Shown: positions 1-64,000, counted from the stretch's first letter. The stretch: DNA of 64,000 nt from Chloroflexota bacterium (GCA_964291655.2 OZ219802.1:1632001-1696000), one strand, 5' to 3'. Translations and numbers: made by a program. Notes: generated from the sequence alone by a model not told the origin.

Positions 1-295
1 CTCTTCGATCGCTTGGGTCCCAGGCGCGGTCCACTAATTCTTTTTCTACCAGGCGATCTACAACCGTCGTCGTGGCGGAGAGCGCTCGCCCCAAATAGGT
101 AGCGATATTTCCCATGCGCAGGGGGCCCGATCGCTCCAGCAAGACCAACGTCTTGATCTGGGGCATGGTCATATCCAGCCCCTCCCATTCGTCAAGGCCG
201 TACGCGTGCATCTGACGATTCAAGTAATCTACGGCATCAATGAATCGCCGAGCCAATTCAGCCTTATGTTCGTCTTGCACAGATCCACCACCCAT
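1..295 (-). CDS. MarR-family transcriptional regulator (3' end runs off the window; start could also be 310 or 280)
   Basis: Manual translation: MGGGSVQDEHKAELARRF...LDMTMPQIKTLVLLERSGPLRMGNIATYLGRALSATTTVVDRLVEKELVDRAWDPSDRR, a typical MarR wHTH with the DxxDRR wing. Confidence 0.88.
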   Translation of the reverse strand, partial: MGGGSVQDEHKAELARRFIDAVDYLNRQMHAYGLDEWEGLDMTMPQIKTLVLLERSGPLRMGNIATYLGRALSATTTVVDRLVEKELVDRAWDPSDRR

Positions 296-783
296 TCTCA
301 AGAACTCCATCGTTCTTGGAACATCGTCGTTCCCTTTCGCTTGCATGATACCAGATAAATGCGCTCTTGTAGAGTAAAGTTCAATCTGACGAGATTTGTC
401 CGGCTTCAGCACAATCTTGGTCTGGCAGATGCGATCCGGCAGTATGAAACACGAACCACAGATTCTGCTATTTCAAGCACGCGCCAGTGCCTTGCCAATC
501 GCCCCAAAAGCGTTCGTTCGGTTCATCCAGAGTCAGCCAGCCGAAAGTCTGGCAAGTCACCGCTCCATCTTGGCTCGGCAGCGATTGCAGGTCTGCTATC
601 TGCTCGAATTCCCTCCTTGAAATGGATTCAAGGTGAGGCGTAAATCGCCTAGCACAGTAATCCGTCTTGAACCTGGTCTGGTATAGTTTCCTAGCAGCTT
701 GAAGGAACCTGGAACGACCTCCTTCGAATCAGACGGCCACCAAATTGGGTCCGAACAATCTTCTACGACATCCATACCTTGCC

Positions 784-1494
784 ATGAGCATTGAACTTAC
801 AACTGCAATTCGTCAAAGCCTCGCTGAAAACGCTAACCCTGAGAAGGCTGCCGGCATGCGGGCGTACATGAAGTCGGCGATGCCGTACCGCGGGGTGCAG
901 ACACCTATCCGCCGCAAACTTGTGCGCGCCGCGTTACGTGCCCATCCTATCGCTACCAGGGATGCGTGGCTCGGCGCAGTGCTCGATCTCTGGCGCAACG
1001 CTGCCTATCGCGAAGAGCGCTATGCCGCCCAGGACGTGACCGGCGCGCCGCAATTCCGCGCTTACCGCACCCTCAAAACCCTGCCGCTTTATGAGGAGAT
1101 GATTGTCAGCGGTGCATGGTGGGACCTGGTGGACGACACGGCTACGCACAAGCTCCGCGAACTCGTGGACCGCTTTCCGGCAGAGATGGCCGCCGCGATG
1201 CGTGTGTGGTGTACGGATGCTGACCTTTGGAAGCGCCGCTCGTCCATCATCTGCCAGGTGAAACGCAAGGAGGCGACCGACCTAGCCCTCCTGTTCGATT
1301 GCATCGAGCCCAACCTGGCCGATTCCGACTTCTTCATCCGCAAGGCCATCGGCTGGGCACTGCGCGACCTGGCCTGGACCGATCTGGATACGGTCGAGGA
1401 CTACGTGGCCCGCAATGCTGATCGTCTCAGCCCGCTCTCCAAGCGCGAAGCTCTCAAGAACGCCGAAACCATCCGCGCTGGAAAAGCGCGCTGA
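784..1494 (+). CDS. DNA alkylation repair protein (AlkD-like HEAT-repeat family)
   Basis: AYMKSAMPYRGV, REERY, WWDLVD, WKRR, FFIRKAIGWALR, LSKREALK motifs; ATG 784 preferred over TTG 745. Confidence 0.88.
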   Translation: MSIELTTAIRQSLAENANPEKAAGMRAYMKSAMPYRGVQTPIRRKLVRAALRAHPIATRDAWLGAVLDLWRNAAYREERYAAQDVTGAPQFRAYRTLKTLPLYEEMIVSGAWWDLVDDTATHKLRELVDRFPAEMAAAMRVWCTDADLWKRRSSIICQVKRKEATDLALLFDCIEPNLADSDFFIRKAIGWALRDLAWTDLDTVEDYVARNADRLSPLSKREALKNAETIRAGKAR

Positions 1495-1741
1495 ACGGAA
1501 AGCCGCTGCGACTTGCCTTACCTGGTCCTTGCCACCTCATGCCAGCGGCAGAACGTGCTTGAACGGCATTACATTGTTCTTCAGCACATCACAGCCGTGC
1601 AGCAATCGCCCTGCCACTCCTTCCGTGTCCAACGATGAGTGCCGTATGAGGCGTTGATCAGCTATTTTGTCCGGTTTTGCTTAGGAATCCCATACTTTAT
1701 CTGCATTGACTGAATTTTTCACACAAAATCAATCAACTTAG

Positions 1742-1770
1742 TTGACTTAATTGACTGACAAAGTTAGTAT
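1742..1770 (+). promoter_or_regulatory. sigma70/A promoter overlapped by an Rrf2/IscR-like palindromic site
   Basis: TTGACT-17bp-TAGTAT; overlapping TCAAC-TTA-GTTGA inverted repeat and TTGACT-GACAA-AGTTAG. Confidence 0.55.
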
Positions 1771-1836
1771 GGGCTTGTTTGTACACACGTCTATGCAGTT
1801 TTTCATGGACTTAGTTATCGCAGGAGGGAAATACCG

Positions 1837-2790
1837 ATGCGAAACGGACTATCACGCCGGGGATTGCTCCAAATAACCGCCCTTACCGCCGGGGGCGTGC
1901 TGCTTGCCAGCGCCTGCGGTCAGGTTGTTACGCAAGAGGCAGAGGAGCCGGAAGGTCCGCTCGGCTATGCCAACCCCGATCTTCTGGTGGAGACCGACTG
2001 GCTGGCGGAGAACCTCGGCAAAGAGGGATTGCGCATCATTGACGTGCGCTCGGCGGAAGACTACGCCGCCGGTCACGTGCCCAATGCCATCAATATCCAC
2101 TCGCGAACCTTCATCGATCCCGAAAATGAAGTCAGCGGCATGCTTATTCCACCGGACGCGTTCGCTGCGCTGGTCGGCGCCGCCGGCATCGGCAGCGATT
2201 CGGAAGTCGTGGTTTACGGCAGCGGCAATATCCTTTGGGCGACCCGCGTCTTCTGGGCGCTGGAGCTCTACGGCAATAGGAATGCCAAAGTGCTCAACGG
2301 CGGCTTTGCCAAGTGGGCCGATGAAGAGCGGGATCTGTCCACCGATGTGCCGTCGTTCCCCGCGGCCACCTTTACCATCAGCTTCGATCCGTTCCTGCTC
2401 GGGACGTTCGAAGAGGTGCAGGCGGCTATCGATGACGGGAACGCGGTCATTCTGGATAATCGTTCCGCGGGTGAGTACGCCGGACGCGACGTGCGCGCCG
2501 ACCGCGGCGGTCACATCCCGGGCGCCATCAACCAGGACTGGGTGGTGTACCTTAACGGTGACGACGTGCGCACCCTAAAGTCGGCTGAAGAGCTCACAGA
2601 ACTCTTCGATTCTGCCGGCATCACTGAAGATACCGTGGTCTACGCCCACTGCCAGACCGCGGTGCGGTCGTCGGTGGCTTATTTTGTCGCGCGCCTATTG
2701 GGCTACAACAACGTCCAGAACTACGACGGCGCGTGGTCTGAGTGGGGCAACCGCGAGGATACGGAGATCAATACCGGCTCTAATCCGTAA
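1837..2790 (+). CDS. Tandem-domain sulfurtransferase (rhodanese) with Tat lipoprotein signal
   Basis: SRRGLL twin-arginine, LASAC lipobox, GHVPNA/GHIPGA, catalytic CQTAVRS, YDGAWSEW; SD GGAGGG. Confidence 0.92.
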   Translation: MRNGLSRRGLLQITALTAGGVLLASACGQVVTQEAEEPEGPLGYANPDLLVETDWLAENLGKEGLRIIDVRSAEDYAAGHVPNAINIHSRTFIDPENEVSGMLIPPDAFAALVGAAGIGSDSEVVVYGSGNILWATRVFWALELYGNRNAKVLNGGFAKWADEERDLSTDVPSFPAATFTISFDPFLLGTFEEVQAAIDDGNAVILDNRSAGEYAGRDVRADRGGHIPGAINQDWVVYLNGDDVRTLKSAEELTELFDSAGITEDTVVYAHCQTAVRSSVAYFVARLLGYNNVQNYDGAWSEWGNREDTEINTGSNP

Positions 2791-3115
2791 ACATTGCTGC
2801 GACACTGGGCCAGGTAAATCGGAAAGGACGCATGAATCATCATGCGTCCTTTCTTCATTTCTGGGAAAGCGCGGCAAGTTGGTTTTCTCCTTCAATGGTC
2901 GCCTCGCCGCAGTTCCTGCAGCTAAACTAGGTCCTTCTTGAATGGGTTGGCACGTGCTCACTGAGCATACAAGATGGCTTCCCGTTTTCACGGGAATAAC
3001 GGACAGAATAGCGCATCTTTCGCTGTCGAATCGCATTCTTGTCGCCGTTTTGCACCCTTGCCACCGTGCCGTACTCTCGCAAAACTAACCCATGCCAAGA
3101 GTCCCCTCTCCAGAG

Positions 3116-3373
3116 GAGACCCTCGCATAACCCTACTTTCAAGCAGGGGCACTCCCTCTCCTGGGGGAGAGGGTTGGGGTGAGGGGGTCTATTGCTACGA
3201 TGACCCTTTACTCTGTGCAGTGTCAAGACGTATCAGGGCAGATTCGGTGTGCATATGGAGAGACTTCAGGAGACTCACCCTCACCCCCGTATCACGTACG
3301 GGGCAGGCTCTAGCCCTCTCCAGTCGAGGGAGAGGGGACTATTTCGCTACCGCTTGAGTTGCGCAAAGGTTTC
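3116..3373. mobile_element. MITE with GAGACC...GGT(C/T)TC ends (family B) inserted in a CCCTCTCC REP hairpin
   Basis: Ends GAGACCCTCGCATAACCC / GAGTTGCGCAAAGGTTTC; flanking direct repeat CAGAG; near-identical to 8777-9011. Confidence 0.75.
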
Positions 3374-3619
3374 CAGAGGGAGAGGTTTAGAGCCTGCCCC
3401 ATGCGTGATACGGGGATGAAGGGAACTCTTGGGCGTTCAACCAAATTCGCCAGTGTCGCAGATGCACCGCAGACCTTACCCAGCGACTGCACTTCAGAAA
3501 AGTTTACTTGCGCTCCCCTTGTCGTTTGTCCACAATAAAAGCGGCAATACACGTATCGCACAGCGTTCACGTATCCTTTTTGAGGCTGACCCCTGCATCA
3601 ACCGGAGGAGATAGGACCC

Positions 3620-4882
3620 ATGCAGACCGTAGAGCAAGAGCAACTCGCCATCGAGGGCGGCCCCCGCACCGTAGACTACAAGTTCCCCACGAATAGCGAT
3701 ATCAGCGGACGCATGTTCGGCGATGAAGAGATCGCGGAACTAACGGACGTGATCCAGTCGGGCAATCTGAACGTGCTGGGCGGCCCCAAGGTGCGGCAAT
3801 TTGAAGAAGACTGGAAAAAGACTTTCGGCGTCAAGCATGCGGTCACCAGCACCTCCGGCACGGCCGCGCTGCACGTGGGCGTGCTGGCCGTGGGACCCAA
3901 TCCAGGTGACGAAATCATCGTGGCGCCAATCACCGACATCGGCAGCTTGATCGCCATTCTCTACCAGCTTGCCGTGCCGATCTTCGCCGACGTGGACCCG
4001 CTGACGGGCATCATCACCGCCGAGACCATCGAGCCCTGCATCACCGAGCGCACCGTCGCCATCATGGTGGTGCACCTCCAGGGCAACGCGGCAGTCATGG
4101 ACCCCATTGTGGAGTTGGCCCGCAAGCATAACCTGCTGGTGATCGAGGACTGCTCCCAGGCGCACATGGCGGCGTACAACGGCCGCTACGCCGGCACCAT
4201 CGGCGACATCGGATGTTACTCCTTCCAGCAAAGCAAGCACATGACCACCGGCGACGGCGGCATGACCGTGACGAACAACGACTACCTGGGCGAGCGCATC
4301 ATGCTGGCGCACAACAAGGGCCGCGGGCGCAGCGGTCGCGAAAGTCAGCCGCCCTTCCTGGCGCCAAATTACCGCATGACGGAATTGCAGGGCGCGGTGG
4401 CGCTGGCGCAGTTACGCAAGCTGCCGACGATTACGGGGCTGCGTACCAAGTGGGGCAATCTGCTGAGCGATCTGGTGGAGGACGTGCCCGGCATCATCCC
4501 ACCCCGCGCGCCGACGCCGGAGAGCACCCACGTCTTTTGGAATTGGTGTCCGCTCGCCAAGCTGGAGGAATTGTCCGTCGGGCTGGACGACTTATCAAAG
4601 GCGTTTGCCCATGAGGGCGTCGGCTTCGGCGCGGGCTACACCCGCACGCCCATCTACGAATACGACGTGCTGAAGAACCGCCGTTTCTTTGGCGAATCGG
4701 CCTACCCGCTGCTCGATCCCGCCAGCGGCCGCGACGTGCGCTACTACACCGGCATGTGCCCGAACGCCGAAGGCATCCTGAAGCGCATGCTCGTGCGGCA
4801 CATCAACGAGAAGTGCACCGAGGAAATGGTCCACGACATGGCGAAAGCCATCCGCAAGGTGTTCACGCACTACGCGAAGTAG
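3620..4882 (+). CDS. DegT/DnrJ/EryC1/StrS family PLP-dependent aminotransferase
   Basis: SGTAALH, GDEII, IEDCSQA, SFQQSKHMTTGDGG (PLP lysine), NYRMTELQGA. Confidence 0.93.
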   Translation: MQTVEQEQLAIEGGPRTVDYKFPTNSDISGRMFGDEEIAELTDVIQSGNLNVLGGPKVRQFEEDWKKTFGVKHAVTSTSGTAALHVGVLAVGPNPGDEIIVAPITDIGSLIAILYQLAVPIFADVDPLTGIITAETIEPCITERTVAIMVVHLQGNAAVMDPIVELARKHNLLVIEDCSQAHMAAYNGRYAGTIGDIGCYSFQQSKHMTTGDGGMTVTNNDYLGERIMLAHNKGRGRSGRESQPPFLAPNYRMTELQGAVALAQLRKLPTITGLRTKWGNLLSDLVEDVPGIIPPRAPTPESTHVFWNWCPLAKLEELSVGLDDLSKAFAHEGVGFGAGYTRTPIYEYDVLKNRRFFGESAYPLLDPASGRDVRYYTGMCPNAEGILKRMLVRHINEKCTEEMVHDMAKAIRKVFTHYAK

Positions 4883-4957
4883 GGGGATCAGTAAGGTTCT
4901 TGGCACGCGGGAACTCTTGGATGTTGCAAACACTGGGTTGCATTTGTTGTCATTCCC

Positions 4958-5211
4958 TGCAATTGTCAGGTTATTCATTGACAGATTTGAGAATACAAGC
5001 AACTGAACGCAGTACTCTACATGAACAGTACACATGTCATTCCGAGCGGAGCGCAGCGAAGAGTCGCTCGGAGCGCGGAATCTAAGAATTTGAGCCTATT
5101 GGACGACACGTTGCATGGGCCCTAGATTCCTCGTTCCGCTCGAAATGACATGATCTGTCAACACTGCAAATTTGGGAGAGAATTCTGTCAACGAATTACT
5201 CAACGCTTACA
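4958..5211. mobile_element. MITE with TG(T/C)A...TACA ends (family A) carrying a GTCATTCCGAGCG REP doublet
   Basis: Ends TGCAATTGTCAGGTTATTCATTGACAG / CTGTCAACGAATTACTCAACGCTTACA; splits a GTCATTCC|GAGCG REP; close to 18338-18605. Confidence 0.72.
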
Positions 5212-5416
5212 ATACCGAGCGAAGCGTCAAACCCTGTTCGCGGAATCTAGGCACCCTGCCAAGTGGACTGAATTCGCTTGCCCTAGAATGCTGAGAGGTG
5301 AGCGCCCTTGACCGTCGTTCCTGTGAGAGCGGGGTTCCAAGGGCAGGTCGTTGGTGCCAATGCCGTCTATATTGACGAGTTGAATAACTAGGTAGGGGCA
5401 TCGGTTGTGCCAAGAG

Positions 5417-5440
5417 GCGGGGGACAAGCCCCCGCGCTAC
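5417..5440 (-). repeat. GTAG-type REP (GTAGCGCGGGGGCTTGTCCCCCGC); other copies near 37729, 58247 and 63029
   Basis: GTAG foot plus palindrome, four dispersed intergenic copies. Confidence 0.8.
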
Positions 5441-5502
5441 GTTCCGCTAAGGAGAGCCGGACGCACACTGGCAAATGCCCAGCGGGAGAAAGCGAGTAAA
5501 GC

Positions 5503-6417
5503 GTGAAAATCTACATCTTTGCCGACCAAGAGGGCGTGGCCGGGGTCTTCAACCGCCGGGAAGGCTACCTGAACGCCAGCGAGTACGCCACCATGGAACT
5601 GGCGGCGATCTGCGAAGCGCTCCTGGACAACGGCGTCACGGAAATCGTCCTGAACACCATCCACATCATGGAGTACCACAAGCTGCCTAAACCGGTGCAA
5701 GTTATTCACGGCCTGCCCCGGCACGACATCTTCACCGAACTGCTCGACGAGAGCTTCGACGCCGGTATGCTTGTCGGCTTTCATGAGATGGCCGGCAACC
5801 GCGAGAAGGGCTGCTGGCGCCACAGTATTCTTCCTCACCCAATTACGCGCGCTTATAGTGCGGTTGAAGGCATCTGGCTGAACGACCTGCTCGTCGGCGA
5901 AATCGGCATCTTTGTAGCGTTCGCGGGCATTCACAATGTGCCGGCGGTGCTCAACACAGGCGACTACTGGGCCTGCCTGGAAGCGGAAGACCTGGTGCCC
6001 GGCATCGAGACGGTGGCGGTGAAGAAAGGCACCAGCCACTTCAGCGCCATCTCCATGACGCCTCAGGCCGCGGCGGAGGCGGCGGCGGAAGGCGCGGTGC
6101 GGGCGCTGGGCAAGATCGGCGTGGTCAAACCCCTCAAGCTGGAAGGACCGGTGACGCTCAAGGTGAAGTACACCTTCGCCGAGCGCGCTACCGACGCTAT
6201 GAGCACGGTGGCAGGCGCCTTTCGCATCGACGAACACACCGTCGCGGCCACGTATCCGAGCATCGCCGCGGTACGCGACAACCTGGGCAACCTGCGCGCG
6301 CCTGAGATGGAAATCTACGCGAAAGACTCCGGCTTTGCTCAAACCACCGGCTTCTTCACCCGCACCGGCGGCGAACCGTACGAGAGCAAACCGACCTATC
6401 CGCCGCCGTCGAGGTAA
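5503..6417 (+). CDS. M55 family D-aminopeptidase (DppA-like)
   Basis: N-terminal MKIYIFADQEGVAGV; LVGFH, VGEIG, TGD, ETVAVKKG. Confidence 0.85.
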   Translation: MKIYIFADQEGVAGVFNRREGYLNASEYATMELAAICEALLDNGVTEIVLNTIHIMEYHKLPKPVQVIHGLPRHDIFTELLDESFDAGMLVGFHEMAGNREKGCWRHSILPHPITRAYSAVEGIWLNDLLVGEIGIFVAFAGIHNVPAVLNTGDYWACLEAEDLVPGIETVAVKKGTSHFSAISMTPQAAAEAAAEGAVRALGKIGVVKPLKLEGPVTLKVKYTFAERATDAMSTVAGAFRIDEHTVAATYPSIAAVRDNLGNLRAPEMEIYAKDSGFAQTTGFFTRTGGEPYESKPTYPPPSR

Positions 6418-6643
6418 AACCGCCATAGCCAGGTAGCTGAAATGTAACGTGTTGATTTAGCCAGTCCTGGCTACGAGCACTTGATAGACATGTGTGCAGC
6501 GCCTAGCATGTCATTCAATGCCCTATCGCAGTTCTCTGTTGCGCTTGAATTCACGCTCTCGCGTAAGATTCGCGTGGCGAGCTACCCACTCTCCTAGGTT
6601 CATTCAAGACTCTCCACTTTATTGCCCAACCACTAATCAAGGT

Positions 6644-6683
6644 TCATCAAGACATTGCTTGATGACGTAGTGAGAGCTACAAT
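6644..6683 (+). promoter_or_regulatory. TA operon promoter with operator palindrome
   Basis: TTGCTT-17bp-TACAAT; perfect TCATCAAG-N6-CTTGATGA inverted repeat over the -35. Confidence 0.6.
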
Positions 6684-6706
6684 TGTGACTTAGGAGGGAA
6701 CCGACC

Positions 6707-6934
6707 ATGTCGACAAAAATGCAGAAATTCTCCAGCCAGGCTGACTCTGAGCTTCTGGCTGCTCTTCGCGCAATAGCCAAACAGGATGGGCGACACTTTC
6801 AAGCAATTCTGGAAGATGCCATGCGCGACTACATAGAAGCGCGCAGACATGACAAGCCCCGCACCGCTGTCATGGCGCACTTCCGGGCTAGCCTTGAAAA
6901 GAATCGCCGTCTAGGTGAGTTGCTGGCCAAGTGA
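6707..6934 (+). CDS. Ribbon-helix-helix type antitoxin
   Basis: 75 aa, KFSSQADSELLAALRAIAKQDGRHFQAILEDAMRDYI; overlaps the toxin start by 4 bp; SD AGGAGG. Confidence 0.8.
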   Translation: MSTKMQKFSSQADSELLAALRAIAKQDGRHFQAILEDAMRDYIEARRHDKPRTAVMAHFRASLEKNRRLGELLAK

Positions 6935-7320
6935 AGAGTGAGTTTCCAACGCCAGGGGAGGTCATCGCTATTCATGCTCAGTCAATACTGGAATTCGGCG
7001 GGATCCCCGGCATTCGCGACGAAGCTGCATTGGCATCGGCGCTCATGCGCCCACAACTGGGCTATTACACTGGCGTAGTTCAGGAGGCAGCAGCATTGAT
7101 GGAAAGTCTTGCAAACAATCACCCTTTCATTGACGGCAACAAACGCGCCGCCTTCTACGTAACCGACACTTTTCTTCGCATGAATGGATACTTCATTGAC
7201 TGCGAGGGAGAAGCTGCTTACAAGTACTTCATGGCGTTGTTTGAGGCAGGCTCGTTCCGTTACGCGGCTTTGGAGACATGGTTGAAGGAAAACGTCAAGG
7301 CTTTGCCCACGTTTCAATAA
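6931..7320 (+). CDS. doc: Doc (death-on-curing) family Fic-fold toxin
   Basis: GGIPGIRD, HPFIDGNKRAAF Doc-type motif. Confidence 0.9.
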   Translation: MKSEFPTPGEVIAIHAQSILEFGGIPGIRDEAALASALMRPQLGYYTGVVQEAAALMESLANNHPFIDGNKRAAFYVTDTFLRMNGYFIDCEGEAAYKYFMALFEAGSFRYAALETWLKENVKALPTFQ

Positions 7321-7375
7321 ACGGAAGCAAACCGCACTGCCCGTGGAAGCAATTCAGCAAGTACCCAGAGATAAC

Positions 7376-7415
7376 AAAAGGAGCGCCCGGTGCTCGTGCA
7401 CCGCAAGCGCTCCTT
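7376..7415 (-). terminator. Intrinsic terminator of the small minus-strand transcript
   Basis: Minus strand AGGAGCGC..CGGTGC-ACGA-GCACCG..GCGCTCCT-TTTG. Confidence 0.65.
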
Positions 7416-7445
7416 CAATATCCCTTAGGCCGCTCCGTGGTCTCG

Positions 7446-7493
7446 TTACCGAGACCTGACGGAGGCGGCCCTGGATTTACAACTTACATCCAT
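7446..7493 (-). CDS. Candidate 15-aa small ORF MDVSCKSRAASVRSR within a structured small transcript
   Basis: SD AGAAAGGAGGTGAT upstream; stop codon in the GTAA loop of hairpin 7428-7470; own promoter and terminator. Confidence 0.5.
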   Translation of the reverse strand: MDVSCKSRAASVRSR

Positions 7494-7521
7494 GGGCATC
7501 ACCTCCTTTCTCTTGTGAAAT

Positions 7522-7551
7522 ATCATACAATACCGGCGGGCGCGCTGTCTA
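7522..7551 (-). promoter_or_regulatory. sigma70-like promoter for the small transcript
   Basis: TAGACA-18bp-TATGAT on the minus strand, ~10 nt upstream of the SD. Confidence 0.5.
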
Positions 7552-7601
7552 GCTCGGAATGACAGTGTTTCTTCCCTCCTCACCCCGGCACTCGCCCCCA
7601 G

Positions 7602-7738
7602 GAGAACTTCGCGTTACTCCGTCATTCCGGCGCAAGCCGGAATCCAGGGCGCCTTTACACCTAGAGATAGCATGATTTCAAGTCATTTCACCCCCATCCC
7701 AACCTTCCCCCATAGGTAAAGGGTTATGCGAAGGTCTC
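7602..7738. mobile_element. Short family-B MITE with different internal content
   Basis: Ends GAGAACTTCGCGTTACTCC / GGGTTATGCGAAGGTCTC; direct repeat CCCAG on both sides. Confidence 0.6.
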
Positions 7739-7909
7739 CCCAGGAAGAAGGGAGGCCGTCTCACCGCGGCAGCACAGGTTGCGCGGTACTTTCCACGGAG
7801 AGCGCGTACATCTTGCCCACTTAGGGAAAGGTAGCGCGGGTCTCACCGGGCTAAGGTGGAGTAATCTACGCCTGCGGCGTGGGTCGCGCAGAAGACGCCG
7901 TGCAGCAGG

Positions 7910-8683
7910 CTAGAGTTGGCTCCTGTCCTCTATCAGGTCCGCGCTGTGCAGGAATGCCGTCAGCAGGTTGCGCATTTGCTCCCGGTAGTGGGGTTCGTAG
8001 CGGGTGAACTCCCGCAGGTGGCGGGCGGCTTCTTCATCTGGGTCGAATGCGCTTCCCATCAGCTTGTAGTCGCCAGCCAGTTCCCGGTTCCACGTCTGCA
8101 ACTCCTCCAACGTGAGTTGCGGCTCAAACTGGACTCCGTAAGACTTGCCGTACCGGAATGCCATGTTGATTCTGCGGTAGGACCCGTCGCGGCAGAGCAT
8201 GTTTCCTTCCGCCAGCCGGGTGGTGCCGTGGGGAATGGAGAAACACTCCCCGTGCAGGGTGGGCACCAGGGGGATGGTGAGCTTGCTGAAAACCGGATCG
8301 GCGTCACCGGCGGCCGTCACGTCGAGCTTGCGCAGCCCGAATTGATAGCCGCCCGTCGGCTCCACCGTGCCGCCGAGTGCCGTTGCCATGATCTGCGCCC
8401 CCAGGCAGATGCCCAGCACCGGCACATCCAGGGCCATGGCCCGGCGCAGAAATTCGCGCTCCTGGTGAATGGCGGGGTATGTGTCGTTGGCCGATTGGGG
8501 ACCACCCAGTGCCACTATCACGTCAACCTGCTCCAACGGGGGCGGCGCAAAGCGGTCGAAGGCGGGGGCTGACTCGAAGACGTTCAGGGGATCGAGGTGA
8601 AAGCCGTGCTGCTCCAGCACGCCGCTAAAGTTGGCGGCCAGGGTCTCCGGCGCGGCATGGCGGATGATCAGCGCTCGCTTCAT
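7910..8683 (-). CDS. Type 1 glutamine amidotransferase-like protein (atypical triad)
   Basis: ALGGPQSA, VLGICLGAQIMATALGG; GVQFEPQ in place of GVQFHPE. Confidence 0.85.
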   Translation of the reverse strand: MKRALIIRHAAPETLAANFSGVLEQHGFHLDPLNVFESAPAFDRFAPPPLEQVDVIVALGGPQSANDTYPAIHQEREFLRRAMALDVPVLGICLGAQIMATALGGTVEPTGGYQFGLRKLDVTAAGDADPVFSKLTIPLVPTLHGECFSIPHGTTRLAEGNMLCRDGSYRRINMAFRYGKSYGVQFEPQLTLEELQTWNRELAGDYKLMGSAFDPDEEAARHLREFTRYEPHYREQMRNLLTAFLHSADLIEDRSQL

Positions 8684-8776
8684 GATCTTACTCAGAATAA
8701 GCAACCACAGAGAGTTTAATATGTAGACTTCTGCTTAGAACCTCACCGCAGCGGGAGGATCCCCTCTCCCTTGACG

Positions 8777-9011
8777 GAGAGCTTTGCGTAACCCCACTTT
8801 CAAGCAGGGGCACTCCCTCTCCTGGGGGAGAGGGTTGGGGTGAGGGGGTCTTTTTGCTACGATGGCCCTTTACGCTGGGCAGTGTCAAGATGTATCAGGG
8901 CAGATTTGGTGTGCATATGGAGAGATTTCAGGAGATCCACCCTCACCCTAGCCCTCTCCCGTCGAGGGAGAGGGAACTATTTCGCTACCGCTTGAGTTGC
9001 GCAAAGGTCTC
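8777..9011. mobile_element. Family-B MITE inserted in a REP hairpin loop
   Basis: Ends GAGAGCTTTGCGTAACCC / GAGTTGCGCAAAGGTCTC; direct repeat CTTGACG; empty site CCCCTCTCCC-TTGAC-GGGAGAGGG. Confidence 0.78.
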
Positions 9012-9238
9012 CTTGACGGGAGAGGGATAGGGTGAGGGTGATTCCTCGACTGTCGCAATCTATTGACCGTCGTATTGCTAACGAGGTCGGTTATTTCAGT
9101 GATTGAGAACGGGGCGGCAAGAAATCTCCCCACACCGGCCCTCTCCCCAAGGAAAGGGAGAAGTCTGGAACCACTTGCGGGAGCAATCCCTCGGATTGGA
9201 TTTCTGCGCGTGCCTCGCACGCAATGCGATGGGTAACC

Positions 9239-10747
9239 CTAGAGCAGCTTGCGGGGTGACGGGTCTCTGCGATTTGGCGGCGGCTCGCTACGGCCCAGGA
9301 TTACGTTGGCGGCGTACTGGCGGCCCGCGTAGGGGTCTTCCAGTTGCAGCATCCAGTCCCACAGGCGGTCTTGCAGCCGCTCGCGCACGTCGGCGCAATG
9401 CGGATTCTCGGCGAGATTATAGGTCTCGTAGGGATCTTCCTGCAGGTCGTAGAGCTCATCGTAGTCGAACCCGTTGAAGACGAACTTGTAGCGCCCGTCG
9501 CAGATGGTGCGGTTCATGAAGTAGAAGATGTTGCCGTGGTCTTGCATGAAGAGTTCCCGGTGTTCCGGACGGTCTGCGGCGCCGTCCTGGCCCGAAAGCA
9601 GCGGTACGAGCGAGATGCCGTGGGCGCCCTCCAGCGGCTCCGCACCGGCCAAATCGAGGAAGGTCGGCCCTAGGTCAAGCGTACGCACGTAGTCGTCGCA
9701 CACCTGGCCCGCCGCGAACCCCGCCGGCCAGCGCATGATGTACGGCATGCGGTGGGTCTCCTCATAGGGCCAGATGTCCTTGAACCATAGGCCGTGCGCG
9801 CCCATCATGTCGCCATGGTCGGAGGTATAGACCACCACCGTACTGTCGGCCTGGCCGGATTCGTCCAGGAAATCCAGTACCGAGCCGACGTAGTGGTCGA
9901 TCAGGGAGCTATAGGCCTGATAGTGCGCGTTGGACTTGCGGGTGTGCTCCTCATCAATCTCGCGAAACCACGTCTCGCGCGCCCGGCGCACGTAGGCGGG
10001 CTTGGCTGCGCCGTCTGTGTAGAAGCTCGGCGGCACCGGCACGTCGCGCCAGTCGAAACGGTCCGCATACTCTTTGGGCACCACGTAGGGATTGTGCGGG
10101 CCGGTGAAATTCATCCAGAGGCACCAGGGATCGTCACTTTCTTCATCGGCGAGGGCGCGCAATTGCTGTAACCCCGCTTCGGCCTGCATGGCCGTTGTCG
10201 ATGCTTCAGGAGGCGCATCCTCAACGCCGTAATGGAGCCAGTAGATACCCGCCGCGTCGTGGAAGCCCCATGTGCCCGCCCGCGGCCCGCTGCCGGCGCT
10301 CGGCTTTGCCTCGCCGCCCTGCTGTTCCGTGCGGATGCGGTGGTCGCGCAGGTATGCAGCCTTGTCGAACTCCCGTTCTTCCGTATCGAAGCCGTATTCC
10401 ACCGGACCGCGTTCCCAGCCGATATGCGCCTTGCCGGCGTAGCGCATGCGATAGCCCGCCGCGCTCATGAGCGGCCCCCAGGAAGGCACGCCGTCGCGAA
10501 TCTCGCGGCTGACAGCGTAGGGCACATGGCAATTGTTCAGCACGTGGTGCGCGTGGGGATAGACGGCAGTGGCAATTGAGGCCCGCGCCGGAGCGCAGGG
10601 CGTGGTCACCGTGTAGCCGCGACGGAACCAAATGCCCTCCCGCGCCAGCCGTTCCAAATTGGGCGAATACCCGTCCGCCGCCGGTCCCGCCGTGGCGTAC
10701 TGCTGCTGATCGGACATGATGAGGAGGATGTTCGGTTGCTTAGCCAA
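9239..10747 (-). CDS. Sulfatase (Cys-type formylglycine)
   Basis: PNILLIMSDQ, CAPARAS (CxPxR), YAGKAH, YTSDHGDMMGAHG, ELYDLQEDPYE; TTG start inferred. Confidence 0.93.
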   Translation of the reverse strand: MAKQPNILLIMSDQQQYATAGPAADGYSPNLERLAREGIWFRRGYTVTTPCAPARASIATAVYPHAHHVLNNCHVPYAVSREIRDGVPSWGPLMSAAGYRMRYAGKAHIGWERGPVEYGFDTEEREFDKAAYLRDHRIRTEQQGGEAKPSAGSGPRAGTWGFHDAAGIYWLHYGVEDAPPEASTTAMQAEAGLQQLRALADEESDDPWCLWMNFTGPHNPYVVPKEYADRFDWRDVPVPPSFYTDGAAKPAYVRRARETWFREIDEEHTRKSNAHYQAYSSLIDHYVGSVLDFLDESGQADSTVVVYTSDHGDMMGAHGLWFKDIWPYEETHRMPYIMRWPAGFAAGQVCDDYVRTLDLGPTFLDLAGAEPLEGAHGISLVPLLSGQDGAADRPEHRELFMQDHGNIFYFMNRTICDGRYKFVFNGFDYDELYDLQEDPYETYNLAENPHCADVRERLQDRLWDWMLQLEDPYAGRQYAANVILGRSEPPPNRRDPSPRKLL

Positions 10748-10911
10748 TTGAAATGCCCTCTCTTTCAACGGGGAATCTAGAAAACGTCATGTCGCTAGAC
10801 TTCTGAGGCTTGGGTCGTTTGCCCCACTGTAGCAGCTTGATACGGACAAAGAGCGGCGAATTCCCAGGCGGAGCGGGGCAAATACCCGAACGCAGCACGG
10901 CCGAGGCCAAC

Positions 10912-11337
10912 CTACATTCGTACCCGCGGCCAGGTGGTGAGCAGCCACACGGTGATGGCGGCCGTGACGACGTGCATGACCATGAGGCTGGCGACGGCGG
11001 GGACGGTCGCGCCGGGGCCGTTCGTCGTGAGCATCAGGATGTTCGGCACGAAGGAGAGCAGGAGCAGGATGAACGCCAATCCGCGGAAGACCTTGATGGC
11101 GTGTTTCGTGAGGCGGGCCAGGATTGCAAAGACAATCGTCGCGCCCAAGACGCCGACAAATGTCAGGAAGATAATGCCTTGCCACTCCTGCAACGCAGCG
11201 AAGAGCGTCGAGATGGGGAAAACGGCCTTCACCACGATGCGCACAAGGGCATTTGCGATCAGCGAGAGCACAAACGCGGCTCCGCCGGCCAGCCACACGC
11301 GACTTATTGCTATCCGGTCCGCCCAGGGCGTACTCAT
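10912..11337 (-). CDS. Small 4-TM membrane protein (DUF6069-like)
   Basis: Four hydrophobic segments, LLLSFVP, LMVMHVV; SD AGGAG. Confidence 0.7.
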   Translation of the reverse strand: MSTPWADRIAISRVWLAGGAAFVLSLIANALVRIVVKAVFPISTLFAALQEWQGIIFLTFVGVLGATIVFAILARLTKHAIKVFRGLAFILLLLSFVPNILMLTTNGPGATVPAVASLMVMHVVTAAITVWLLTTWPRVRM

Positions 11338-11575
11338 GTCCGCAAACTCCTCGTGAGAGCCGGCAAGACTCTAGATGATCGAAAATGGAAGCCCGATCAA
11401 ATACCCGCCTGCAATGACGCCTGCGATTGGAACAGAAAAACCCTTGTCTCTGCTGCCAACGCCGCCGCTCTTGCTGGCGAACGAGCGCATACCTTCAACC
11501 AAGCCTCTAACCCTCACCCCCGTCGTGTCGATACGCTGTATCGAGTACCGGGCAAGCTCTAACCCTCTCCCTCGG

Positions 11576-12126
11576 GAAGCCTCTGCGTAGCTTCGGCCGG
11601 AGGCGCAAGACTTACTCCCTCTCCCTGGGGAGTGTACAGACCGGGGACATAGGTAACAGTTGTTCGGGGACATGGGTTACACATTTTACTGATTGACACC
11701 TACGAGAGCATTGGGTTGGTCCGGGTTTGAAAAGAGACTGGCGACACAGTGCACTCACTTTCCGCCTGTCAGCTTGTGCCAGAGAAACAAACAGTGTGCA
11801 TAAGGATATTGAGTGGATCTAACTTTCAAGGCAAGGACATCGCATACTACGAAAACCCCCTCGTTCTATGGTGTTACCTATGAGCCCGAACATGTGTTAC
11901 CCATGTCCCCGGTCTATACAGGGAGAGGGCCGGGGTGAGGGGATTTCTGCCTATTCCGTCCTCATTACCTATAGAACCTACACGAAAATGTGCAACATCA
12001 ACAAAAAAGCTCCCCGATTGCGGGTACTTCCCCCCTCACCCCCGTATCGAGTACGGGGCAGGCTCTAACCCTCTCCCGGCGGGTGAGGGGACTTTCTCAC
12101 CTCAGCAACGGTAATGCAATGGTCTC
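11576..12126. mobile_element. Composite family-B MITE containing REPs and a nested IS481-like MITE
   Basis: Degenerate ends GAAGCCTCTGCGTAGC / GGTAATGCAATGGTCTC; direct repeat CTCGG; empty site CCCTCTCC-CTC-GGGAGAG. Confidence 0.6.
11633..11920. mobile_element. Non-autonomous IS481-like element (288 bp)
   Basis: TGTACAGACCGGGGACATAGGTAACA.../...TGTTACCCATGTCCCCGGTCTATACA ends with doubled subterminal repeats; 5-bp duplication GGGAG; no transposase. Confidence 0.8.
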
Positions 12127-12257
12127 CTCGGGGAGAGTGAATAATCGGCCTCAGAGCGAGCGCCGCTTGCTTGCGGTCCCAGCCATGCAAAGTCCGGTTT
12201 TCACGGCGTTGACGCGGGCATTCATAGCCAATTGGCGTTGTGTGGGCGATTCCTACA

Positions 12258-13871
12258 CTACGGGTTCACGTTCATGTCGTATTTGCCCGGCGAGATCAGG
12301 GATTCGGTCGTCATGCCCATGACGCCGCCGCTGGCGCCCTTGGTGAGCGAAGCGCGCACGACCTTGATCGGGTCTACTATGCCGGCCTTGATCATGTTGA
12401 CGAATTTGCCGTTGTGCGCGTCGAAGCCGGTGGGATAGCGTCTGCGGTAGATGTCGGCAATGATGGCCTCAGGATCGTAGCCACCATTCAAGAGGATCTG
12501 GCGCAGCGGCGCCTCTGCCGCTTCGGCCATGATTCTAATGCCGTAGGCCTCTTCCTCGTCGGCAGCCTTGAGCTTGCGCAGCGCTTTGGCGGCGTGGATG
12601 AATGCGATGCCGCCACCGGGCACCACTCCTTCTTCTAACGCGGCGCGCACGGCCAACATGGCATCGTCGGCGCGCAGCTTCTTCTCTTTCATTTCGCCTT
12701 CGGTGAACCCGCCAACTTTGAGGATTGCGATACCGCCGCTGAGCTTGCCCATGCGCTCGCGCATCTTATTGCGCTCGAATTCATTCTTCTCGTCGGGCAA
12801 GAGCTTCTTGACTTCCTGGATACGGCGCCGGATGGCTACCTCACTGCCCATGCCACCCACGATAGTAAAGAAGTCGCGGTTGCACCAGACGCGCCGCGCG
12901 CGACCCAGATCGGCCACGGTAATGTCTTCCGTCAGGTCTCCGGAGTCGTCTGAGACGAAGGTGCCGCCGGTCATGATGGCAATGTCTTCGAGGATATGCA
13001 CCATACGGTTGCCGGCGCCGGGTGCCTTAATGGCAAGGGTCTGAATCTCGCCTTCCTGCTTGTTGACCACCAGCGTGGCGAGGGCATCGGCTTCCACCGT
13101 GTTCGCAAAGACCACGAGGCTCTTGCCGCCGACCGACTTCACCGCTTCCAGTGCCGGAATTACCTCTTCAGCCCGCTTGAGCTGGCGGTCGGTCACCAGG
13201 ATAAACGGCGACTCAATGGTGCAGTCCATGCGGTCGGGGTTGGTGATGAAGTAGGGAGAAAGATACCCCTTGTCCCATTGCATGCCTTCCACGTACTCGC
13301 GGTCGACGCGATTCATGCTGCGGGATTCTTCCACCACGATGATGGCGTCGCGACCCAGCGTTTCGACGATCTCGCCGATCAACGCGCCCATGTATTCATC
13401 GAGACAGACTACGCTCGCCAGCCGCTTGATCTCATCCCGGGTCTCGAGCGTAACGGTCAACTCGCTAATCTCATCCAGCATCACCTTGGCCGCCCGCTCG
13501 ATGCCCTTGCGCAGCGCCATGGGATTGAATCCGACAGCCATTGCTTTGTACGACTGGTCGAGAATGGACTGTGCAATCACGGCGGTCGTGGTGGTGCCGT
13601 CACCGGCCTGTTCGCCTACGTGCCACGCCAAATGGCGTATGAGCATAGCGCCCATGTTCTCAAAGCGGTCCGGCAGTTCCACGATGCGGCGCGCGATGGT
13701 GGCGCCGTCATTCATGATCTCGGGCGGCGCAGTGCGCTGGGACATGCTTTCCAAGGCGACGGTACGCGCCTTGGGCCCCAGCGTGACCCGCAGCACGTTC
13801 GCCATGGTGTCAAAGCCGCGCTTGAAGGCTTCACGAGCTTCCGGTTCCAATAGCAAGCGTTGTTGTGGCAT
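12258..13871 (-). CDS. groEL: Divergent group I chaperonin (GroEL paralog)
   Basis: TLGPK, AGDGTTT, EGMQWDKGYLSPYF, KAPG, EEGVVPGGG, GIVDPIKV; no GGM tail. Confidence 0.93.
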   Translation of the reverse strand: MPQQRLLLEPEAREAFKRGFDTMANVLRVTLGPKARTVALESMSQRTAPPEIMNDGATIARRIVELPDRFENMGAMLIRHLAWHVGEQAGDGTTTTAVIAQSILDQSYKAMAVGFNPMALRKGIERAAKVMLDEISELTVTLETRDEIKRLASVVCLDEYMGALIGEIVETLGRDAIIVVEESRSMNRVDREYVEGMQWDKGYLSPYFITNPDRMDCTIESPFILVTDRQLKRAEEVIPALEAVKSVGGKSLVVFANTVEADALATLVVNKQEGEIQTLAIKAPGAGNRMVHILEDIAIMTGGTFVSDDSGDLTEDITVADLGRARRVWCNRDFFTIVGGMGSEVAIRRRIQEVKKLLPDEKNEFERNKMRERMGKLSGGIAILKVGGFTEGEMKEKKLRADDAMLAVRAALEEGVVPGGGIAFIHAAKALRKLKAADEEEAYGIRIMAEAAEAPLRQILLNGGYDPEAIIADIYRRRYPTGFDAHNGKFVNMIKAGIVDPIKVVRASLTKGASGGVMGMTTESLISPGKYDMNVNP

Positions 13872-14061
13872 TTACTCGCTGTCTCCCAATCAATGAGCAA
13901 CTGTGGTGTTCTCCGCTTAAGCCACAGCGTATATTACAACTTACGCGTGCTAGCGAAGACGAGCACGTCGGAGATGGTTCAGTTATTGTTGCGGCCCTAC
14001 CTTATGGAAAGCGCCACGTATGTACGATACACAAGAAAGGCAGCTAACCGCAAGGGGGCAT

Positions 14062-14118
14062 AGAAAGAAGAACCGGGGAGCGAGCGCGTTTTGGGTATGT
14101 GATGCGCTTCATCCCCGG
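14062..14118 (-). terminator. Possible terminator between groES and the groEL paralog
   Basis: Minus strand CCGGGGA...TCCCCGG followed by TTCTTCTTTCT. Confidence 0.45.
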
Positions 14119-14268
14119 CCTCTTAAAAGTCTTAGATCGTGCGCCTTAGCGTGATCATTTCAGCCGTTGTATCGTGTCCGACAAGGCCTGCATTCACGCT
14201 GTCGGTATATCCGCTTAGAACGTGTATATAGCGGCGAACACCGGCGACCTTGTCGAAGACAGCACCGG

Positions 14269-14574
14269 CTAGTCGAGAATCGCCAGCACGTCCTTTTCGC
14301 TAAGGATCAATAGCTCGTCGTCGCCCAGCTTCACCTCGGTCCCGGCATACTTGGCAAAGAGAATGCGTTGGCCCGGCTCTACGGACACAGTTACCTTCTC
14401 ACCGCTGTCAAGCGTGCGGCCTTCCCCTACTGCTACCACCTCGCCCTCTTGGGGCTTCTCTTTGGCGGTATCCGGCAGGACGATCCCGCTGCGGGTCTTC
14501 TCTTCTTGTTCAAGAGCTTTTACAACCACACGATCACCCAGCGGGGTAATCTTGGTACTCGTCGCTGTGGACAT
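14269..14574 (-). CDS. groES: Co-chaperonin GroES
   Basis: [40 protein letters not shown]. Confidence 0.97.
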
Positions 14575-14643
14575 CCGTAACAATCCTCCCGATACGTAGA
14601 AAACTATACAACCAATACATCATAGCGTAGAGTGCGCGCTTAT

Positions 14644-14703
14644 CCAGCACTCTACGCACGGTAGTGATATCGCCATTATACTGAGCGAACCCCGCGAGGT
14701 CAA
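14644..14703 (-). promoter_or_regulatory. groES promoter with degenerate CIRCE (HrcA) element
   Basis: TTGACC-17bp-TATAAT (14703-14675), then ATATCACTA-N9-GAGTGCTGG versus CIRCE TTAGCACTC-N9-GAGTGCTAA. Confidence 0.7.
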
Positions 14704-14786
14704 GGTATTACGCGCTTGATGGAACAGGAGGCCAGGGACCGCAGCCTGTTACGCCGCAGGTAGACTCAATGGCAGACACGCGCTGG

Positions 14787-15992
14787 CTAGCGCGAAGCGC
14801 ATCGCTGCCGGACGAGCGCAGCCACACGCTCGAGGACTACGGCGGCGACCTCGGATTTGGGCAGCAGGGGCAATGGCTCAGGAGGAGAACCCTGGCTCAG
14901 GATCACAACCTGATTCGTGTCTGTGCCAAAGCCGCTATCGGGCTGCGAAATGTCGTTCCCAACAATCATGTCCGCGTTCTTGCGCGCGAGTTTGATCTCC
15001 GCATTCTGTAGCAGGCCTTCGGTCTCGGCGGCAAAGCCCACCTTGACGAGTGTGGTAGGAACCTGGCGGAGAATGTCTTCATTTTCGACCAGCGAAAGGC
15101 TGAGCGGCTCGCCGGTGCGTTTCGTCTTCTGGCTGCGGGCGGTCTCCGGGCGGTAGTCGGCAACCGCTGCGGCCATGATGAGCGCATCGGCTTGGACGGT
15201 GTGCTCCCTTACGGCTGCGAGCATGTCGGCGGCAGTGGTGGCAGACACCGCGGCAATGCCGGCAGGCGGCGGCTCGGTGGTAGCACCTTGGATAAGAATT
15301 ACGCGCGCGCCGAAGTCACGCGCCGCCTCGGCGAGCGCAAACCCCATCTTGCCACTGGAGCGGTTCCCGATGTACCGCACCGGATCCAGCGGCTCTTGGG
15401 TGCCGCCGGCGGTCACCACGACCGTCTTGCCCGCTAGCGGACCGCTCTTGCCCAGCAGGGCGCGCATTTCAGCCAGGAGCGCATCCACTTCCGGCATGCG
15501 CCCTTTAGCGACGAGTCCCGAGGCGGCCCGACCCTCGAGCGGCTCGACGACGCGCACACCGCGTGCGCGCAGCGTGGCGAGGCTCGCCTGCGTGGCCGCA
15601 TGGGTAAACATGCCGCCGTCCATGGCCGGAGCGACCAGCACCGGCGCCTGCGTGCTGAGAAACGTACAGGTAAGAAGATCATCGGAGAGTCCCTGCGCCA
15701 TCCGGGCAAGCGTGTGGGCCGTGGCAGGAACCACCGCAAGCAGATCAGCCTCTTCTGCCAGGGCAATGTGCAAAATGCGGCCGGGGTCAGGCGTAAAGAG
15801 GTCCAAATGGGCCGGACGCTGCGTCACGCTGGCAAAAGAGAGCGGAGTTACAAACCGTGCGGCGTCTCTGGTAAGGATGGTGGTGACCGCTGCACCGGCT
15901 TGTGTAAGCTGGCTGGCGAGCGCTACCGCCTTGAACGCGGCAATGCTCCCACAAACGCCGAGTACAATGCGTTTTTCTCTCAAGACACTCAT
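14787..15992 (-). CDS. coaBC: Bifunctional phosphopantothenoylcysteine decarboxylase/ligase
   Basis: GVCGSIAAFK, APAMDGGM, TAGGTQEPLDPVRYIGNRSSGKMG, AAVADYRP, GFAAET. Confidence 0.96.
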   Translation of the reverse strand: MSVLREKRIVLGVCGSIAAFKAVALASQLTQAGAAVTTILTRDAARFVTPLSFASVTQRPAHLDLFTPDPGRILHIALAEEADLLAVVPATAHTLARMAQGLSDDLLTCTFLSTQAPVLVAPAMDGGMFTHAATQASLATLRARGVRVVEPLEGRAASGLVAKGRMPEVDALLAEMRALLGKSGPLAGKTVVVTAGGTQEPLDPVRYIGNRSSGKMGFALAEAARDFGARVILIQGATTEPPPAGIAAVSATTAADMLAAVREHTVQADALIMAAAVADYRPETARSQKTKRTGEPLSLSLVENEDILRQVPTTLVKVGFAAETEGLLQNAEIKLARKNADMIVGNDISQPDSGFGTDTNQVVILSQGSPPEPLPLLPKSEVAAVVLERVAALVRQRCASR

Positions 15993-16259
15993 AGATACAC
16001 AACCTCATACCGTCGCCCCGTCTGTCTTTCACTCTACACCAGTGCTGCAGCGGAGGGTAGGCGCGCAATCAGAATTGAAGACGCAGGCAATCTGCAGCTA
16101 GCTGTCAATGCACTCCGCACTGCGCCAAGGGTGTGCCGTCACAGGAAATAGCATGGGGAGTAGGCTCGCGTTGGCATGGATTGAGCGTCTCAGTCAATAA
16201 GGCAACTCTAGCACCGTAATCAAATCCTGCAGGCCAGCGGATCGCCTTGCGGCCCGTAC

Positions 16260-17027
16260 CTATGCTTGCTTCAGGCGCTCGTAGATAACGCGTAGCCCTT
16301 CCAGCGTCAGGTTCGGGTCTACAGCGTCGATTACAGACGTGTGTCTGGCAAAGAGTTGGGCAAAGCCGCCGGTAGCGATCACTTTGCACCGGCCAAGCTC
16401 GCTGTGTAGGCGCTCGATCATGCCTTCGACGAGTGAAAGGTAACCAAGCATGATGCCGGACTGCATAGCGTGGATCGTGCTCTTGCCCACGACGGTGGCA
16501 GGTGGCTCGAATTCCACGCGGTAGAGCCGCGAGGCCTGCGCCACGAGGGCCTCCGTGGCGAGACCCAGACCCGGCGCTATGGCGCCGCCGACGTAGTTGC
16601 CTTCCGTCGAAACCACATCGAACGTCGTCGCCGTGCCAAAGTCAATGACGATACAGGGCCCGCCGTGCCGCACAAACGCCGCCGCCGTATTCACAACCCG
16701 GTCGGCGCCGACCTCTTCCGGGCGGTCGATCTCCACCATCACGCCGGGCACCGCTCTAGGATCGATCAAAATAGGGGTGTGGCCGAGGTACTTTGCCGCG
16801 ATATCGTGGATTGCCCGTGCTAGAGGCGGCACAACACTGGAGATGATGACGTCTTCACACTGCCCTACGTCCAGTCCGGCATGCTGCAGAAAGCCAACGA
16901 TCTGCACGCCGTATTCGTCGCCGGTCTTCCCGATGTCCGTATTCAAGCGCCAGGAGCCTTTGAGATCGTTCCCGGCAAAAGCCCCCACGGCGATATTGGT
17001 GTTGCCCACGTCAACTACAAGAAGCAC
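16260..17027 (-). CDS. coaX: Type III pantothenate kinase
   Basis: VDVGNTN, SSVVP, GADRVVN, DFGTATTFD, GGAIAPG, IATGG. Confidence 0.96.
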   Translation of the reverse strand: MLLVVDVGNTNIAVGAFAGNDLKGSWRLNTDIGKTGDEYGVQIVGFLQHAGLDVGQCEDVIISSVVPPLARAIHDIAAKYLGHTPILIDPRAVPGVMVEIDRPEEVGADRVVNTAAAFVRHGGPCIVIDFGTATTFDVVSTEGNYVGGAIAPGLGLATEALVAQASRLYRVEFEPPATVVGKSTIHAMQSGIMLGYLSLVEGMIERLHSELGRCKVIATGGFAQLFARHTSVIDAVDPNLTLEGLRVIYERLKQA

Positions 17028-17046
17028 GGAACACTATCCTTGCAGA

Positions 17047-18063
17047 CTATGGCTTGCTGCCTTCTTCGCCGCCAGAGTTTCCATGCTCGTCGGCAGGCTC
17101 ATGTCGTGTGATCTCAGCAGCAGGAGGAAGACCTAAATTCTCCCTGCGCTTTCGCCGCAAGACCTCAAGAAACCTGCCGAGCCACCGCTGCGTATGCGTG
17201 CCGCTGCTGGGACGCAGGTGTTGCGCGGCGGCCGCCAGGTACGGCTGGCTGATGCGCTGCAGGTAGGCCGGCACGCCTTCCGTGCGGATGGTACCGAGAG
17301 AGTCGCGATAGAAGGAAAAGAGATGCACGTTGCCGAGTTGAATGCCCGCCTGAATCGCGCCCGCCGCAACCAACGATGAGACCACGAACAGCGAACGGTT
17401 CTGCTCGGCTGCCGCTCTATTCATCTCTGTGAATATCTGGGTCATATCGCGCGGGTCGGGGAGTTTTCCCGCATTTTGCCGGAATTGACCCAGGCTGGAG
17501 CGCATTTCATCGATGGCCAGGGGCGGTATGTCTATCGTGTCCGCCATCTGGCCTGAAGTGCCCCCCAGCGCAGCCAGCAAGTCATCTACGGAGGAAACGT
17601 CGGCATCCGCTGCCAAGACGTTCGAACGCTTGAGTTCCTGGACGAAGGCGTCCAGATAGGCGCGGGTGCCGCCGGTTACGTCGGAAGCAGCCGCCAAGAG
17701 CCACAGCGGCGACCATCCCACCGCAAAGAGACTCGCCATCTCTACAGCGTTGCCCGCCAGCTTGCGCACGGCGAGGTCCTTGACGGCGAGCGACTCCGCC
17801 GACTCTCCGCTCGCAACCCCGCCCACAAACTCAACAACAATGCGCAGCATACGGCCAATGGTGGACTGATAGAGCTGGGAGCGCCGCACCGGCGGCGGCA
17901 GGATGAATTCCGACGTCTCATGCACCAGGCCGCCTGCGCCAGCCGCCGTAGTGCGCACCAGCCGCTCCGGCAGGGTTGCCACATAGGTCCCGGCCTCGAG
18001 CGTGCCCTCCTGCAAGCGCTTTGCGACCGATGGCTCCGTGTTGGGATCAGACGGCGCATCCAT
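17047..18063 (-). CDS. Hypothetical helical protein, first gene upstream of coaX
   Basis: 338-aa ORF with coding-like composition, ~20 bp upstream of coaX; no motif recognised. Confidence 0.7.
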   Translation of the reverse strand: MDAPSDPNTEPSVAKRLQEGTLEAGTYVATLPERLVRTTAAGAGGLVHETSEFILPPPVRRSQLYQSTIGRMLRIVVEFVGGVASGESAESLAVKDLAVRKLAGNAVEMASLFAVGWSPLWLLAAASDVTGGTRAYLDAFVQELKRSNVLAADADVSSVDDLLAALGGTSGQMADTIDIPPLAIDEMRSSLGQFRQNAGKLPDPRDMTQIFTEMNRAAAEQNRSLFVVSSLVAAGAIQAGIQLGNVHLFSFYRDSLGTIRTEGVPAYLQRISQPYLAAAAQHLRPSSGTHTQRWLGRFLEVLRRKRRENLGLPPAAEITRHEPADEHGNSGGEEGSKP

Positions 18064-18337
18064 AAATTCGTTCCGCCCCCGTTACAAAGTTTGCTTAACC
18101 GGTGCTCGCTGCAGCGCACTGACTGCTTCTACAAATATCCTACCACGAGCGGAACACGGGGCCGTTTGGGCCTGTGCGAAGGCATGTGCGAGCGGCGTTT
18201 CTATGAGGCTGCGCATCCGCAAGGCTGACTACATCTCGAGCCAATGCATGCCGCGTAGTGTCATTCCTGTAAGATTCGGGTGATTCGTAGACAGCATTCG
18301 CATTCCATTCTGAAGAGTAGACGGTCCATGGCATTCC

Positions 18338-18605
18338 TGTAATTGTCAGGTAATTCGTTGACAGATTTGAGAACAAAAGCAGCTGAACGCAGTACTCTAC
18401 ATGAACAGTACACATGTCATTCCGAACGGAGCGCAGCGAAGAGTCGCTCGGAGCGCGGAATCTAAGATGTTGAGCCTATTGGGCGACACGTTGCATGGGC
18501 CCTAGATTCCGCGAGCCCTGTTCGACGCTCCGCTCGGAATGACATGATCTGTCAACACTGCCAATTTGGGAGAGAATTCTGTCAACGAATTACTCAACAT
18601 TTACA
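18338..18605. mobile_element. Family-A MITE (TGTA...TACA) with 5-bp duplication ATTCC
   Basis: TGTAATTGTCAGGTAATTCGTTGACAG / CTGTCAACGAATTACTCAACATTTACA flanked by ATTCC on both sides, inside a GTCATTCCGAGCG REP. Confidence 0.8.
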
Positions 18606-18884
18606 ATTCCGAGCGCAGCGAGGAATCTAAGACGTACGCCTTCATCCAATGCCGCCAGCCTGCGGCGAGCGTTAGGCCCCAAAGCAATACGAGCGTCAAT
18701 CAAGGGTCCGCTGTGTAGCACAATGCAGTCCGCGCCGGGCATGCCGGCAAGCCTGAGTTGAGCTTGCCGCAGTGTTCTCATGAGTCTCATCTAAGCACAT
18801 ACGGCTGTTACGTCCGGCAATGTATAATCGTAGGCAGCACTTCACCCAGATCAGCTAACACCAACAAAAGACAAGGAAACCGCC

Positions 18885-19703
18885 ATGGCAGCAGGAGCCG
18901 CAACCCAAACCACCGCCAGTCCGCTCCGCGAGCAAGCGCTCGATGGAACACCCCTTCACGGCACGCTAGTAATCGATAACCACTGCCACTTGGGCCCGGC
19001 GCCGCACTTCTACCAGACCTACAACGACGCCGCGGGCATGGTGGCCACCATGGACCGCGTCGGCATGGACCAGGCGTGTGTGTTTTCATCCATGGCGATC
19101 CTGTTCGACATGCGCGAGGGCAACGACATGAGCCTGGATGCCGCCCGGCAGTTCCCCGGGCGTCTGCTGGCCTACGGCGTCCCCGATCCCCACGAGGCGG
19201 AACTGGTGCGCGATGAGTTGCAACGGTGCATAGATGCCGGCGCGGTGGGTATCAAGATGCATGCGGGTGTGTCCCAATACCCCTTCGACGGCCCCGGCTA
19301 TCGGCCCGCGTTCGAGCTGGCCGACCGCCACCGCCTGCCCCTTATCAGCCACGGCACGGGCACCCCGGACACGCTGCGCCGCATTGCCCGCGAATACCCC
19401 GGCTGCCACTTTATTGTGGCCCACGCCGCCGGTGCTAGTCCCAGCAAGACCATGGACCTGGTAATGGTGGCGGCCGAGGAACCGAACGTCTACCTGGATA
19501 CGGCGGCCTCCGTCGGCTACTTGGGCGACTTCACCGAGATGGTGCGCCTCGCCGGCGCGAACAAGATCCTCTACGGCTCCGATATGCCCTGGACCTGCGC
19601 CACCTACCAACTCGGCCGCGTCCTCCTCTCCCCCATCACCGAGGCGGAAAAGAAGCTCATCCTCGGCGAAAACCTGGCGGAATTGTTCAAGACCAAGTGC
19701 TAG
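18885..19703 (+). CDS. Amidohydrolase family 2 (TIM-barrel metallohydrolase)
   Basis: IDNHCHLG, GIKMH, IVAHAAG, NVYLDTA, ILYGSDMP. Confidence 0.9.
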   Translation: MAAGAATQTTASPLREQALDGTPLHGTLVIDNHCHLGPAPHFYQTYNDAAGMVATMDRVGMDQACVFSSMAILFDMREGNDMSLDAARQFPGRLLAYGVPDPHEAELVRDELQRCIDAGAVGIKMHAGVSQYPFDGPGYRPAFELADRHRLPLISHGTGTPDTLRRIAREYPGCHFIVAHAAGASPSKTMDLVMVAAEEPNVYLDTAASVGYLGDFTEMVRLAGANKILYGSDMPWTCATYQLGRVLLSPITEAEKKLILGENLAELFKTKC

Positions 19704-19777
19704 GGAACGGTGCACTTTACAACGATTCGACAAGCTCTCTTGCAAGTCTGACATATTCACCGCGTAATGCGAATGAT

Positions 19778-19810
19778 CCGTCATTCCCGCGAATGCGGGA
19801 ATCCATCTTC
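19778..19810. repeat. dRS3-like ATTCCC-N8-GGGAAT palindrome, left member of an inverted pair with 20381-20413
   Basis: CCGTCATTCCCGCGAATGCGGGAATCCATCTTC is the near-perfect reverse complement of 20381-20413. Confidence 0.8.
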
Positions 19811-19879
19811 AATGCCTTTTGGTTTTGTATAGCAGCACGACTCAGAGTCGCTGTCCAAAATCTGGGATTACCTACTTGG

Positions 19880-20044
19880 GCGTGCGCGGCAAGAGCCGAG
19901 TTCGTGCGTCTCGCTGGCATGGCCCACTGCCCCGCCCGCCAAGTCCTGGACGACGGCATCACCAAAATCCTCAACCTCCCCGACCTCAGCACCCTCCGCC
20001 ACCTCCTCGCCTCCGAACCCATCATCTCCAACCGGCGGCTATAA
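19880..20044 (+). pseudogene. 3' remnant of a larger gene (C-terminus ...ARQVLDDGITKILNLPDLSTLRHLLASEPIISNRRL)
   Basis: Strong C-ending codon bias over only ~50 codons and no start; tail reminiscent of large DNA methylase/type IIG RM proteins (unverified). Confidence 0.4.
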
Positions 20045-20098
20045 ACCGTACTGAGAGTGGGTGGCTCCAACATGAGTGATTTCCAGTGAGGAACAAAA

Positions 20099-20323
20099 GT
20101 GATAGACATTACGCTTAGTGCTGACGAAAGCTTGCTTGAAACGGCGCGGCGACGGGCTGTAGCGGAGGGGACGACTCTGGATGCGCTCTCTCGGCGGTGG
20201 CTGGCGGAGTACGTGGGGCGGGAGCGGCAGGCTGAGGCGGCGATGGCGGCTATTCGGGAGTTGCAGGAGACGATCGATACCGGCGGGCGCAAGTTCACGC
20301 GGGATGAGATGAACGAGCGGTAG
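20099..20323 (+). CDS. RHH/CopG-like antitoxin (DUF6364-like), toxin partner absent
   Basis: ITLSADESLLETARRRAVAEGTTLDALSRRWLAEY and GRKFTRDEMNER tail typical of PIN-associated antitoxins. Confidence 0.75.
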   Translation: MIDITLSADESLLETARRRAVAEGTTLDALSRRWLAEYVGRERQAEAAMAAIRELQETIDTGGRKFTRDEMNER

Positions 20324-20380
20324 TGAGTGATTAGTCTCATGTGTGCTGGTCTACCGTTCAAAGAGAAGGCCGGTCAAAGA

Positions 20381-20413
20381 GAAGATGGATTCCCGCTTTC
20401 GCGGGAATGACGG
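20381..20413. repeat. dRS3-like palindrome, right member of the inverted pair
   Basis: GAAGATGGATTCCCGCTTTCGCGGGAATGACGG. Confidence 0.8.
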
Positions 20414-20577
20414 ACTACGCGCCCCTCGCGTTACCCTCTTAACCCTTGCTCTTTTGCACGTCTTCTCCAACACAAAAATGACGGACTACGAGGCGCAGTC
20501 TTTACCTTCCGTACTTGGGGCATCTATTGTGGTTAAGTACGCAGTGAATTCGATGCAGCATTCGACAGGAGCAATTC

Positions 20578-20949
20578 ATGGAACTCGGAGCATTCTCAGT
20601 GAGTTTGGCGGTGAAGGACATCGCGGCTTCGCGGAAGTTTTATGCGAAGTTTGGGTTTGAGGTCGTGGGCGGCGATGCGGCGCAGCATTGGCTCATTCTC
20701 AGGAACGGCACCACCACGATTGGGCTCTTTCAGGGGATGTTCGAGCAGAATATCCTCACCTTCAATCCGGGGTGGGACTGGCAGGCGCAGCCGGTGGAGA
20801 GTTTTTCCGACGTGCGCGAGTTGCAGCGGCAGCTCAAGGCGCAGGGCGTGGAGCTCATGAACGAGGCGGATGAGGACACCACCGGCCCGGCGAGCTTTGT
20901 GGCGGTGGACCCGGACGGCAATGCCATCCTGGTGGACCAGCACATTTGA
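20578..20949 (+). CDS. VOC/glyoxalase family protein
   Basis: [37 protein letters not shown]. Confidence 0.9.
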
Positions 20950-21074
20950 GTCTGCGGGCATACTGTTGTCCCAAGACTGATGTGCACCGGTTAAGAGGGT
21001 CTCTGGCGGGTAGCGTTGTTTGCGAAAAGATAAACATGCGATAATAAGAGAACCGATTATTCTCACTATCGCTA

Positions 21075-22247
21075 ATGGGAAGCGCCGTGGAAACTGCGTC
21101 CGAAACCAACCGCCGTCCTCACGGTCGTCTCGTAAACTGTCCAGGCGGCTACCGGGCGTATGTGCCGTTTCCCTTGCCGCCGCCTCTGACGTGGGGGCAA
21201 GAACTCACCATCTGCCTCTCTCCAGCCGACCGGGCTATTGGCGAGCTCGCGGCTGAAGGTAGGCGGCTTCCCAATCCCCATCTTCTGCTCCGGCCTTTCG
21301 TGCGCAAGGAGGCCGTTCTCTCCAGCCGCATCGAGGGAACTCAAACGACCCTCGAGGAACTGCTGGCCGCCGAGGCTGGCGCGGCCGGAGTGCACGGATC
21401 TGCCGATCTGCGGGAGGTGGCCAACTACGTTACGGCCTTGGAGTACGGACTAGAACGACTCAAGACCTTGCCCGTATCGTTGCGCCTGGTGCGAGAGTTG
21501 CACGAAGCGCTCATGCGGGGCGTGCGGGGAGACGTCGCCACACCCGGGGAGTTTCGGCGCAGCCAGAATTGGATCGGGCCGCCCGGATGCACCCTGAACG
21601 AAGCTACATACGTCCCGCCGCCGCCAGCGGACATCATGGCCTGCCTGGACGCCTGGGAACGGTTTCTCCACAACGACGCCCTGCCTCCGCTCATTCACGC
21701 CGGTCTGGCGCATGCCCAATTCGAGGCGATACATCCCTTTCTCGACGGTAACGGGCGCGTGGGCCGCCTGCTCATCACACTGCTGCTCATCGAGCGGGAA
21801 ATCATCTCTTCCCCACTGCTCTATCTAAGCGCTTTCTTCGAGACTACGCGGGAAGAGTACTACGCGCGCCTGCTGGGTGTGACGGCGCGCGGCGCATGGG
21901 AAGAGTGGTTAACCTATTTCCTGAGAGGTGTCGCACTCCAGTCACAGGACGCTGTGGAACGGATTCGACGCATCGACCACCACTTCTCTCGCTGGAAACA
22001 AGAGATGGCACGCGGTCGGTCTCAGCTCCCGGTAAGGGCGCTCGACCTCTTTGCCGAGAATCCCTTCTGGACAGTGGGCGGCGTCGCAAGCAGGCTGGAG
22101 GTGGCGTTCACGACCGCGCAACGCGCCCTCGACCGGTTAGAGGCGGCGGGCATCGTTTCCCAGGTTGGGCGGAGACGGCGCAATCGCGTCTATCGAGCTG
22201 AGAAGATCCTCAGTGTGCTGGAGGAGCCGCTGCGCCTGGCAAAGTAG
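21075..22247 (+). CDS. Fic-domain protein (class II, with C-terminal HTH)
   Basis: Inhibitory SSRIEG, PGEFRRSQNWIG, catalytic HPFLDGNGRVGR. Confidence 0.93.
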   Translation: MGSAVETASETNRRPHGRLVNCPGGYRAYVPFPLPPPLTWGQELTICLSPADRAIGELAAEGRRLPNPHLLLRPFVRKEAVLSSRIEGTQTTLEELLAAEAGAAGVHGSADLREVANYVTALEYGLERLKTLPVSLRLVRELHEALMRGVRGDVATPGEFRRSQNWIGPPGCTLNEATYVPPPPADIMACLDAWERFLHNDALPPLIHAGLAHAQFEAIHPFLDGNGRVGRLLITLLLIEREIISSPLLYLSAFFETTREEYYARLLGVTARGAWEEWLTYFLRGVALQSQDAVERIRRIDHHFSRWKQEMARGRSQLPVRALDLFAENPFWTVGGVASRLEVAFTTAQRALDRLEAAGIVSQVGRRRRNRVYRAEKILSVLEEPLRLAK

Positions 22248-22327
22248 AGACTTTGAACATGCAGACAATGCGCCGCTGCCTACTATGGCCAATAGCGGCG
22301 CTTGGAGAGAGACCTAGTCACGCTGCG

Positions 22328-23386
22328 TTACGCTGGAACAAACGCCAAGTACACCTGCGCGTGCCCGGTGATGTCCGACGTGTAGACCACAGCGCTGCCG
22401 TCGGGGGTGTACGACGGGTGGGGGTGCGACCACTGGGGTCCGTAGGCGTCGTCGGGCGCGGTCTCGCCGAAATACGGCAGCGGTTCCGCCCACTGGAATC
22501 CTTGCGAGGAGGCTTGCGGGTAGCAGAGCGCCTCGCGAGCGCCGGACGTCGGATCGATGAGTTGCAGCCCCACGTCGGGCAGTGTGGTGTCGCAGACGAT
22601 TTGCGCACCGTCGCGGCGGGGCGCGGGATGCCAACAATTGAACGCCGCTACGTCACGTTCGCCACTGCCGTCGCGGCGGATGGCTTTCAGCGCGTGCGGC
22701 CAATAGGTAAAGATGATCTCGTCGTTGGAGAGCCAGGCTTCGTGGGTAATCCACTCTTCACGGGTCTGGTCGCGCAGCGGACGCGGGTTCGAGCCGTCGG
22801 CTTCCACCAGCCACATGCGCGGTAGGTCGGACGAAAAGAGCACCGTGCGCCCATCGGGACTCCACTGCGCGTGGGCCACAAGCTGATCGGTGCCGAAGAG
22901 CACGCGTTCGCCGCCGCCATCGGTGCGTACCACCAGGATGATGTTCTTGCCGTCCCTCTGGGCCGCCAGCAGGATTTCCGAGCCGTCGGGGCTAATCGAG
23001 CAGTTGCCGAGCCAAGACGAGGGCGGCAGGTTCGTGAGCACCCTCTCTTGGAGCGTTGCCGTGTCAATGGCGCGCAACTGGGTCGTCGCGGCATAGTAGA
23101 CGTGTTTGCCGTCGGGCGAAACGCACGCCGACCACGGTGAAACGTCACCGCTCGTCGTGAGTTGCTGCAGTGCGCCGTCAGGTAACTGAATGCCGTAGAG
23201 ATTGGGCGCGCCGGCGCGGTACGACGTGATGATAAGCATGTCGTGGGTGGCCCCAGCCCAGGCGGGATTGAGAAAGTACGGCGCGTGATTCACGCACGGC
23301 GCGTCGGTCAATTGCCAGATGGCAGCGCCGGTCCGCTCGTCTTGGAGTACTTTCTTTTCGGTTGGTAATTGCGTGGCTATGCTCAT
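22328..23386 (-). CDS. Oligogalacturonate lyase-like / TolB-type beta-propeller
   Basis: DERTGAAIWQLT, repeated SPDG, AHAQWSPDG, ITHEAW, HPHPSYTPDG. Confidence 0.8.
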   Translation of the reverse strand: MSIATQLPTEKKVLQDERTGAAIWQLTDAPCVNHAPYFLNPAWAGATHDMLIITSYRAGAPNLYGIQLPDGALQQLTTSGDVSPWSACVSPDGKHVYYAATTQLRAIDTATLQERVLTNLPPSSWLGNCSISPDGSEILLAAQRDGKNIILVVRTDGGGERVLFGTDQLVAHAQWSPDGRTVLFSSDLPRMWLVEADGSNPRPLRDQTREEWITHEAWLSNDEIIFTYWPHALKAIRRDGSGERDVAAFNCWHPAPRRDGAQIVCDTTLPDVGLQLIDPTSGAREALCYPQASSQGFQWAEPLPYFGETAPDDAYGPQWSHPHPSYTPDGSAVVYTSDITGHAQVYLAFVPA

Positions 23387-23701
23387 CTTCACTCCTCTTT
23401 CGCTGCTTTACTTGGCTCATCGTTGCCTATGCAGGAAACATTGCTTGCGCGATACTGTCTAACAGGCAGGATAGGACTTTGGCCGGCCAAATGGGCACCC
23501 TCACTCCGGCCCTCACCCACGGAAAGACTTGCCTAGACCTTGCCGAGGCGAGACAGTCTCCACTCATGAGGGAGACCATTGCGTAGTTACCAGTGTAGGG
23601 GCGAAAATTAGGTAATTCAACCCCAAGTCGTGGGGAGGGCGCAATGCAGCGCGAATTGCGTCGACCGTCACTGGCGGGGTTCTTACTGCCGGAGTCGTTG
23701 T

Positions 23702-23956
23702 TGTATGTGTTGAGTAATTCGCTGACTAAAACCTCTACTCACTGGACTGTGTCGAACGTACATGTCATTCCGAGCGAAGCGTCGAACCCTGTTCGCGGAA
23801 TCTAGGGTCCATGCTTTACACAGCACAATGGCTTCAGCACTCTATATTCCTCACTCCGCTGCGCTCCGTTCGGAATGACATGAATGTAGGCAAGCGCAGA
23901 GTCTTACCCCCGTGACTCTTCTACCAAATCTGTCAACGAATTACCTGACTCTTACA
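23702..23956. mobile_element. Family-A MITE variant (reverse orientation)
   Basis: TGTATGTGTTGAGTAATTCGCTGAC / TGTCAACGAATTACCTGACTCTTACA ends; internal GTCATTCCGAGCG...CGGAATGAC doublet; GTTG on both flanks. Confidence 0.68.
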
Positions 23957-24499
23957 GTTGGGACACAGTGAAGCGAGCGGTTGATAGAGGAGTGGGTGGC
24001 CACGTTGATGCGGGGACTGTGATGAAGGCTGACTTCGTCAAGGACACCCACTTTGGCTGCCAAACGCACGGAGAGGTAGAAAGTAGGACGCAGTATCGGG
24101 GTACGGCTACCAGCGGATACAGTACCGTGGACTGGAACGCGACGCCATGACTGTGTGACTAGCAGTGCGGCCAGCGCTGACGGCATGCAACTTGAGGAAG
24201 GTGGTGGCACTAACGGCAGAGGCAAGATAGAGTGTAACCACAGGGGAAAGAGCAGAGGATTCGCGCTCGCCACGGCAATAAAGGCACAATCAAGACCGTT
24301 CTGCCAGCGATCTGAGGCTGCGGGCAGAACAGGAAGCTGTGTTACCCAACCCAAAGAGCCGCGCCGCATGCCGCACCGGAGTAGTGCAAGGGTCTCCGCC
24401 GGGAGAGTGAGTAGTTCTTGAGAGCGCGAAATTCCTTGTCCTGCATGGACAAACAGGCTGTTTCCCGTCACGTCTTGTTTAGCACAAGGAGGACCACGC

Positions 24500-25462
24500 A
24501 TGAGAGTAGGATTTGGTCAATTCCGTGACCCGTCGCCGGAATATCTCCAATTCGCCGCGCAATACGGCGCAACGGACGTGCTGGTGAACACGGCGAACTT
24601 GCCGGGCGACAACGGGCGCTGGGAGCTGGACGACCTCGTGAAGCTCCGCGAGACCATCGAGCAATACGGCCTAAAGCTCTCGGCCTTGGAAAACGTGCCG
24701 GTCGAGTTCTACGACCACGTGATGCTGGGCGGTCCGCGCCGCGATGAACAGATTGAGAACATGGTCGCCACTATCCGCAACATGGCACGGGCGGGTATTC
24801 CAATCTTTGGCTATCATTGGATGCCGTCGCACGTCTGGCGCACCACGCCTGCGGAGATTCGCTGTGGAGCCGTCGCGACCGCCTTCGACTACGCCGAGGC
24901 CGAGCAAGAGCCGATCAGTCACGGGCGCGAGTACACCGAAGAGGAAGTCTGGGAAAACCTGGAATACTGGATCAAGCTCATCACGCCCATCGCCGAGGAA
25001 GAAGGCATCCGCCTGGGCATTCATCCCTGCGATCCGCCCATGGAGCGGCTCGGCGGCATTCCCCTGCTCTTCCGCAATTTCGACTCTTACAAGCGGCTGA
25101 TCGAGATCTATCCTTCCGATTACAACGCCATCGAGTTCTGCCAGGGCACATTTGCCGAGATGCAGGGCGAGGATATCTACGAGATGATTCGCTATTTTGG
25201 CGAGCGCAAGAAGATTCTTTATGTCCACTTCCGCAACGTCTCGAGTCCGGTGCCGAAGTTCCAGGAAGAGTTCATCAACACCGGCTACGTGGACATGCAC
25301 AAGACGATGCAGATCTACCACGAAGTGGGCTTCGATGGCTTCTTCATCGACGACCACGTGCCGCAGACCGACGGCGATTCAGCCTGGGGCCACCGCGGCC
25401 GGGCGTTTGCCAACGGCTACATCCAAGCGTTGATTGACGTGGTGACGAAAGAGGGGAACTAG
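24500..25462 (+). CDS. uxuA: Mannonate dehydratase
   Basis: GGPRRDEQIEN, YHWMP, GIHPCDPP, EFCQG, YVHFRNV, DDHVP, AFANGYI. Confidence 0.9.
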   Translation: MRVGFGQFRDPSPEYLQFAAQYGATDVLVNTANLPGDNGRWELDDLVKLRETIEQYGLKLSALENVPVEFYDHVMLGGPRRDEQIENMVATIRNMARAGIPIFGYHWMPSHVWRTTPAEIRCGAVATAFDYAEAEQEPISHGREYTEEEVWENLEYWIKLITPIAEEEGIRLGIHPCDPPMERLGGIPLLFRNFDSYKRLIEIYPSDYNAIEFCQGTFAEMQGEDIYEMIRYFGERKKILYVHFRNVSSPVPKFQEEFINTGYVDMHKTMQIYHEVGFDGFFIDDHVPQTDGDSAWGHRGRAFANGYIQALIDVVTKEGN

Positions 25463-25503
25463 CGTTCTGTGTCTGAAGTCCAATTTGCTGGCTGTTAGTC
25501 ATT

Positions 25504-26157
25504 TTATTTGCGCCTTCGAAACTTCTCCCTGAGCGGATAGATGTCAAATGATGCCCAGCAAGACGTGGCAAGGTGGGCACCGGAAGGAGGAAAGCCCGCC
25601 TGGATCATCTTCAAGCCCCGTGCATCAAGGAACTCAACAGCCGGAACAAAGTCGCTGTCGGATGAAACGACAACGCCAACGTCGTAGGCTTCCTCCCATG
25701 CAAGGCGAACCATATCCGTTACCATAGCGGTGTCGATGCCTTTTTCTTCTGTCGCAGCTATCCGCTCATTGCAATGGGGACACCGTTCGATTGACCTCTT
25801 GCATTTTGGGCATGTAGGGACACGTTTCGGGCGTCTTTCTTTTACCACTACCTGTATGCCTGGCTGTCGGTCAAGCCATGTCGTCAACCACGTCCTGAGA
25901 GGAGCATCTGCTTCGCCAACTCTGTACGAGGCATAGACTATAGCGCCATCGTACGAGTAATCCTGCAGGCCGACTATGTTTGCAGCTTCGGAGGCCATGA
26001 TGCGAGGGAATAAGGCCCAGTCTAGATCGAAACGGGCGTCGGCATTACCGACATATTTGCCCTCTCTGCTATTGAGCGAAATCTGGAGATTCCAGAAGTC
26101 AATAAACACTCTTATGCGGTCTCGTCTGTGTGGCTGCAATTGTTGTTCGATAGCCAT
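25504..26157 (-). CDS. NYN-domain (LabA/PIN-like) ribonuclease with CxxC-x7-CxxC zinc ribbon
   Basis: VFIDFWN, EEKGID, VVSSDSDFVPAV; CPKC...CPHC insertion. Confidence 0.9.
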   Translation of the reverse strand: MAIEQQLQPHRRDRIRVFIDFWNLQISLNSREGKYVGNADARFDLDWALFPRIMASEAANIVGLQDYSYDGAIVYASYRVGEADAPLRTWLTTWLDRQPGIQVVVKERRPKRVPTCPKCKRSIERCPHCNERIAATEEKGIDTAMVTDMVRLAWEEAYDVGVVVSSDSDFVPAVEFLDARGLKMIQAGFPPSGAHLATSCWASFDIYPLREKFRRRK

Positions 26158-26173
26158 GAGCGCAAATATGATT

Positions 26174-26262
26174 CAAGGGGTGCATTATGGATAACGCACC
26201 CCTTGGGGATAGAACTATCAGCAGCCGCCCAAAAGGGTTACTTTAACGCCGCTGATGGGCTT
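26174..26262 (-). ncRNA. Candidate structured leader RNA / RNA antitoxin upstream of the NYN gene
   Basis: Hairpins 26217-26256 and 26174-26205 between a perfect TATAAT (26273-26278) and the ATG. Confidence 0.45.
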
Positions 26263-26577
26263 ATATGCCTATATTATAGACTATCGAATCGAAATAGTGC
26301 CAAGAATTATTCACTCTGGAGGCTTCTGGCACTACTCTTGCGGAAAAGAAGGGCTGGTTCATTGCCAATTTCGGCGTCACTTCTTCGCAGGATTTCTTAC
26401 AGGATTCTGCGGTTTTCCAGGTCTCCGCACTATAGGAGTATCATACATTGAGTAGATTTCGACTGAGAATCTAAGCAAGAATTGGGCCCTTCGCCTCCCG
26501 CAACGCGTCCGTTTTCTCACGTTCAGCATTACCCGCTGAATTCCTCACTTCTCCCAATAGCACAATAAGGAGCAAGC

Positions 26578-27618
26578 ATGGCTACAGATTCTACCGCTGC
26601 TGCGCTACACAACTCGTCCCTCGTCATCGACTCCCACAATGACGCTATCGTCGCCTATCTGCTGCGCAAAGGGGAGAGCATTGCCGGTCCGGATGCGCCG
26701 GCGCGCGCGGAGCCGGAGAGCGTGGTGACGTTCCTGCGGGGTTCGTTCATGCCCGGCGGACGCGAGATGCAGGTAAACATCCCGAAGCTCCGCGCGGGGG
26801 GCATCGACGTCGTCTACTGCGCGGTGGACGTCACCCGCGCCTGGGGCAATCACCTGCTCTACGCCATGGATGCCTTTGGCTGGTTCCTGGCCGAGGTGGA
26901 CTCCCATGCCGATCAGATTGCCATTGCGACCACGGCGGAAGAGATTGAAGCCATCGCGGCGAGCGGCCGTATCGCCGCCGTGCTCACCATCGAGAATTCC
27001 GAGGTCTTGGAGCGCAGCCTCTGGGTGCTGCCGGTGCTCCAGCGTCTCGGCGTGCGCTCCATGACGCTCACGTGGAGCTACCGCGCGCATGCCGCCGACG
27101 GTGCGTTCGAGAACGTGACCGGCGGCGGCCTGACGCACTTTGGGCGCGATCTGGTGCGCTCCATGAACGAACTCGGCATGATGGTGGACATCTCGCACAT
27201 CAGCGACCAGGGCTTCTGGGACGTGATGGACGTGACGGACGCACCCATCATCGGCTCCCACAACGCCTGCCGCGCCCTGTGCGAGCACCCGCGCAACCTC
27301 ACCGACGACCAGATTCGCGCCGTGGCAGACAACGGCGGCGTGATCGGCGTGACGTACGTGCCCGCGTTCGTGGATGCCGACGAAAGCAAGCGCACGCTGG
27401 ACCGTCTGCTTGATCACTTCGACCACATCGCACAGGTAGCCGGCACCGACTGCGTCGGCCTGGGCTCGGACTTCGATGGCGGCGGTGACGTGCTCAAGGA
27501 CGCCACCGTGGTGCCGCAGATCACCGAGGGCTTGCTGGCCCGCGGCTGGCAGGAAGACGACCTCCAGAAAATGCTGGGGCTCAACCACTTGCGTGTCTTC
27601 CGCCAAGTGTGCGGCTGA
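26578..27618 (+). CDS. Membrane (renal-type, M19) dipeptidase
   Basis: IDSHND, TIEN, GLTHFGR, VDISH, SHNA, PRNLTD, GLGSDFDG. Confidence 0.93.
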   Translation: MATDSTAAALHNSSLVIDSHNDAIVAYLLRKGESIAGPDAPARAEPESVVTFLRGSFMPGGREMQVNIPKLRAGGIDVVYCAVDVTRAWGNHLLYAMDAFGWFLAEVDSHADQIAIATTAEEIEAIAASGRIAAVLTIENSEVLERSLWVLPVLQRLGVRSMTLTWSYRAHAADGAFENVTGGGLTHFGRDLVRSMNELGMMVDISHISDQGFWDVMDVTDAPIIGSHNACRALCEHPRNLTDDQIRAVADNGGVIGVTYVPAFVDADESKRTLDRLLDHFDHIAQVAGTDCVGLGSDFDGGGDVLKDATVVPQITEGLLARGWQEDDLQKMLGLNHLRVFRQVCG

Positions 27619-27747
27619 GCGCGCACAAGCTCCCCAGCAGCTATGCTAATCTGGGAAGTGAGAGTAGCTGTGTCCGGCACGAGCCGATGATGAAGCACTA
27701 CGGTATCGCGCTGATCAATTTGCGGTTTAGGCTCTTACTTCGTGCTC

Positions 27748-27809
27748 CGCAGGTTACAAACCTGCGCTACCGGGGCTCCGCGGCTCCGCAGGTTACAAAC
27801 CTACGCTAC
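27748..27809 (-). repeat. Two GTAG-type REPs (GTAGCGCAGGTTTGTAACCTGCG)
   Basis: CGCAGGTTACAAACCTGCGCTAC at 27748 and a variant at 27787. Confidence 0.8.
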
Positions 27810-27981
27810 CGGAGAAAGGATCTCGGCATAGGGCAGGTGCGCTCGATTGGATTGCGTCTTTTAGCTTGGCAGCTATTCCCAAAGTAGCGGCCATTGAGGC
27901 GCATACTTCAGCGTAAGAACCTGATCAAGCGGCAGATGCGGATAGGACTTTGGGCAGGTGTGGAAAGTAGGGAGAACAACG

Positions 27982-28650
27982 ATGGAACTCGGACGATTCC
28001 TTTCAAGTTTTGGCAGACAGTCAGGCGACGACGCGGTAATGCCGGAGAGCGTGCGCGAAGAAGCCAAAGACGCGCTCGACGCCCGGCCCACTGACCAATC
28101 GCGCGTGCCGCCGGGCCAGTGGATAACCCGCGGCTGGCCGGTGCTCACCTACGGCTCCACGCCCCGTTTCGATCCCGCCAGATGGGACCTGCGCATCGTC
28201 GGCCTCGTCGAGAATCCGCTGACCTGGGACTACGAGACCTTCATGAACTTGCCTACCAAGAAGGTGCTCTGCGACATCCACTGCGTCACCACGTGGAGCC
28301 TGCTCGACAACGTCTTTGAGGGCGTGCCGGCTCTGTATGTAGCCGAACAAGCCCAGATATCGCCCAGCGCCACCCACGTCATCGCCCACGCCGAACAGGG
28401 CTACACCGCCAACCTGCCGCTGGCGGACTTCCTGCGCGACGACGTGCTGCTGGCGTACAAACACAACGGCGAGAATCTCGCGCACGACCACGGCTGGCCG
28501 CTGCGCTTGATGGTGCCGCACCTCTACTTCTGGAAGAGCGCCAAGTGGCTGCGCGGCCTGGAATTCGTGAACGCCGACGCCCCCGGCTTCTGGGAACAAC
28601 GCGGCTACCACATGCGCGGCGACCCCTGGACCGAAGAGCGCTACGGCTAG
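27982..28650 (+). CDS. Sulfite oxidase-like molybdopterin oxidoreductase (YuiH/YedY-like)
   Basis: RVPPGQW, DIHCVTTWS, YTANLPL, HGWPLRL, YFWKSAKW, GFWEQRGYH. Confidence 0.92.
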   Translation: MELGRFLSSFGRQSGDDAVMPESVREEAKDALDARPTDQSRVPPGQWITRGWPVLTYGSTPRFDPARWDLRIVGLVENPLTWDYETFMNLPTKKVLCDIHCVTTWSLLDNVFEGVPALYVAEQAQISPSATHVIAHAEQGYTANLPLADFLRDDVLLAYKHNGENLAHDHGWPLRLMVPHLYFWKSAKWLRGLEFVNADAPGFWEQRGYHMRGDPWTEERYG

Positions 28651-28710
28651 CGCAGCGGTGCAATATTTAAGGCCATCAAGATCGAGTTGTGGAGTATGGC
28701 GGACTTTTCA

Positions 28711-29097
28711 CTCCGGTAGCGCAGGTTTGTAACCTGCGTCCGCAGTTGTTAAAAAACAAACATACGGGCACGACGCGTCGTGCCGCTACATCACGCCGAG
28801 GCGAATACCTGTGTATGTAGGTTGTCCCGCTCCGGTACCGCAGGTTTGTAACCTGCGTCCGCAGTTGCGAGAGAGTCAAACGTACGGGCAAGACGTGTCG
28901 TGCCGCTACATCACGCCGAGGCGATTAACTTTGGATGAAGGTTGTCCCGCTTCGGTAGCGCAGGTTTGCAACCTGCGTCCGTAGTTGCGAGAGAGTCAAA
29001 CGTTCGGGCACGACGTGTCGTGCCGCTACATCACGCCGAGGCGATTAACTGTGGATGTAGGTTGTCCCGCTCCGGTAGCGCAGGTTTGTAACCTGCG
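28711..29097. repeat. BIME-like ~120-bp tandem repeat (3 units plus a partial) of two different GTAG REPs
   Basis: Each unit = CCGGTAGCGCAGGTTTGTAACCTGCG + linker + GGGCACGAC(G)(C/T)GTCGTGCCGCTAC + linker; linkers are homologous. Confidence 0.88.
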
Positions 29098-29158
29098 ACC
29101 GGGTGTCCCGGATGAGTGGCGAGGGCAAAGCGGCGTCTTACGGAATTGAACAGGTGTT

Positions 29159-29186
29159 GTAGGGGCACGATATATCGTGCCCCTCC
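29159..29186. repeat. RAYT-cognate REP GTAGGGGCACGATATATCGTGCCCCT
   Basis: Same palindrome as the REPs flanking the RAYT gene. Confidence 0.85.
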
Positions 29187-29230
29187 GTGCGGCGAACGGA
29201 ATTACGGGAGAAAACCTCAAAGGAACTGAA

Positions 29231-30064
29231 ATGACGAACACAAGCTGCTCCACGGCGCTCTTTCGAGACCGCGAACTGCCTGCCGCTCTTGACGCCATTG
29301 CCGCAGTCGGGTTTCCTCAGGTGGAACTCAACGTGCGGGAACCCCACGTCCATGGGTCGGATGCTGCAGAAGAGCGCCGTCTCCTGGAGCTCTTTGCGGG
29401 GCATGCGGTGCACGCGCGGACGATGCACGCGCCATCGGGCCGCTCCATTCTGGGTACATTGGATCAGGAGTGGCACCAGGAAAGCGTAGGCATTCTCGCA
29501 CCATACGTGCGCATGGCCGGCAATCTCGGTCTCACCGAAGTGGTGATCCACCCTATCCCAAGCCCGACCCTGGTGCCCGACGCCGCGGAACCCACGCTGG
29601 GCCGGCGGATGGAGGAGGGCATACGGCGCTCGCTCGACACGCTGCTGCCCGTAATCGAGGAGGCCGGCGTCCGTGTGACACTGGAAAATCTGCCGTATCC
29701 GGATTATCCGCTCAACAACATGGGGGACTTGCGAAAGGTGATTGAGCCCTATCCCAGCGCTTCAGTGGGGCTCATCTTGGACTTTGGGCATGCCGGTAGG
29801 GTCGGACGCGATCCGGAGGACGAATTGCGCGCCGCCGGAGAGCGCCTTTGCGGCACCCATATGCACGACATCGACTCCCGTGACGGCTTGGTGGACCACC
29901 ACTCGCCCGCCCTGGACTACTTTGACTGGGCCGCAATCCGCCGCACGTTCACCGAAATAGGCTACGAGGGACCTTGGACCATGGAAGTCTCCAAGACGAG
30001 CGGCGGCGAGAGTCTGGAAGAACTGGTCGAGGAAGTCAGCGCCTGGCTAGCCAATTGGCTGTAG
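29231..30064 (+). CDS. Sugar phosphate isomerase/epimerase (xylose isomerase-like TIM barrel)
   Basis: VELN, VVIHP, TLENL, LILDFGHA, THMHD, WTME. Confidence 0.88.
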   Translation: MTNTSCSTALFRDRELPAALDAIAAVGFPQVELNVREPHVHGSDAAEERRLLELFAGHAVHARTMHAPSGRSILGTLDQEWHQESVGILAPYVRMAGNLGLTEVVIHPIPSPTLVPDAAEPTLGRRMEEGIRRSLDTLLPVIEEAGVRVTLENLPYPDYPLNNMGDLRKVIEPYPSASVGLILDFGHAGRVGRDPEDELRAAGERLCGTHMHDIDSRDGLVDHHSPALDYFDWAAIRRTFTEIGYEGPWTMEVSKTSGGESLEELVEEVSAWLANWL

Positions 30065-30191
30065 CAGCCTGAGAGCAAATTCGTCCCTCGGCTAACTCCC
30101 CCCTAGACTCCGGCTTCCGCCGGAGTGACGGCTTCGAGGTCAACCGCGTCTTTCAATTCAATTACTTTGGCAAGCGCCGCCGAAATGGCAT

Positions 30192-30911
30192 TTACTGCCG
30201 TCGCCATGTTGCTTCCAACCGGTCCTGTGGCGTGAAGCCGAGGAGGCGCTCGTTCTTTTCGTTGGAATACCGCTGGTGCGGCAGGTCGGCGTGGATATTG
30301 AAGACCTCGCAGCGGGAGGGGAGCGTTGCCAGGTCTACCGTGAGACCCAGGCGAATGGCCTGCGCCGCGTCGCGCCACGTGATGGCGAAAGGGTGGTTGC
30401 TGCCCGGCTCCGGCGCGTCGTGGTCGCGAAAGCTGAAGAAGAGGAAGCAGAGCACGTGGACGTTGTGGTTCTCGGTGAAGACCTTGCAGATCTCCTGTCC
30501 CAGCCCTTTGCTGAGCGCGTAGAGATTGGTGCTGGGATGCGGCGGCACGTCGGGGCTGATCTCGTAGTCGAACGTGGTGTACGTGTCGCCCTCTATCGTG
30601 AAGTGCGGACCGGTATTGAGCACGCGCGGGATGCCATGAGCAACGGCCGCGCGCATCATGTTGTAGCAGCCGCGTGTATTCACGTCGAAGGCCGCCTGGC
30701 GGTCGGGCCGCACCACTGAGCAGTTGACGATGGCGTCCATGCCCTCCGCAGCGCGGAGCACCTCTTCCGGTGAGCCAATATCCACGGGCTGAAACTCATG
30801 GGGTGTGTCCACTGGAATAATGTCCGTGACGCGCAGCGTATGTTCTCCTTCCAGCGCACGAATGACGTAGGGTCCGAGACGCGCCGCACCGCCGAGAATC
30901 AAGACGTTCAT
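30192..30911 (-). CDS. NAD(P)-dependent epimerase/dehydratase (uronate dehydrogenase-like SDR)
   Basis: ILGGAARLG, VNTRGCYN, YALSK (YxxxK). Confidence 0.85.
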   Translation of the reverse strand: MNVLILGGAARLGPYVIRALEGEHTLRVTDIIPVDTPHEFQPVDIGSPEEVLRAAEGMDAIVNCSVVRPDRQAAFDVNTRGCYNMMRAAVAHGIPRVLNTGPHFTIEGDTYTTFDYEISPDVPPHPSTNLYALSKGLGQEICKVFTENHNVHVLCFLFFSFRDHDAPEPGSNHPFAITWRDAAQAIRLGLTVDLATLPSRCEVFNIHADLPHQRYSNEKNERLLGFTPQDRLEATWRRQ

Positions 30912-31636
30912 GATGCTTCCCCCGCGTGGCGCTGGCGTGGAGCATAGCCGAGCGCAGCCCGCGCCTTGTCCGTGCTGAAGCGAGCCTCCGGGAATGCGGA
31001 CTGAATGTGGTAGATCGACCACGGTTCCGGCGGCGCTGCCAACGCGCACTGGAAAGCGTGCACGGCGTCAGCACGAGCCAGCCACAGCGGATCATCCGGC
31101 TGCGCGTCAGCGTCGTCAGGTTGTTCCAGGTTCCCCAAACGCAGGCAGGTAACGGCAATGCGCCCTTCCCGCGCGAATTCGCGGCAGACGAATTCGCCCA
31201 GGTGCTGCGCCAATATCGTCGGCTCCGGGGAAGGCCGGGGCCGCCACTGTTCGTCGACGGCCCAATCCTCCTCACAACCCGTAAACAGGCTCAGGCTGCT
31301 GGCGTAGATGCACCGAGGCACGCCGGCCTCGCTGGCGGCGAGCAAGAGGTTATAGGTGCATCGGGTCTGATGGTCGATCAGCCGGTTCGCGAAGTCTGCC
31401 GCATTGCCAGTTGCATCATCAGCGTACGTTGAAAAGCAATCGGCCAGGTGGATGAGCACGTCCACATCTTCCACCAGCCGGTCGGTTGCCGCAGCGTGAC
31501 CGAGGTCGCAGCGCACAAAAGGGAATGGAGTTGACACGTCCCCGACATCGGTCAGGCGTACGTTATGCTCACTTGCGAACGTTGCCGCCAGGTCTGCGGC
31601 CAACGCGGAAGCGGCGGAAGTAATGAGAATGTTCAC
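30908..31636 (-). CDS. SDR/epimerase paralog with degenerate NAD-binding and catalytic motifs
   Basis: ILITSAASALA in place of the Gly-rich motif; ILAQH where YxxxK is expected; overlaps the polA stop and the next start. Confidence 0.78.
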   Translation of the reverse strand: MNILITSAASALAADLAATFASEHNVRLTDVGDVSTPFPFVRCDLGHAAATDRLVEDVDVLIHLADCFSTYADDATGNAADFANRLIDHQTRCTYNLLLAASEAGVPRCIYASSLSLFTGCEEDWAVDEQWRPRPSPEPTILAQHLGEFVCREFAREGRIAVTCLRLGNLEQPDDADAQPDDPLWLARADAVHAFQCALAAPPEPWSIYHIQSAFPEARFSTDKARAALGYAPRQRHAGEAS

Positions 31637-34377
31637 CCCAGCGGCTCCATTTCATCCCAGCTCGCCCCTACCTTCGCATCCACCTTCACCGGCACGTCCA
31701 GCGCGACGGCATTCTCCATGAGCGGCACCACCAGATCGGCGCTCGCGTCTAAAACGGCTTCATCGCACTCAAAGACCAGTTCGTCGTGCACCTGCAGCAG
31801 CATACGCACCGGCAGGCCGGTTGCCGCCAGTTGCTCGGCCACGTGCAGCATGGCTACTTTGATGATGTCGGCGGACGTGCCCTGCACAGGCATGTTGATG
31901 GCCATCCGCTCGGCGGCCTGGCGCACGTTGAAATTCGATGCCTGCAACTCCCGTATGTAGCGGCGGCGTCCCAAGACCGTCTCCACGTAGCCGTGTTCGT
32001 GTGCGAACTGCTTCGTCTTATCCATGTACTCCCGCACACTTTTATAGGTATCGAAGTAATTCTCGATGAAATCCGCCGCTGCTTTGAAGTCAAGGTCGGT
32101 GCGTTGTTCCAGCCCGTGAGCGGTCACGCCGTAGATGATGCCGAAGTTCACGGTCTTTGCCGTGCGCCGCATGGCAGCGGTAACGTCGTCCATCGCCACG
32201 TCGAAGAGCTGGCTGGCAGTGAAGGAGTGAATGTCCTCCTCGTTGCGAAACGCCTTGCAAAGCTCCTTATCTTGGCTCAGGTGCGCCAGCACGCGCAGGT
32301 CGATCTGCGAGTAGTCGGCAGCCAGCAACACGTGATTGGGGGCGCCCGCGACGAACGCCTTGCGAATTTTGCGTCCCTCGTCGGTGCGGATGGGGATGTT
32401 CTGCAGGTTGGGGTCGTTGGATGAGAGCCGCCCGGTGGCCGCGCCGGTCTGTTCGAATGACGTGTGGATGCGGTGCGTCAGTGGGTTCACCTTCGTCGGC
32501 AGCGCGTCGAGATACGTGGACTTGAGCTTCGTAAGCTGGCGGTATTCGAGTACATGCCCAATTACGGGATGTGCCTCCCGAAGCGCTTCCAGGATCGAGG
32601 AATCGGTGGAAAACCCGGTCTTCGTCTTCTTGGTTAACTCGATGCCAAGCTCGTTGACGAGGATATCGCCGAGTATCTTGGGCGAGTTGATTTTGAATTC
32701 ATGCCCGACATCCTCATATATCTCGCCCGTGATCTTCTCAATGCGCCCTGCCATGTCTTCTGTAAGCCGCTGGAGCAGGTCCACGTCCACGGCGATGCCT
32801 GCAAACTCCATGTGCGCAATCACGGTCGCCAACGGCAACTCAAGTTCATCATGCAGCTTGCGCACGCTCCGTTCATCGAGGACTTTGCTCAGGGCAGCGC
32901 GGAGAGCCAAAAGCACCTCTGTTTCATGCGCGGCTGTTTGCGCCAAGACAGCGGGATCGGCGCCGGCCAGCGCTTTCTTGCGGTCGCGCAAGTCGTCCAC
33001 GCTCTCCATTGTCGCTCCGAGTACGTCAAAGACCACGTGCTTAAGCGCGGTGGAGCGCGTGCCGGTGACATTGGCAAGATAGCCGGCCAGGTGGCAATCG
33101 AAGACGACACCGGACAGGAAGATGCCCTGAGCAAGCAAAGCCAAGCTCAAAGTCTTGGCATCGAATACGACCTTAGGCACATTCGTGTCTTCGAGCACGG
33201 GCCTGACGGCCTGAAGCGCAGAAGCATCGGCCACGTCAACGTAAGCGGCTTCACTGTCGCCCCACGCTAGTGCGAGACCAAGCAGCCGGGGCCAGGCGGG
33301 TGGATCGGGGTCTAGGACTGGCGTCACGGCAACTTCACCGACGTCACACAGCGCGGCGCAAAGTTGCGCTATGGCGCCGGACTCGCTCAGAACCTGAGCC
33401 TGTGTGTCAGTCTTAGTCTCGCCAAAGAGCGCGCCCTGCTCCGGCGCCCCGGCCGGTTTGGGCAGGCGATCGAGCAACGAACGAAAACTCAACTCTTGGA
33501 ACAAGGCGAGCACTTGCTCCCGATCGTAATCCCCCAATTCGCTAGCCCCGGGATCGAGCGCAATGTCAACGTCACGCACAATCGTCACCAACCCGCGGCT
33601 CTGCGCAAGCTGCTCTTTGTCCGCCGCCAGCGCCTTCTGTTGGCGCGTGGGCAGCTCATGGACATTGCTAAGAATACCCTCGATATCACCGTACTTCTGC
33701 AGGAGTGTCCCGGCGGTCTTCTTGCCGATACCGCGCACGCCCGGCACGTTATCGGAAGTATCGCCCACCAGGGCCTTATAGTCGATGACTTGTGCGGGGG
33801 TAAGTCCTTCAAAGCGCGCCGCAACCTCTGCGGGGCCGACCTCTGCCAGCTCGCCGGTGCGGGGCCGGGGCACGAGCAAGTGCACCACGTCGTCTACAAG
33901 CTGGTAGGCGTCGGTGTCGCCGGTCACGATAAAGGTGGGAATCTCCTGCTCCGCCGCCTGGCGCGAAAGGGTGCCGAGCACGTCATCAGCCTCGTAGCCC
34001 TCCACCGCAAAAATGGGAATGCTGAATGTATCAACCACCTGCCGCACCCTGTCCATCTGCTGATAGAGCAGCGGATCGCCTTCGGGTCGCGTCGCTTTGT
34101 AATCAGCGAACTGCTCGTGGCGAAAAGTGGGACCCGGCAGATCAAAGGCCACGACGACGTACTTTGGCTTGATCATATCGATTACGTAGAGCAGTGTGTT
34201 CGTGAAGCCAAAGACCGCGTTGGTCGGCTCGCCGGAAGCGCTGGTGAATTCCTTCGGCACCGCAAAGAACGCCCGATGGACGATGGAGTGTCCGTCTATG
34301 AGGACAAGCGAATCGGCCGGCATCTTGGCTTTTGTGGGACTCATCGGGGGAAATCCTATTGCTCGTTTTGCTGCCAT
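31633..34377 (-). CDS. polA: DNA polymerase I (start may be 34323)
   Basis: LIDGHS 5'-exonuclease domain, EADDVLGT, TGRLSSNDPNLQNIP, DYSQIDLR, KTVNFGIIYG, QVHDEL. Confidence 0.98.
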   Translation of the reverse strand: MAAKRAIGFPPMSPTKAKMPADSLVLIDGHSIVHRAFFAVPKEFTSASGEPTNAVFGFTNTLLYVIDMIKPKYVVVAFDLPGPTFRHEQFADYKATRPEGDPLLYQQMDRVRQVVDTFSIPIFAVEGYEADDVLGTLSRQAAEQEIPTFIVTGDTDAYQLVDDVVHLLVPRPRTGELAEVGPAEVAARFEGLTPAQVIDYKALVGDTSDNVPGVRGIGKKTAGTLLQKYGDIEGILSNVHELPTRQQKALAADKEQLAQSRGLVTIVRDVDIALDPGASELGDYDREQVLALFQELSFRSLLDRLPKPAGAPEQGALFGETKTDTQAQVLSESGAIAQLCAALCDVGEVAVTPVLDPDPPAWPRLLGLALAWGDSEAAYVDVADASALQAVRPVLEDTNVPKVVFDAKTLSLALLAQGIFLSGVVFDCHLAGYLANVTGTRSTALKHVVFDVLGATMESVDDLRDRKKALAGADPAVLAQTAAHETEVLLALRAALSKVLDERSVRKLHDELELPLATVIAHMEFAGIAVDVDLLQRLTEDMAGRIEKITGEIYEDVGHEFKINSPKILGDILVNELGIELTKKTKTGFSTDSSILEALREAHPVIGHVLEYRQLTKLKSTYLDALPTKVNPLTHRIHTSFEQTGAATGRLSSNDPNLQNIPIRTDEGRKIRKAFVAGAPNHVLLAADYSQIDLRVLAHLSQDKELCKAFRNEEDIHSFTASQLFDVAMDDVTAAMRRTAKTVNFGIIYGVTAHGLEQRTDLDFKAAADFIENYFDTYKSVREYMDKTKQFAHEHGYVETVLGRRRYIRELQASNFNVRQAAERMAINMPVQGTSADIIKVAMLHVAEQLAATGLPVRMLLQVHDELVFECDEAVLDASADLVVPLMENAVALDVPVKVDAKVGASWDEMEPLG

Positions 34378-34640
34378 GCGCGCCTACTTCTCGTTTTCTA
34401 GCATACGCCGCCACGATGCCCTGGGCAACACTACACCGTGAATTCGAAGCGCCTGCTAACGGCAGCGGGGGCGTAAGGGGACGAAGTTTTCTGGTAGGGT
34501 TTCAAGGAGATGCATTCAGTAATTGGTGGAGAGTATCCGGCTAAGTTGCAGCGCACCGCCTCCCTCTGTTGGCGAGGACTGCCGTGTCAACACTGGTCCC
34601 GTACCTAGCGGCTAGGGCGGAATGAACGTCAGGAGATGTC

Positions 34641-35696
34641 GTGCAAATTAGATATTTCTTCGTTCGCAATAGCGACGCCCCGGAACTCATAGAGCTCTTT
34701 CTCGTCGCGGGCATCGCGTCGGTGTTGGCAATCCGAGGGGCCCTTGCCGCCACCGGCTATCCGCAGTTGGGCGGCGATGGACTGCACATTGCGCACATGC
34801 TCTGGGGCGGCCTCTTCATGACCGTGGCCTTGCTCCTGCTATTTGCCGCGTTGGGCCGGGTGGCCCAGCGGCTGGCCGCCATTCTGGGAGGCATTGGGTT
34901 TGGCACGTTCATTGATGAATTGGGCAAATTCATCACCAGCGACAACGACTATTTCTACGAGCCCACCATCGGCCTGATCTACATTATCTTCATCGCGATC
35001 TTTCTGGTGCTCGAAGCCTTTCGACGGCAGGAGCCGGGACCGACGGAGGCGCTGGCGAATGCCTTCAATCAACTGGAGTTGGCCGCCGGCAGACCGCTCG
35101 ACGCCGATACCAAGCGCACAACCCTTGATTTGCTGGCGAAGTCCGATACGTCCGACCCAATTGTCCAAGGGCTAACCAGGTTTGTGCGGACTATCGAACC
35201 GCAGCCCGTACCGGACATGAGCTTCTACTTTCGCGCGCGGGACTACGCCGTGCGTCTCTACAGCCGGGTGGTGCTCTCGCGGTGGTTCAGGCCGGTGCTC
35301 ATTGGATTCTTCCTGTTGTTTGCCGTTTTTCAGATTGCCATAGTGCTGCTCATTGTTGCGGCCGGGCTTCTTGCCGGCGGGTTCGACGAGATGCAGCTAG
35401 GCTTCACAGGCTCTGCCACCCTCTGCTCTGTGGCGGTTACCGGTTTGCTGACGCTCATTGGCATCCTTCAGTTAAGACGTTCGCGACTTGCCGCCTACCA
35501 CTGGTTTGTGCGCAGCGTGCTGGTGAGCATCTTCGTGACACAGGTGTTTACGTTCTTGGAATCGGAACTCTCGGCGCTTTGGGGCTTTGCGCTCGACATC
35601 CTGATATACACCGCGCTCAAGATCATGATCGAGCAGGAGCAACGCATTGAATCGGGTGCAACGGCTCCGACTGCGCCGGCCGGGGATGAATCCTGA
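34641..35696 (+). CDS. Conserved multi-pass membrane protein
   Basis: TGYPQLGGDGLHIAHMLWGG, GFGTFIDELGKFITSDNDYF; about 8 TM segments. Confidence 0.8.
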   Translation: MQIRYFFVRNSDAPELIELFLVAGIASVLAIRGALAATGYPQLGGDGLHIAHMLWGGLFMTVALLLLFAALGRVAQRLAAILGGIGFGTFIDELGKFITSDNDYFYEPTIGLIYIIFIAIFLVLEAFRRQEPGPTEALANAFNQLELAAGRPLDADTKRTTLDLLAKSDTSDPIVQGLTRFVRTIEPQPVPDMSFYFRARDYAVRLYSRVVLSRWFRPVLIGFFLLFAVFQIAIVLLIVAAGLLAGGFDEMQLGFTGSATLCSVAVTGLLTLIGILQLRRSRLAAYHWFVRSVLVSIFVTQVFTFLESELSALWGFALDILIYTALKIMIEQEQRIESGATAPTAPAGDES

Positions 35697-35935
35697 GAAG
35701 CGCTCCTCGCCGCAAAGAAGAGCGGCAACGCCGCGGTGTTCCGGCCCGATGGGGAAAGGCAGGCACTACGGCAGTCTGCCATGCATGCTTTCCCTCACCG
35801 GTAGTTTGGCCGGGTTTTGCGGGGATAGCCGCCAAGAGATGGATAACACGGCGGGACGGCCCACCTGCATGGCATAATCTACATACATACGTGCACCTTT
35901 GACGCTAGGGGCGCTGTCTCAAATCAGAAAGCAAT

Positions 35936-36598
35936 GTGATGTTACCGGTACCCAGAACCAAGGCGCAGGCACGGGCAAGCTACGACAGGATGAGCGGCTC
36001 GTACGACCTCTTTGCCGGCGCCTTTGAAAAACGACTGCGCGATCGAGCGTTGGAGCGGCTGGGTATTGCAATGGGCGAGACTGTCTTGGAGATCGGCTTC
36101 GGCACGGGACACAGTCTGGTGCAGATCGCCCAAGCCGTGGGCCCCAATGGCCGCGTGCACGGCGTGGATCTCTCCGCCGGCATGCGTGAGGTCAGCCAAC
36201 GGCGGCTGGACCGGGCGGGAATGTCGGAGAGAGTGGCATTGCACTGCGGCGACGCGGCACATCTGCCGTATGCAGATGAGACTCTCGATGCCGTCTTCAT
36301 GAGTTTCACGCTGGAACTGTTCAATACGCCCGAAATCCCAATCGTGCTCGGCGAAATCAGGCGAGTCCTGAAGCCAAACGGCAGGCTGGGTGTGGTCAGC
36401 TTATCGCGAGAGGACGGCACTTCGCTGATGGTGCGGGTGTATGAATGGCTGCACCAACGCCTGCCGCAGCTTATAGACTGCCGGCCCATCTACGTGGAGC
36501 AGGCGCTCAATGAGGCCGGTTTCCAGCAAACTCACAGCGAAAGAGAGAAACTCTGGGGTCTGCCGACAAAGATTGCGGTGGGGGTGAAGGGCCTCTAA
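35936..36598 (+). CDS. Class I SAM-dependent methyltransferase (UbiE-like)
   Basis: VLEIGFGTG, GVDLS, GDAAHLPY, RRVLKPNG. Confidence 0.9.
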   Translation: MMLPVPRTKAQARASYDRMSGSYDLFAGAFEKRLRDRALERLGIAMGETVLEIGFGTGHSLVQIAQAVGPNGRVHGVDLSAGMREVSQRRLDRAGMSERVALHCGDAAHLPYADETLDAVFMSFTLELFNTPEIPIVLGEIRRVLKPNGRLGVVSLSREDGTSLMVRVYEWLHQRLPQLIDCRPIYVEQALNEAGFQQTHSEREKLWGLPTKIAVGVKGL

Positions 36599-36802
36599 GT
36601 GAGAGCCTGCAAAACTCCTGAGAATCGAAAACGGTATCTTTCGTGCAAACCCTGTGCAATTCGGTGGCTTGCCCCCCGCTCTGGGAAATCTACCTAAACG
36701 ATGGGCGAATGGGTTCCCCGCGGGCGCGGGATGAACTTCATTTAGCGCCGCGCTCGACGCAGTCGTTGGGGCGAGGATCGTAACACTCCAACTCTCTCAT
36801 CG

Positions 36803-37034
36803 GAGACCTTTGCGTAACTAGCCCCTGAGGAAAGTGTGTTACACCCTCTCCCTGGGAGGCTGTCTCATATGTCGACACGATAGCCGACATCGTGCGTCGA
36901 TCCTTCGGCAAGCCTGTGCTGAGCCTGTCGATGGTTCGAAGGGCAAGAATCCCCGGAACGATGCATTCTTGAGACGACCTCCTGGGGAGAGGGAGTAATT
37001 CTCGCACCGCCGTCCGGAAATGCGCCAAGGTCTC
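36803..37034. mobile_element. Degenerate family-B MITE
   Basis: GAGACCTTTGCGTAAC ... TGCGCCAAGGTCTC ends; no clear duplication. Confidence 0.5.
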
Positions 37035-37080
37035 CCAAGAAGATGCCCCTGCAATGCATCTATCCGGATTCAAATAGAGG

Positions 37081-37494
37081 TTATTCCCAGGGATTTTCCT
37101 GCGCCGCGAGCTCAGCACGAATGAATAGGTACGCTTGCAAGCAGGCCAGTTCAGGCGTTTCCGCTACCACGTCGGCGATGCGGCGGCTCACTTCGTCAAA
37201 GCAGATGCAGGCAAAGTCGCCCTGATAGCAATCTAACACGGTGTGAGGCGAGACCGCGTTCAGCATTGCAAGCAGCTGATCGAGGCGGGGCAGCCAGCAA
37301 ACGGTGCGGTCGGTTGCGAGTTCACCCTCGCGTTTCGCGGCGCTTTCATCAAGCAGGCTTACCGCGTCATCCTGCATCACCAAATCGCCGACGGTCGGCG
37401 TCCACTGTGCAGCCAATTCTCTGCGCGCCGCCCGGCACCGCTGGACGTAGCCTGGTGGAAAAGGATGGGTTCTATCCGGCTCGGCTTCGGACAT
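37081..37494 (-). CDS. Hypothetical protein
   Basis: MSEAEPDR...WTPTVGD...WLPRLDQL...TPELACLQA; coding-like; start uncertain. Confidence 0.65.
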   Translation of the reverse strand: MSEAEPDRTHPFPPGYVQRCRAARRELAAQWTPTVGDLVMQDDAVSLLDESAAKREGELATDRTVCWLPRLDQLLAMLNAVSPHTVLDCYQGDFACICFDEVSRRIADVVAETPELACLQAYLFIRAELAAQENPWE

Positions 37495-37816
37495 CGAGGG
37501 TCTGAACCTATCTACGCATTGTGGGACTGGCACAACCGGCCGCTGCCGCGGCAGCGCTACCCAGTGTATCATGGAAAATGAGGAGCGATGGTTGGGGGTC
37601 GCGCGTCCGTTGCTCAGCGTGCGGTATTGGACTGGAAGCAGGCGGACACACGCGCGCGCTTTATCTCCCTGGGTACCGGCTTGCTAATGATCACTTGCCG
37701 AATTGAATTCAATCCTCGGTAGCTACACGTAGCGTGGGGGCTTGTCCCCCGCTTCTTAGCGTGCGAAAACTACGCAATCTTGGGCACGACCCTTGGGCTG
37801 CAGGAAAGGTAGCTGC

Positions 37817-39154
37817 ATGAACAAGAGCGCAGATGCGCACTTCTCGAATTTAGGGCTGGCAGCTTTGAAGCTGGGGCTACTCTCGCTGCTGGTCGTCCTT
37901 GGCGCCACTCTCATCAGCTCGTGTGGCGGCGACGAGCCGGAGCCACCAGCCACTACGTCGGCCATCGCCACGGCCTTACCGACACAGATTCCTGCAACTG
38001 CAGTGCCGCAGCCAACCGCAGCAGTCGTCCCAACGGCGGTTCCCGTTCCCTCCGTTCAAACGCCAATGCCGCCGGCAGAAGGCGCATTTGGCCTGGAGAC
38101 CGTAGGTACGGGATTCAAGCGTCCGCTCTACCTCACATATGCACCCGGCGACGCCGGCGGACGGCTCTTCATCGTAGAGCAGAACGGCACGATCGCAATT
38201 CTCAAAGACGGTCGACGGCAGGAGCCACTGTTTCTCGATATAGACTCGCGCGTCGGCTCTAGCGCCAACGAGCAAGGCCTCTTGAGCATGGCATTCGATC
38301 CGGAATATGCGGCGAACGGCGTTTTCTACGTCTACTACACGGACAACCGGGGAGATACGGTGGTCGCCCGCTATCGCGTTTCTGCCGACAATCCCGACGC
38401 GGCCGATCCCGATAGCGAAGAAGTGCTCCTGCGCGTGGGGCAACCCTACGGCAATCACAACGGCGGCTTGATCAAGTTCGGCCCCGACGGCTATCTCTAC
38501 GTCGCCCTGGGTGACGGCGGCTCCGGCGGCGACCCGTTAGACAGCGGACAAGACCTGGGGACACTGCTTGGCACGCTGCTCCGTATCGACGTGCGCACAG
38601 GCGGCGGCTACGCCGTGCCGGCGGACAATCCATTCGTCGGACGTGAGGGGGTGCGAGCGGAGATCTGGGCATGGGGTCTGCGCAACGTCTGGCGATTCTC
38701 GTTCGACCGCGTTACCGGCGATCTCTTTATGGCCGACGTGGGGCAGAACAAGCTGGAAGAGGTGAGTTTCCAGCCGGCTGCCAGTCCGGGCGGCGAGAAC
38801 TATGGCTGGAATAGGTATGAGGGCAGCCAGCCCTACGGCAACCGCAGTTCGGAGGGCATGCTCCGTAGAGAGATGGTCTTTCCGATCGCGGAATACGGCC
38901 GCAGCGAGGGCTGTTCCGTTACCGGCGGTTACGTATATCGCGGCCAGCAGCTCCCGGCGCTCGCGGGCAACTACATCTTCGGCGACTACTGTTCCGGCAT
39001 CGTCTGGACCCTGACACCCCAGGCCGACGGCGCCTGGCTGCGCACCGTGCTCTTCGTCGCGCCATCGGAAATCACCTCTTTCGGTGAGGACGCCGACGGT
39101 GAAGTGTACGTGGTCATTCGCACCGGCACGATCTACCGCATCACGAGCACGTAA
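37817..39154 (+). CDS. PQQ-dependent sugar dehydrogenase (GSDH) lipoprotein
   Basis: LISSC lipobox, P/T linker, EQGLLSMAFDP, NHNGGLIKFGPDGYLY, GLRNVWRFSFD, NYGW. Confidence 0.92.
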   Translation: MNKSADAHFSNLGLAALKLGLLSLLVVLGATLISSCGGDEPEPPATTSAIATALPTQIPATAVPQPTAAVVPTAVPVPSVQTPMPPAEGAFGLETVGTGFKRPLYLTYAPGDAGGRLFIVEQNGTIAILKDGRRQEPLFLDIDSRVGSSANEQGLLSMAFDPEYAANGVFYVYYTDNRGDTVVARYRVSADNPDAADPDSEEVLLRVGQPYGNHNGGLIKFGPDGYLYVALGDGGSGGDPLDSGQDLGTLLGTLLRIDVRTGGGYAVPADNPFVGREGVRAEIWAWGLRNVWRFSFDRVTGDLFMADVGQNKLEEVSFQPAASPGGENYGWNRYEGSQPYGNRSSEGMLRREMVFPIAEYGRSEGCSVTGGYVYRGQQLPALAGNYIFGDYCSGIVWTLTPQADGAWLRTVLFVAPSEITSFGEDADGEVYVVIRTGTIYRITST

Positions 39155-39205
39155 CGCATTGCACAACACCATTGTGGTGTTCGAGCGAATTCCTGCGAAC
39201 GAGCT

Positions 39206-39233
39206 GTAGGGGCACGATATGTCGTGCCCCTAC
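39206..39233. repeat. RAYT-cognate REP
   Basis: GTAGGGGCACGATATGTCGTGCCCCTAC. Confidence 0.85.
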
Positions 39234-39343
39234 ATTAATTCTCTGATTGTGCGCCGCTTGTCTCTGGCTGTCCGGGATGAGTACAATGCAGCCAGAAACG
39301 CATTCGATTTCTCCTTGTGCCACGCTTTTGGGGGTCCTGTGCT

Positions 39344-42301
39344 ATGGATAGAGAGACATTTAAGCATCCCGGTGTCGAGTATCGCGCTGTGCCGTTTTGG
39401 TCGTGGAACGACTGGCTGGAAGACGACGAGTTGGTGCGGCAGATCGACGAGATGGAGAAGGCCGGGTGGGGCGGCTTCTTCATGCATTCGCGGCTGGGCC
39501 TCGAGACGCCCTACATGACGCCGGAGTGGATGGACCGCATTCGCACGTGCGTGGAGGAAGCCCGCAAGCGCGGCATGCACGCCTGGCTCTACGATGAAGA
39601 TAAGTGGCCAAGCGGTTTCGCCGGCGGCATGACCGCCCTTAAAGACCCCGACTACCGCATGCGAGTGCTCGCCCTCCGGGTCTTCAATCGCTACGACACG
39701 TATCCCGAGAACGTGGCGGTGTTTGCGGGCAACCTCAGCAACGGCGCGCTCACCGACGTGCGGCAGGTGGATTCCCAACAAGACGACGCCCATCTCACCT
39801 ACCTGCAGTTTCACGAATGGATCGCACCGCTGGGGAGCCCATGGTTCAATGGCGCCGCGTACAGCGACCAGCTCAGCGTTGACGCCGTGGGTGAGTTCAT
39901 CGATAACACCTATGTCGCCTATCGCGACGTCCTTGGCGACGATTTCGGTTCAGTGGTTCCCGGCATCTTTACCGATGAGCCGAATTACTGCTCCTTCCAT
40001 CAGGAGCACCCGGAGATTTCCGTGCCCTGGACGAAGGGGTTTGCCGAGATATTCGAGGGGAAGTTTGGCTATGACCTGATTCCGCATCTGCCGTCGCTCT
40101 TCTACGAAGTCGGTGACTATCGCAAAGTGCGCTACCACTACTGGCGCGCCATCACGGAGCAATTCGTCGAGGCGTTCTCGAAGCAGATTTACGACTGGTG
40201 CGACGCCCACAACCTCAAGCTCACCGGGCACTATCTCTACGAAGATTCGCTACAGCAGCAAGTTCCGGTCTCGGGCGCGGTGATGCCCCACTATGAATAT
40301 ATGCACTACCCCGGCATCGACCACCTGCGCCGCAACATTGCGGACCTCGTGACGCCGAAGCAATTGGATAGCGTGGTCTGCCAGCTTGGCAAAGAGCGCG
40401 CGCTCTCCGAGACCTACGGTTGCTCCGGCCAGAACCTCTCGTTTGAAGGGCGCAAGTGGATCGGCGACTGGCAGTGCGTACTGGGCGTAAACTTCCTCAA
40501 CCCGCACCTGTCCTCGTATACGTTGCGCGGCGCGCGCAAGCGTGACTATCCGCCGGACATCTTCTACCAGCAACCGTGGTGGCCTCACAATGCCTTGATC
40601 GACGACTACTACGCCCGGTTGTCCTATGCGCTCAGTCAAGGCGAGCGTGTGGTAGACCTCCTCGTCGTGCACCCCATTGGCAGTGCGTGGTCCGTCTATC
40701 GCCCGCAAAATCCCCAATCAGCGCGAGCAATTAATGATCCCTGGGTCGCGCTTTCCACGCGGCTCCTGGAGGAACACTTCGACTACCACTTTGGCGATGA
40801 GTCGATCATGGCGCGGCACGCCCGCGTGGAAGACGACTGCCTCGTCGTCGGTCAAATGCGCTACCGCGTCGTCATCGTGCCGCCGAGCATCACGCTGGCA
40901 GGTTCTACTGTGGCGTTGCTGCAGGCCTTCAGGGCCGCCGGTGGCGTTGTGTTCTTCTGCGATGAGAAGCCGACGCTCATTGAAGGCGAACGCGACGAGT
41001 CCGTGGATGCGCTGATTGCCGCGTGCGACACATTACCGCTCGGCGACGCACCCCTGGCCGCGACGCTGGAGCCGCACCTGGCACGACCGGTACGGGTGAC
41101 CAATGGGGACGGCAGCGCGGTGCCGCACGTCTGGTACAACCTGCGGCGCAACGGCGGGGACCAGACTCTCTTCTTGGCAAACACGAGCCAAGATGAAGGC
41201 GGCGACTACACCGTGCACCTGCCGAACGGTGGCAATTGGCAGCTCTGGGACGCCGCGACCGGCGAGATTGAACCGCTGCCGGCACGGAATGGGGCTTCAA
41301 ACGGCGCCGTTACGCTGCCGTTCGCTCCGGTGGGTTCGTACCTGCTCGTCAACGTTGCGCACGGCCCCGCCGCCGAAGCGCCGCCCGCGCCGGACTATAC
41401 CCAATCGGTCGCTGTGGGCGATACCTGGGACGTGGAATTGCTGGACCCCAATGCGCTCACGCTTGACTACTGCGCGTTTCGCGTTGCCGGCGGCGACTGG
41501 CAGGAGCCGGTACCCCACCTGAAAGCCCTGGAGCAATTGCGGAAAGCCGGCACCCTGGAACACGTACGCATAACCGGGAGCGGCGTGCCGTTCTCAGTGC
41601 AGTACACCTTTGAATTCGGTCTTGCGGCGGGGCATGAACTCACGCTGGTTGTGGAACGTCCGGATGAATTTCGCATCGCGGTGAACGGCACGGCGGTCGC
41701 GCATGATGCCAGTGACGGCTATTGGCTCGATACCACCTTCCGGCGCATCCCCATCGGCGCGCTCGCCCAACCGGGCACGAACACGATCACGTTGGAGGGC
41801 GTCACGAGTCTCGACATGGAGATTGAAGCCTGCTACGTGATTGGCGACTTTGGGGTTGAGCAGAGAGGCAATGCGTTCAGGCTCGTCGCGGCGCCGACGC
41901 AGGCCAAGTCGGGCGACCTTACGCCTCAGGGACTGCCCTTCTATGCCGGCCGCGTGCGACTCAGCCAGCAGGTGGAGGTCTCCGATAAAGGAGATGCCGC
42001 GGCACTGGCGCTCGACGGGCTGGACGCTACGGTGACGATCGTGCGCGTAAACGGCCAAGAGGCCGGCACAATCGTCTGGCGGCCCCACGAACTGGACATT
42101 TCATCTCATTTGGCCGCGGGCGAAAACACCCTGGAACTGGAGCTGATAGGCACGCTCCACAACTTGCTCGGCCCGCACCACCACCGCGACGGCGAAATCC
42201 TGGCAGTCTCGCCAGCCACGTTCTCCGATTGGTTCAACTGGACGGACGACTATACTTTTGTGCGCTTTGGTTTGGAAGGCGCGCGGATTTTGCAAGGATG
42301 A
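39344..42301 (+). CDS. Glycoside hydrolase, GH106-like (alpha-L-rhamnosidase family)
   Basis: PFWSWN, FFMHSRLGL, WLYDEDKWPSG, FTDEP, PGID, SETYG, KRDYPP. Confidence 0.88.
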   Translation: MDRETFKHPGVEYRAVPFWSWNDWLEDDELVRQIDEMEKAGWGGFFMHSRLGLETPYMTPEWMDRIRTCVEEARKRGMHAWLYDEDKWPSGFAGGMTALKDPDYRMRVLALRVFNRYDTYPENVAVFAGNLSNGALTDVRQVDSQQDDAHLTYLQFHEWIAPLGSPWFNGAAYSDQLSVDAVGEFIDNTYVAYRDVLGDDFGSVVPGIFTDEPNYCSFHQEHPEISVPWTKGFAEIFEGKFGYDLIPHLPSLFYEVGDYRKVRYHYWRAITEQFVEAFSKQIYDWCDAHNLKLTGHYLYEDSLQQQVPVSGAVMPHYEYMHYPGIDHLRRNIADLVTPKQLDSVVCQLGKERALSETYGCSGQNLSFEGRKWIGDWQCVLGVNFLNPHLSSYTLRGARKRDYPPDIFYQQPWWPHNALIDDYYARLSYALSQGERVVDLLVVHPIGSAWSVYRPQNPQSARAINDPWVALSTRLLEEHFDYHFGDESIMARHARVEDDCLVVGQMRYRVVIVPPSITLAGSTVALLQAFRAAGGVVFFCDEKPTLIEGERDESVDALIAACDTLPLGDAPLAATLEPHLARPVRVTNGDGSAVPHVWYNLRRNGGDQTLFLANTSQDEGGDYTVHLPNGGNWQLWDAATGEIEPLPARNGASNGAVTLPFAPVGSYLLVNVAHGPAAEAPPAPDYTQSVAVGDTWDVELLDPNALTLDYCAFRVAGGDWQEPVPHLKALEQLRKAGTLEHVRITGSGVPFSVQYTFEFGLAAGHELTLVVERPDEFRIAVNGTAVAHDASDGYWLDTTFRRIPIGALAQPGTNTITLEGVTSLDMEIEACYVIGDFGVEQRGNAFRLVAAPTQAKSGDLTPQGLPFYAGRVRLSQQVEVSDKGDAAALALDGLDATVTIVRVNGQEAGTIVWRPHELDISSHLAAGENTLELELIGTLHNLLGPHHHRDGEILAVSPATFSDWFNWTDDYTFVRFGLEGARILQG

Positions 42302-42332
42302 ATTGAAACAGAATAGAGCATGAACCGCAGTC

Positions 42333-42360
42333 GTAGGGGCACGATATATCGTGCCCCTAC
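42333..42360. repeat. REP flanking the RAYT gene (5')
   Basis: Perfect palindrome GTAGGGGCACGATATATCGTGCCCCTAC, extended by CGCAGTC/GACTGCG. Confidence 0.9.
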
Positions 42361-42413
42361 GACTGCGACAGACTCAGGTTGAAATGATTGAAAGAGAAAC
42401 TTGCTTGGGGGGA

Positions 42414-43037
42414 ATGGTGGCTGACTCTACTCGACGACCTAGGCGACGGTCCGTTCGCTTGAAAGAATTCGATTATGCGCAACCAGGAGCGTATTTCGTG
42501 ACGGTCTGTGCGAACGACCGAAGGGATGTATGGGGCAAGGTGCGCGGTGGAGGAGTTTCGCTCAACGACCTTGGACTCATCATTGAAGATTGCTGGGAGA
42601 ATATACCTGCTCACTTTCCCCACGTAAGTCTCGACCATTTCTGCGTGATGCCTAACCATCTCCATGGCATTCTCTCCTTTGCGCATACGGGCGGAGGCAC
42701 GATATATCGTGCCTCTACGATCGAGTCTGATGCGTTGAGTAATTCGGTGGGAGTCGAGTCGCCTTCCGAGGCAGGAAAAGAGCAGTTTTCTCACCCAGTT
42801 GCGGGATCGCTGCCAACAGTAATTCGGACCTTTAAGGCGGCGGTCACAAGGTACGCGCGCAGCATTAGGGAACATGGGGATTTCAAGGTTTGGCAGCGAG
42901 GGTACTATGAGCGGGTAATTCGCGACGAAAGGGAACTCGAAGAAGTGCGCAAATACATTTCCAACAATCCAGCGAAATGGGATTTGGATACTGAGAATCC
43001 AGCAGTTCGAACCAAAGAATCGTTGGGTACGCATTGA
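42414..43037 (+). mobile_element. REP-associated tyrosine transposase (RAYT, Y1 HUH)
   Basis: RRSVRLKEFDY, YFVTVC, MPNHLHGI (HUH), WQRGYYERVIR, YISNNPAKW; REPs on both sides. Confidence 0.92.
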
Positions 43038-43049
43038 GACTACTCAATC

Positions 43050-43077
43050 GTAGGGGCACGATATATCGTGCCCCTAC
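43050..43077. repeat. REP flanking the RAYT gene (3')
   Basis: GTAGGGGCACGATATATCGTGCCCCTAC. Confidence 0.9.
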
Positions 43078-43103
43078 TACCTACTAGTGCAAGATTTAAC
43101 CCC

Positions 43104-44309
43104 GTGGCAGCAACTCAGCAAGAGAATTCAACCGACTCCCCTGCTCGGCCTGATCGGCTGACCATCTGGGCATTCTATGTCGGCACGTTTCTCTACTGGG
43201 GCGCGCTGTACATCTATTCGCCGATTCTCTCGGTGTATGCGGAGTCGCTGGGAGCGACGTTTACGCTCATCGGCATCGTGGTTGGTACCTACGGCCTGGT
43301 GCAGATGGTGCTGCGAATCCCGCTGGGCATACTATCCGACCGCTGGGGCCGGCGGCTGCCGTTTCTCTACGCGGGACATTTCTTCAACATCATCGGGTGC
43401 CTGGGCCTCGCGCTCGCGCCTACCGCCACGTATTTGGCCGTGTTTCGCGGCGTGTTGGGCATCAGCGCTGCCACCTGGGTGGCGTTTACGGTGCTTTACG
43501 CCAGCTACTTTCCGGCCGACGAAGCCCCCAAGGCCATGGGCATCATGTCGGCCATCAACGGCGTCTCGCTAATCGTGGTGAATCTTGCCGGCGGCCAAAT
43601 CGCCGAATCCTTGGGCATGGTAGCCACGTTCTATGCCGGCGCCGGCTTGGCCGTCATCGGTCTGATTTCGACCGTCCCGATCAAGGAAAAGCGCGTCACG
43701 CGCAAACCGCCAACCGTGCGGCAGATCTGGCGCATCATGACCCATCCGGCGCTCATCATCGTGGCCTCGGTGACGGCGCTGAACCACTACGCCTTTTGGG
43801 CGACGACGTTCAGCTTTGTACCCGTCTACGCCGACGACCTGGGGGCAAGCAAGTTTACGCTTGGCATCATCGGCGTGGTCTCGCTGGTGCCGTATACGCT
43901 GGCGTCACTCGTCAACCACCGCTTTGCCCAACGCCTCGGCGATAATTGGGCGGTCTTTACCGGCATGATGATCATGGCCGCTACCACGTTCGTGGTGCCG
44001 CTTATTCAGGACATACCGCTCCTCGCGGCCTCCCAGGGCATCAACGGCATCGGGCGCGGCATTGTCTATCCCTTGCTCATGGGGCTGAGCATTCGTGAGA
44101 TTTCCGGCGAGGACCGCGCCACCGCCATGGGCGTCTTCCAAGCCGTGTACGCCATTGGCATGTTCGTCGGCCCCATGACGGCGGGCGCGGTGGCCGACCT
44201 GCTCGGTCTGGGCGGTGCGTTCATTCTCTCCGGCGCTGTGTCGGTCTTGGCGGCGCTGACGGCGCTTGTGCTCATCAAGCGGAGACCGGCGGAGCAGGCG
44301 GCGGGATAG
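43104..44309 (+). CDS. MFS transporter
   Basis: GILSDRWGRR motif A, ~12 TM segments; the ORF-track start lies within a REP, so GTG 43104 is preferred. Confidence 0.92.
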   Translation: MAATQQENSTDSPARPDRLTIWAFYVGTFLYWGALYIYSPILSVYAESLGATFTLIGIVVGTYGLVQMVLRIPLGILSDRWGRRLPFLYAGHFFNIIGCLGLALAPTATYLAVFRGVLGISAATWVAFTVLYASYFPADEAPKAMGIMSAINGVSLIVVNLAGGQIAESLGMVATFYAGAGLAVIGLISTVPIKEKRVTRKPPTVRQIWRIMTHPALIIVASVTALNHYAFWATTFSFVPVYADDLGASKFTLGIIGVVSLVPYTLASLVNHRFAQRLGDNWAVFTGMMIMAATTFVVPLIQDIPLLAASQGINGIGRGIVYPLLMGLSIREISGEDRATAMGVFQAVYAIGMFVGPMTAGAVADLLGLGGAFILSGAVSVLAALTALVLIKRRPAEQAAG

Positions 44310-44624
44310 CGCGGCAAACGCGAGAATACGGGGTCAATTGCGGAGCACCTATCATCATTACTTGGGGATGATTGGCGTTAGGTCTAGATAAATCTTGGCG
44401 GCATGCCTTTGACGCTTCCCCAATTTTCTGGATTCCGGCTTGTGCCGGTATGATGGACTGTCGCGCGTTTCCCTTACGGAACAAGTGCACATGAACGGCA
44501 TGGGACGCCTGCACAGTGTCAGCACGAGCAATACCATGTAGCATACAAGGGCATTCAGCGAAAGCAATACACGGCGGCAGAGAGATTCTCACTAGAGCTT
44601 GAGATGAGCAAAGGAGCAAACGCC

Positions 44625-45617
44625 ATGAAGATCGGTGTACGCGCGAACCGGCAGTCGCTACAGAGTGGCGGAGACGATTACCTGCGCTTCTTGCAGCAAA
44701 TTGGTGTTGACTGCATCGATATCGAACTCGGGATGGTGCCAGGATACGACGAGACCGGGTGCTTTACGCGGGAAGGATTGCACGACATCGTGACGCGCTT
44801 TGCTACGGCCGGTCTGCGCATCGAGCGCGCCAATGCCACCAATTCTCATCACCTCGATGCCCTTATCGGCGGCCCTAACGCGGCCCAGCAGCGCGATCAC
44901 CTTTGCACCATGGCGGAGTTGCTGGGTGAGATGGACGTGCCCGTGATGGGCGTCCAGTGCTTTCAAGCCGCCAATGCCGGGGGCAGCACCACAACCGGGC
45001 GGTCCTGGCCGGAGGGCCGCGGCGGCTACCGCTACTACCACTTCAACCTCGCTGATGAAGAGGCAGGTCAAACCGCCCCGCGCTTCAACGTTACCGCCGA
45101 CCTGCTCTGGGAAAATCTTCTCTCCACCTACAAGCAACTAATACCTGTGGCTGAAGGCGCAAACATAAACGTCGCGATGCACGGCAACGATCCGCCGCTG
45201 TATGAACTCTACGGCAATCCGCAAATCCTCTGCCGCTTTGCCGACTTCGACCGTCTCTTCAGCGAGGTTCCCAGTCCGCACAACACCATGACGTTTTGCG
45301 TCGGCACGCGCTACGAATCAGGCGAGAGCATCTTTGAGGGAATCCGCCGCTTCGGCGGGCAGGGCAAGATCGTCCACGTGCACTTCCGCAACGTGCGCGG
45401 CACGCTGCCGGTAGACGGCAGCTACAGCGAGGTCTTCTTGGATGAAGGCGACATGCACATGCAGCAAGTCGTGGAGGCGCTGCATGGGGTACACTACCAA
45501 GGTGCCATTGACTTCGACCACGTGATGCAGTTGACCGGCGACACGGCGAATGGACATCAATACGTTGCCTACTCGGTGGGCTACGTACGGGCGCTACTGC
45601 AGGGGTTGGGGAATTAG
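44625..45617 (+). CDS. Mannonate dehydratase family paralog
   Basis: GRGG, AMHGNDPP, FCVGTR, VHVHFRNV, DFDHV, AYSVGYV. Confidence 0.85.
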   Translation: MKIGVRANRQSLQSGGDDYLRFLQQIGVDCIDIELGMVPGYDETGCFTREGLHDIVTRFATAGLRIERANATNSHHLDALIGGPNAAQQRDHLCTMAELLGEMDVPVMGVQCFQAANAGGSTTTGRSWPEGRGGYRYYHFNLADEEAGQTAPRFNVTADLLWENLLSTYKQLIPVAEGANINVAMHGNDPPLYELYGNPQILCRFADFDRLFSEVPSPHNTMTFCVGTRYESGESIFEGIRRFGGQGKIVHVHFRNVRGTLPVDGSYSEVFLDEGDMHMQQVVEALHGVHYQGAIDFDHVMQLTGDTANGHQYVAYSVGYVRALLQGLGN

Positions 45618-45743
45618 GGCGACTTTCCCGATGTCACGGCGAACCATTGCTTGGATGTAGGTTGTGAGAGACTTTACCCCCGTTTGTTGATGTAGGCACG
45701 CGCCAAGAGTGCTTCGACCCTTCGATAGGCTCAGGCCGGGCAG

Positions 45744-46028
45744 GCTCAGCACGAACGGAACAGGGGGACTAAGCTGACTGTTCTTGACGACAATCGAGAG
45801 AGACCCCAGCCGTTCGCCCTGAGCACGGTCGAAGGGTAAACGGCGACGCAGCAGCGGGCTAGGGATGTACCGCACGAACGGCATGGAGCCGGACAAACGG
45901 CACTGAGCATGCTCAGCACAAACGGAACAGTGGGACTAAGCCGACTGTCCTTGACGACAATCGAGAGAGACCCCAGCCGTTCGCCCTGAGCACAGTCGAA
46001 GGGTAAACGGCGGCGCAGCGTTGGGCTA
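45744..46028. repeat. Direct duplication (~118 bp; 45744-45861 and 45911-46028) of a CCCTTCGAC-GCTCAGGGCGAACGG-type REP doublet
   Basis: Two near-identical copies; related palindromes near 36901, 62953 and 63118. Confidence 0.82.
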
Positions 46029-46140
46029 TTGGACCCACAGAGACTCGTTGCAACGCACAAGGCTGATTTGAAGAATAGAGGTACAAGTCACGAGAGAAGA
46101 TCCAAATTCACACTTGGGTAGAACAAGGAGCACAGAAGAA

Positions 46141-46905
46141 ATGCAGAAGAATTGGGCGCTGGCGAAGATCCGCGCCGGGGGCGTCACCGCCGGACCCGCG
46201 ATGGGCATCGACTCGCCGGACTTGGCGGAGCAAGTCGCCCACGTTGGCTTCGACTTTGTGAGCTTTGACTGGCAGCACGGGCAGTGGACCGAACTGTCGC
46301 TGAACAACGCATTGGCGCGCTTTCTCCATACCGATACCGTGCCGATTGTGCGCGTCAAGGGCCACGAGCCCGGCACTATCAACCGCGTGCTCGACATGGG
46401 GGCGCTGGGCGTCATTGTCCCCATGGTGGAGACCGCCGAACAGGCCGCGGCCGCTGCGAGCCCGGCGCGGTTCCCGCCAGCGGGCACCCGCTCCGGCGGC
46501 GGCATGCGCCTCAATCTCATCGGGGGCGGCACGGCGCAGGACTACTTTGCCGCCGCCAATGATGAGGTCATGGTAATCGTCATGGTGGAGAGTGAAGAGG
46601 CCATTGCCAACGTGGAGAGCATCATGCAGGTGGAGGGCGTGGACGTAGTGCTCATCGGCCCCGGCGACCTCATGATCAACGTGCACGCCCACGGTCACGA
46701 CGAGGCCCACCATGAGGCGCTGGTGCAGCAGGTCGCCGCCGCCGGCAAACGCACCGGCACCGCGGCTGGCTACGTCTGCCAGAGCTACGAGCAAGCCCAG
46801 CAGCGTGTTGCTGAGGGCTTCCGCTTCCTCTGGTTCGGCAACGATAGCGTCTTTGTAAGTACCGGCATGCAGAACCTCCGGCAGGAAATTGAGACGCTGG
46901 GATAA
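46141..46905 (+). CDS. HpcH/HpaI aldolase family
   Basis: FDWQHG, VLDMGALGVIVPMVET, RFPPAGTR, MVESEEA, IGPGDL. Confidence 0.92.
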   Translation: MQKNWALAKIRAGGVTAGPAMGIDSPDLAEQVAHVGFDFVSFDWQHGQWTELSLNNALARFLHTDTVPIVRVKGHEPGTINRVLDMGALGVIVPMVETAEQAAAAASPARFPPAGTRSGGGMRLNLIGGGTAQDYFAAANDEVMVIVMVESEEAIANVESIMQVEGVDVVLIGPGDLMINVHAHGHDEAHHEALVQQVAAAGKRTGTAAGYVCQSYEQAQQRVAEGFRFLWFGNDSVFVSTGMQNLRQEIETLG

Positions 46906-46962
46906 ACCACGTAATTTTCGGAGCGGATGGAAATTCGTAAGCGTAGCAGAGCGAGGAGTGCC

Positions 46963-48027
46963 ATGAGCAGCGATTTGCGGGCGGGAGTCTTGGGCGTAGG
47001 GCGGGGGCTGAGCTTTGTCCGTGTGCTCCAGGCCATGGATGGCGTGAATGTGACGGCCATAGCGGATATGAACGCCGAACGGGTGCAAACGGTATGTGAC
47101 GAGCACAACGTGCCCCACGGCTTTGCCACGCTTGAGGAGATGCTGGCAGAAGACTTGGACCTGGTGGTGGTAGCAACACCGATAGCGCAGCACGCCGCGC
47201 ATGCCATACAGGTGCTCGAGGCGGGCGTGAACGTGCTCTCCGAAATTCCTACGCTCGCCACGCGGGAGGAGGCCGACCAGTTAGTAGCCGCCGTTGAAAA
47301 GAGCGATGCGCTCTACATGACCAGCGAGAACTGCAATTACTGGGCGTACGTGCACTCTCTCCGGCACCTCAATGAGCGGGGAGACTTCGGACAGATCTTC
47401 GCCGCGGAAGCCGAGTATATTCACAGCATCCCCAGTCTGCGGCGCGATGAGCACGGCAATCCCACGTGGCGGGCGACGATGCTGCCGATCATCTACCTCA
47501 CCCACAGCCTCGGCCCGGTGATGTCGGTCACCGGCCAGTATCCCGTGGAGGTGGTCTGTCTGGGTACAGCGGAGCACTTCGAACCGGGCCTCACCGACAT
47601 TCAGATGGCCATCTTTCGCATGACTGACGACAGCGTCGTGCGCATAACGTGTTCTTTCGCCAACTGCCATTGGGGCAACCACCGTCAGGTCTTCATGGGT
47701 ACCGAGGCGACATTCGATTCCGGCTGGATTGGCAAAGATGAGCCGAAATTCCGCTACGCGGGAGGAGACTTCACCATACCCGATAACCTGCCGCTGGGCA
47801 CGAACTATCCCGATGCGCCGGAAGCCGCTGCCCTCGGCGGACACGGCACTGCCGAATGGTACATGCTGGAAGACTTTTTCACGGCGATCCGCACCGGCGG
47901 ACCGGTGCCCATTGACGTCTACGAAGGCATCATGTACAGCCTGCCGGGTATCTGCGCGGCGGAATCAGCCGCCAACGGCGGTCGGCCGGTCGCCATTCCC
48001 CAGTACCAACTGCAGCGCGGCGGATAG
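46963..48027 (+). CDS. Gfo/Idh/MocA oxidoreductase, copy 1
   Basis: GVLGVGRG, VVATP, LSEIP, AEYIH, YLTHSLGP, GGHG. Confidence 0.92.
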   Translation: MSSDLRAGVLGVGRGLSFVRVLQAMDGVNVTAIADMNAERVQTVCDEHNVPHGFATLEEMLAEDLDLVVVATPIAQHAAHAIQVLEAGVNVLSEIPTLATREEADQLVAAVEKSDALYMTSENCNYWAYVHSLRHLNERGDFGQIFAAEAEYIHSIPSLRRDEHGNPTWRATMLPIIYLTHSLGPVMSVTGQYPVEVVCLGTAEHFEPGLTDIQMAIFRMTDDSVVRITCSFANCHWGNHRQVFMGTEATFDSGWIGKDEPKFRYAGGDFTIPDNLPLGTNYPDAPEAAALGGHGTAEWYMLEDFFTAIRTGGPVPIDVYEGIMYSLPGICAAESAANGGRPVAIPQYQLQRGG

Positions 48028-48174
48028 CGTAGGGCGCAGCCTGATTCGTCGCCCTCACCCCCGTATCACGTACGGGGCAGGCTCTAACCCTCTCCCCCAG
48101 GAGAGGGAAAAAAAGCTAAGCAGCAGGCGCAGCAGTTCCCCAACGGAGCGATGTACTGAAAGTGAAAGAGAAGG

Positions 48175-48279
48175 ATGCGCGTCGATGAAAGGTGTAGTTT
48201 CCTCCGGTTTGACACCAGCGCGGTCTTTGTGAACAACGGTGTGGGAAACTTCCTTGAGGAGATGAGCACGGAGGTCTAG
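48175..48279 (+). pseudogene. 3' remnant of a second HpcH aldolase
   Basis: RVDERCSFLRFDTSAVFVNNGVGNFLEEMSTEV* aligns without gaps to RVAEGFRFLWFGNDSVFVSTGMQNLRQEIETLG* of 46141-46905, at the same spacing to the next Gfo gene. Confidence 0.65.
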
Positions 48280-48335
48280 GCGGTTCCAATTTTGGACTCG
48301 AATAGAATCTTCGGCAAAGTGGAGCGAGGAGTGCT

Positions 48336-49397
48336 ATGAACAGCGAATTGCGTGCGGGCGTATTCGGCGTGCGGCGCGGGCGGAGTTTTGTGCGCGTGTT
48401 GCAGGCCATGGACGGTGTAAGCGTTACGGCAATTGCCGACATGAACGCCGAACGGCGGGAAACGATTTGTGAAGAGCACAACGTACCCCAGGGTTACGCC
48501 ACGCTAGAGGAGATGCTGGCTGAGGACTTGGACCTCGTGGTGGTGGCGACACCGGCGCCCCAGCACGCTAAGCATTCCATACAGGTGCTCGAGGCGGGCG
48601 TGAACGTCATCTCCGAGATTCCCATCCTTGCCACCCGGAAAGAGGCCGACCAACTCGTTGCCGCGGCGGAATCGAGCGACGCCCTCTACATGTGCGGTGA
48701 AAACTGCAGCTACTGGGCGTATGTGCACTCCCTCAAGCACCTCAACCAACGCGGGGACATGGGACAGATCTTCGCCGCGGAAGCCGAGTACATTCACAAC
48801 ATTCCAAAACTGCGGCGCGACGAGCACGGCAATCGCATCTGGCGGTCGCCCATGCCCCCAATCACGTATCTCACGCACAGCCTGGGGCCGATCATGTGGG
48901 TCACCGGACAGTATCCGGTGGAGGTCGTGTGCCTGGGGACCAAGGAGCACTACGAACCGGACCTCGACGACATCCAGGTGGCGATCTTCCGCATGACCGA
49001 TGATAGCGTTGTGCGCATTTCCTGCTCGTTTGCCAATTCTCACTGGGGCAACCATCGGCAGGTGTTCATGGGCACCAAGGCGACGTTTGACTCCGGCTGG
49101 ATCGGCAAGGACGAACCGAAGTTCCGCTACGCCGGAGAAGGAGAGTTTGTCGTGCCGGACAATCTTCCGCTGGGCACGAACTTCCCCGATGCACCGGAAA
49201 CCGCCGCTCTGGGCGGTCACGGCACCGCCGAGTGGTTCATGCTAAAGGACTTCATGAAGGCCATCCGCGAGGGCAGTCCCGCGCCCATCGACGTTTACGA
49301 CGGCATCATGTACAGTCTGCCGGGCGTCTGCGCCGCCGAATCTGCCGCCAACGGCGGCCAGCCGGTGGCGATTCCGCAGTACCAACTGCAGCGCTAA
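48336..49397 (+). CDS. Gfo/Idh/MocA oxidoreductase, copy 2
   Basis: Colinear, highly similar paralog of 46963-48027. Confidence 0.92.
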   Translation: MNSELRAGVFGVRRGRSFVRVLQAMDGVSVTAIADMNAERRETICEEHNVPQGYATLEEMLAEDLDLVVVATPAPQHAKHSIQVLEAGVNVISEIPILATRKEADQLVAAAESSDALYMCGENCSYWAYVHSLKHLNQRGDMGQIFAAEAEYIHNIPKLRRDEHGNRIWRSPMPPITYLTHSLGPIMWVTGQYPVEVVCLGTKEHYEPDLDDIQVAIFRMTDDSVVRISCSFANSHWGNHRQVFMGTKATFDSGWIGKDEPKFRYAGEGEFVVPDNLPLGTNFPDAPETAALGGHGTAEWFMLKDFMKAIREGSPAPIDVYDGIMYSLPGVCAAESAANGGQPVAIPQYQLQR

Positions 49398-49605
49398 ACG
49401 TAGGGCTAAGTACCCGCGATGCTTGGCAGTAGGGATAGTAGGATTATCCGGTTTGGGAGCGGCGCATCCTTATTTATGCGCACTGAGATAGTCCATGAAC
49501 ACGAATACTCTTGCAGACGCGTATACATCGTGATACACTTCTAGTGGAACAGTTGCGGTTTTTTGGCTTGGCATTGTGTCTACGGGCGGCAGGAGTAGCA
49601 CGGCG

Positions 49606-49878
49606 ATGGACTATGAGTTCTTCGGCACACTTGCTGCAATTATTGTTGCCTCCGTTGCGGTTTTCACGTTTCTTCTAAGCATAAAGAATGAAATACGGGA
49701 AGACCTTAGGGACGTGCGGAAAGACATGCGGGAGATGCGCGAGGACATGCGGGAGATGCGGGAAGACATCCGCGGCCTTCGCAACAGCGTGGAAAGTCTG
49801 AGCGAGCGGGTAGCGCGCATTGAAGGCCTCATCATTAGGCCGCGAGAGCTGCAAACACACCAGGAAAGTACGGATTAG
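49606..49878 (+). CDS. Small protein with N-terminal TM helix and heptad-repeat coiled coil
   Basis: Hydrophobic N-terminus, repeats DLRDVRK-DMREMRE-DMREMRE-DIRGLRN, RVARIEG; SD AGGAG; promoter TTGCAG-17-TACACT at 49511-49539. Confidence 0.75.
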   Translation: MDYEFFGTLAAIIVASVAVFTFLLSIKNEIREDLRDVRKDMREMREDMREMREDIRGLRNSVESLSERVARIEGLIIRPRELQTHQESTD

Positions 49879-50082
49879 CAAGAGGGTGTAGTGTCAGACC
49901 GCTCCTCGTTGCGGGTAGGCAGAATCTCTACGCTAGAACAGCTCTGCACCGTGAAAACAATTCGATCCGAAAGGTAACTGAGCTTGTTGCCCGGGCGCAT
50001 GTGGCGGCTATTCAGGTCCCGCAAGCTGCAAATTGAGCTCTTTTGAGGTACACCGCGACCGAAAGACGCGAGAAGATCAATT

Positions 50083-50139
50083 AAAGAAAAATGACGGAGG
50101 ATAGGATCAAATAAAATCCATTCTCCGTCTCTTTTTTTT
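50083..50139. terminator. Bidirectional intrinsic terminator
   Basis: AAAGAAAAA-TGACGGAGGAT...ATTCTCCGTC-TCTTTTTTTT between convergent units. Confidence 0.75.
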
Positions 50140-50264
50140 GTCACCGTGGCACATGCCAGTAATGAATGTTCTGCCTACGAAACGGCACGACCGAGCCACC
50201 AGCCGGCTTCGGTCAGCAAGCGATCACCACAACAATGCGCGTTTGAACGGCGCTTTCCCGCCCT

Positions 50265-51146
50265 CTAGCCGAAGCGGCCGGTAATGTACGCCTCGGTGCG
50301 CTCGTCCGTGGGATTTGTGAAGAGGTCGGTGGTGGGGCCGAACTCGATGAGCTTGCCCCGGGCTGTGTCGTCGGAGAGCATGAAGGCCGTGTAGTCGGAG
50401 ACGCGGGCGGCCTGCTGCATGTTGTGGGTAACAATGATGATGGTGAAGTCCTTGGCAAGCTCGCGCATGAGGTCTTCGATCTTCAGCGTGGCGATAGGGT
50501 CCAGCGCGGAGCACGGCTCATCCATGAGCAGCACTTCAGGAGAGACCGCGATGGCGCGGGCGATGCAGAGGCGTTGCTGCTGACCGCCGGAAAGCGCGAG
50601 TCCGCTCTGCTTCAGGTCGTGATTGACCTCATCCCAGAGGGCAGCACCGCGCAGCGCCGCTTCCACCAGTTCATCTTCGTCGGCTTGATAGCCATTCACG
50701 CGCGCGCCGAAGAGGATGTTGTCGCGGATCGAGCGCGGGAACGGGTTCGGCTTCTGGAAGACCATGCCGATGCGCCGCCGCACCTCAACCGGGTCCACCG
50801 TATCCGCGTAGATTTCCGTGCCTTCCAACAGCACGTTGCCTTGAGTACGCACGCCGCCGATGAGTTCATTCATGCGGTTGACCCCACGCAGCAGCGTGCT
50901 CTTGCCGCAGCCGGAGGGACCGATGACGGCCGTGATCTTCTTGCGCGGAAACCTGATGGAGACGTCAGTAACGGCCTGGAAATCCCCGTACCAAAGACTG
51001 AAGTTATTCACTTCAACGGCCGGATCGGGAATCTCCATTGGAGAGTCCTCCGGCAATTCCGCAGGGGCAGGTTGCGTCACCACAGCTTCGACAGTGCTTT
51101 CTTCCGCATAGGTCTTCTTTAATGGCACCTTTATCATACTGTTCAT
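50265..51146 (-). CDS. pstB: Phosphate ABC transporter ATPase
   Basis: [48 protein letters not shown]. Confidence 0.97.
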
Positions 51147-51159
51147 CCCCTCCCCTGGG

Positions 51160-52056
51160 CTAATATTTAGTGCGGAGTCGTTGACGCAGATAGATTGCTA
51201 CGGAGTTTAGCGCAATGAGTACGACGAGCAGGACAATGATGCCGGCTGCCGCCAATTCATGGAATTCCGACTGTGCGCGTGAGACCCAGTTGAAAATCTG
51301 AATCGGCAACACGGTAAAGCGATCAAGCGGATGTTCAGGGAGAAACGGAACGAACGTCAGGGCGCCGATGGTAATGAGCGGCGCGGTTTCGCCGATGGCG
51401 CGCGCCGCCGCCAGAATGGCGCCGGTGAGCATGCCGGGCAGGGCATACGGCAAGACGTGGTGGCGTACGGTCTCCCACTTGGAAGCGCCAAGCGCAAAAG
51501 AAGCTTCCCGCATGCTTGGCGGCACGGCGCGTATCGCCTCGCGGGAAGCGACGATGATGATGGGTAGGATAAGCAGCGCCATGGTGCATGAACCGGCCAG
51601 CACGCTGCGTCCCATCTCCATCCAACGCACGAACACCTGCAGGCCAAGCAATCCGTACACGATAGAGGGCACCCCGGCCAAGTTGGCAATGTTCACCTGA
51701 ATAAACTGGGTAAACCAGTTATCGCCGGCATATTCTTCCAGGTAGATTGCCGACATAACTCCAATGGGCACGGCGAGCAGCATGGTAAAGAGCATCATAT
51801 AGAGCGTGCCAAAGAGTGCCGCCTTAATCCCGGCACGTTCCGGGAAGCGCGAGTCGAAGCTGGTAAAGAACTGCCAGTCCAGCCAACCGGTGCTCTGAAT
51901 AATGACGTCTGCCAGAAGCACAACCAGAGTAACAACGCCGAGCAGCACGCTCAGCAGGCCCAACACCACGAAAAAGTGGGCCTTGATGCGCCGCCATTGC
52001 ATGCTGGCATTGAAGATTGGCTCGCTGCGGCCAACCGTTCGGGTGTCTTCAGACAT
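51160..52056 (-). CDS. pstA: Phosphate ABC permease
   Basis: [29 protein letters not shown]. Confidence 0.96.
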
Positions 52057-52997
52057 TAGTCGTACTCCTCCCGGAACCGGCGCACAAACCAGTGAGCGAA
52101 GATGTTCATGGCAAAGGTCAAGATGAAGAGCATGGTACCCACGGCAAAGATCGTGCGATATTCAAGCGAGGCAAACGGCGTGTCTCCCAGGCTTACCTGC
52201 ACAATGTACGCAGTCATCGTCTCTATCGGCACGCGGGGGTCCAGCGTGAATGTGGGGTTTTGGCCCGCCGCGATAGAGACAATCATGGTTTCGCCAACCG
52301 CGCGTGAGAGCGCCAACACTGCCGAGGCCACGATGCCGGAGAGCGCCGCCGGAACCACGACTTGGGTAGCCACCTCAAAGCGGGTCGCTCCCAAACCGTA
52401 CGCCCCTTCACGCAATGCCTGCGGCACGGCGCCGATGGAATCCTCGCTCAAGGAGGCTACCATCGGAATAATCATGACGCCCATCACGATGCCGGCACTA
52501 AGTGCATTGAAGATGCGCAATCCCGGAATGAACTCCTGCAGGATTGGCGTTACCAACGTCAGGGCGAAGTAGCCGTAAACGACGGTGGGCACACCGGCGA
52601 GTACCTCAAGCACGGGCTTGACGACGTCGCGTACCCGCGGTCGAGCAAATTCGCTGAGGTAGATTGCGATGAGCAGGCCGGTGGGGATAGCCACCGCCAG
52701 CGCGATGAAGGCAACAAGCGCGGTAGCGGTGACCAGCGGCCAGATCCCAAACTTCTTTATTGAGAAGAGTGGGGTCCACTCGGTCTCGGTGAGAAACTCG
52801 AAGATTGAAACTTCTCTGAAGAAGAACAACGTCTCTCCCATGAGCGAGAAGAGGATGCCGAGGGTCGTAACGATAGAGAGCGTTGCCGTTGCCATGAGCG
52901 CATAGCGTATGGCTTCCTCTTTCAAGTTGCGGCTCGCCCGTTTGCTCATGTCGTTGCGCGACGGATAGTGCGAGAACGGGGATACGTCCTCTGCCAT
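52056..52997 (-). CDS. pstC: Phosphate ABC permease
   Basis: [30 protein letters not shown]. Confidence 0.96.
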
Positions 52998-53106
52998 CGG
53001 AGCTCCTCTCTTCACAACTGCCAACATCATGCAGTTGCTGCGTTACGATTCAACTGTTTTCGAAGGCTGGCTTCTCACCAGGCGCAACGTGGCGGGTGAG
53101 CCAGCC

Positions 53107-53135
53107 CCGGCACTCTCCGCGCGGGAGAGTGCCGG
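53107..53135. other. GC-rich hairpin between pstS and pstC (likely mRNA stabiliser or attenuator)
   Basis: CCGGCACTCTCC-GCGCG-GGAGAGTGCCGG. Confidence 0.55.
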
Positions 53136-53202
53136 TAGCGTGTCTTCAATTGGATTGGTGTACGCCGCAGTAACGCTGCTTGCTTTGCGGCGAAGACGGC
53201 TC

Positions 53203-54258
53203 TTACTGCATGTAGCGGTCGAGCGATGCGCCGACCTCAGCGCCGTTCGGCCACAACGTGCCGGTGACGCGATCAGCGAAGCGCTGGGTAAGCGCCTCGT
53301 AGAGTTCGCGGGAGAGCTGCACGTAGCCAACCTCGGGACTGGAAATCAGGGGCGTGAACTCACTGCTGAGATAGTACTTGACGAACGCATCCACCTCAGG
53401 ACGCTCTGCCGCGTCTTTCCGCACATATATGAAGATCGGGCGGCTCAGCGGCTGGTAGCTGCCGTCGGCGACCGTTGCGAAGGACGGTCCCACGCACGTG
53501 CCGTTACCGGAGTCAATTGGGACGGCCTTGACTTTATCGGTGTTTTCCACGTAGTAGGAGAGACCGAAGTAGCCGATGGCGCTCTTGCTGCCGGAGACGC
53601 CGGTCACGAGCACGTTGTCGTCCTCGCTGGCCTGGAAGTCGCCGCGGCTGGACTGGGCCTCGCCGACGATGGCCTCGGTGAAGTAGTCGAACGTACCGCT
53701 ATCCACGCCGGGGGCGAAGAGGTCCAGCGGCATATCCGGGAAGCTATCACGAATCTGATTCCAGTTCGTGACTTCGCCCTGCGCTGCCGGTTCCCACATC
53801 TTCTTCAGTTCGTCCACCGTCAGGCAGTCCACCCAGTCGTTCTCGGGGTTGACGACCACGGTGAGGCCGTCGTAGGCAACCGGAATCTCGATGAAATCAA
53901 ATCCGGCGGCAGTTACCGCCTCCATCTCGGAGGGCTTGATGGGCCGCGAAGCGTCCGATATGTCAGTCTCGCCGGCGGCAAACTTCTTGAAGCCGCCGCC
54001 CGTGCCGGAGACACCTACGCTCACGCGCACGCCGTTATGCATGATGCTGAATTCTTCGGCAGCGGCCATGGTGATGGGGAAGACCGTGCTGGAGCCATCG
54101 ATGATGATGTCTCCTTTCAGTTCATCACTCTCGCCAGCCAGTCCATCAGTCTCGCCAGCGCCGGTATCTGCTCCGCACGCGGCCAGCAGGGCAAAGCCTG
54201 CCACGCCTGCCGCGGCAAAAGTGAACCGTCGTCTGCTCATCCGAAGCGGTGCTGTCAT
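53203..54258 (-). CDS. pstS: Phosphate-binding lipoprotein (Tat signal)
   Basis: [42 protein letters not shown]. Confidence 0.96.
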
Positions 54259-54454
54259 TTCATTCCTCCCATTCTTGGTGCGACAGCAGTCTGTCCCTTC
54301 GCGCCCGCCAACCGAACGTGCTGCACTCCCCTTCTCCTCGTCTCGCCGTGGGCAGGGAGGATGCCACCCTGTGCAACCCTACTCCGGTGAACGCGGGCAT
54401 GGAACAAAGTTCTTCTCTCAACAGTGAGGAAAAGTATCACGGGCTCCGAATTGC

Positions 54455-54493
54455 GGTCAACGCACAGTTGGGCCATGTTAACAATCAGATAAA
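54455..54493 (-). promoter_or_regulatory. Possible Pho-box-like direct repeats upstream of pstS
   Basis: Minus strand TTATCT, TTAACA, CCAACT, TTGACC at 10-11 bp periodicity. Confidence 0.35.
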
Positions 54494-55054
54494 GATGCAT
54501 ACATTGTTGCTATGACTGGGAAAGAGCGGCTTTGGCGAACTCAACCCACGCTTTCCTCTATCCCCTCTAGCTGGCGCAGTGCAAGGCAGTGAGCGGCCTG
54601 CTGTGTTTGGCGCGTGAGAGAAGGAGAGTTAATCAAATGTTCACATTGTGTCTACGTTGCGTACATACGGCGCCGCCGCACGAGATGGATGGGCCGCGCA
54701 ACAATGCTATTGCGCTCCCATTGGCACTGCCGGCATGCAGCGAGGTAGGCTGACTTCCCATAGAGGCACGAACGGTAGGGGCGGTTCGCGTGGGGATAGA
54801 GTTCTGCCGCACTCTCGATAATAAGTCATCCAGTGTGCGTGAATGGTAAGCGACCACTGGTTCGCAGACTGTAGCGGAATTCTTGAATGGACGACGTAAA
54901 GAGGGGGGAGGGGGCAACCTGAAGTTGGCAGTTGCCGCAGGCATCGGCTGTCCCGTGGAGTGGGAAGAAGGAATAGTCGACCTGCGGCATGTTACTCCGG
55001 CGGAATCCGGAGTTCGGTAACTGGTGAAGACAGATTCCGGCTTCTGCCGGAATC

Positions 55055-55582
55055 GTAGCTTTCAGGAAAGTGGTTTACAGATTTGATAGAAGAATCACGG
55101 GAGCAATTCTCTGCGCTTGCCTGCATACATGTCATTCCGAACGAAGCGCAACGAAGAGAGGAATCTAGTGTGCTGAAGCCGTTAAAGTGCGTTGAGCAGG
55201 GACCCTAGATTCCTCGCTCCGCTCGGAATGACATGACCTGTCAACACTGCCAATTTGGGAGAGAATTCTGTCAACGAATTACTCAACACTTACAATTCCG
55301 AGCGAAGCCTCGAACCCTGTTCGCGGAATCTAGGGCCCATGCAACGTGTCGCCCAATAGGCTCAACATCTTAGATTCCGCGCTCCGTTCGGAATGACATG
55401 TGTACTGTTCAAGTAGAGTACTGCGTTCAGCTGCTTTTGTTCTCAAATCTGTCAACGAATTACCTGACATTTACAGGAATGACATGTACGTTCGACAGAG
55501 TCCAGTGAGTAGAGGTTTTTGTAAACGAATTACTCAACAAATACAGGAATGACATGAACGGTCAACACTTTCAGGAATGACA
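55055..55582. mobile_element. Stack of nested family-A MITE ends and GTCATTCCG REPs
   Basis: ...TACA ends at 55294, 55475 and 55545, each followed by ATTCC or GGAAT; segments match 4958-5211, 18338-18605 and 23702-23956. Confidence 0.75.
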
Positions 55583-55642
55583 ATTTGAAAGTTCTCAGGC
55601 CTCAGACGCTGTATCTAAAGCGCGCTGGCAAGTCCCGTTCGC

Positions 55643-56629
55643 TCAGGACTGCGCGAGCCCATCCACCAGCGCTACGACTGCTTTGCCCAAGCCCTCCAGG
55701 TCGTAGCCGCCTTCCTGGACCGCGAGAAGCGGCACGGAGAGCGCCGCAAGCTGTTCGCCAATGGCCTGATAGCACTCATCGTTGAGAGAGAAGGCGCCGA
55801 CGGGATCGCCGGCACGGGTGTCGAACCCACTTGAGAGGATGAGATAGGCAGGAGCAAACCAGGCGATCTTCTCCAGGGCCTGAGAGAAGGCTTCTAGAAA
55901 GGCGTCATTCTGGGTGAACATGGGCAGGGGCAGATTGAGGTTGAAGTTTTCGCCCGCGCCCGTGCCGGTCTCTTCCGGCCAGCCGCTAAAGCGCGGGTAC
56001 GCCCAGGCGGGATGGCCGTGCAAGCTCACATACAGCACCTCGTCGGTGTCGTAGAAGATGTCCTGCGTGCCGTTGCCGTGGTGGAAGTCGATGTCGAGTA
56101 CGGCGACGCGGCCGTGTTCTTTGAGAACGTTGGCAGCCACCGCCGCGTGATTGATGTAGCAATAGCCGCCGTATTTGTAGCGGCCCGCATGGTGCCCCGG
56201 CGGGCGCTCCAAGGCATAGACACAGGGCGTTCCGCCTCGCAGCATTTCGGCGCCGGTGAGCACCACACACGACGCCAGCCACGCCTTTTCCAGCGTATTC
56301 GCCGCCAGCGGTGTGTCGGGACTGATGGTGTACGGCGTCTCCAGCACGGAGCCGTCATCAGACTCGGCGAGGCGGGTCGTGGTCTGCTCGAGGAACGAGA
56401 GAAGACTCTCATCATGCACTTCGGCGGCGAACTCAAACGGGAACATGCTCGGCTCCACGAAGCTTCCGGCGTGCCCCGCCTGCTGCAAGGCTTTTGCCAT
56501 CACTTCGACGCGCTCCGGCACCTCCGGATGATCCACGACAACATTGTAGGAAAGCTCGATGCGCGGCACGTGGGGTTGATGCAGCGGCGTGTAGATGATA
56601 GGAATTGTACGGCGCTGGGTGCGGGTCAT
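55643..56629 (-). CDS. Histone deacetylase family / acetylpolyamine amidohydrolase
   Basis: HPEVPER, RPPGHHA, GGYCYIN, LDIDFHHGNGTQ, SLHG, GFD, QEGGY. Confidence 0.93.
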   Translation of the reverse strand: MTRTQRRTIPIIYTPLHQPHVPRIELSYNVVVDHPEVPERVEVMAKALQQAGHAGSFVEPSMFPFEFAAEVHDESLLSFLEQTTTRLAESDDGSVLETPYTISPDTPLAANTLEKAWLASCVVLTGAEMLRGGTPCVYALERPPGHHAGRYKYGGYCYINHAAVAANVLKEHGRVAVLDIDFHHGNGTQDIFYDTDEVLYVSLHGHPAWAYPRFSGWPEETGTGAGENFNLNLPLPMFTQNDAFLEAFSQALEKIAWFAPAYLILSSGFDTRAGDPVGAFSLNDECYQAIGEQLAALSVPLLAVQEGGYDLEGLGKAVVALVDGLAQS

Positions 56630-56655
56630 AATAGCAGGTGCATTTTCTGAATGAG

Positions 56656-57945
56656 CTAGGTGGAGCCGACGGCGTAGGGTCGTAGTGCCGGCCAGTACTT
56701 GCGCGGAAGCGTGCCTTCGATCACGGTGCCGTCGGCACGGTGTTGCTCGCGGCGAATGCTGCCCCGCTGGTGGAAGAGGCTGACCAAGCGCCCCTCTTGG
56801 TAAGGGATGCGCACGTGCACGTCTACCGAAAGCTGCGCGTTTAATGTGTTTGCCACCGTATCCAAAAGAGTCTCCAGTCCGTCCCCTTCACGGGCGGAAA
56901 CGAACACAGGCTTGGGGTGATCCGCCGGATTCGGCGCGAGTCCCTCAAGCCGGTCGATCTTGTTGAGGACCGTGATGGTGGGCTTATCCTCAATGCCAAG
57001 TTCGGCCAAGGTCTCGTAGACCGCCGCTACTTGGCGCTCGGACTGCGGATGGCTGACGTCCACAACGTGCAGCAGGATGTCGGCGGCCAGGATCTCTTCG
57101 AGCGTCGCGCGAAATGCCGCTATGAGCATGGGCGGCAAATGGCGGATGAAACCCACGGTGTCGCTGAATACCACTTCCAGTCCGTTAGGCAGCTTTACGC
57201 GGCGTGTGGTGGGATCCAAGGTGGCAAAGAGCTTATCCTCAGCCAGCACGCCGGCCTGTGTCACGGCATTCAGCAACGTGCTCTTGCCGGAGTTCGTATA
57301 ACCGACGAGCGATGCCACCGGAATGTCGTTCACCGTACGCCGGGCTCGTTGGCGAGCGCGCCGGGCGCGCACCGCTTCGAGTCGCGACCGCAAGTGTGAG
57401 AGCCGTTGGCGGATGAGCCGCCGGTCCGACTCAATCTGCGTCTCGCCGGGGCCGCGGGTGCCAATGCCCGCGCCGAGACGCGAGAATTCTACCCAGAGCG
57501 TGGAGAGCCGCGGGAGCAGATACGTGAGTTGCGCCATCTCGACCTGCAGCTTGCCCTCGGTGGTCTGAGCGCGCGTGGCGAAGATGTCAAGGATGAGCGC
57601 CGTGCGGTCGAGTACCTTGACGTCAAGCTTCTTTTCAAGGTTGCGCTGTTGACTGGGCGTGAGGTCGTTATCGAAAATGACCAGGTCGTAGGCCTGCTCG
57701 TACCGCAGCGCCTTTATTTCCTCCACCTTGCCCTTGCCAATGAAGGTTGCCGGGTCCGGTTTACGCCGCCGCTGGTAGTACGTGTCGACGACGATGGCGC
57801 CGGCGGTGCGGGCGAGGCTGGTGAGCTCCTGCAGGGATTCCTGCACCGGCCATTGCTCGGAATCATTGCCGAGCGCGACGCAGACGAGTACCGCGCGTTC
57901 CGACCCACGCTCCGTGCCAACACTGTGCTGAGAGAAATCAAGCAA
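56656..57945 (-). CDS. hflX: GTPase HflX
   Basis: [49 protein letters not shown]; TTG start inferred. Confidence 0.96.
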
Positions 57946-58558
57946 TAACTGTGCCTCTGCAAACGAGTCTGTGCCCACATTGTACCATAGAAATCTCGAC
58001 CATTGAGCGGTTAACCGACGAGCCGGGGGAAGACCTGAAAGGCAGTTAGCCGCATCGTGCACTCTATTCTGCCTAGGATCGAGAATTCATTTCTCCTTGC
58101 AGATCTCTGCATTGCTCTGGTCAGCGGCGCGAGGATTGCTTCTTCTCGCTCGAATGAGGGCCGGGGGTGAGAGGAAGCCGGCGCCAATCCAGCCCGAGGT
58201 CAGCTATTCGGTAAGGATTCGCGGAGAATTCCATCGGTCCAGAAATGCGGGGGACAAGCCCCCGCGCTACTTTGACTTGCCGATGCTCAGCCTAATGGGC
58301 GCCGTGCCGCCCACGGGCGGCATTGCATGCTGAACCCAGTGCAGATGCTGCCCATGGAGGTATGCAACAATCTTTAAGTAGCTAAGGCTGCCTTGCGGCA
58401 GCCTTGCGCCCTTTCGCCGAAGCATCCAGGGGGTGTACGAACTTTCAAAAGCCGATTCAGGTGACGGTTGCCAACCAGCAGTTGCCATTGCGCAAGCAAG
58501 GCTCAATGTGCCTGCAAGAAAGCGTACCAGGACTTTGGCGGAGACAGCTTCCCTGCCG

Positions 58559-59242
58559 TTAAGATTCTTCCGCCTCTTCCCCTTCGGCGTCCATGACGAA
58601 GGTCACGCCAAGGTCCATGAGCTCTTTGAAGGCTTCTGCGAGGCGCAGGAGGCTCTGCCCCTTGGTGGTTAACCTGTACTCGTGGCGTCGACCGAGAAGG
58701 CCGAAGAAGATGGTCTTCTCTTCGTCGGCGAGACAGTCCTGCTCGACGAGGGACATGACCGCCTTCGTTTCCAACTCAGGGGCAGGAGTGCGGGCAATGT
58801 CACGATCCGTCACGATAGCCTGGAACTTGCTCAAGGCGTCAATGCCGCGGCGATCGAGCAACTCTACGACGGATGGCTCCAGAATCGCGCGCACCGTGAT
58901 GGCAAATTCCTCGCGCGTGCGCTCAGCGTTGCGGCCCGCCTGGTAGCGGAAGATGTCATGGTAGCCGGGGAGCATGAGCGACGGAGCGATATAGTCCGGC
59001 GTCACGTCGAATGTGGTGCCGCGGGTGCGGCTCTCGTGCTTGATCCCAAATCCAAGCTGAGTGAGCCGTCCTAAGCTCTCCTCCTGCACGCGCGTGGGGC
59101 TAAACTCCTGCCCTTTCATCGTGCGCCGCGCGGACTGATAGAGAATATCGATGTGCTGGTCACCCAAGTCTCGCGCATACATCTCGCGCACCTGTGTGAT
59201 AAGTTCGTCAACCCTTAATTGTTTCGCCATGTCGACAGCCAT
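58559..59242 (-). CDS. Hypothetical protein, possible tandem winged-helix
   Basis: Coding-like ORF; YRLTTKG wing-like end; promoter TTGACG-17-TAGCGT at 59359-59331. Confidence 0.7.
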   Translation of the reverse strand: MAVDMAKQLRVDELITQVREMYARDLGDQHIDILYQSARRTMKGQEFSPTRVQEESLGRLTQLGFGIKHESRTRGTTFDVTPDYIAPSLMLPGYHDIFRYQAGRNAERTREEFAITVRAILEPSVVELLDRRGIDALSKFQAIVTDRDIARTPAPELETKAVMSLVEQDCLADEEKTIFFGLLGRRHEYRLTTKGQSLLRLAEAFKELMDLGVTFVMDAEGEEAEES

Positions 59243-59559
59243 GAGCGCCCTCTCTTCCGTTGTCGCTATCCACCGAATGCACGAATTCTGACTATGACTA
59301 TACTACCGCTAGATCGAATATTCTGCACACACGCTACCATGCGTATGGGCGAGCGTCAAGCAGTGCAATTTGGTTCATCTCTGTAGAAATATCCAGGACA
59401 AGAGTTGGCAAGGAGATTTTTCTCTGGTAGGATTAGTACGCTCACAAGGCACAAGTGGGCTTAGTTACCTAGGGCAGGCCGTGAGGCCGCAGTGCCAGTG
59501 CTCAATGGCGCCTGCTGGCATCCTATATCTTGCAGAGAACCTCGCAGAGGGTAGCACTG

Positions 59560-60261
59560 GTGCAATCGCTATCGCGCCGTCTTCTATTGAAGTACGCCGG
59601 GCTCTTCGTCCCCGCCAGCAAACTCGCCCCGCGTGAGCTCCCGCTTCCCGCTGAGCAAGAACCCATCTACCAGCTTCCCTTCAATACCCCGCCGGGACCG
59701 AGCACCTGGTACGTGGCGCAGTGGTATGGGAATACGAACCTGGCACACCGCTTCCGCCACACCGTCTATCGGGAAGGGCAGGGGATTCATTTCGGCATCG
59801 ACTTTGCCTGCCCGTGCGATACTGAGATAAGGGCGATCGGCGACGGCGTGGTGATCGGCGCGGACGACCTCTCCTTTGGCGCGGGTCCCCATAACGCGAT
59901 CGTGCTGCACCCCAACGGTGACCTCTCGTTGTACGGACATCTGCGCCGGTTTCCGGCAGTTCCTGCCGGCGGCTCGGTGCAAGCGGGCGATCTCATCGGC
60001 TACTCGGGTGACTGGCTCGATAACGTGGCTTGCTTAGCTGCGCCCCATCTGCACCTGGAAATTCGACGGCCAGACCGCACCCGCGCGGTCAATCCGGCGC
60101 TCTTGATCAAGGCTGATTGGCACAATGCGGTATTGGGCCGTTTCCTCGGCTTTGTCAAAGACCTCGATGATCCGCGCCGTTGGCAAATTATCGAAGATCA
60201 GCCGGACACGCTATTCGGCGGGCGCATTCTCAATGACTACGCCCGTCTTTGGATGCGTTAA
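59560..60261 (+). CDS. M23 family metallopeptidase
   Basis: HFGIDF (HxxxD), SLYGHL, PHLHLEIR. Confidence 0.9.
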   Translation: MQSLSRRLLLKYAGLFVPASKLAPRELPLPAEQEPIYQLPFNTPPGPSTWYVAQWYGNTNLAHRFRHTVYREGQGIHFGIDFACPCDTEIRAIGDGVVIGADDLSFGAGPHNAIVLHPNGDLSLYGHLRRFPAVPAGGSVQAGDLIGYSGDWLDNVACLAAPHLHLEIRRPDRTRAVNPALLIKADWHNAVLGRFLGFVKDLDDPRRWQIIEDQPDTLFGGRILNDYARLWMR

Positions 60262-60267
60262 GGCGCT

Positions 60268-61458
60268 GTGGTACGGCATATGCGGCGTCGTCTTGGCGCA
60301 AGTCTTCTCTTAGGGCTTTGGCTCATGCTGGGCAGCGGCTGCGCGTACACGTATGTGCCAAACGCCGAGGGTACGCCTGTGCTTACCTTGCAGGTTTCCC
60401 TTCCGCCGACACCGACTGCGCTGCCGGCCATCGGCACGCCAATTGCCCCGACGCCAACACCGACTGCGCTGCCGGCCATCGGCACGCCATTTACCCCGAC
60501 GCCAACACCGAGCCCGGTGCTAAGACGCCTCACCGCGCCCGGGTGCTGCAGCGGTATCTGGTGGTCGGACGATGGCACGCAGGTGCTCTACGTTGATAAG
60601 CCGGATGACCGCCCGGCCGCAATCTGGGGCGTGGACATCGCCACTGGAGCAGCGGCGCTGTATAGCGCAGTGGTGGGCGTGCTGCAATATAACGATCGGT
60701 ACGTTATCGCGCTGGCGCACCAAACGCCGCTGGGCGTCACCGTGCATGATCGGCAGACCGGTGAAGGTTGGGCGCTCTTTGGCGTGGGAAGCCTACCGTT
60801 CATCTCTCCCGACGGCGCTCGTATTGCGTATGATGGGCGTCCGTCGCAGCAGACGTTGTTCGCCAGTCGCCGCGAGAACCCGATTGTGGTGGCGGCGCTG
60901 GACGGCAGCAACCCGCAACATTTGACCACACTCTACGGCGTCGGCATTGTGGGTTGGTTCCCCGACGGCGCACGCTTGCTGGCGTTGGGTACACGGGACC
61001 CCGACACCGAACGCCCTACCCTTTGGCAGATCGACGCAACCAACGGCGCACTCGAGAAATTCGATGACGGCGTGCATTTGCGCAACATCTCACTCTCGCC
61101 CGACGGCGCATGGCTGGTCTTTCTCAAGGCGTTTGAGGAAGACCCGGACTTGAACACCACCTGGGCAATGAATGTAGCTACCGGCGCGCAAAAGCGGCTC
61201 GACTTCGCGGTCAGATACGCCTGGGTCGGCGCTGAGGGCGCATCGCTGCTCTACATTCCGGCGCGCGAGACGCCGGCCTCCGGCTTCGGTGTGTGGAAGC
61301 TGGACGTCGCTTCCGGCGAACGGTCTCGACTCACCGATCCGGCGCAGACGCCGCTGTTCATTGCCAACGGCGACTGGGCGCTCGCCCCCGCTGGCCAGCA
61401 CCTTGCGTTCGTCTCTGCAGAGGACTACGCCATCTGGCTGCTTGAGATGAGTCCGTGA
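60268..61458 (+). CDS. Lipoprotein with Pro/Thr linker and TolB/PD40-like propeller
   Basis: GSGC lipobox, duplicated PTPTALPAIGTP, WSDDG/SPDG repeats. Confidence 0.8.
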   Translation: MVRHMRRRLGASLLLGLWLMLGSGCAYTYVPNAEGTPVLTLQVSLPPTPTALPAIGTPIAPTPTPTALPAIGTPFTPTPTPSPVLRRLTAPGCCSGIWWSDDGTQVLYVDKPDDRPAAIWGVDIATGAAALYSAVVGVLQYNDRYVIALAHQTPLGVTVHDRQTGEGWALFGVGSLPFISPDGARIAYDGRPSQQTLFASRRENPIVVAALDGSNPQHLTTLYGVGIVGWFPDGARLLALGTRDPDTERPTLWQIDATNGALEKFDDGVHLRNISLSPDGAWLVFLKAFEEDPDLNTTWAMNVATGAQKRLDFAVRYAWVGAEGASLLYIPARETPASGFGVWKLDVASGERSRLTDPAQTPLFIANGDWALAPAGQHLAFVSAEDYAIWLLEMSP

Positions 61459-61609
61459 GCGAGGGCACCCGCTGCACGTACGGTTGCGCCAGCCCCACGA
61501 GCCTACCAAGTTCGCCAAAACCAAAAAGGAAGGAATGAGTAGAATCGGAAACTTATCTCGAGGATAAGCGAAACTTTGCTCATAATCTCCTTAATGAGGC
61601 TCCTCAATC

Positions 61610-61700
61610 TGTCATTCTGAGGAGCGCAGTGACGAAGAACCTCGTTTGTGGAGGATTCTAGGTTCCGCGAACCCTGTTCGACGCTCCGCTCGGAATGACA
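61610..61700. repeat. GTCATTC...GGAATGAC inverted REP doublet without MITE ends
   Basis: TGTCATTCTGAGGAGCGCAG...CGCTCCGCTCGGAATGACA. Confidence 0.75.
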
Positions 61701-61789
61701 TGAAAGCCAGCCCAACGTGGGAGTCCAGTCTAATACAACCAATTCTGAAGAAGGAAACGCTTGCGGCCGCGCGGAGCGGGGTTCTTGCT

Positions 61790-62257
61790 ATGCGACGATT
61801 CACCCTTGAGACAAGCCTCTGGCTGCCGCAGCCGGTAGAGGAGGTATTTTCCTTCTTCGCCGATGCGGCAAACCTGGAAAGCCTCACGCCGCCGTGGCTG
61901 CGGTTTGAGATCCAAACGCCCCTGCCGATTGCAATGGCGGCCGGCTCCCGCATCGACTATCGGCTGCGGTATCGCGGGTTCCCCCTGCGCTGGCGCACTG
62001 CAATCCAGGCCTGGGAGCCGCCGCACCGGTTCGTTGACTGCCAAGTCAAAGGACCCTATCGCCGCTGGGTGCATGAGCACGTGTTCGTAGAGCAAGACGG
62101 CGGGACTTTCGCGACGGACAACGTGGAGTACGCCCTGCTGGGCGGTGCGATTACCAATGCTCTGCTCGTTGGCCGGGACTTAGAGAGAATCTTCGCCTAC
62201 CGGCGGCAGCGAATGCTGGCGATCTTCGGCGGCACTGCCGAGGATTGCCGCTCGTAA
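61790..62257 (+). CDS. SRPBCC family protein
   Basis: VFSFFADAANLESLTPPW, IDYRL, FVDCQVKGPYRRWVHEH, IFAYR. Confidence 0.88.
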   Translation: MRRFTLETSLWLPQPVEEVFSFFADAANLESLTPPWLRFEIQTPLPIAMAAGSRIDYRLRYRGFPLRWRTAIQAWEPPHRFVDCQVKGPYRRWVHEHVFVEQDGGTFATDNVEYALLGGAITNALLVGRDLERIFAYRRQRMLAIFGGTAEDCRS

Positions 62258-62273
62258 CGCGCGCTGGAAATCG

Positions 62274-62849
62274 CTAGTCCGACCCTCTATCCCGCGCATG
62301 ACCCCGTGTGGCGGCGGCGAGATACGCCTGGTCCAACGGTCTCAGATTCAAGTCCTCAAGCTTCGCGAGCGGAACGAACTCGGCCGAGATTTGGTATTCA
62401 TCCGGCTTTTGCGGCACGGCGCAGTTGCTGTGGGAGTGGGATCGAAAGACCACCCAGAAGAAGTCGGGATACGGGTACGCGTATTGCGGAGGTCTTGGCG
62501 TTTGGTGCCGGAGATGCACAAATCCCAAGCGGTGGATGTCCCTGATTTGAACGCCGGCTTCCTCGCGTATCTCACGATGCAGCGCGTCCAGCAGCGTCTC
62601 TCCAGCTTCCAGCCTGCCGCCCGGCAGGACTCGCGCTCCATCCCTATTGCGCATCAACAGGACGCTGTCATCGTGGAATACGAGTGACCGCACGGACGTT
62701 ATGTAGTCCGGCGGCGGCAACTCGTGCGTGACATAGGCAGAGGCAACCAGCTTGATCTCGCCGCCGTGCCAGTCCAAATGCTCGGTTGCAACAGCAATGT
62801 GGCAGCTGAGGAAAGCGGCAACATCGGAGCTTGAACTATCACAAAGCAC
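62274..62849 (-). CDS. NUDIX hydrolase
   Basis: PGGRLEAGETLLDALHREIREEAG Nudix box; start uncertain. Confidence 0.88.
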   Translation of the reverse strand: MLCDSSSSDVAAFLSCHIAVATEHLDWHGGEIKLVASAYVTHELPPPDYITSVRSLVFHDDSVLLMRNRDGARVLPGGRLEAGETLLDALHREIREEAGVQIRDIHRLGFVHLRHQTPRPPQYAYPYPDFFWVVFRSHSHSNCAVPQKPDEYQISAEFVPLAKLEDLNLRPLDQAYLAAATRGHARDRGSD

Positions 62850-63273
62850 ATTCGCCCCCGTGCTGGAGTCTCTCGGTAGGATACGCCGGAACTGCCAAGA
62901 ATCACGTAATGCTCAACGTGTAGAGTGCGTGCGCCTAGCAGTACGCCATTTACCCTTCGACTGAGCTCAGGGCGAACGGCGCGGTGTGGAAACTAGCTAG
63001 CATGACGTAGCAATCAAGCGAATCTTGACGTAGCGCGGGGGCTTGTCCCCCAATGCTGTCGCATTAGCCGCCGGGGTGAAAAACATGAGGTTGTCGGTGC
63101 CCTACCCGGTAGCGCGGGCCCTTCGACAGAGCCTGTGCTGAGACTGCCGAAGTTCTCAGGTCACGTTTGCAGCCCCGTATCAAGTACGGGGCAGGCGCTG
63201 CGTCTGTGTCCTTATGTTAGGGACGCAGTCTCTATTGTTGCATGACTCTCTTCCTTGCCGCTACGCTGCATTT

Positions 63274-63496
63274 CCCCCTCACCCCGGCCCTCTCGCCCCC
63301 TGAAGACCCTTGCATAACCCATGCCGGCGCGGGAATGTCCCCTCTCCCGGCGGGAGAGGGTTAGGGTGAGGGGGAGATTTCCACATTCTGGGAGCTACTT
63401 TCCGTTATTGCACTTTTGCGTATCGGTCTTGCTGGTAGAAAGGATTGGTAAGCAGAAATCCCCTCACCCCGGCCCTCTCCCCAAGGAGAGGGAGTA
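63274..63496. repeat. Cluster of CCCTCACCCC/CCCTCTCC...GGAGAGGG REP palindromes (family also at 3100-3340, 8760-9160, 11510-12090, 48053-48107)
   Basis: Repeated CCCTCACCCCGGCCCTCTCC...GGGAGAGGG motifs. Confidence 0.75.
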
Positions 63497-63724
63497 ATTC
63501 ACGCCTCTGGAGGAGAAAAAATACGCGTTCCCTATGCCCGTAAGGAATGCATAGCGATTCCTTCTACTTTTAGTGCAACTATATTGGGGCCTGTCCCCTG
63601 CTTCTTCACGCTGCAGCATAGTACACCGTGCAGGGCGACTTGATGTCCCGCAAAGGCACGTACGTAGGCAAAGAGCAGTGCCACTCAGGACCGGCCACGC
63701 TCGTTACACCTCGGTTGGCATCAC

Positions 63725-64000
63725 CTACGAGATATTGTGAATGTCCTGCCACTCGGTATGGAACGCGCCCTCCATGTCCACACGCTGGTACGTATGCGCG
63801 CCGAAATAGTCGCGCTGGGCTTGCACAAGGTTAGCGGGCAGCCGCGCCGTGCGGTAGCCCTCGATGTAGTTGAGCGCGGCGCTCATCGCCGGAGTGGGCA
63901 AGCCTTCGGAGACCGCTTGCGCTACGATGCGGCGCAGGCCGGGTGTACGCTCCCTGACGTCAGTTGCAAACGGCTCCGCCAGCATGAGATTAGGCAGGTC
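63725..64000 (-). CDS. gnd: 6-phosphogluconate dehydrogenase, C-terminal part (5' end outside the window)
   Basis: LPANLVQAQRDYFGAHTYQRVD...FHTEW. Confidence 0.95.
   Translation of the reverse strand, partial: DLPNLMLAEPFATDVRERTPGLRRIVAQAVSEGLPTPAMSAALNYIEGYRTARLPANLVQAQRDYFGAHTYQRVDMEGAFHTEWQDIHNIS

Follow-up and report, generated by a model that had tools for sequence, protein, structure and literature searches.

A small conserved gene built around a full-length Shine-Dalgarno sequence, apparently a reduced member of an undescribed mini-ORF RNA family of Chloroflexota

The window analysed here is a 64,000-nt stretch of DNA from the genome of a Chloroflexota bacterium. On its minus strand, at 7551-7373, lies a compact unit that runs from a promoter through a mini-ORF to the tail of a terminator and has a predicted RNA of about 140 nt. 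An earlier note on this DNA had listed a promoter TAGACA-18-TATGAT, a Shine-Dalgarno (SD) sequence complementary to the full 3' end of 16S rRNA, a 15-codon ORF with its stop inside the GUAA loop of a long hairpin, and a terminator. It had taken these for a small, self-contained and unannotated gene with ribosome binding at its centre, for example a 30S sponge or a stalling or readthrough element, and possibly linked to a convergent Doc toxin gene. The promoter, the SD and the ORF with its stop in the hairpin loop (7493-7446) are all present as described, and the predicted small gene proves to be single-copy and conserved throughout its genus; the terminator and the link to Doc call for separate discussion below.

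The -35 hexamer TAGACA (7546..7551) and the -10 hexamer TATGAT (7522..7527), both from a promoter scan, are separated by an 18-nt spacer and together match 10 of 12 consensus positions of a sigma-70-like promoter. They form the sole promoter-like site within 6500-8500. Since shuffled versions of this region yield 0.9 +/- 1.1 such sites, the match by itself proves nothing. In all 17 genomes of the genus, this one included, the hexamers are kept, as (G/T)AGACA and as TATG(A/C)T or TAGAAT, respectively. The predicted transcription start is the A at 7514, 8 nt past the -10 hexamer. It is placed there by the conserved block, which an invariant CA (columns 3-4 of alignment A1) opens at this point; in the relatives described below, the conserved block likewise begins 1-6 nt ahead of the 15-mer that they share.

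Three nucleotides from the predicted 5' end lies the SD, the 14-nt sequence AGAAAGGAGGTGAT, or AGAAAGGAGGUGAU, at 7498..7511. Both 16S genes of the same genome terminate in ...GGATCACCTCCTTTCT, and the SD is exactly complementary to their final 14 nt; the last two of these fall past the end of the Rfam 16S model, and the mature 3' end is a presumed one. The 14-mer occurs three times in 3.47 Mb, once in the unit and once antisense to each of the two 16S genes, while the 11-mer AAGGAGGTGAT has four occurrences in the genome. Judged by pairing potential, the SD of the unit is the strongest in its genome, and it is invariant in the alignment of the 17 genus genomes. Outside the 14-mer, the longest pairing with rRNA, sought in 16S, the spacer and about 3.5 kb downstream of them, did not exceed 9 nt.

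The ATG (7493-7491) sits 8 nt past GGAGG and opens a 15-codon ORF, MDVSCKSRAASVRSR, closed by a TAA at 7448-7446, the whole occupying 7446..7493. The encoded peptide has five basic residues and no hydrophobic stretch. Hairpin 1 (7472..7492) contains the ATG and consists of five pairs, UGGAU with AUCCA (7492-7488 with 7476-7472), around an 11-nt loop. Hairpin 2 (7428..7470), supported by folds and alignment, has 18 pairs and a CA bulge; CCUCC lies on its 5' strand, the stop codon in its GUAA loop and GGAG on its 3' strand. The predicted intrinsic terminator (7373..7416) is a hairpin of 11+6 pairs (7416-7377) followed by UUUUGUU. A simple terminator scan flagged none; what supports the call, and with it the terminator of the earlier note, are the folds and the conservation, with compensatory changes, seen within the genus. 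The RNA as a whole folds at -74.2 kcal/mol with z = -6.15, a value equalled by 0 of 200 shuffles, and in the minimum free energy (MFE) fold the SD is unpaired.

A relative's version of the unit is represented by low-depth contigs (2.4x and 3.4x) in two metatranscriptome runs, X1 and X2, of one study. The shorter contig, of 225 nt, spans 7375-7551 with the promoter region included, and could reflect DNA carry-over. The other, of 432 nt, ends at 7502 and continues for 303 nt past the terminator side, which could be due to DNA carry-over or to read-through. Transcription and transcript ends are not readable from these contigs, and the RNA discussed here is a predicted one.

Since the unit is present only once in its own genome, a repeat or mobile element was rejected. 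In a DNA search of 61 genomes, the 16 remaining members of the genus each gave one full-length copy, 85-98% identical, and the 44 genomes of other genera gave nothing above about 39 nt. All 17 genomes retain the hexamers, the predicted transcript and the terminator. Variation is seen in the promoter spacer, and the sequence flanking the unit on both sides cannot be aligned. The core, which begins with the SD and closes with hairpin 2, shows 0-5 differences from this genome in 88 nt, whereas the four-fold sites of the neighbouring and very conserved M55 peptidase gene are 22-31% divergent in the eight genomes compared. This conservation against the divergence of the neighbour excludes a chance arrangement. 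Judged by the genus alignment, the unit is a real, strongly selected and hitherto unannotated small gene, apparently under purifying selection at nearly every base.

Where the alignment does vary, the columns fall in loops or bulges or preserve pairing, with 99.9% of 680 cells paired. All five pairs of hairpin 1 are invariant across the genus. In hairpin 2, 99.7% of cells are paired, with one compensatory pair (U-A to C-G, in G010) and two pairs with wobble changes; in the terminator hairpin the figure is 100%, with one compensatory pair and six pairs altered on one side. Both compensatory pairs of the genus occur in the single genome G010 and 33 of 500 shuffles reach the same count, so that covariation inside the genus is weak. 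The earlier note had suggested a search for homologues with compensatory changes, and both were thus found, the latter at this modest level. Conservation of the GNRA loop that it named was not supported by the comparison: in hairpin 2, 15 of the 17 genomes have a GUAA loop, while G002 has CUAA and G012 a UUA triloop.

The note had also raised the question of whether the peptide or only the structure is conserved. Read by eye, changes within the ORF number none at codon position 1, four at position 2 and three at position 3, and the third positions of TCC, GCC, GCC, TCC and TCT are invariant in the 17 genomes. The stop codon is kept in 16 of 17, G012 having lost it through an indel in the loop. 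Substitutions thus follow the RNA structure and not the codon positions, and the pattern of change is the signature to be expected of a constrained RNA, not of a constrained peptide. These observations bear directly on the alternative of a micropeptide gene, in which the 15-residue basic peptide would be the product and the RNA structure would only tune its synthesis. Such a gene would be well served by the perfect SD, the ideal 8-nt spacing of the ATG and a stop codon retained in all genomes but one, and some leader peptides, peTrpL among them, reportedly have a function in their own right. Against it stand the five four-fold third positions, invariant where neutral divergence is 22-31%, the changes that track RNA loops, and G012, in which the stopless ORF would run into the terminator. 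The relatives, to which we return below, add further evidence on both sides.

In the window the unit is convergent with a Fic/Doc gene (Pfam PF02661), whose stop codon lies 56 nt away. Gene order around it is conserved in the genus, with an aminotransferase and the M55 peptidase on one side and a glutamine amidotransferase on the other. The Fic/Doc gene adjoins the unit in only 6 of the 17 genomes, while a gene for a 75-residue ribbon-helix-helix (RHH, Phd-like) protein, which has no Pfam match, converges on the unit in 16 of the 17. No gene lies downstream of the unit on the same strand in the genus, the next genes, Doc and RHH, both being convergent. In other lineages, the relatives lie upstream of birA or other genes and have no toxin-antitoxin neighbours. 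Because Doc is found in only 6 of 17 genomes, the unit is independent of it, and the functional tie to Doc that had been proposed is rejected. The same evidence weighs on a related idea, that the unit serves the convergent RHH-Doc module in cis as a shared bidirectional terminator or through regulated antisense read-through. The convergent arrangement itself and the RNA-library contig that runs 303 nt past the terminator side would be in keeping with this. However, besides the patchy occurrence of Doc and the toxin-free surroundings of the relatives, the terminator is a strong one of 17 pairs, and a terminator role would leave the conserved promoter, SD and ORF unexplained. We regard this explanation as very improbable.

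Over-long SDs and structured mRNAs do occur among type I toxin mRNAs. The peptide here, however, is hydrophilic and basic, as the earlier note had pointed out in setting it apart from type I membrane toxins. Without a hydrophobic membrane peptide, a match to any Rfam type I family or a conserved antisense promoter, the unit was rejected as a type I toxin-antitoxin system. Taken together with the chance arrangement dismissed above on conservation in 17 of 17 genomes, a type I toxin mRNA has a negligible probability.

Rfam gave no match at gathering score in the whole window, the unit included, which agrees with the novelty that had been supposed. Below threshold (E up to 10) the unit matches CC2171 (RF01867) at 13.7 bits (E 2-5) and its terminator matches mir-1270. 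For several of the relatives described below, too, CC2171 was the sole weak match in Rfam. The RF01867 consensus also starts ...GAAAGGAGGUGA and ends in a terminator, and the unit carries GAAAGGAGGUGA near the start of its RNA. That motif is not diagnostic, being found also in antisense 16S: the CC2171 model scores the antisense of the genome's own 16S 3' ends higher, at 18.5 bits, so that the matches reflect the SD motif alone. With the unit at 13.7 bits and its best relatives at 28.7, 26.9 and 22.7 against a gathering score of 75, membership was rejected; CC2171 is, moreover, an alphaproteobacterial sRNA, whereas the phylum here is Chloroflexota. CC2171 has been confirmed by Northern blot in Methylorubrum, its function being unknown (bioRxiv 10.1101/2022.01.24.477521).

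Several other known RNAs were considered and set aside. One relative (L097) scores 41.6 bits against Thr_leader, for which the gathering score is 55, and this does not amount to membership. The SRP RNA of the genome lies elsewhere, at C1:667978 (73.9 bits). Rfam finds no 6S RNA in the genome, and the fold of the unit is not a 6S-like single long hairpin. A CsrA/RsmA sponge was discarded in the light of the lack of CsrA (PF02599) in a genome that is 97.55% complete. A literature search returned no description of a mini-ORF family of this kind; its coverage was patchy for subscription journals and the absence is not proof.

Sensitive searches extend the unit beyond its genus. A covariance model (R1) built on the genus alignment and run over 98 genomes of the class recovered the 16 genus copies and four weak full-length matches of 19-23 bits. 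Three of these four belong to a sister family in the same class, and have a promoter, AGAAAGGAGGTGATGC (GAAAGGGGGTGATGC in G092) and a terminator. Their ATG lies 9-11 nt past the GGAGG core and opens a 19-codon ORF, with a long hairpin over its 3' part. In a sister genus, nearly all ORF differences are non-synonymous when read by eye.

At phylum level, 49 of 401 sampled genomes contain the 15-mer GAAAGGAGGTGATGC, whereas its reversed control turns up in a single one of the 401. Inspection of these sites yielded at least 19 further self-contained units outside the genus, in many families. Other sites open long, start-less 5' UTRs that precede genes for lipoproteins or solute-binding proteins; the remaining sites are ordinary strong SDs, for example that of rplJ. 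By analogy, the start-less 5' UTRs present a use like that of STAB-SD in cry3A of Bacillus thuringiensis, where an SD at the 5' end binds the 30S subunit and blocks 5'-3' decay by RNase J (PMC4113751). Among the self-contained units, one from Caldilineaceae (L173) can be aligned with ours over the 5' region and hairpin 1, in which it has one extra pair. A metagenome scan for intermediates between the two retrieved only two contigs, both of already known forms.

From these units we propose a family defined by the 15-mer GAAAGGAGGUGAUGC a few nt at most from the 5' end of the RNA, GGAGG followed at 8-13 nt by the start codon, an ORF that does not exceed 30 codons, a long hairpin and a terminator. 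The unit in the window has all five features. It does not have an internal GGAGG that lies 8-11 nt ahead of the stop with CCUCC after it, its own order being CCUCC, stop in the loop, GGAG, nor does it have a downstream birA, the second hallmark of the wider family. Its proposed homology to the family rests on the 5' 25 nt or so, hairpin 1 and the overall architecture. The unit is thus apparently a local, reduced member of a large and apparently undescribed '5'-terminal-SD mini-ORF' RNA family of Chloroflexota.

How the mini-ORF evolves within this family can be seen from a scan of 185,579 species genomes. The pattern, the 15-mer with a start codon and an internal GGAGGT, returned at least 120 stretches, including 80 loci with DNA, in counts where kin are not independent and where the start codon and the GGAGGT were demanded by the pattern itself. 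The matches listed are mostly from Chloroflexota (Dehalococcoidia, Tepidiforma, Thermoflexus and Caldilineaceae), with some from Oligoflexia- or Bdellovibrio-like MAGs; the cultured Tepidiforma flava YIM 72310 (L181) is among the family members. The ORF stops 8-11 nt past the internal GGAGG in at least 66 loci (66 of the 80 listed), and the other 14 listed look like chance matches or ordinary genes. By frame, the 66 divide into 61, four and one. In the 61, GGAGGU is read as Glu-Val and the stop follows GGAGG by 11 nt (54 loci) or 8 nt (seven), while in the five loci of the other two frames the distance is 9-10 nt. The 61 encode 44 distinct peptides, with 10-19 codons ahead of the motif and with indels that are all in frame. 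The 'residues' that lineages have in common reflect conservation of the nucleotides, with every Ser encoded by AGU and Glu-Val by GGAGGU.

The fixed distance to the stop, the in-frame indels and the drifting peptide together argue that translation matters and the peptide does not; the comparison thus indicates translation, rather than the peptide, as the conserved feature of the relatives. We infer that a ribosome with the stop codon in its A site would have the internal SD 5-8 nt ahead of its P-site codon, the geometry found in an initiation complex. A reading frame so clearly maintained in relatives is also what a micropeptide gene would call for, but the peptides of other lineages share almost only the residues fixed by conserved nucleotides, and the largely non-synonymous differences in the sister genus point the same way. 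On balance, we consider it unlikely that the peptide is the product.

The genes that accompany the relatives suggest where the unit came from. A search with three Pfam-confirmed biotin protein ligases from relatives located a same-strand birA, whose start lies 160-480 nt past the 15-mer, in at least 48 loci (48 of the 80 listed). This gene follows immediately on the terminator, and the gap is often too short to fit a promoter of its own. Other downstream genes encode a PIG-L-like deacetylase (by its N-terminal motif only) or a beta-helix protein, and units of the Oligoflexia type are followed by a homologous secreted protein. In the present genome birA is 470 kb from the unit and has no such unit upstream. 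The genus unit is therefore best read as a putative leader that lost its gene yet stayed under selection. That strong selection persisted after loss of the gene implies a function in trans. We know of no RNA-level control of birA, and none was found in the literature searched.

A leader with a short ORF, hairpins and a terminator, in relatives placed before a biosynthetic-type neighbour such as birA, recalls the trpL attenuator. In Sinorhizobium meliloti, the released leader RNA rnTrpL reportedly can act in trans, and the 14-residue peptide peTrpL can likewise be functional. The resemblance has limits. The ORF has no run of regulatory codons and the genus unit has no downstream gene left to attenuate. 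Further, folds constrained to have a ribosome at the start or at the stop leave the terminator intact in our unit and in the 22 other Chloroflexota units; no antiterminator alternative, and no sign of translation-dependent antitermination, was seen in the thermodynamic folds of these 23.

The rnTrpL precedent does make a leader-derived sRNA conceivable, and anti-SD-like, C/U-rich seeds are common in sRNAs. The CCUCC strand or the loops might then pair with mRNAs in trans, the SD and ORF being only a 5' stabiliser. Invariant loop and linker sequences with no coding logic and an independent gene with no cis target would suit this explanation. However, CCUCC would be accessible only after a ribosome had opened the 18-bp helix in which it lies. 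As a trans target, the only 20-nt look-alike in the genome, at C1:555818, was rejected on account of having the same sense as the gene that contains it, which leaves the explanation without a target. A base-pairing sRNA of this kind is a tentative option to which we give only a small chance.

A different possibility is suggested by the extreme strength of the SD, namely a 30S sensor or sponge in which the 5' SD and internal mimics of the 16S tail would be in competition, and the fold, termination or the pool of free 30S subunits would respond to the supply of ribosomes. In 8 of 32 representative units, the 5' SD region has a perfect complement of 9-14 nt further downstream in the same RNA (reached by at most 1 of 200 shuffles); in some of these units the complement extends past the 16S-like part, and that of the Thermoflexus unit L144 is 14 nt long. 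In the consensus fold of seven Tepidiforma-type units (A2), the 5' SD pairs with CCUCCUCCU, which precedes the stop; the underlying MAFFT alignment is poor in the middle region and the fold does not capture the long hairpin. Oligoflexia-type units have a 9-11 nt SD mimic inside the terminator hairpin, and in L197, the sole informative RNA of that type, the terminator appears in the thermodynamic fold only when the 5' SD is blocked. This last arrangement recalls the icaR mRNA of Staphylococcus aureus, in which an anti-SD-like motif near the 3' end reportedly pairs with the mRNA's own SD; the likeness is confined to the Oligoflexia-type relatives with their mimic near the 3' end, icaR being a full-length regulator mRNA, whereas our unit has no significant 5'-3' complement.

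The unit itself offers little to a sensor or sponge. Its best internal complement to the SD is 7 nt, a length reached by 19 of 200 shuffles, its MFE fold leaves the SD free, and its terminator persists in every constrained fold. No significant complement was found in 24 of the 32 representative units, so pairing of the 5' SD with an internal mimic, seen in 8 of 32 and not in the unit, was rejected as a universal trait of the family. Besides, a single-copy sRNA would need extreme abundance to titrate ribosomes. That the unit works as such a device, or as the 30S sponge or stalling element put forward in the earlier note, is doubtful.

The interpretation that we prefer, and to which we attach an even chance, is that the unit encodes a stand-alone, leader-derived, ribosome-loaded and translated small RNA of a family that mostly leads birA. 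The predicted transcript would start about 3 nt before the perfect 14-nt SD, whose pairing potential would allow a 30S subunit to dock at the extreme 5' end. A ribosome would then initiate at the ATG 8 nt downstream and read some 15 codons, a step suggested for the genus by the conservation of frame in relatives. Translation would melt hairpin 1 and, in hairpin 2, the 5' strand with its CCUCC, before terminating in the loop. Ribosomes loaded at the 5' end could give the RNA a protection against 5'-3' decay like that provided by STAB-SD, or like that of the hbs mRNA of Bacillus subtilis, in which a strong SD and initiating ribosomes reportedly protect against RNase J (PMC5737220). An RNase J is encoded in the genome (603 bits against a cut-off of 400). 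The strong terminator would end transcription to leave an RNA of about 140 nt. Since no gene lies downstream on the strand and yet purifying selection appears to touch nearly every base, the product would most likely act in trans, whether as an RNA or, like rnTrpL/peTrpL, as a dual-function RNA that is also translated. Action as a cis leader or through a conserved peptide seems unlikely in the genus.

The parallels with 5' stabilisers are partial. Like STAB-SD and hbs, the unit has a 16S-complementary SD, here at a predicted extreme 5' end, in a genome encoding RNase J, and the same 15-mer heads the start-less UTRs of other Chloroflexota. STAB-SD, however, works without translation initiation, whereas the unit has an ATG at 8 nt, and neither system resembles the unit in keeping a short ORF on a predicted transcript that ends after about 140 nt. 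As far as its predicted features allow a comparison, the unit is a member neither of the STAB-SD/hbs class nor of the rnTrpL/peTrpL class, nor of Rfam CC2171.

A bolder interpretation would treat the ribosome as the ligand of a riboregulator family. The 5' SD would be set against built-in mimics of the 16S tail, a second SD would hold the terminating ribosome at the stop codon, and the genus form would be a trans RNA that reports or buffers ribosome availability. Free 30S subunits, or translation capacity, would in this case set the fold, lifetime and read-through of the RNA. We offer it as a speculation, and an unlikely one. The interpretation given in the earlier note is, taken overall, partly supported: the ribosome-centred small gene stands and the toxin connection does not.

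If the preferred interpretation is right, a whole phylum would have an unrecognised family of translated leaders and sRNAs, represented at no fewer than 66 loci and built around the strongest possible ribosome-binding site. A conserved upstream element for control or stability would be gained by birA, and the internal motifs of the relatives would be natural examples of an SD positioned for a terminating ribosome. The genus unit would be a case of a leader that outlived the loss of its gene as an independent RNA. With the cultured Tepidiforma flava YIM 72310 in the family, these ideas are testable at the bench.

The small RNA gene of the window is adjoined directly upstream by a copy of a repeat family (window 7599-7740, core 7620-7650), whose core is the palindrome ...CATTCCGGCGCAAGCCGGAATC... 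The source genome holds about 25-27 copies of the ~140-nt form of this family and about 83 copies of its core, one copy lying upstream of its own birA gene (L087:1100-1215). In each of the four sequencing runs, summed depth here was extremely high.

Convergent on the unit is a plus-strand pair comprising a ribbon-helix-helix (RHH, Phd-like) gene and a Fic/Doc gene (window 6707-7320), the former having no Pfam match. The RHH gene is retained in 16 of the 17 genomes of the genus, with amino-acid identities of 60-97%, whereas Doc was found in only six, so that in most species of the genus the RHH gene is solitary.

Elsewhere, at L047:1501-1689 (minus strand, genome G036), an SD of the unit's kind precedes a different small gene, a very basic 31-aa ORF (MAGGKKANKLRLRWRSKKANHGVKPNHGKSQ) followed by a terminator, whose product may be a small ribosome-associated protein. 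In two further families (L127, L132, L199, L117 and L118) the gene downstream of the unit carries an AHPDDAE motif at its N-terminus and, judging the motif by eye, its product looks like a candidate PIG-L/LmbE-type deacetylase. The unit of genome G200 (L097:531-629) matches the threonine operon leader of Rfam below threshold, at 41.6 bits against a gathering score of 55, and ~80 nt beyond it, at the contig end, lies a group II intron domain fragment (L097:711-747; 29.2 bits against a gathering score of 32).

Similarly built units occur in Oligoflexia/Bdellovibrio-like MAGs (L139, L168, L170, L192, L197, L198 and L200), all with a homologous secreted protein of ~320-350 aa downstream. Here 9-11 nt of the 16S 3' tail (CACCUCCUUUC) are repeated in the 5' strand and loop of the terminator, and this stretch is complementary to the unit's own 5' SD; in silico, the L197 terminator is predicted to form only when the SD is occupied.

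In other Chloroflexota, the 15-mer GAAAGGAGGTGATGC, the SD-bearing sequence common to the proposed family, is found in front of genes for lipoproteins or solute-binding proteins, ~90-130 nt 5' of their true SD and start (L058-L066, L088, L104, L106 and L107). At none of these loci does a start codon follow the 15-mer, which in this form looks like a phylum-wide 5' stabiliser of the STAB-SD type.
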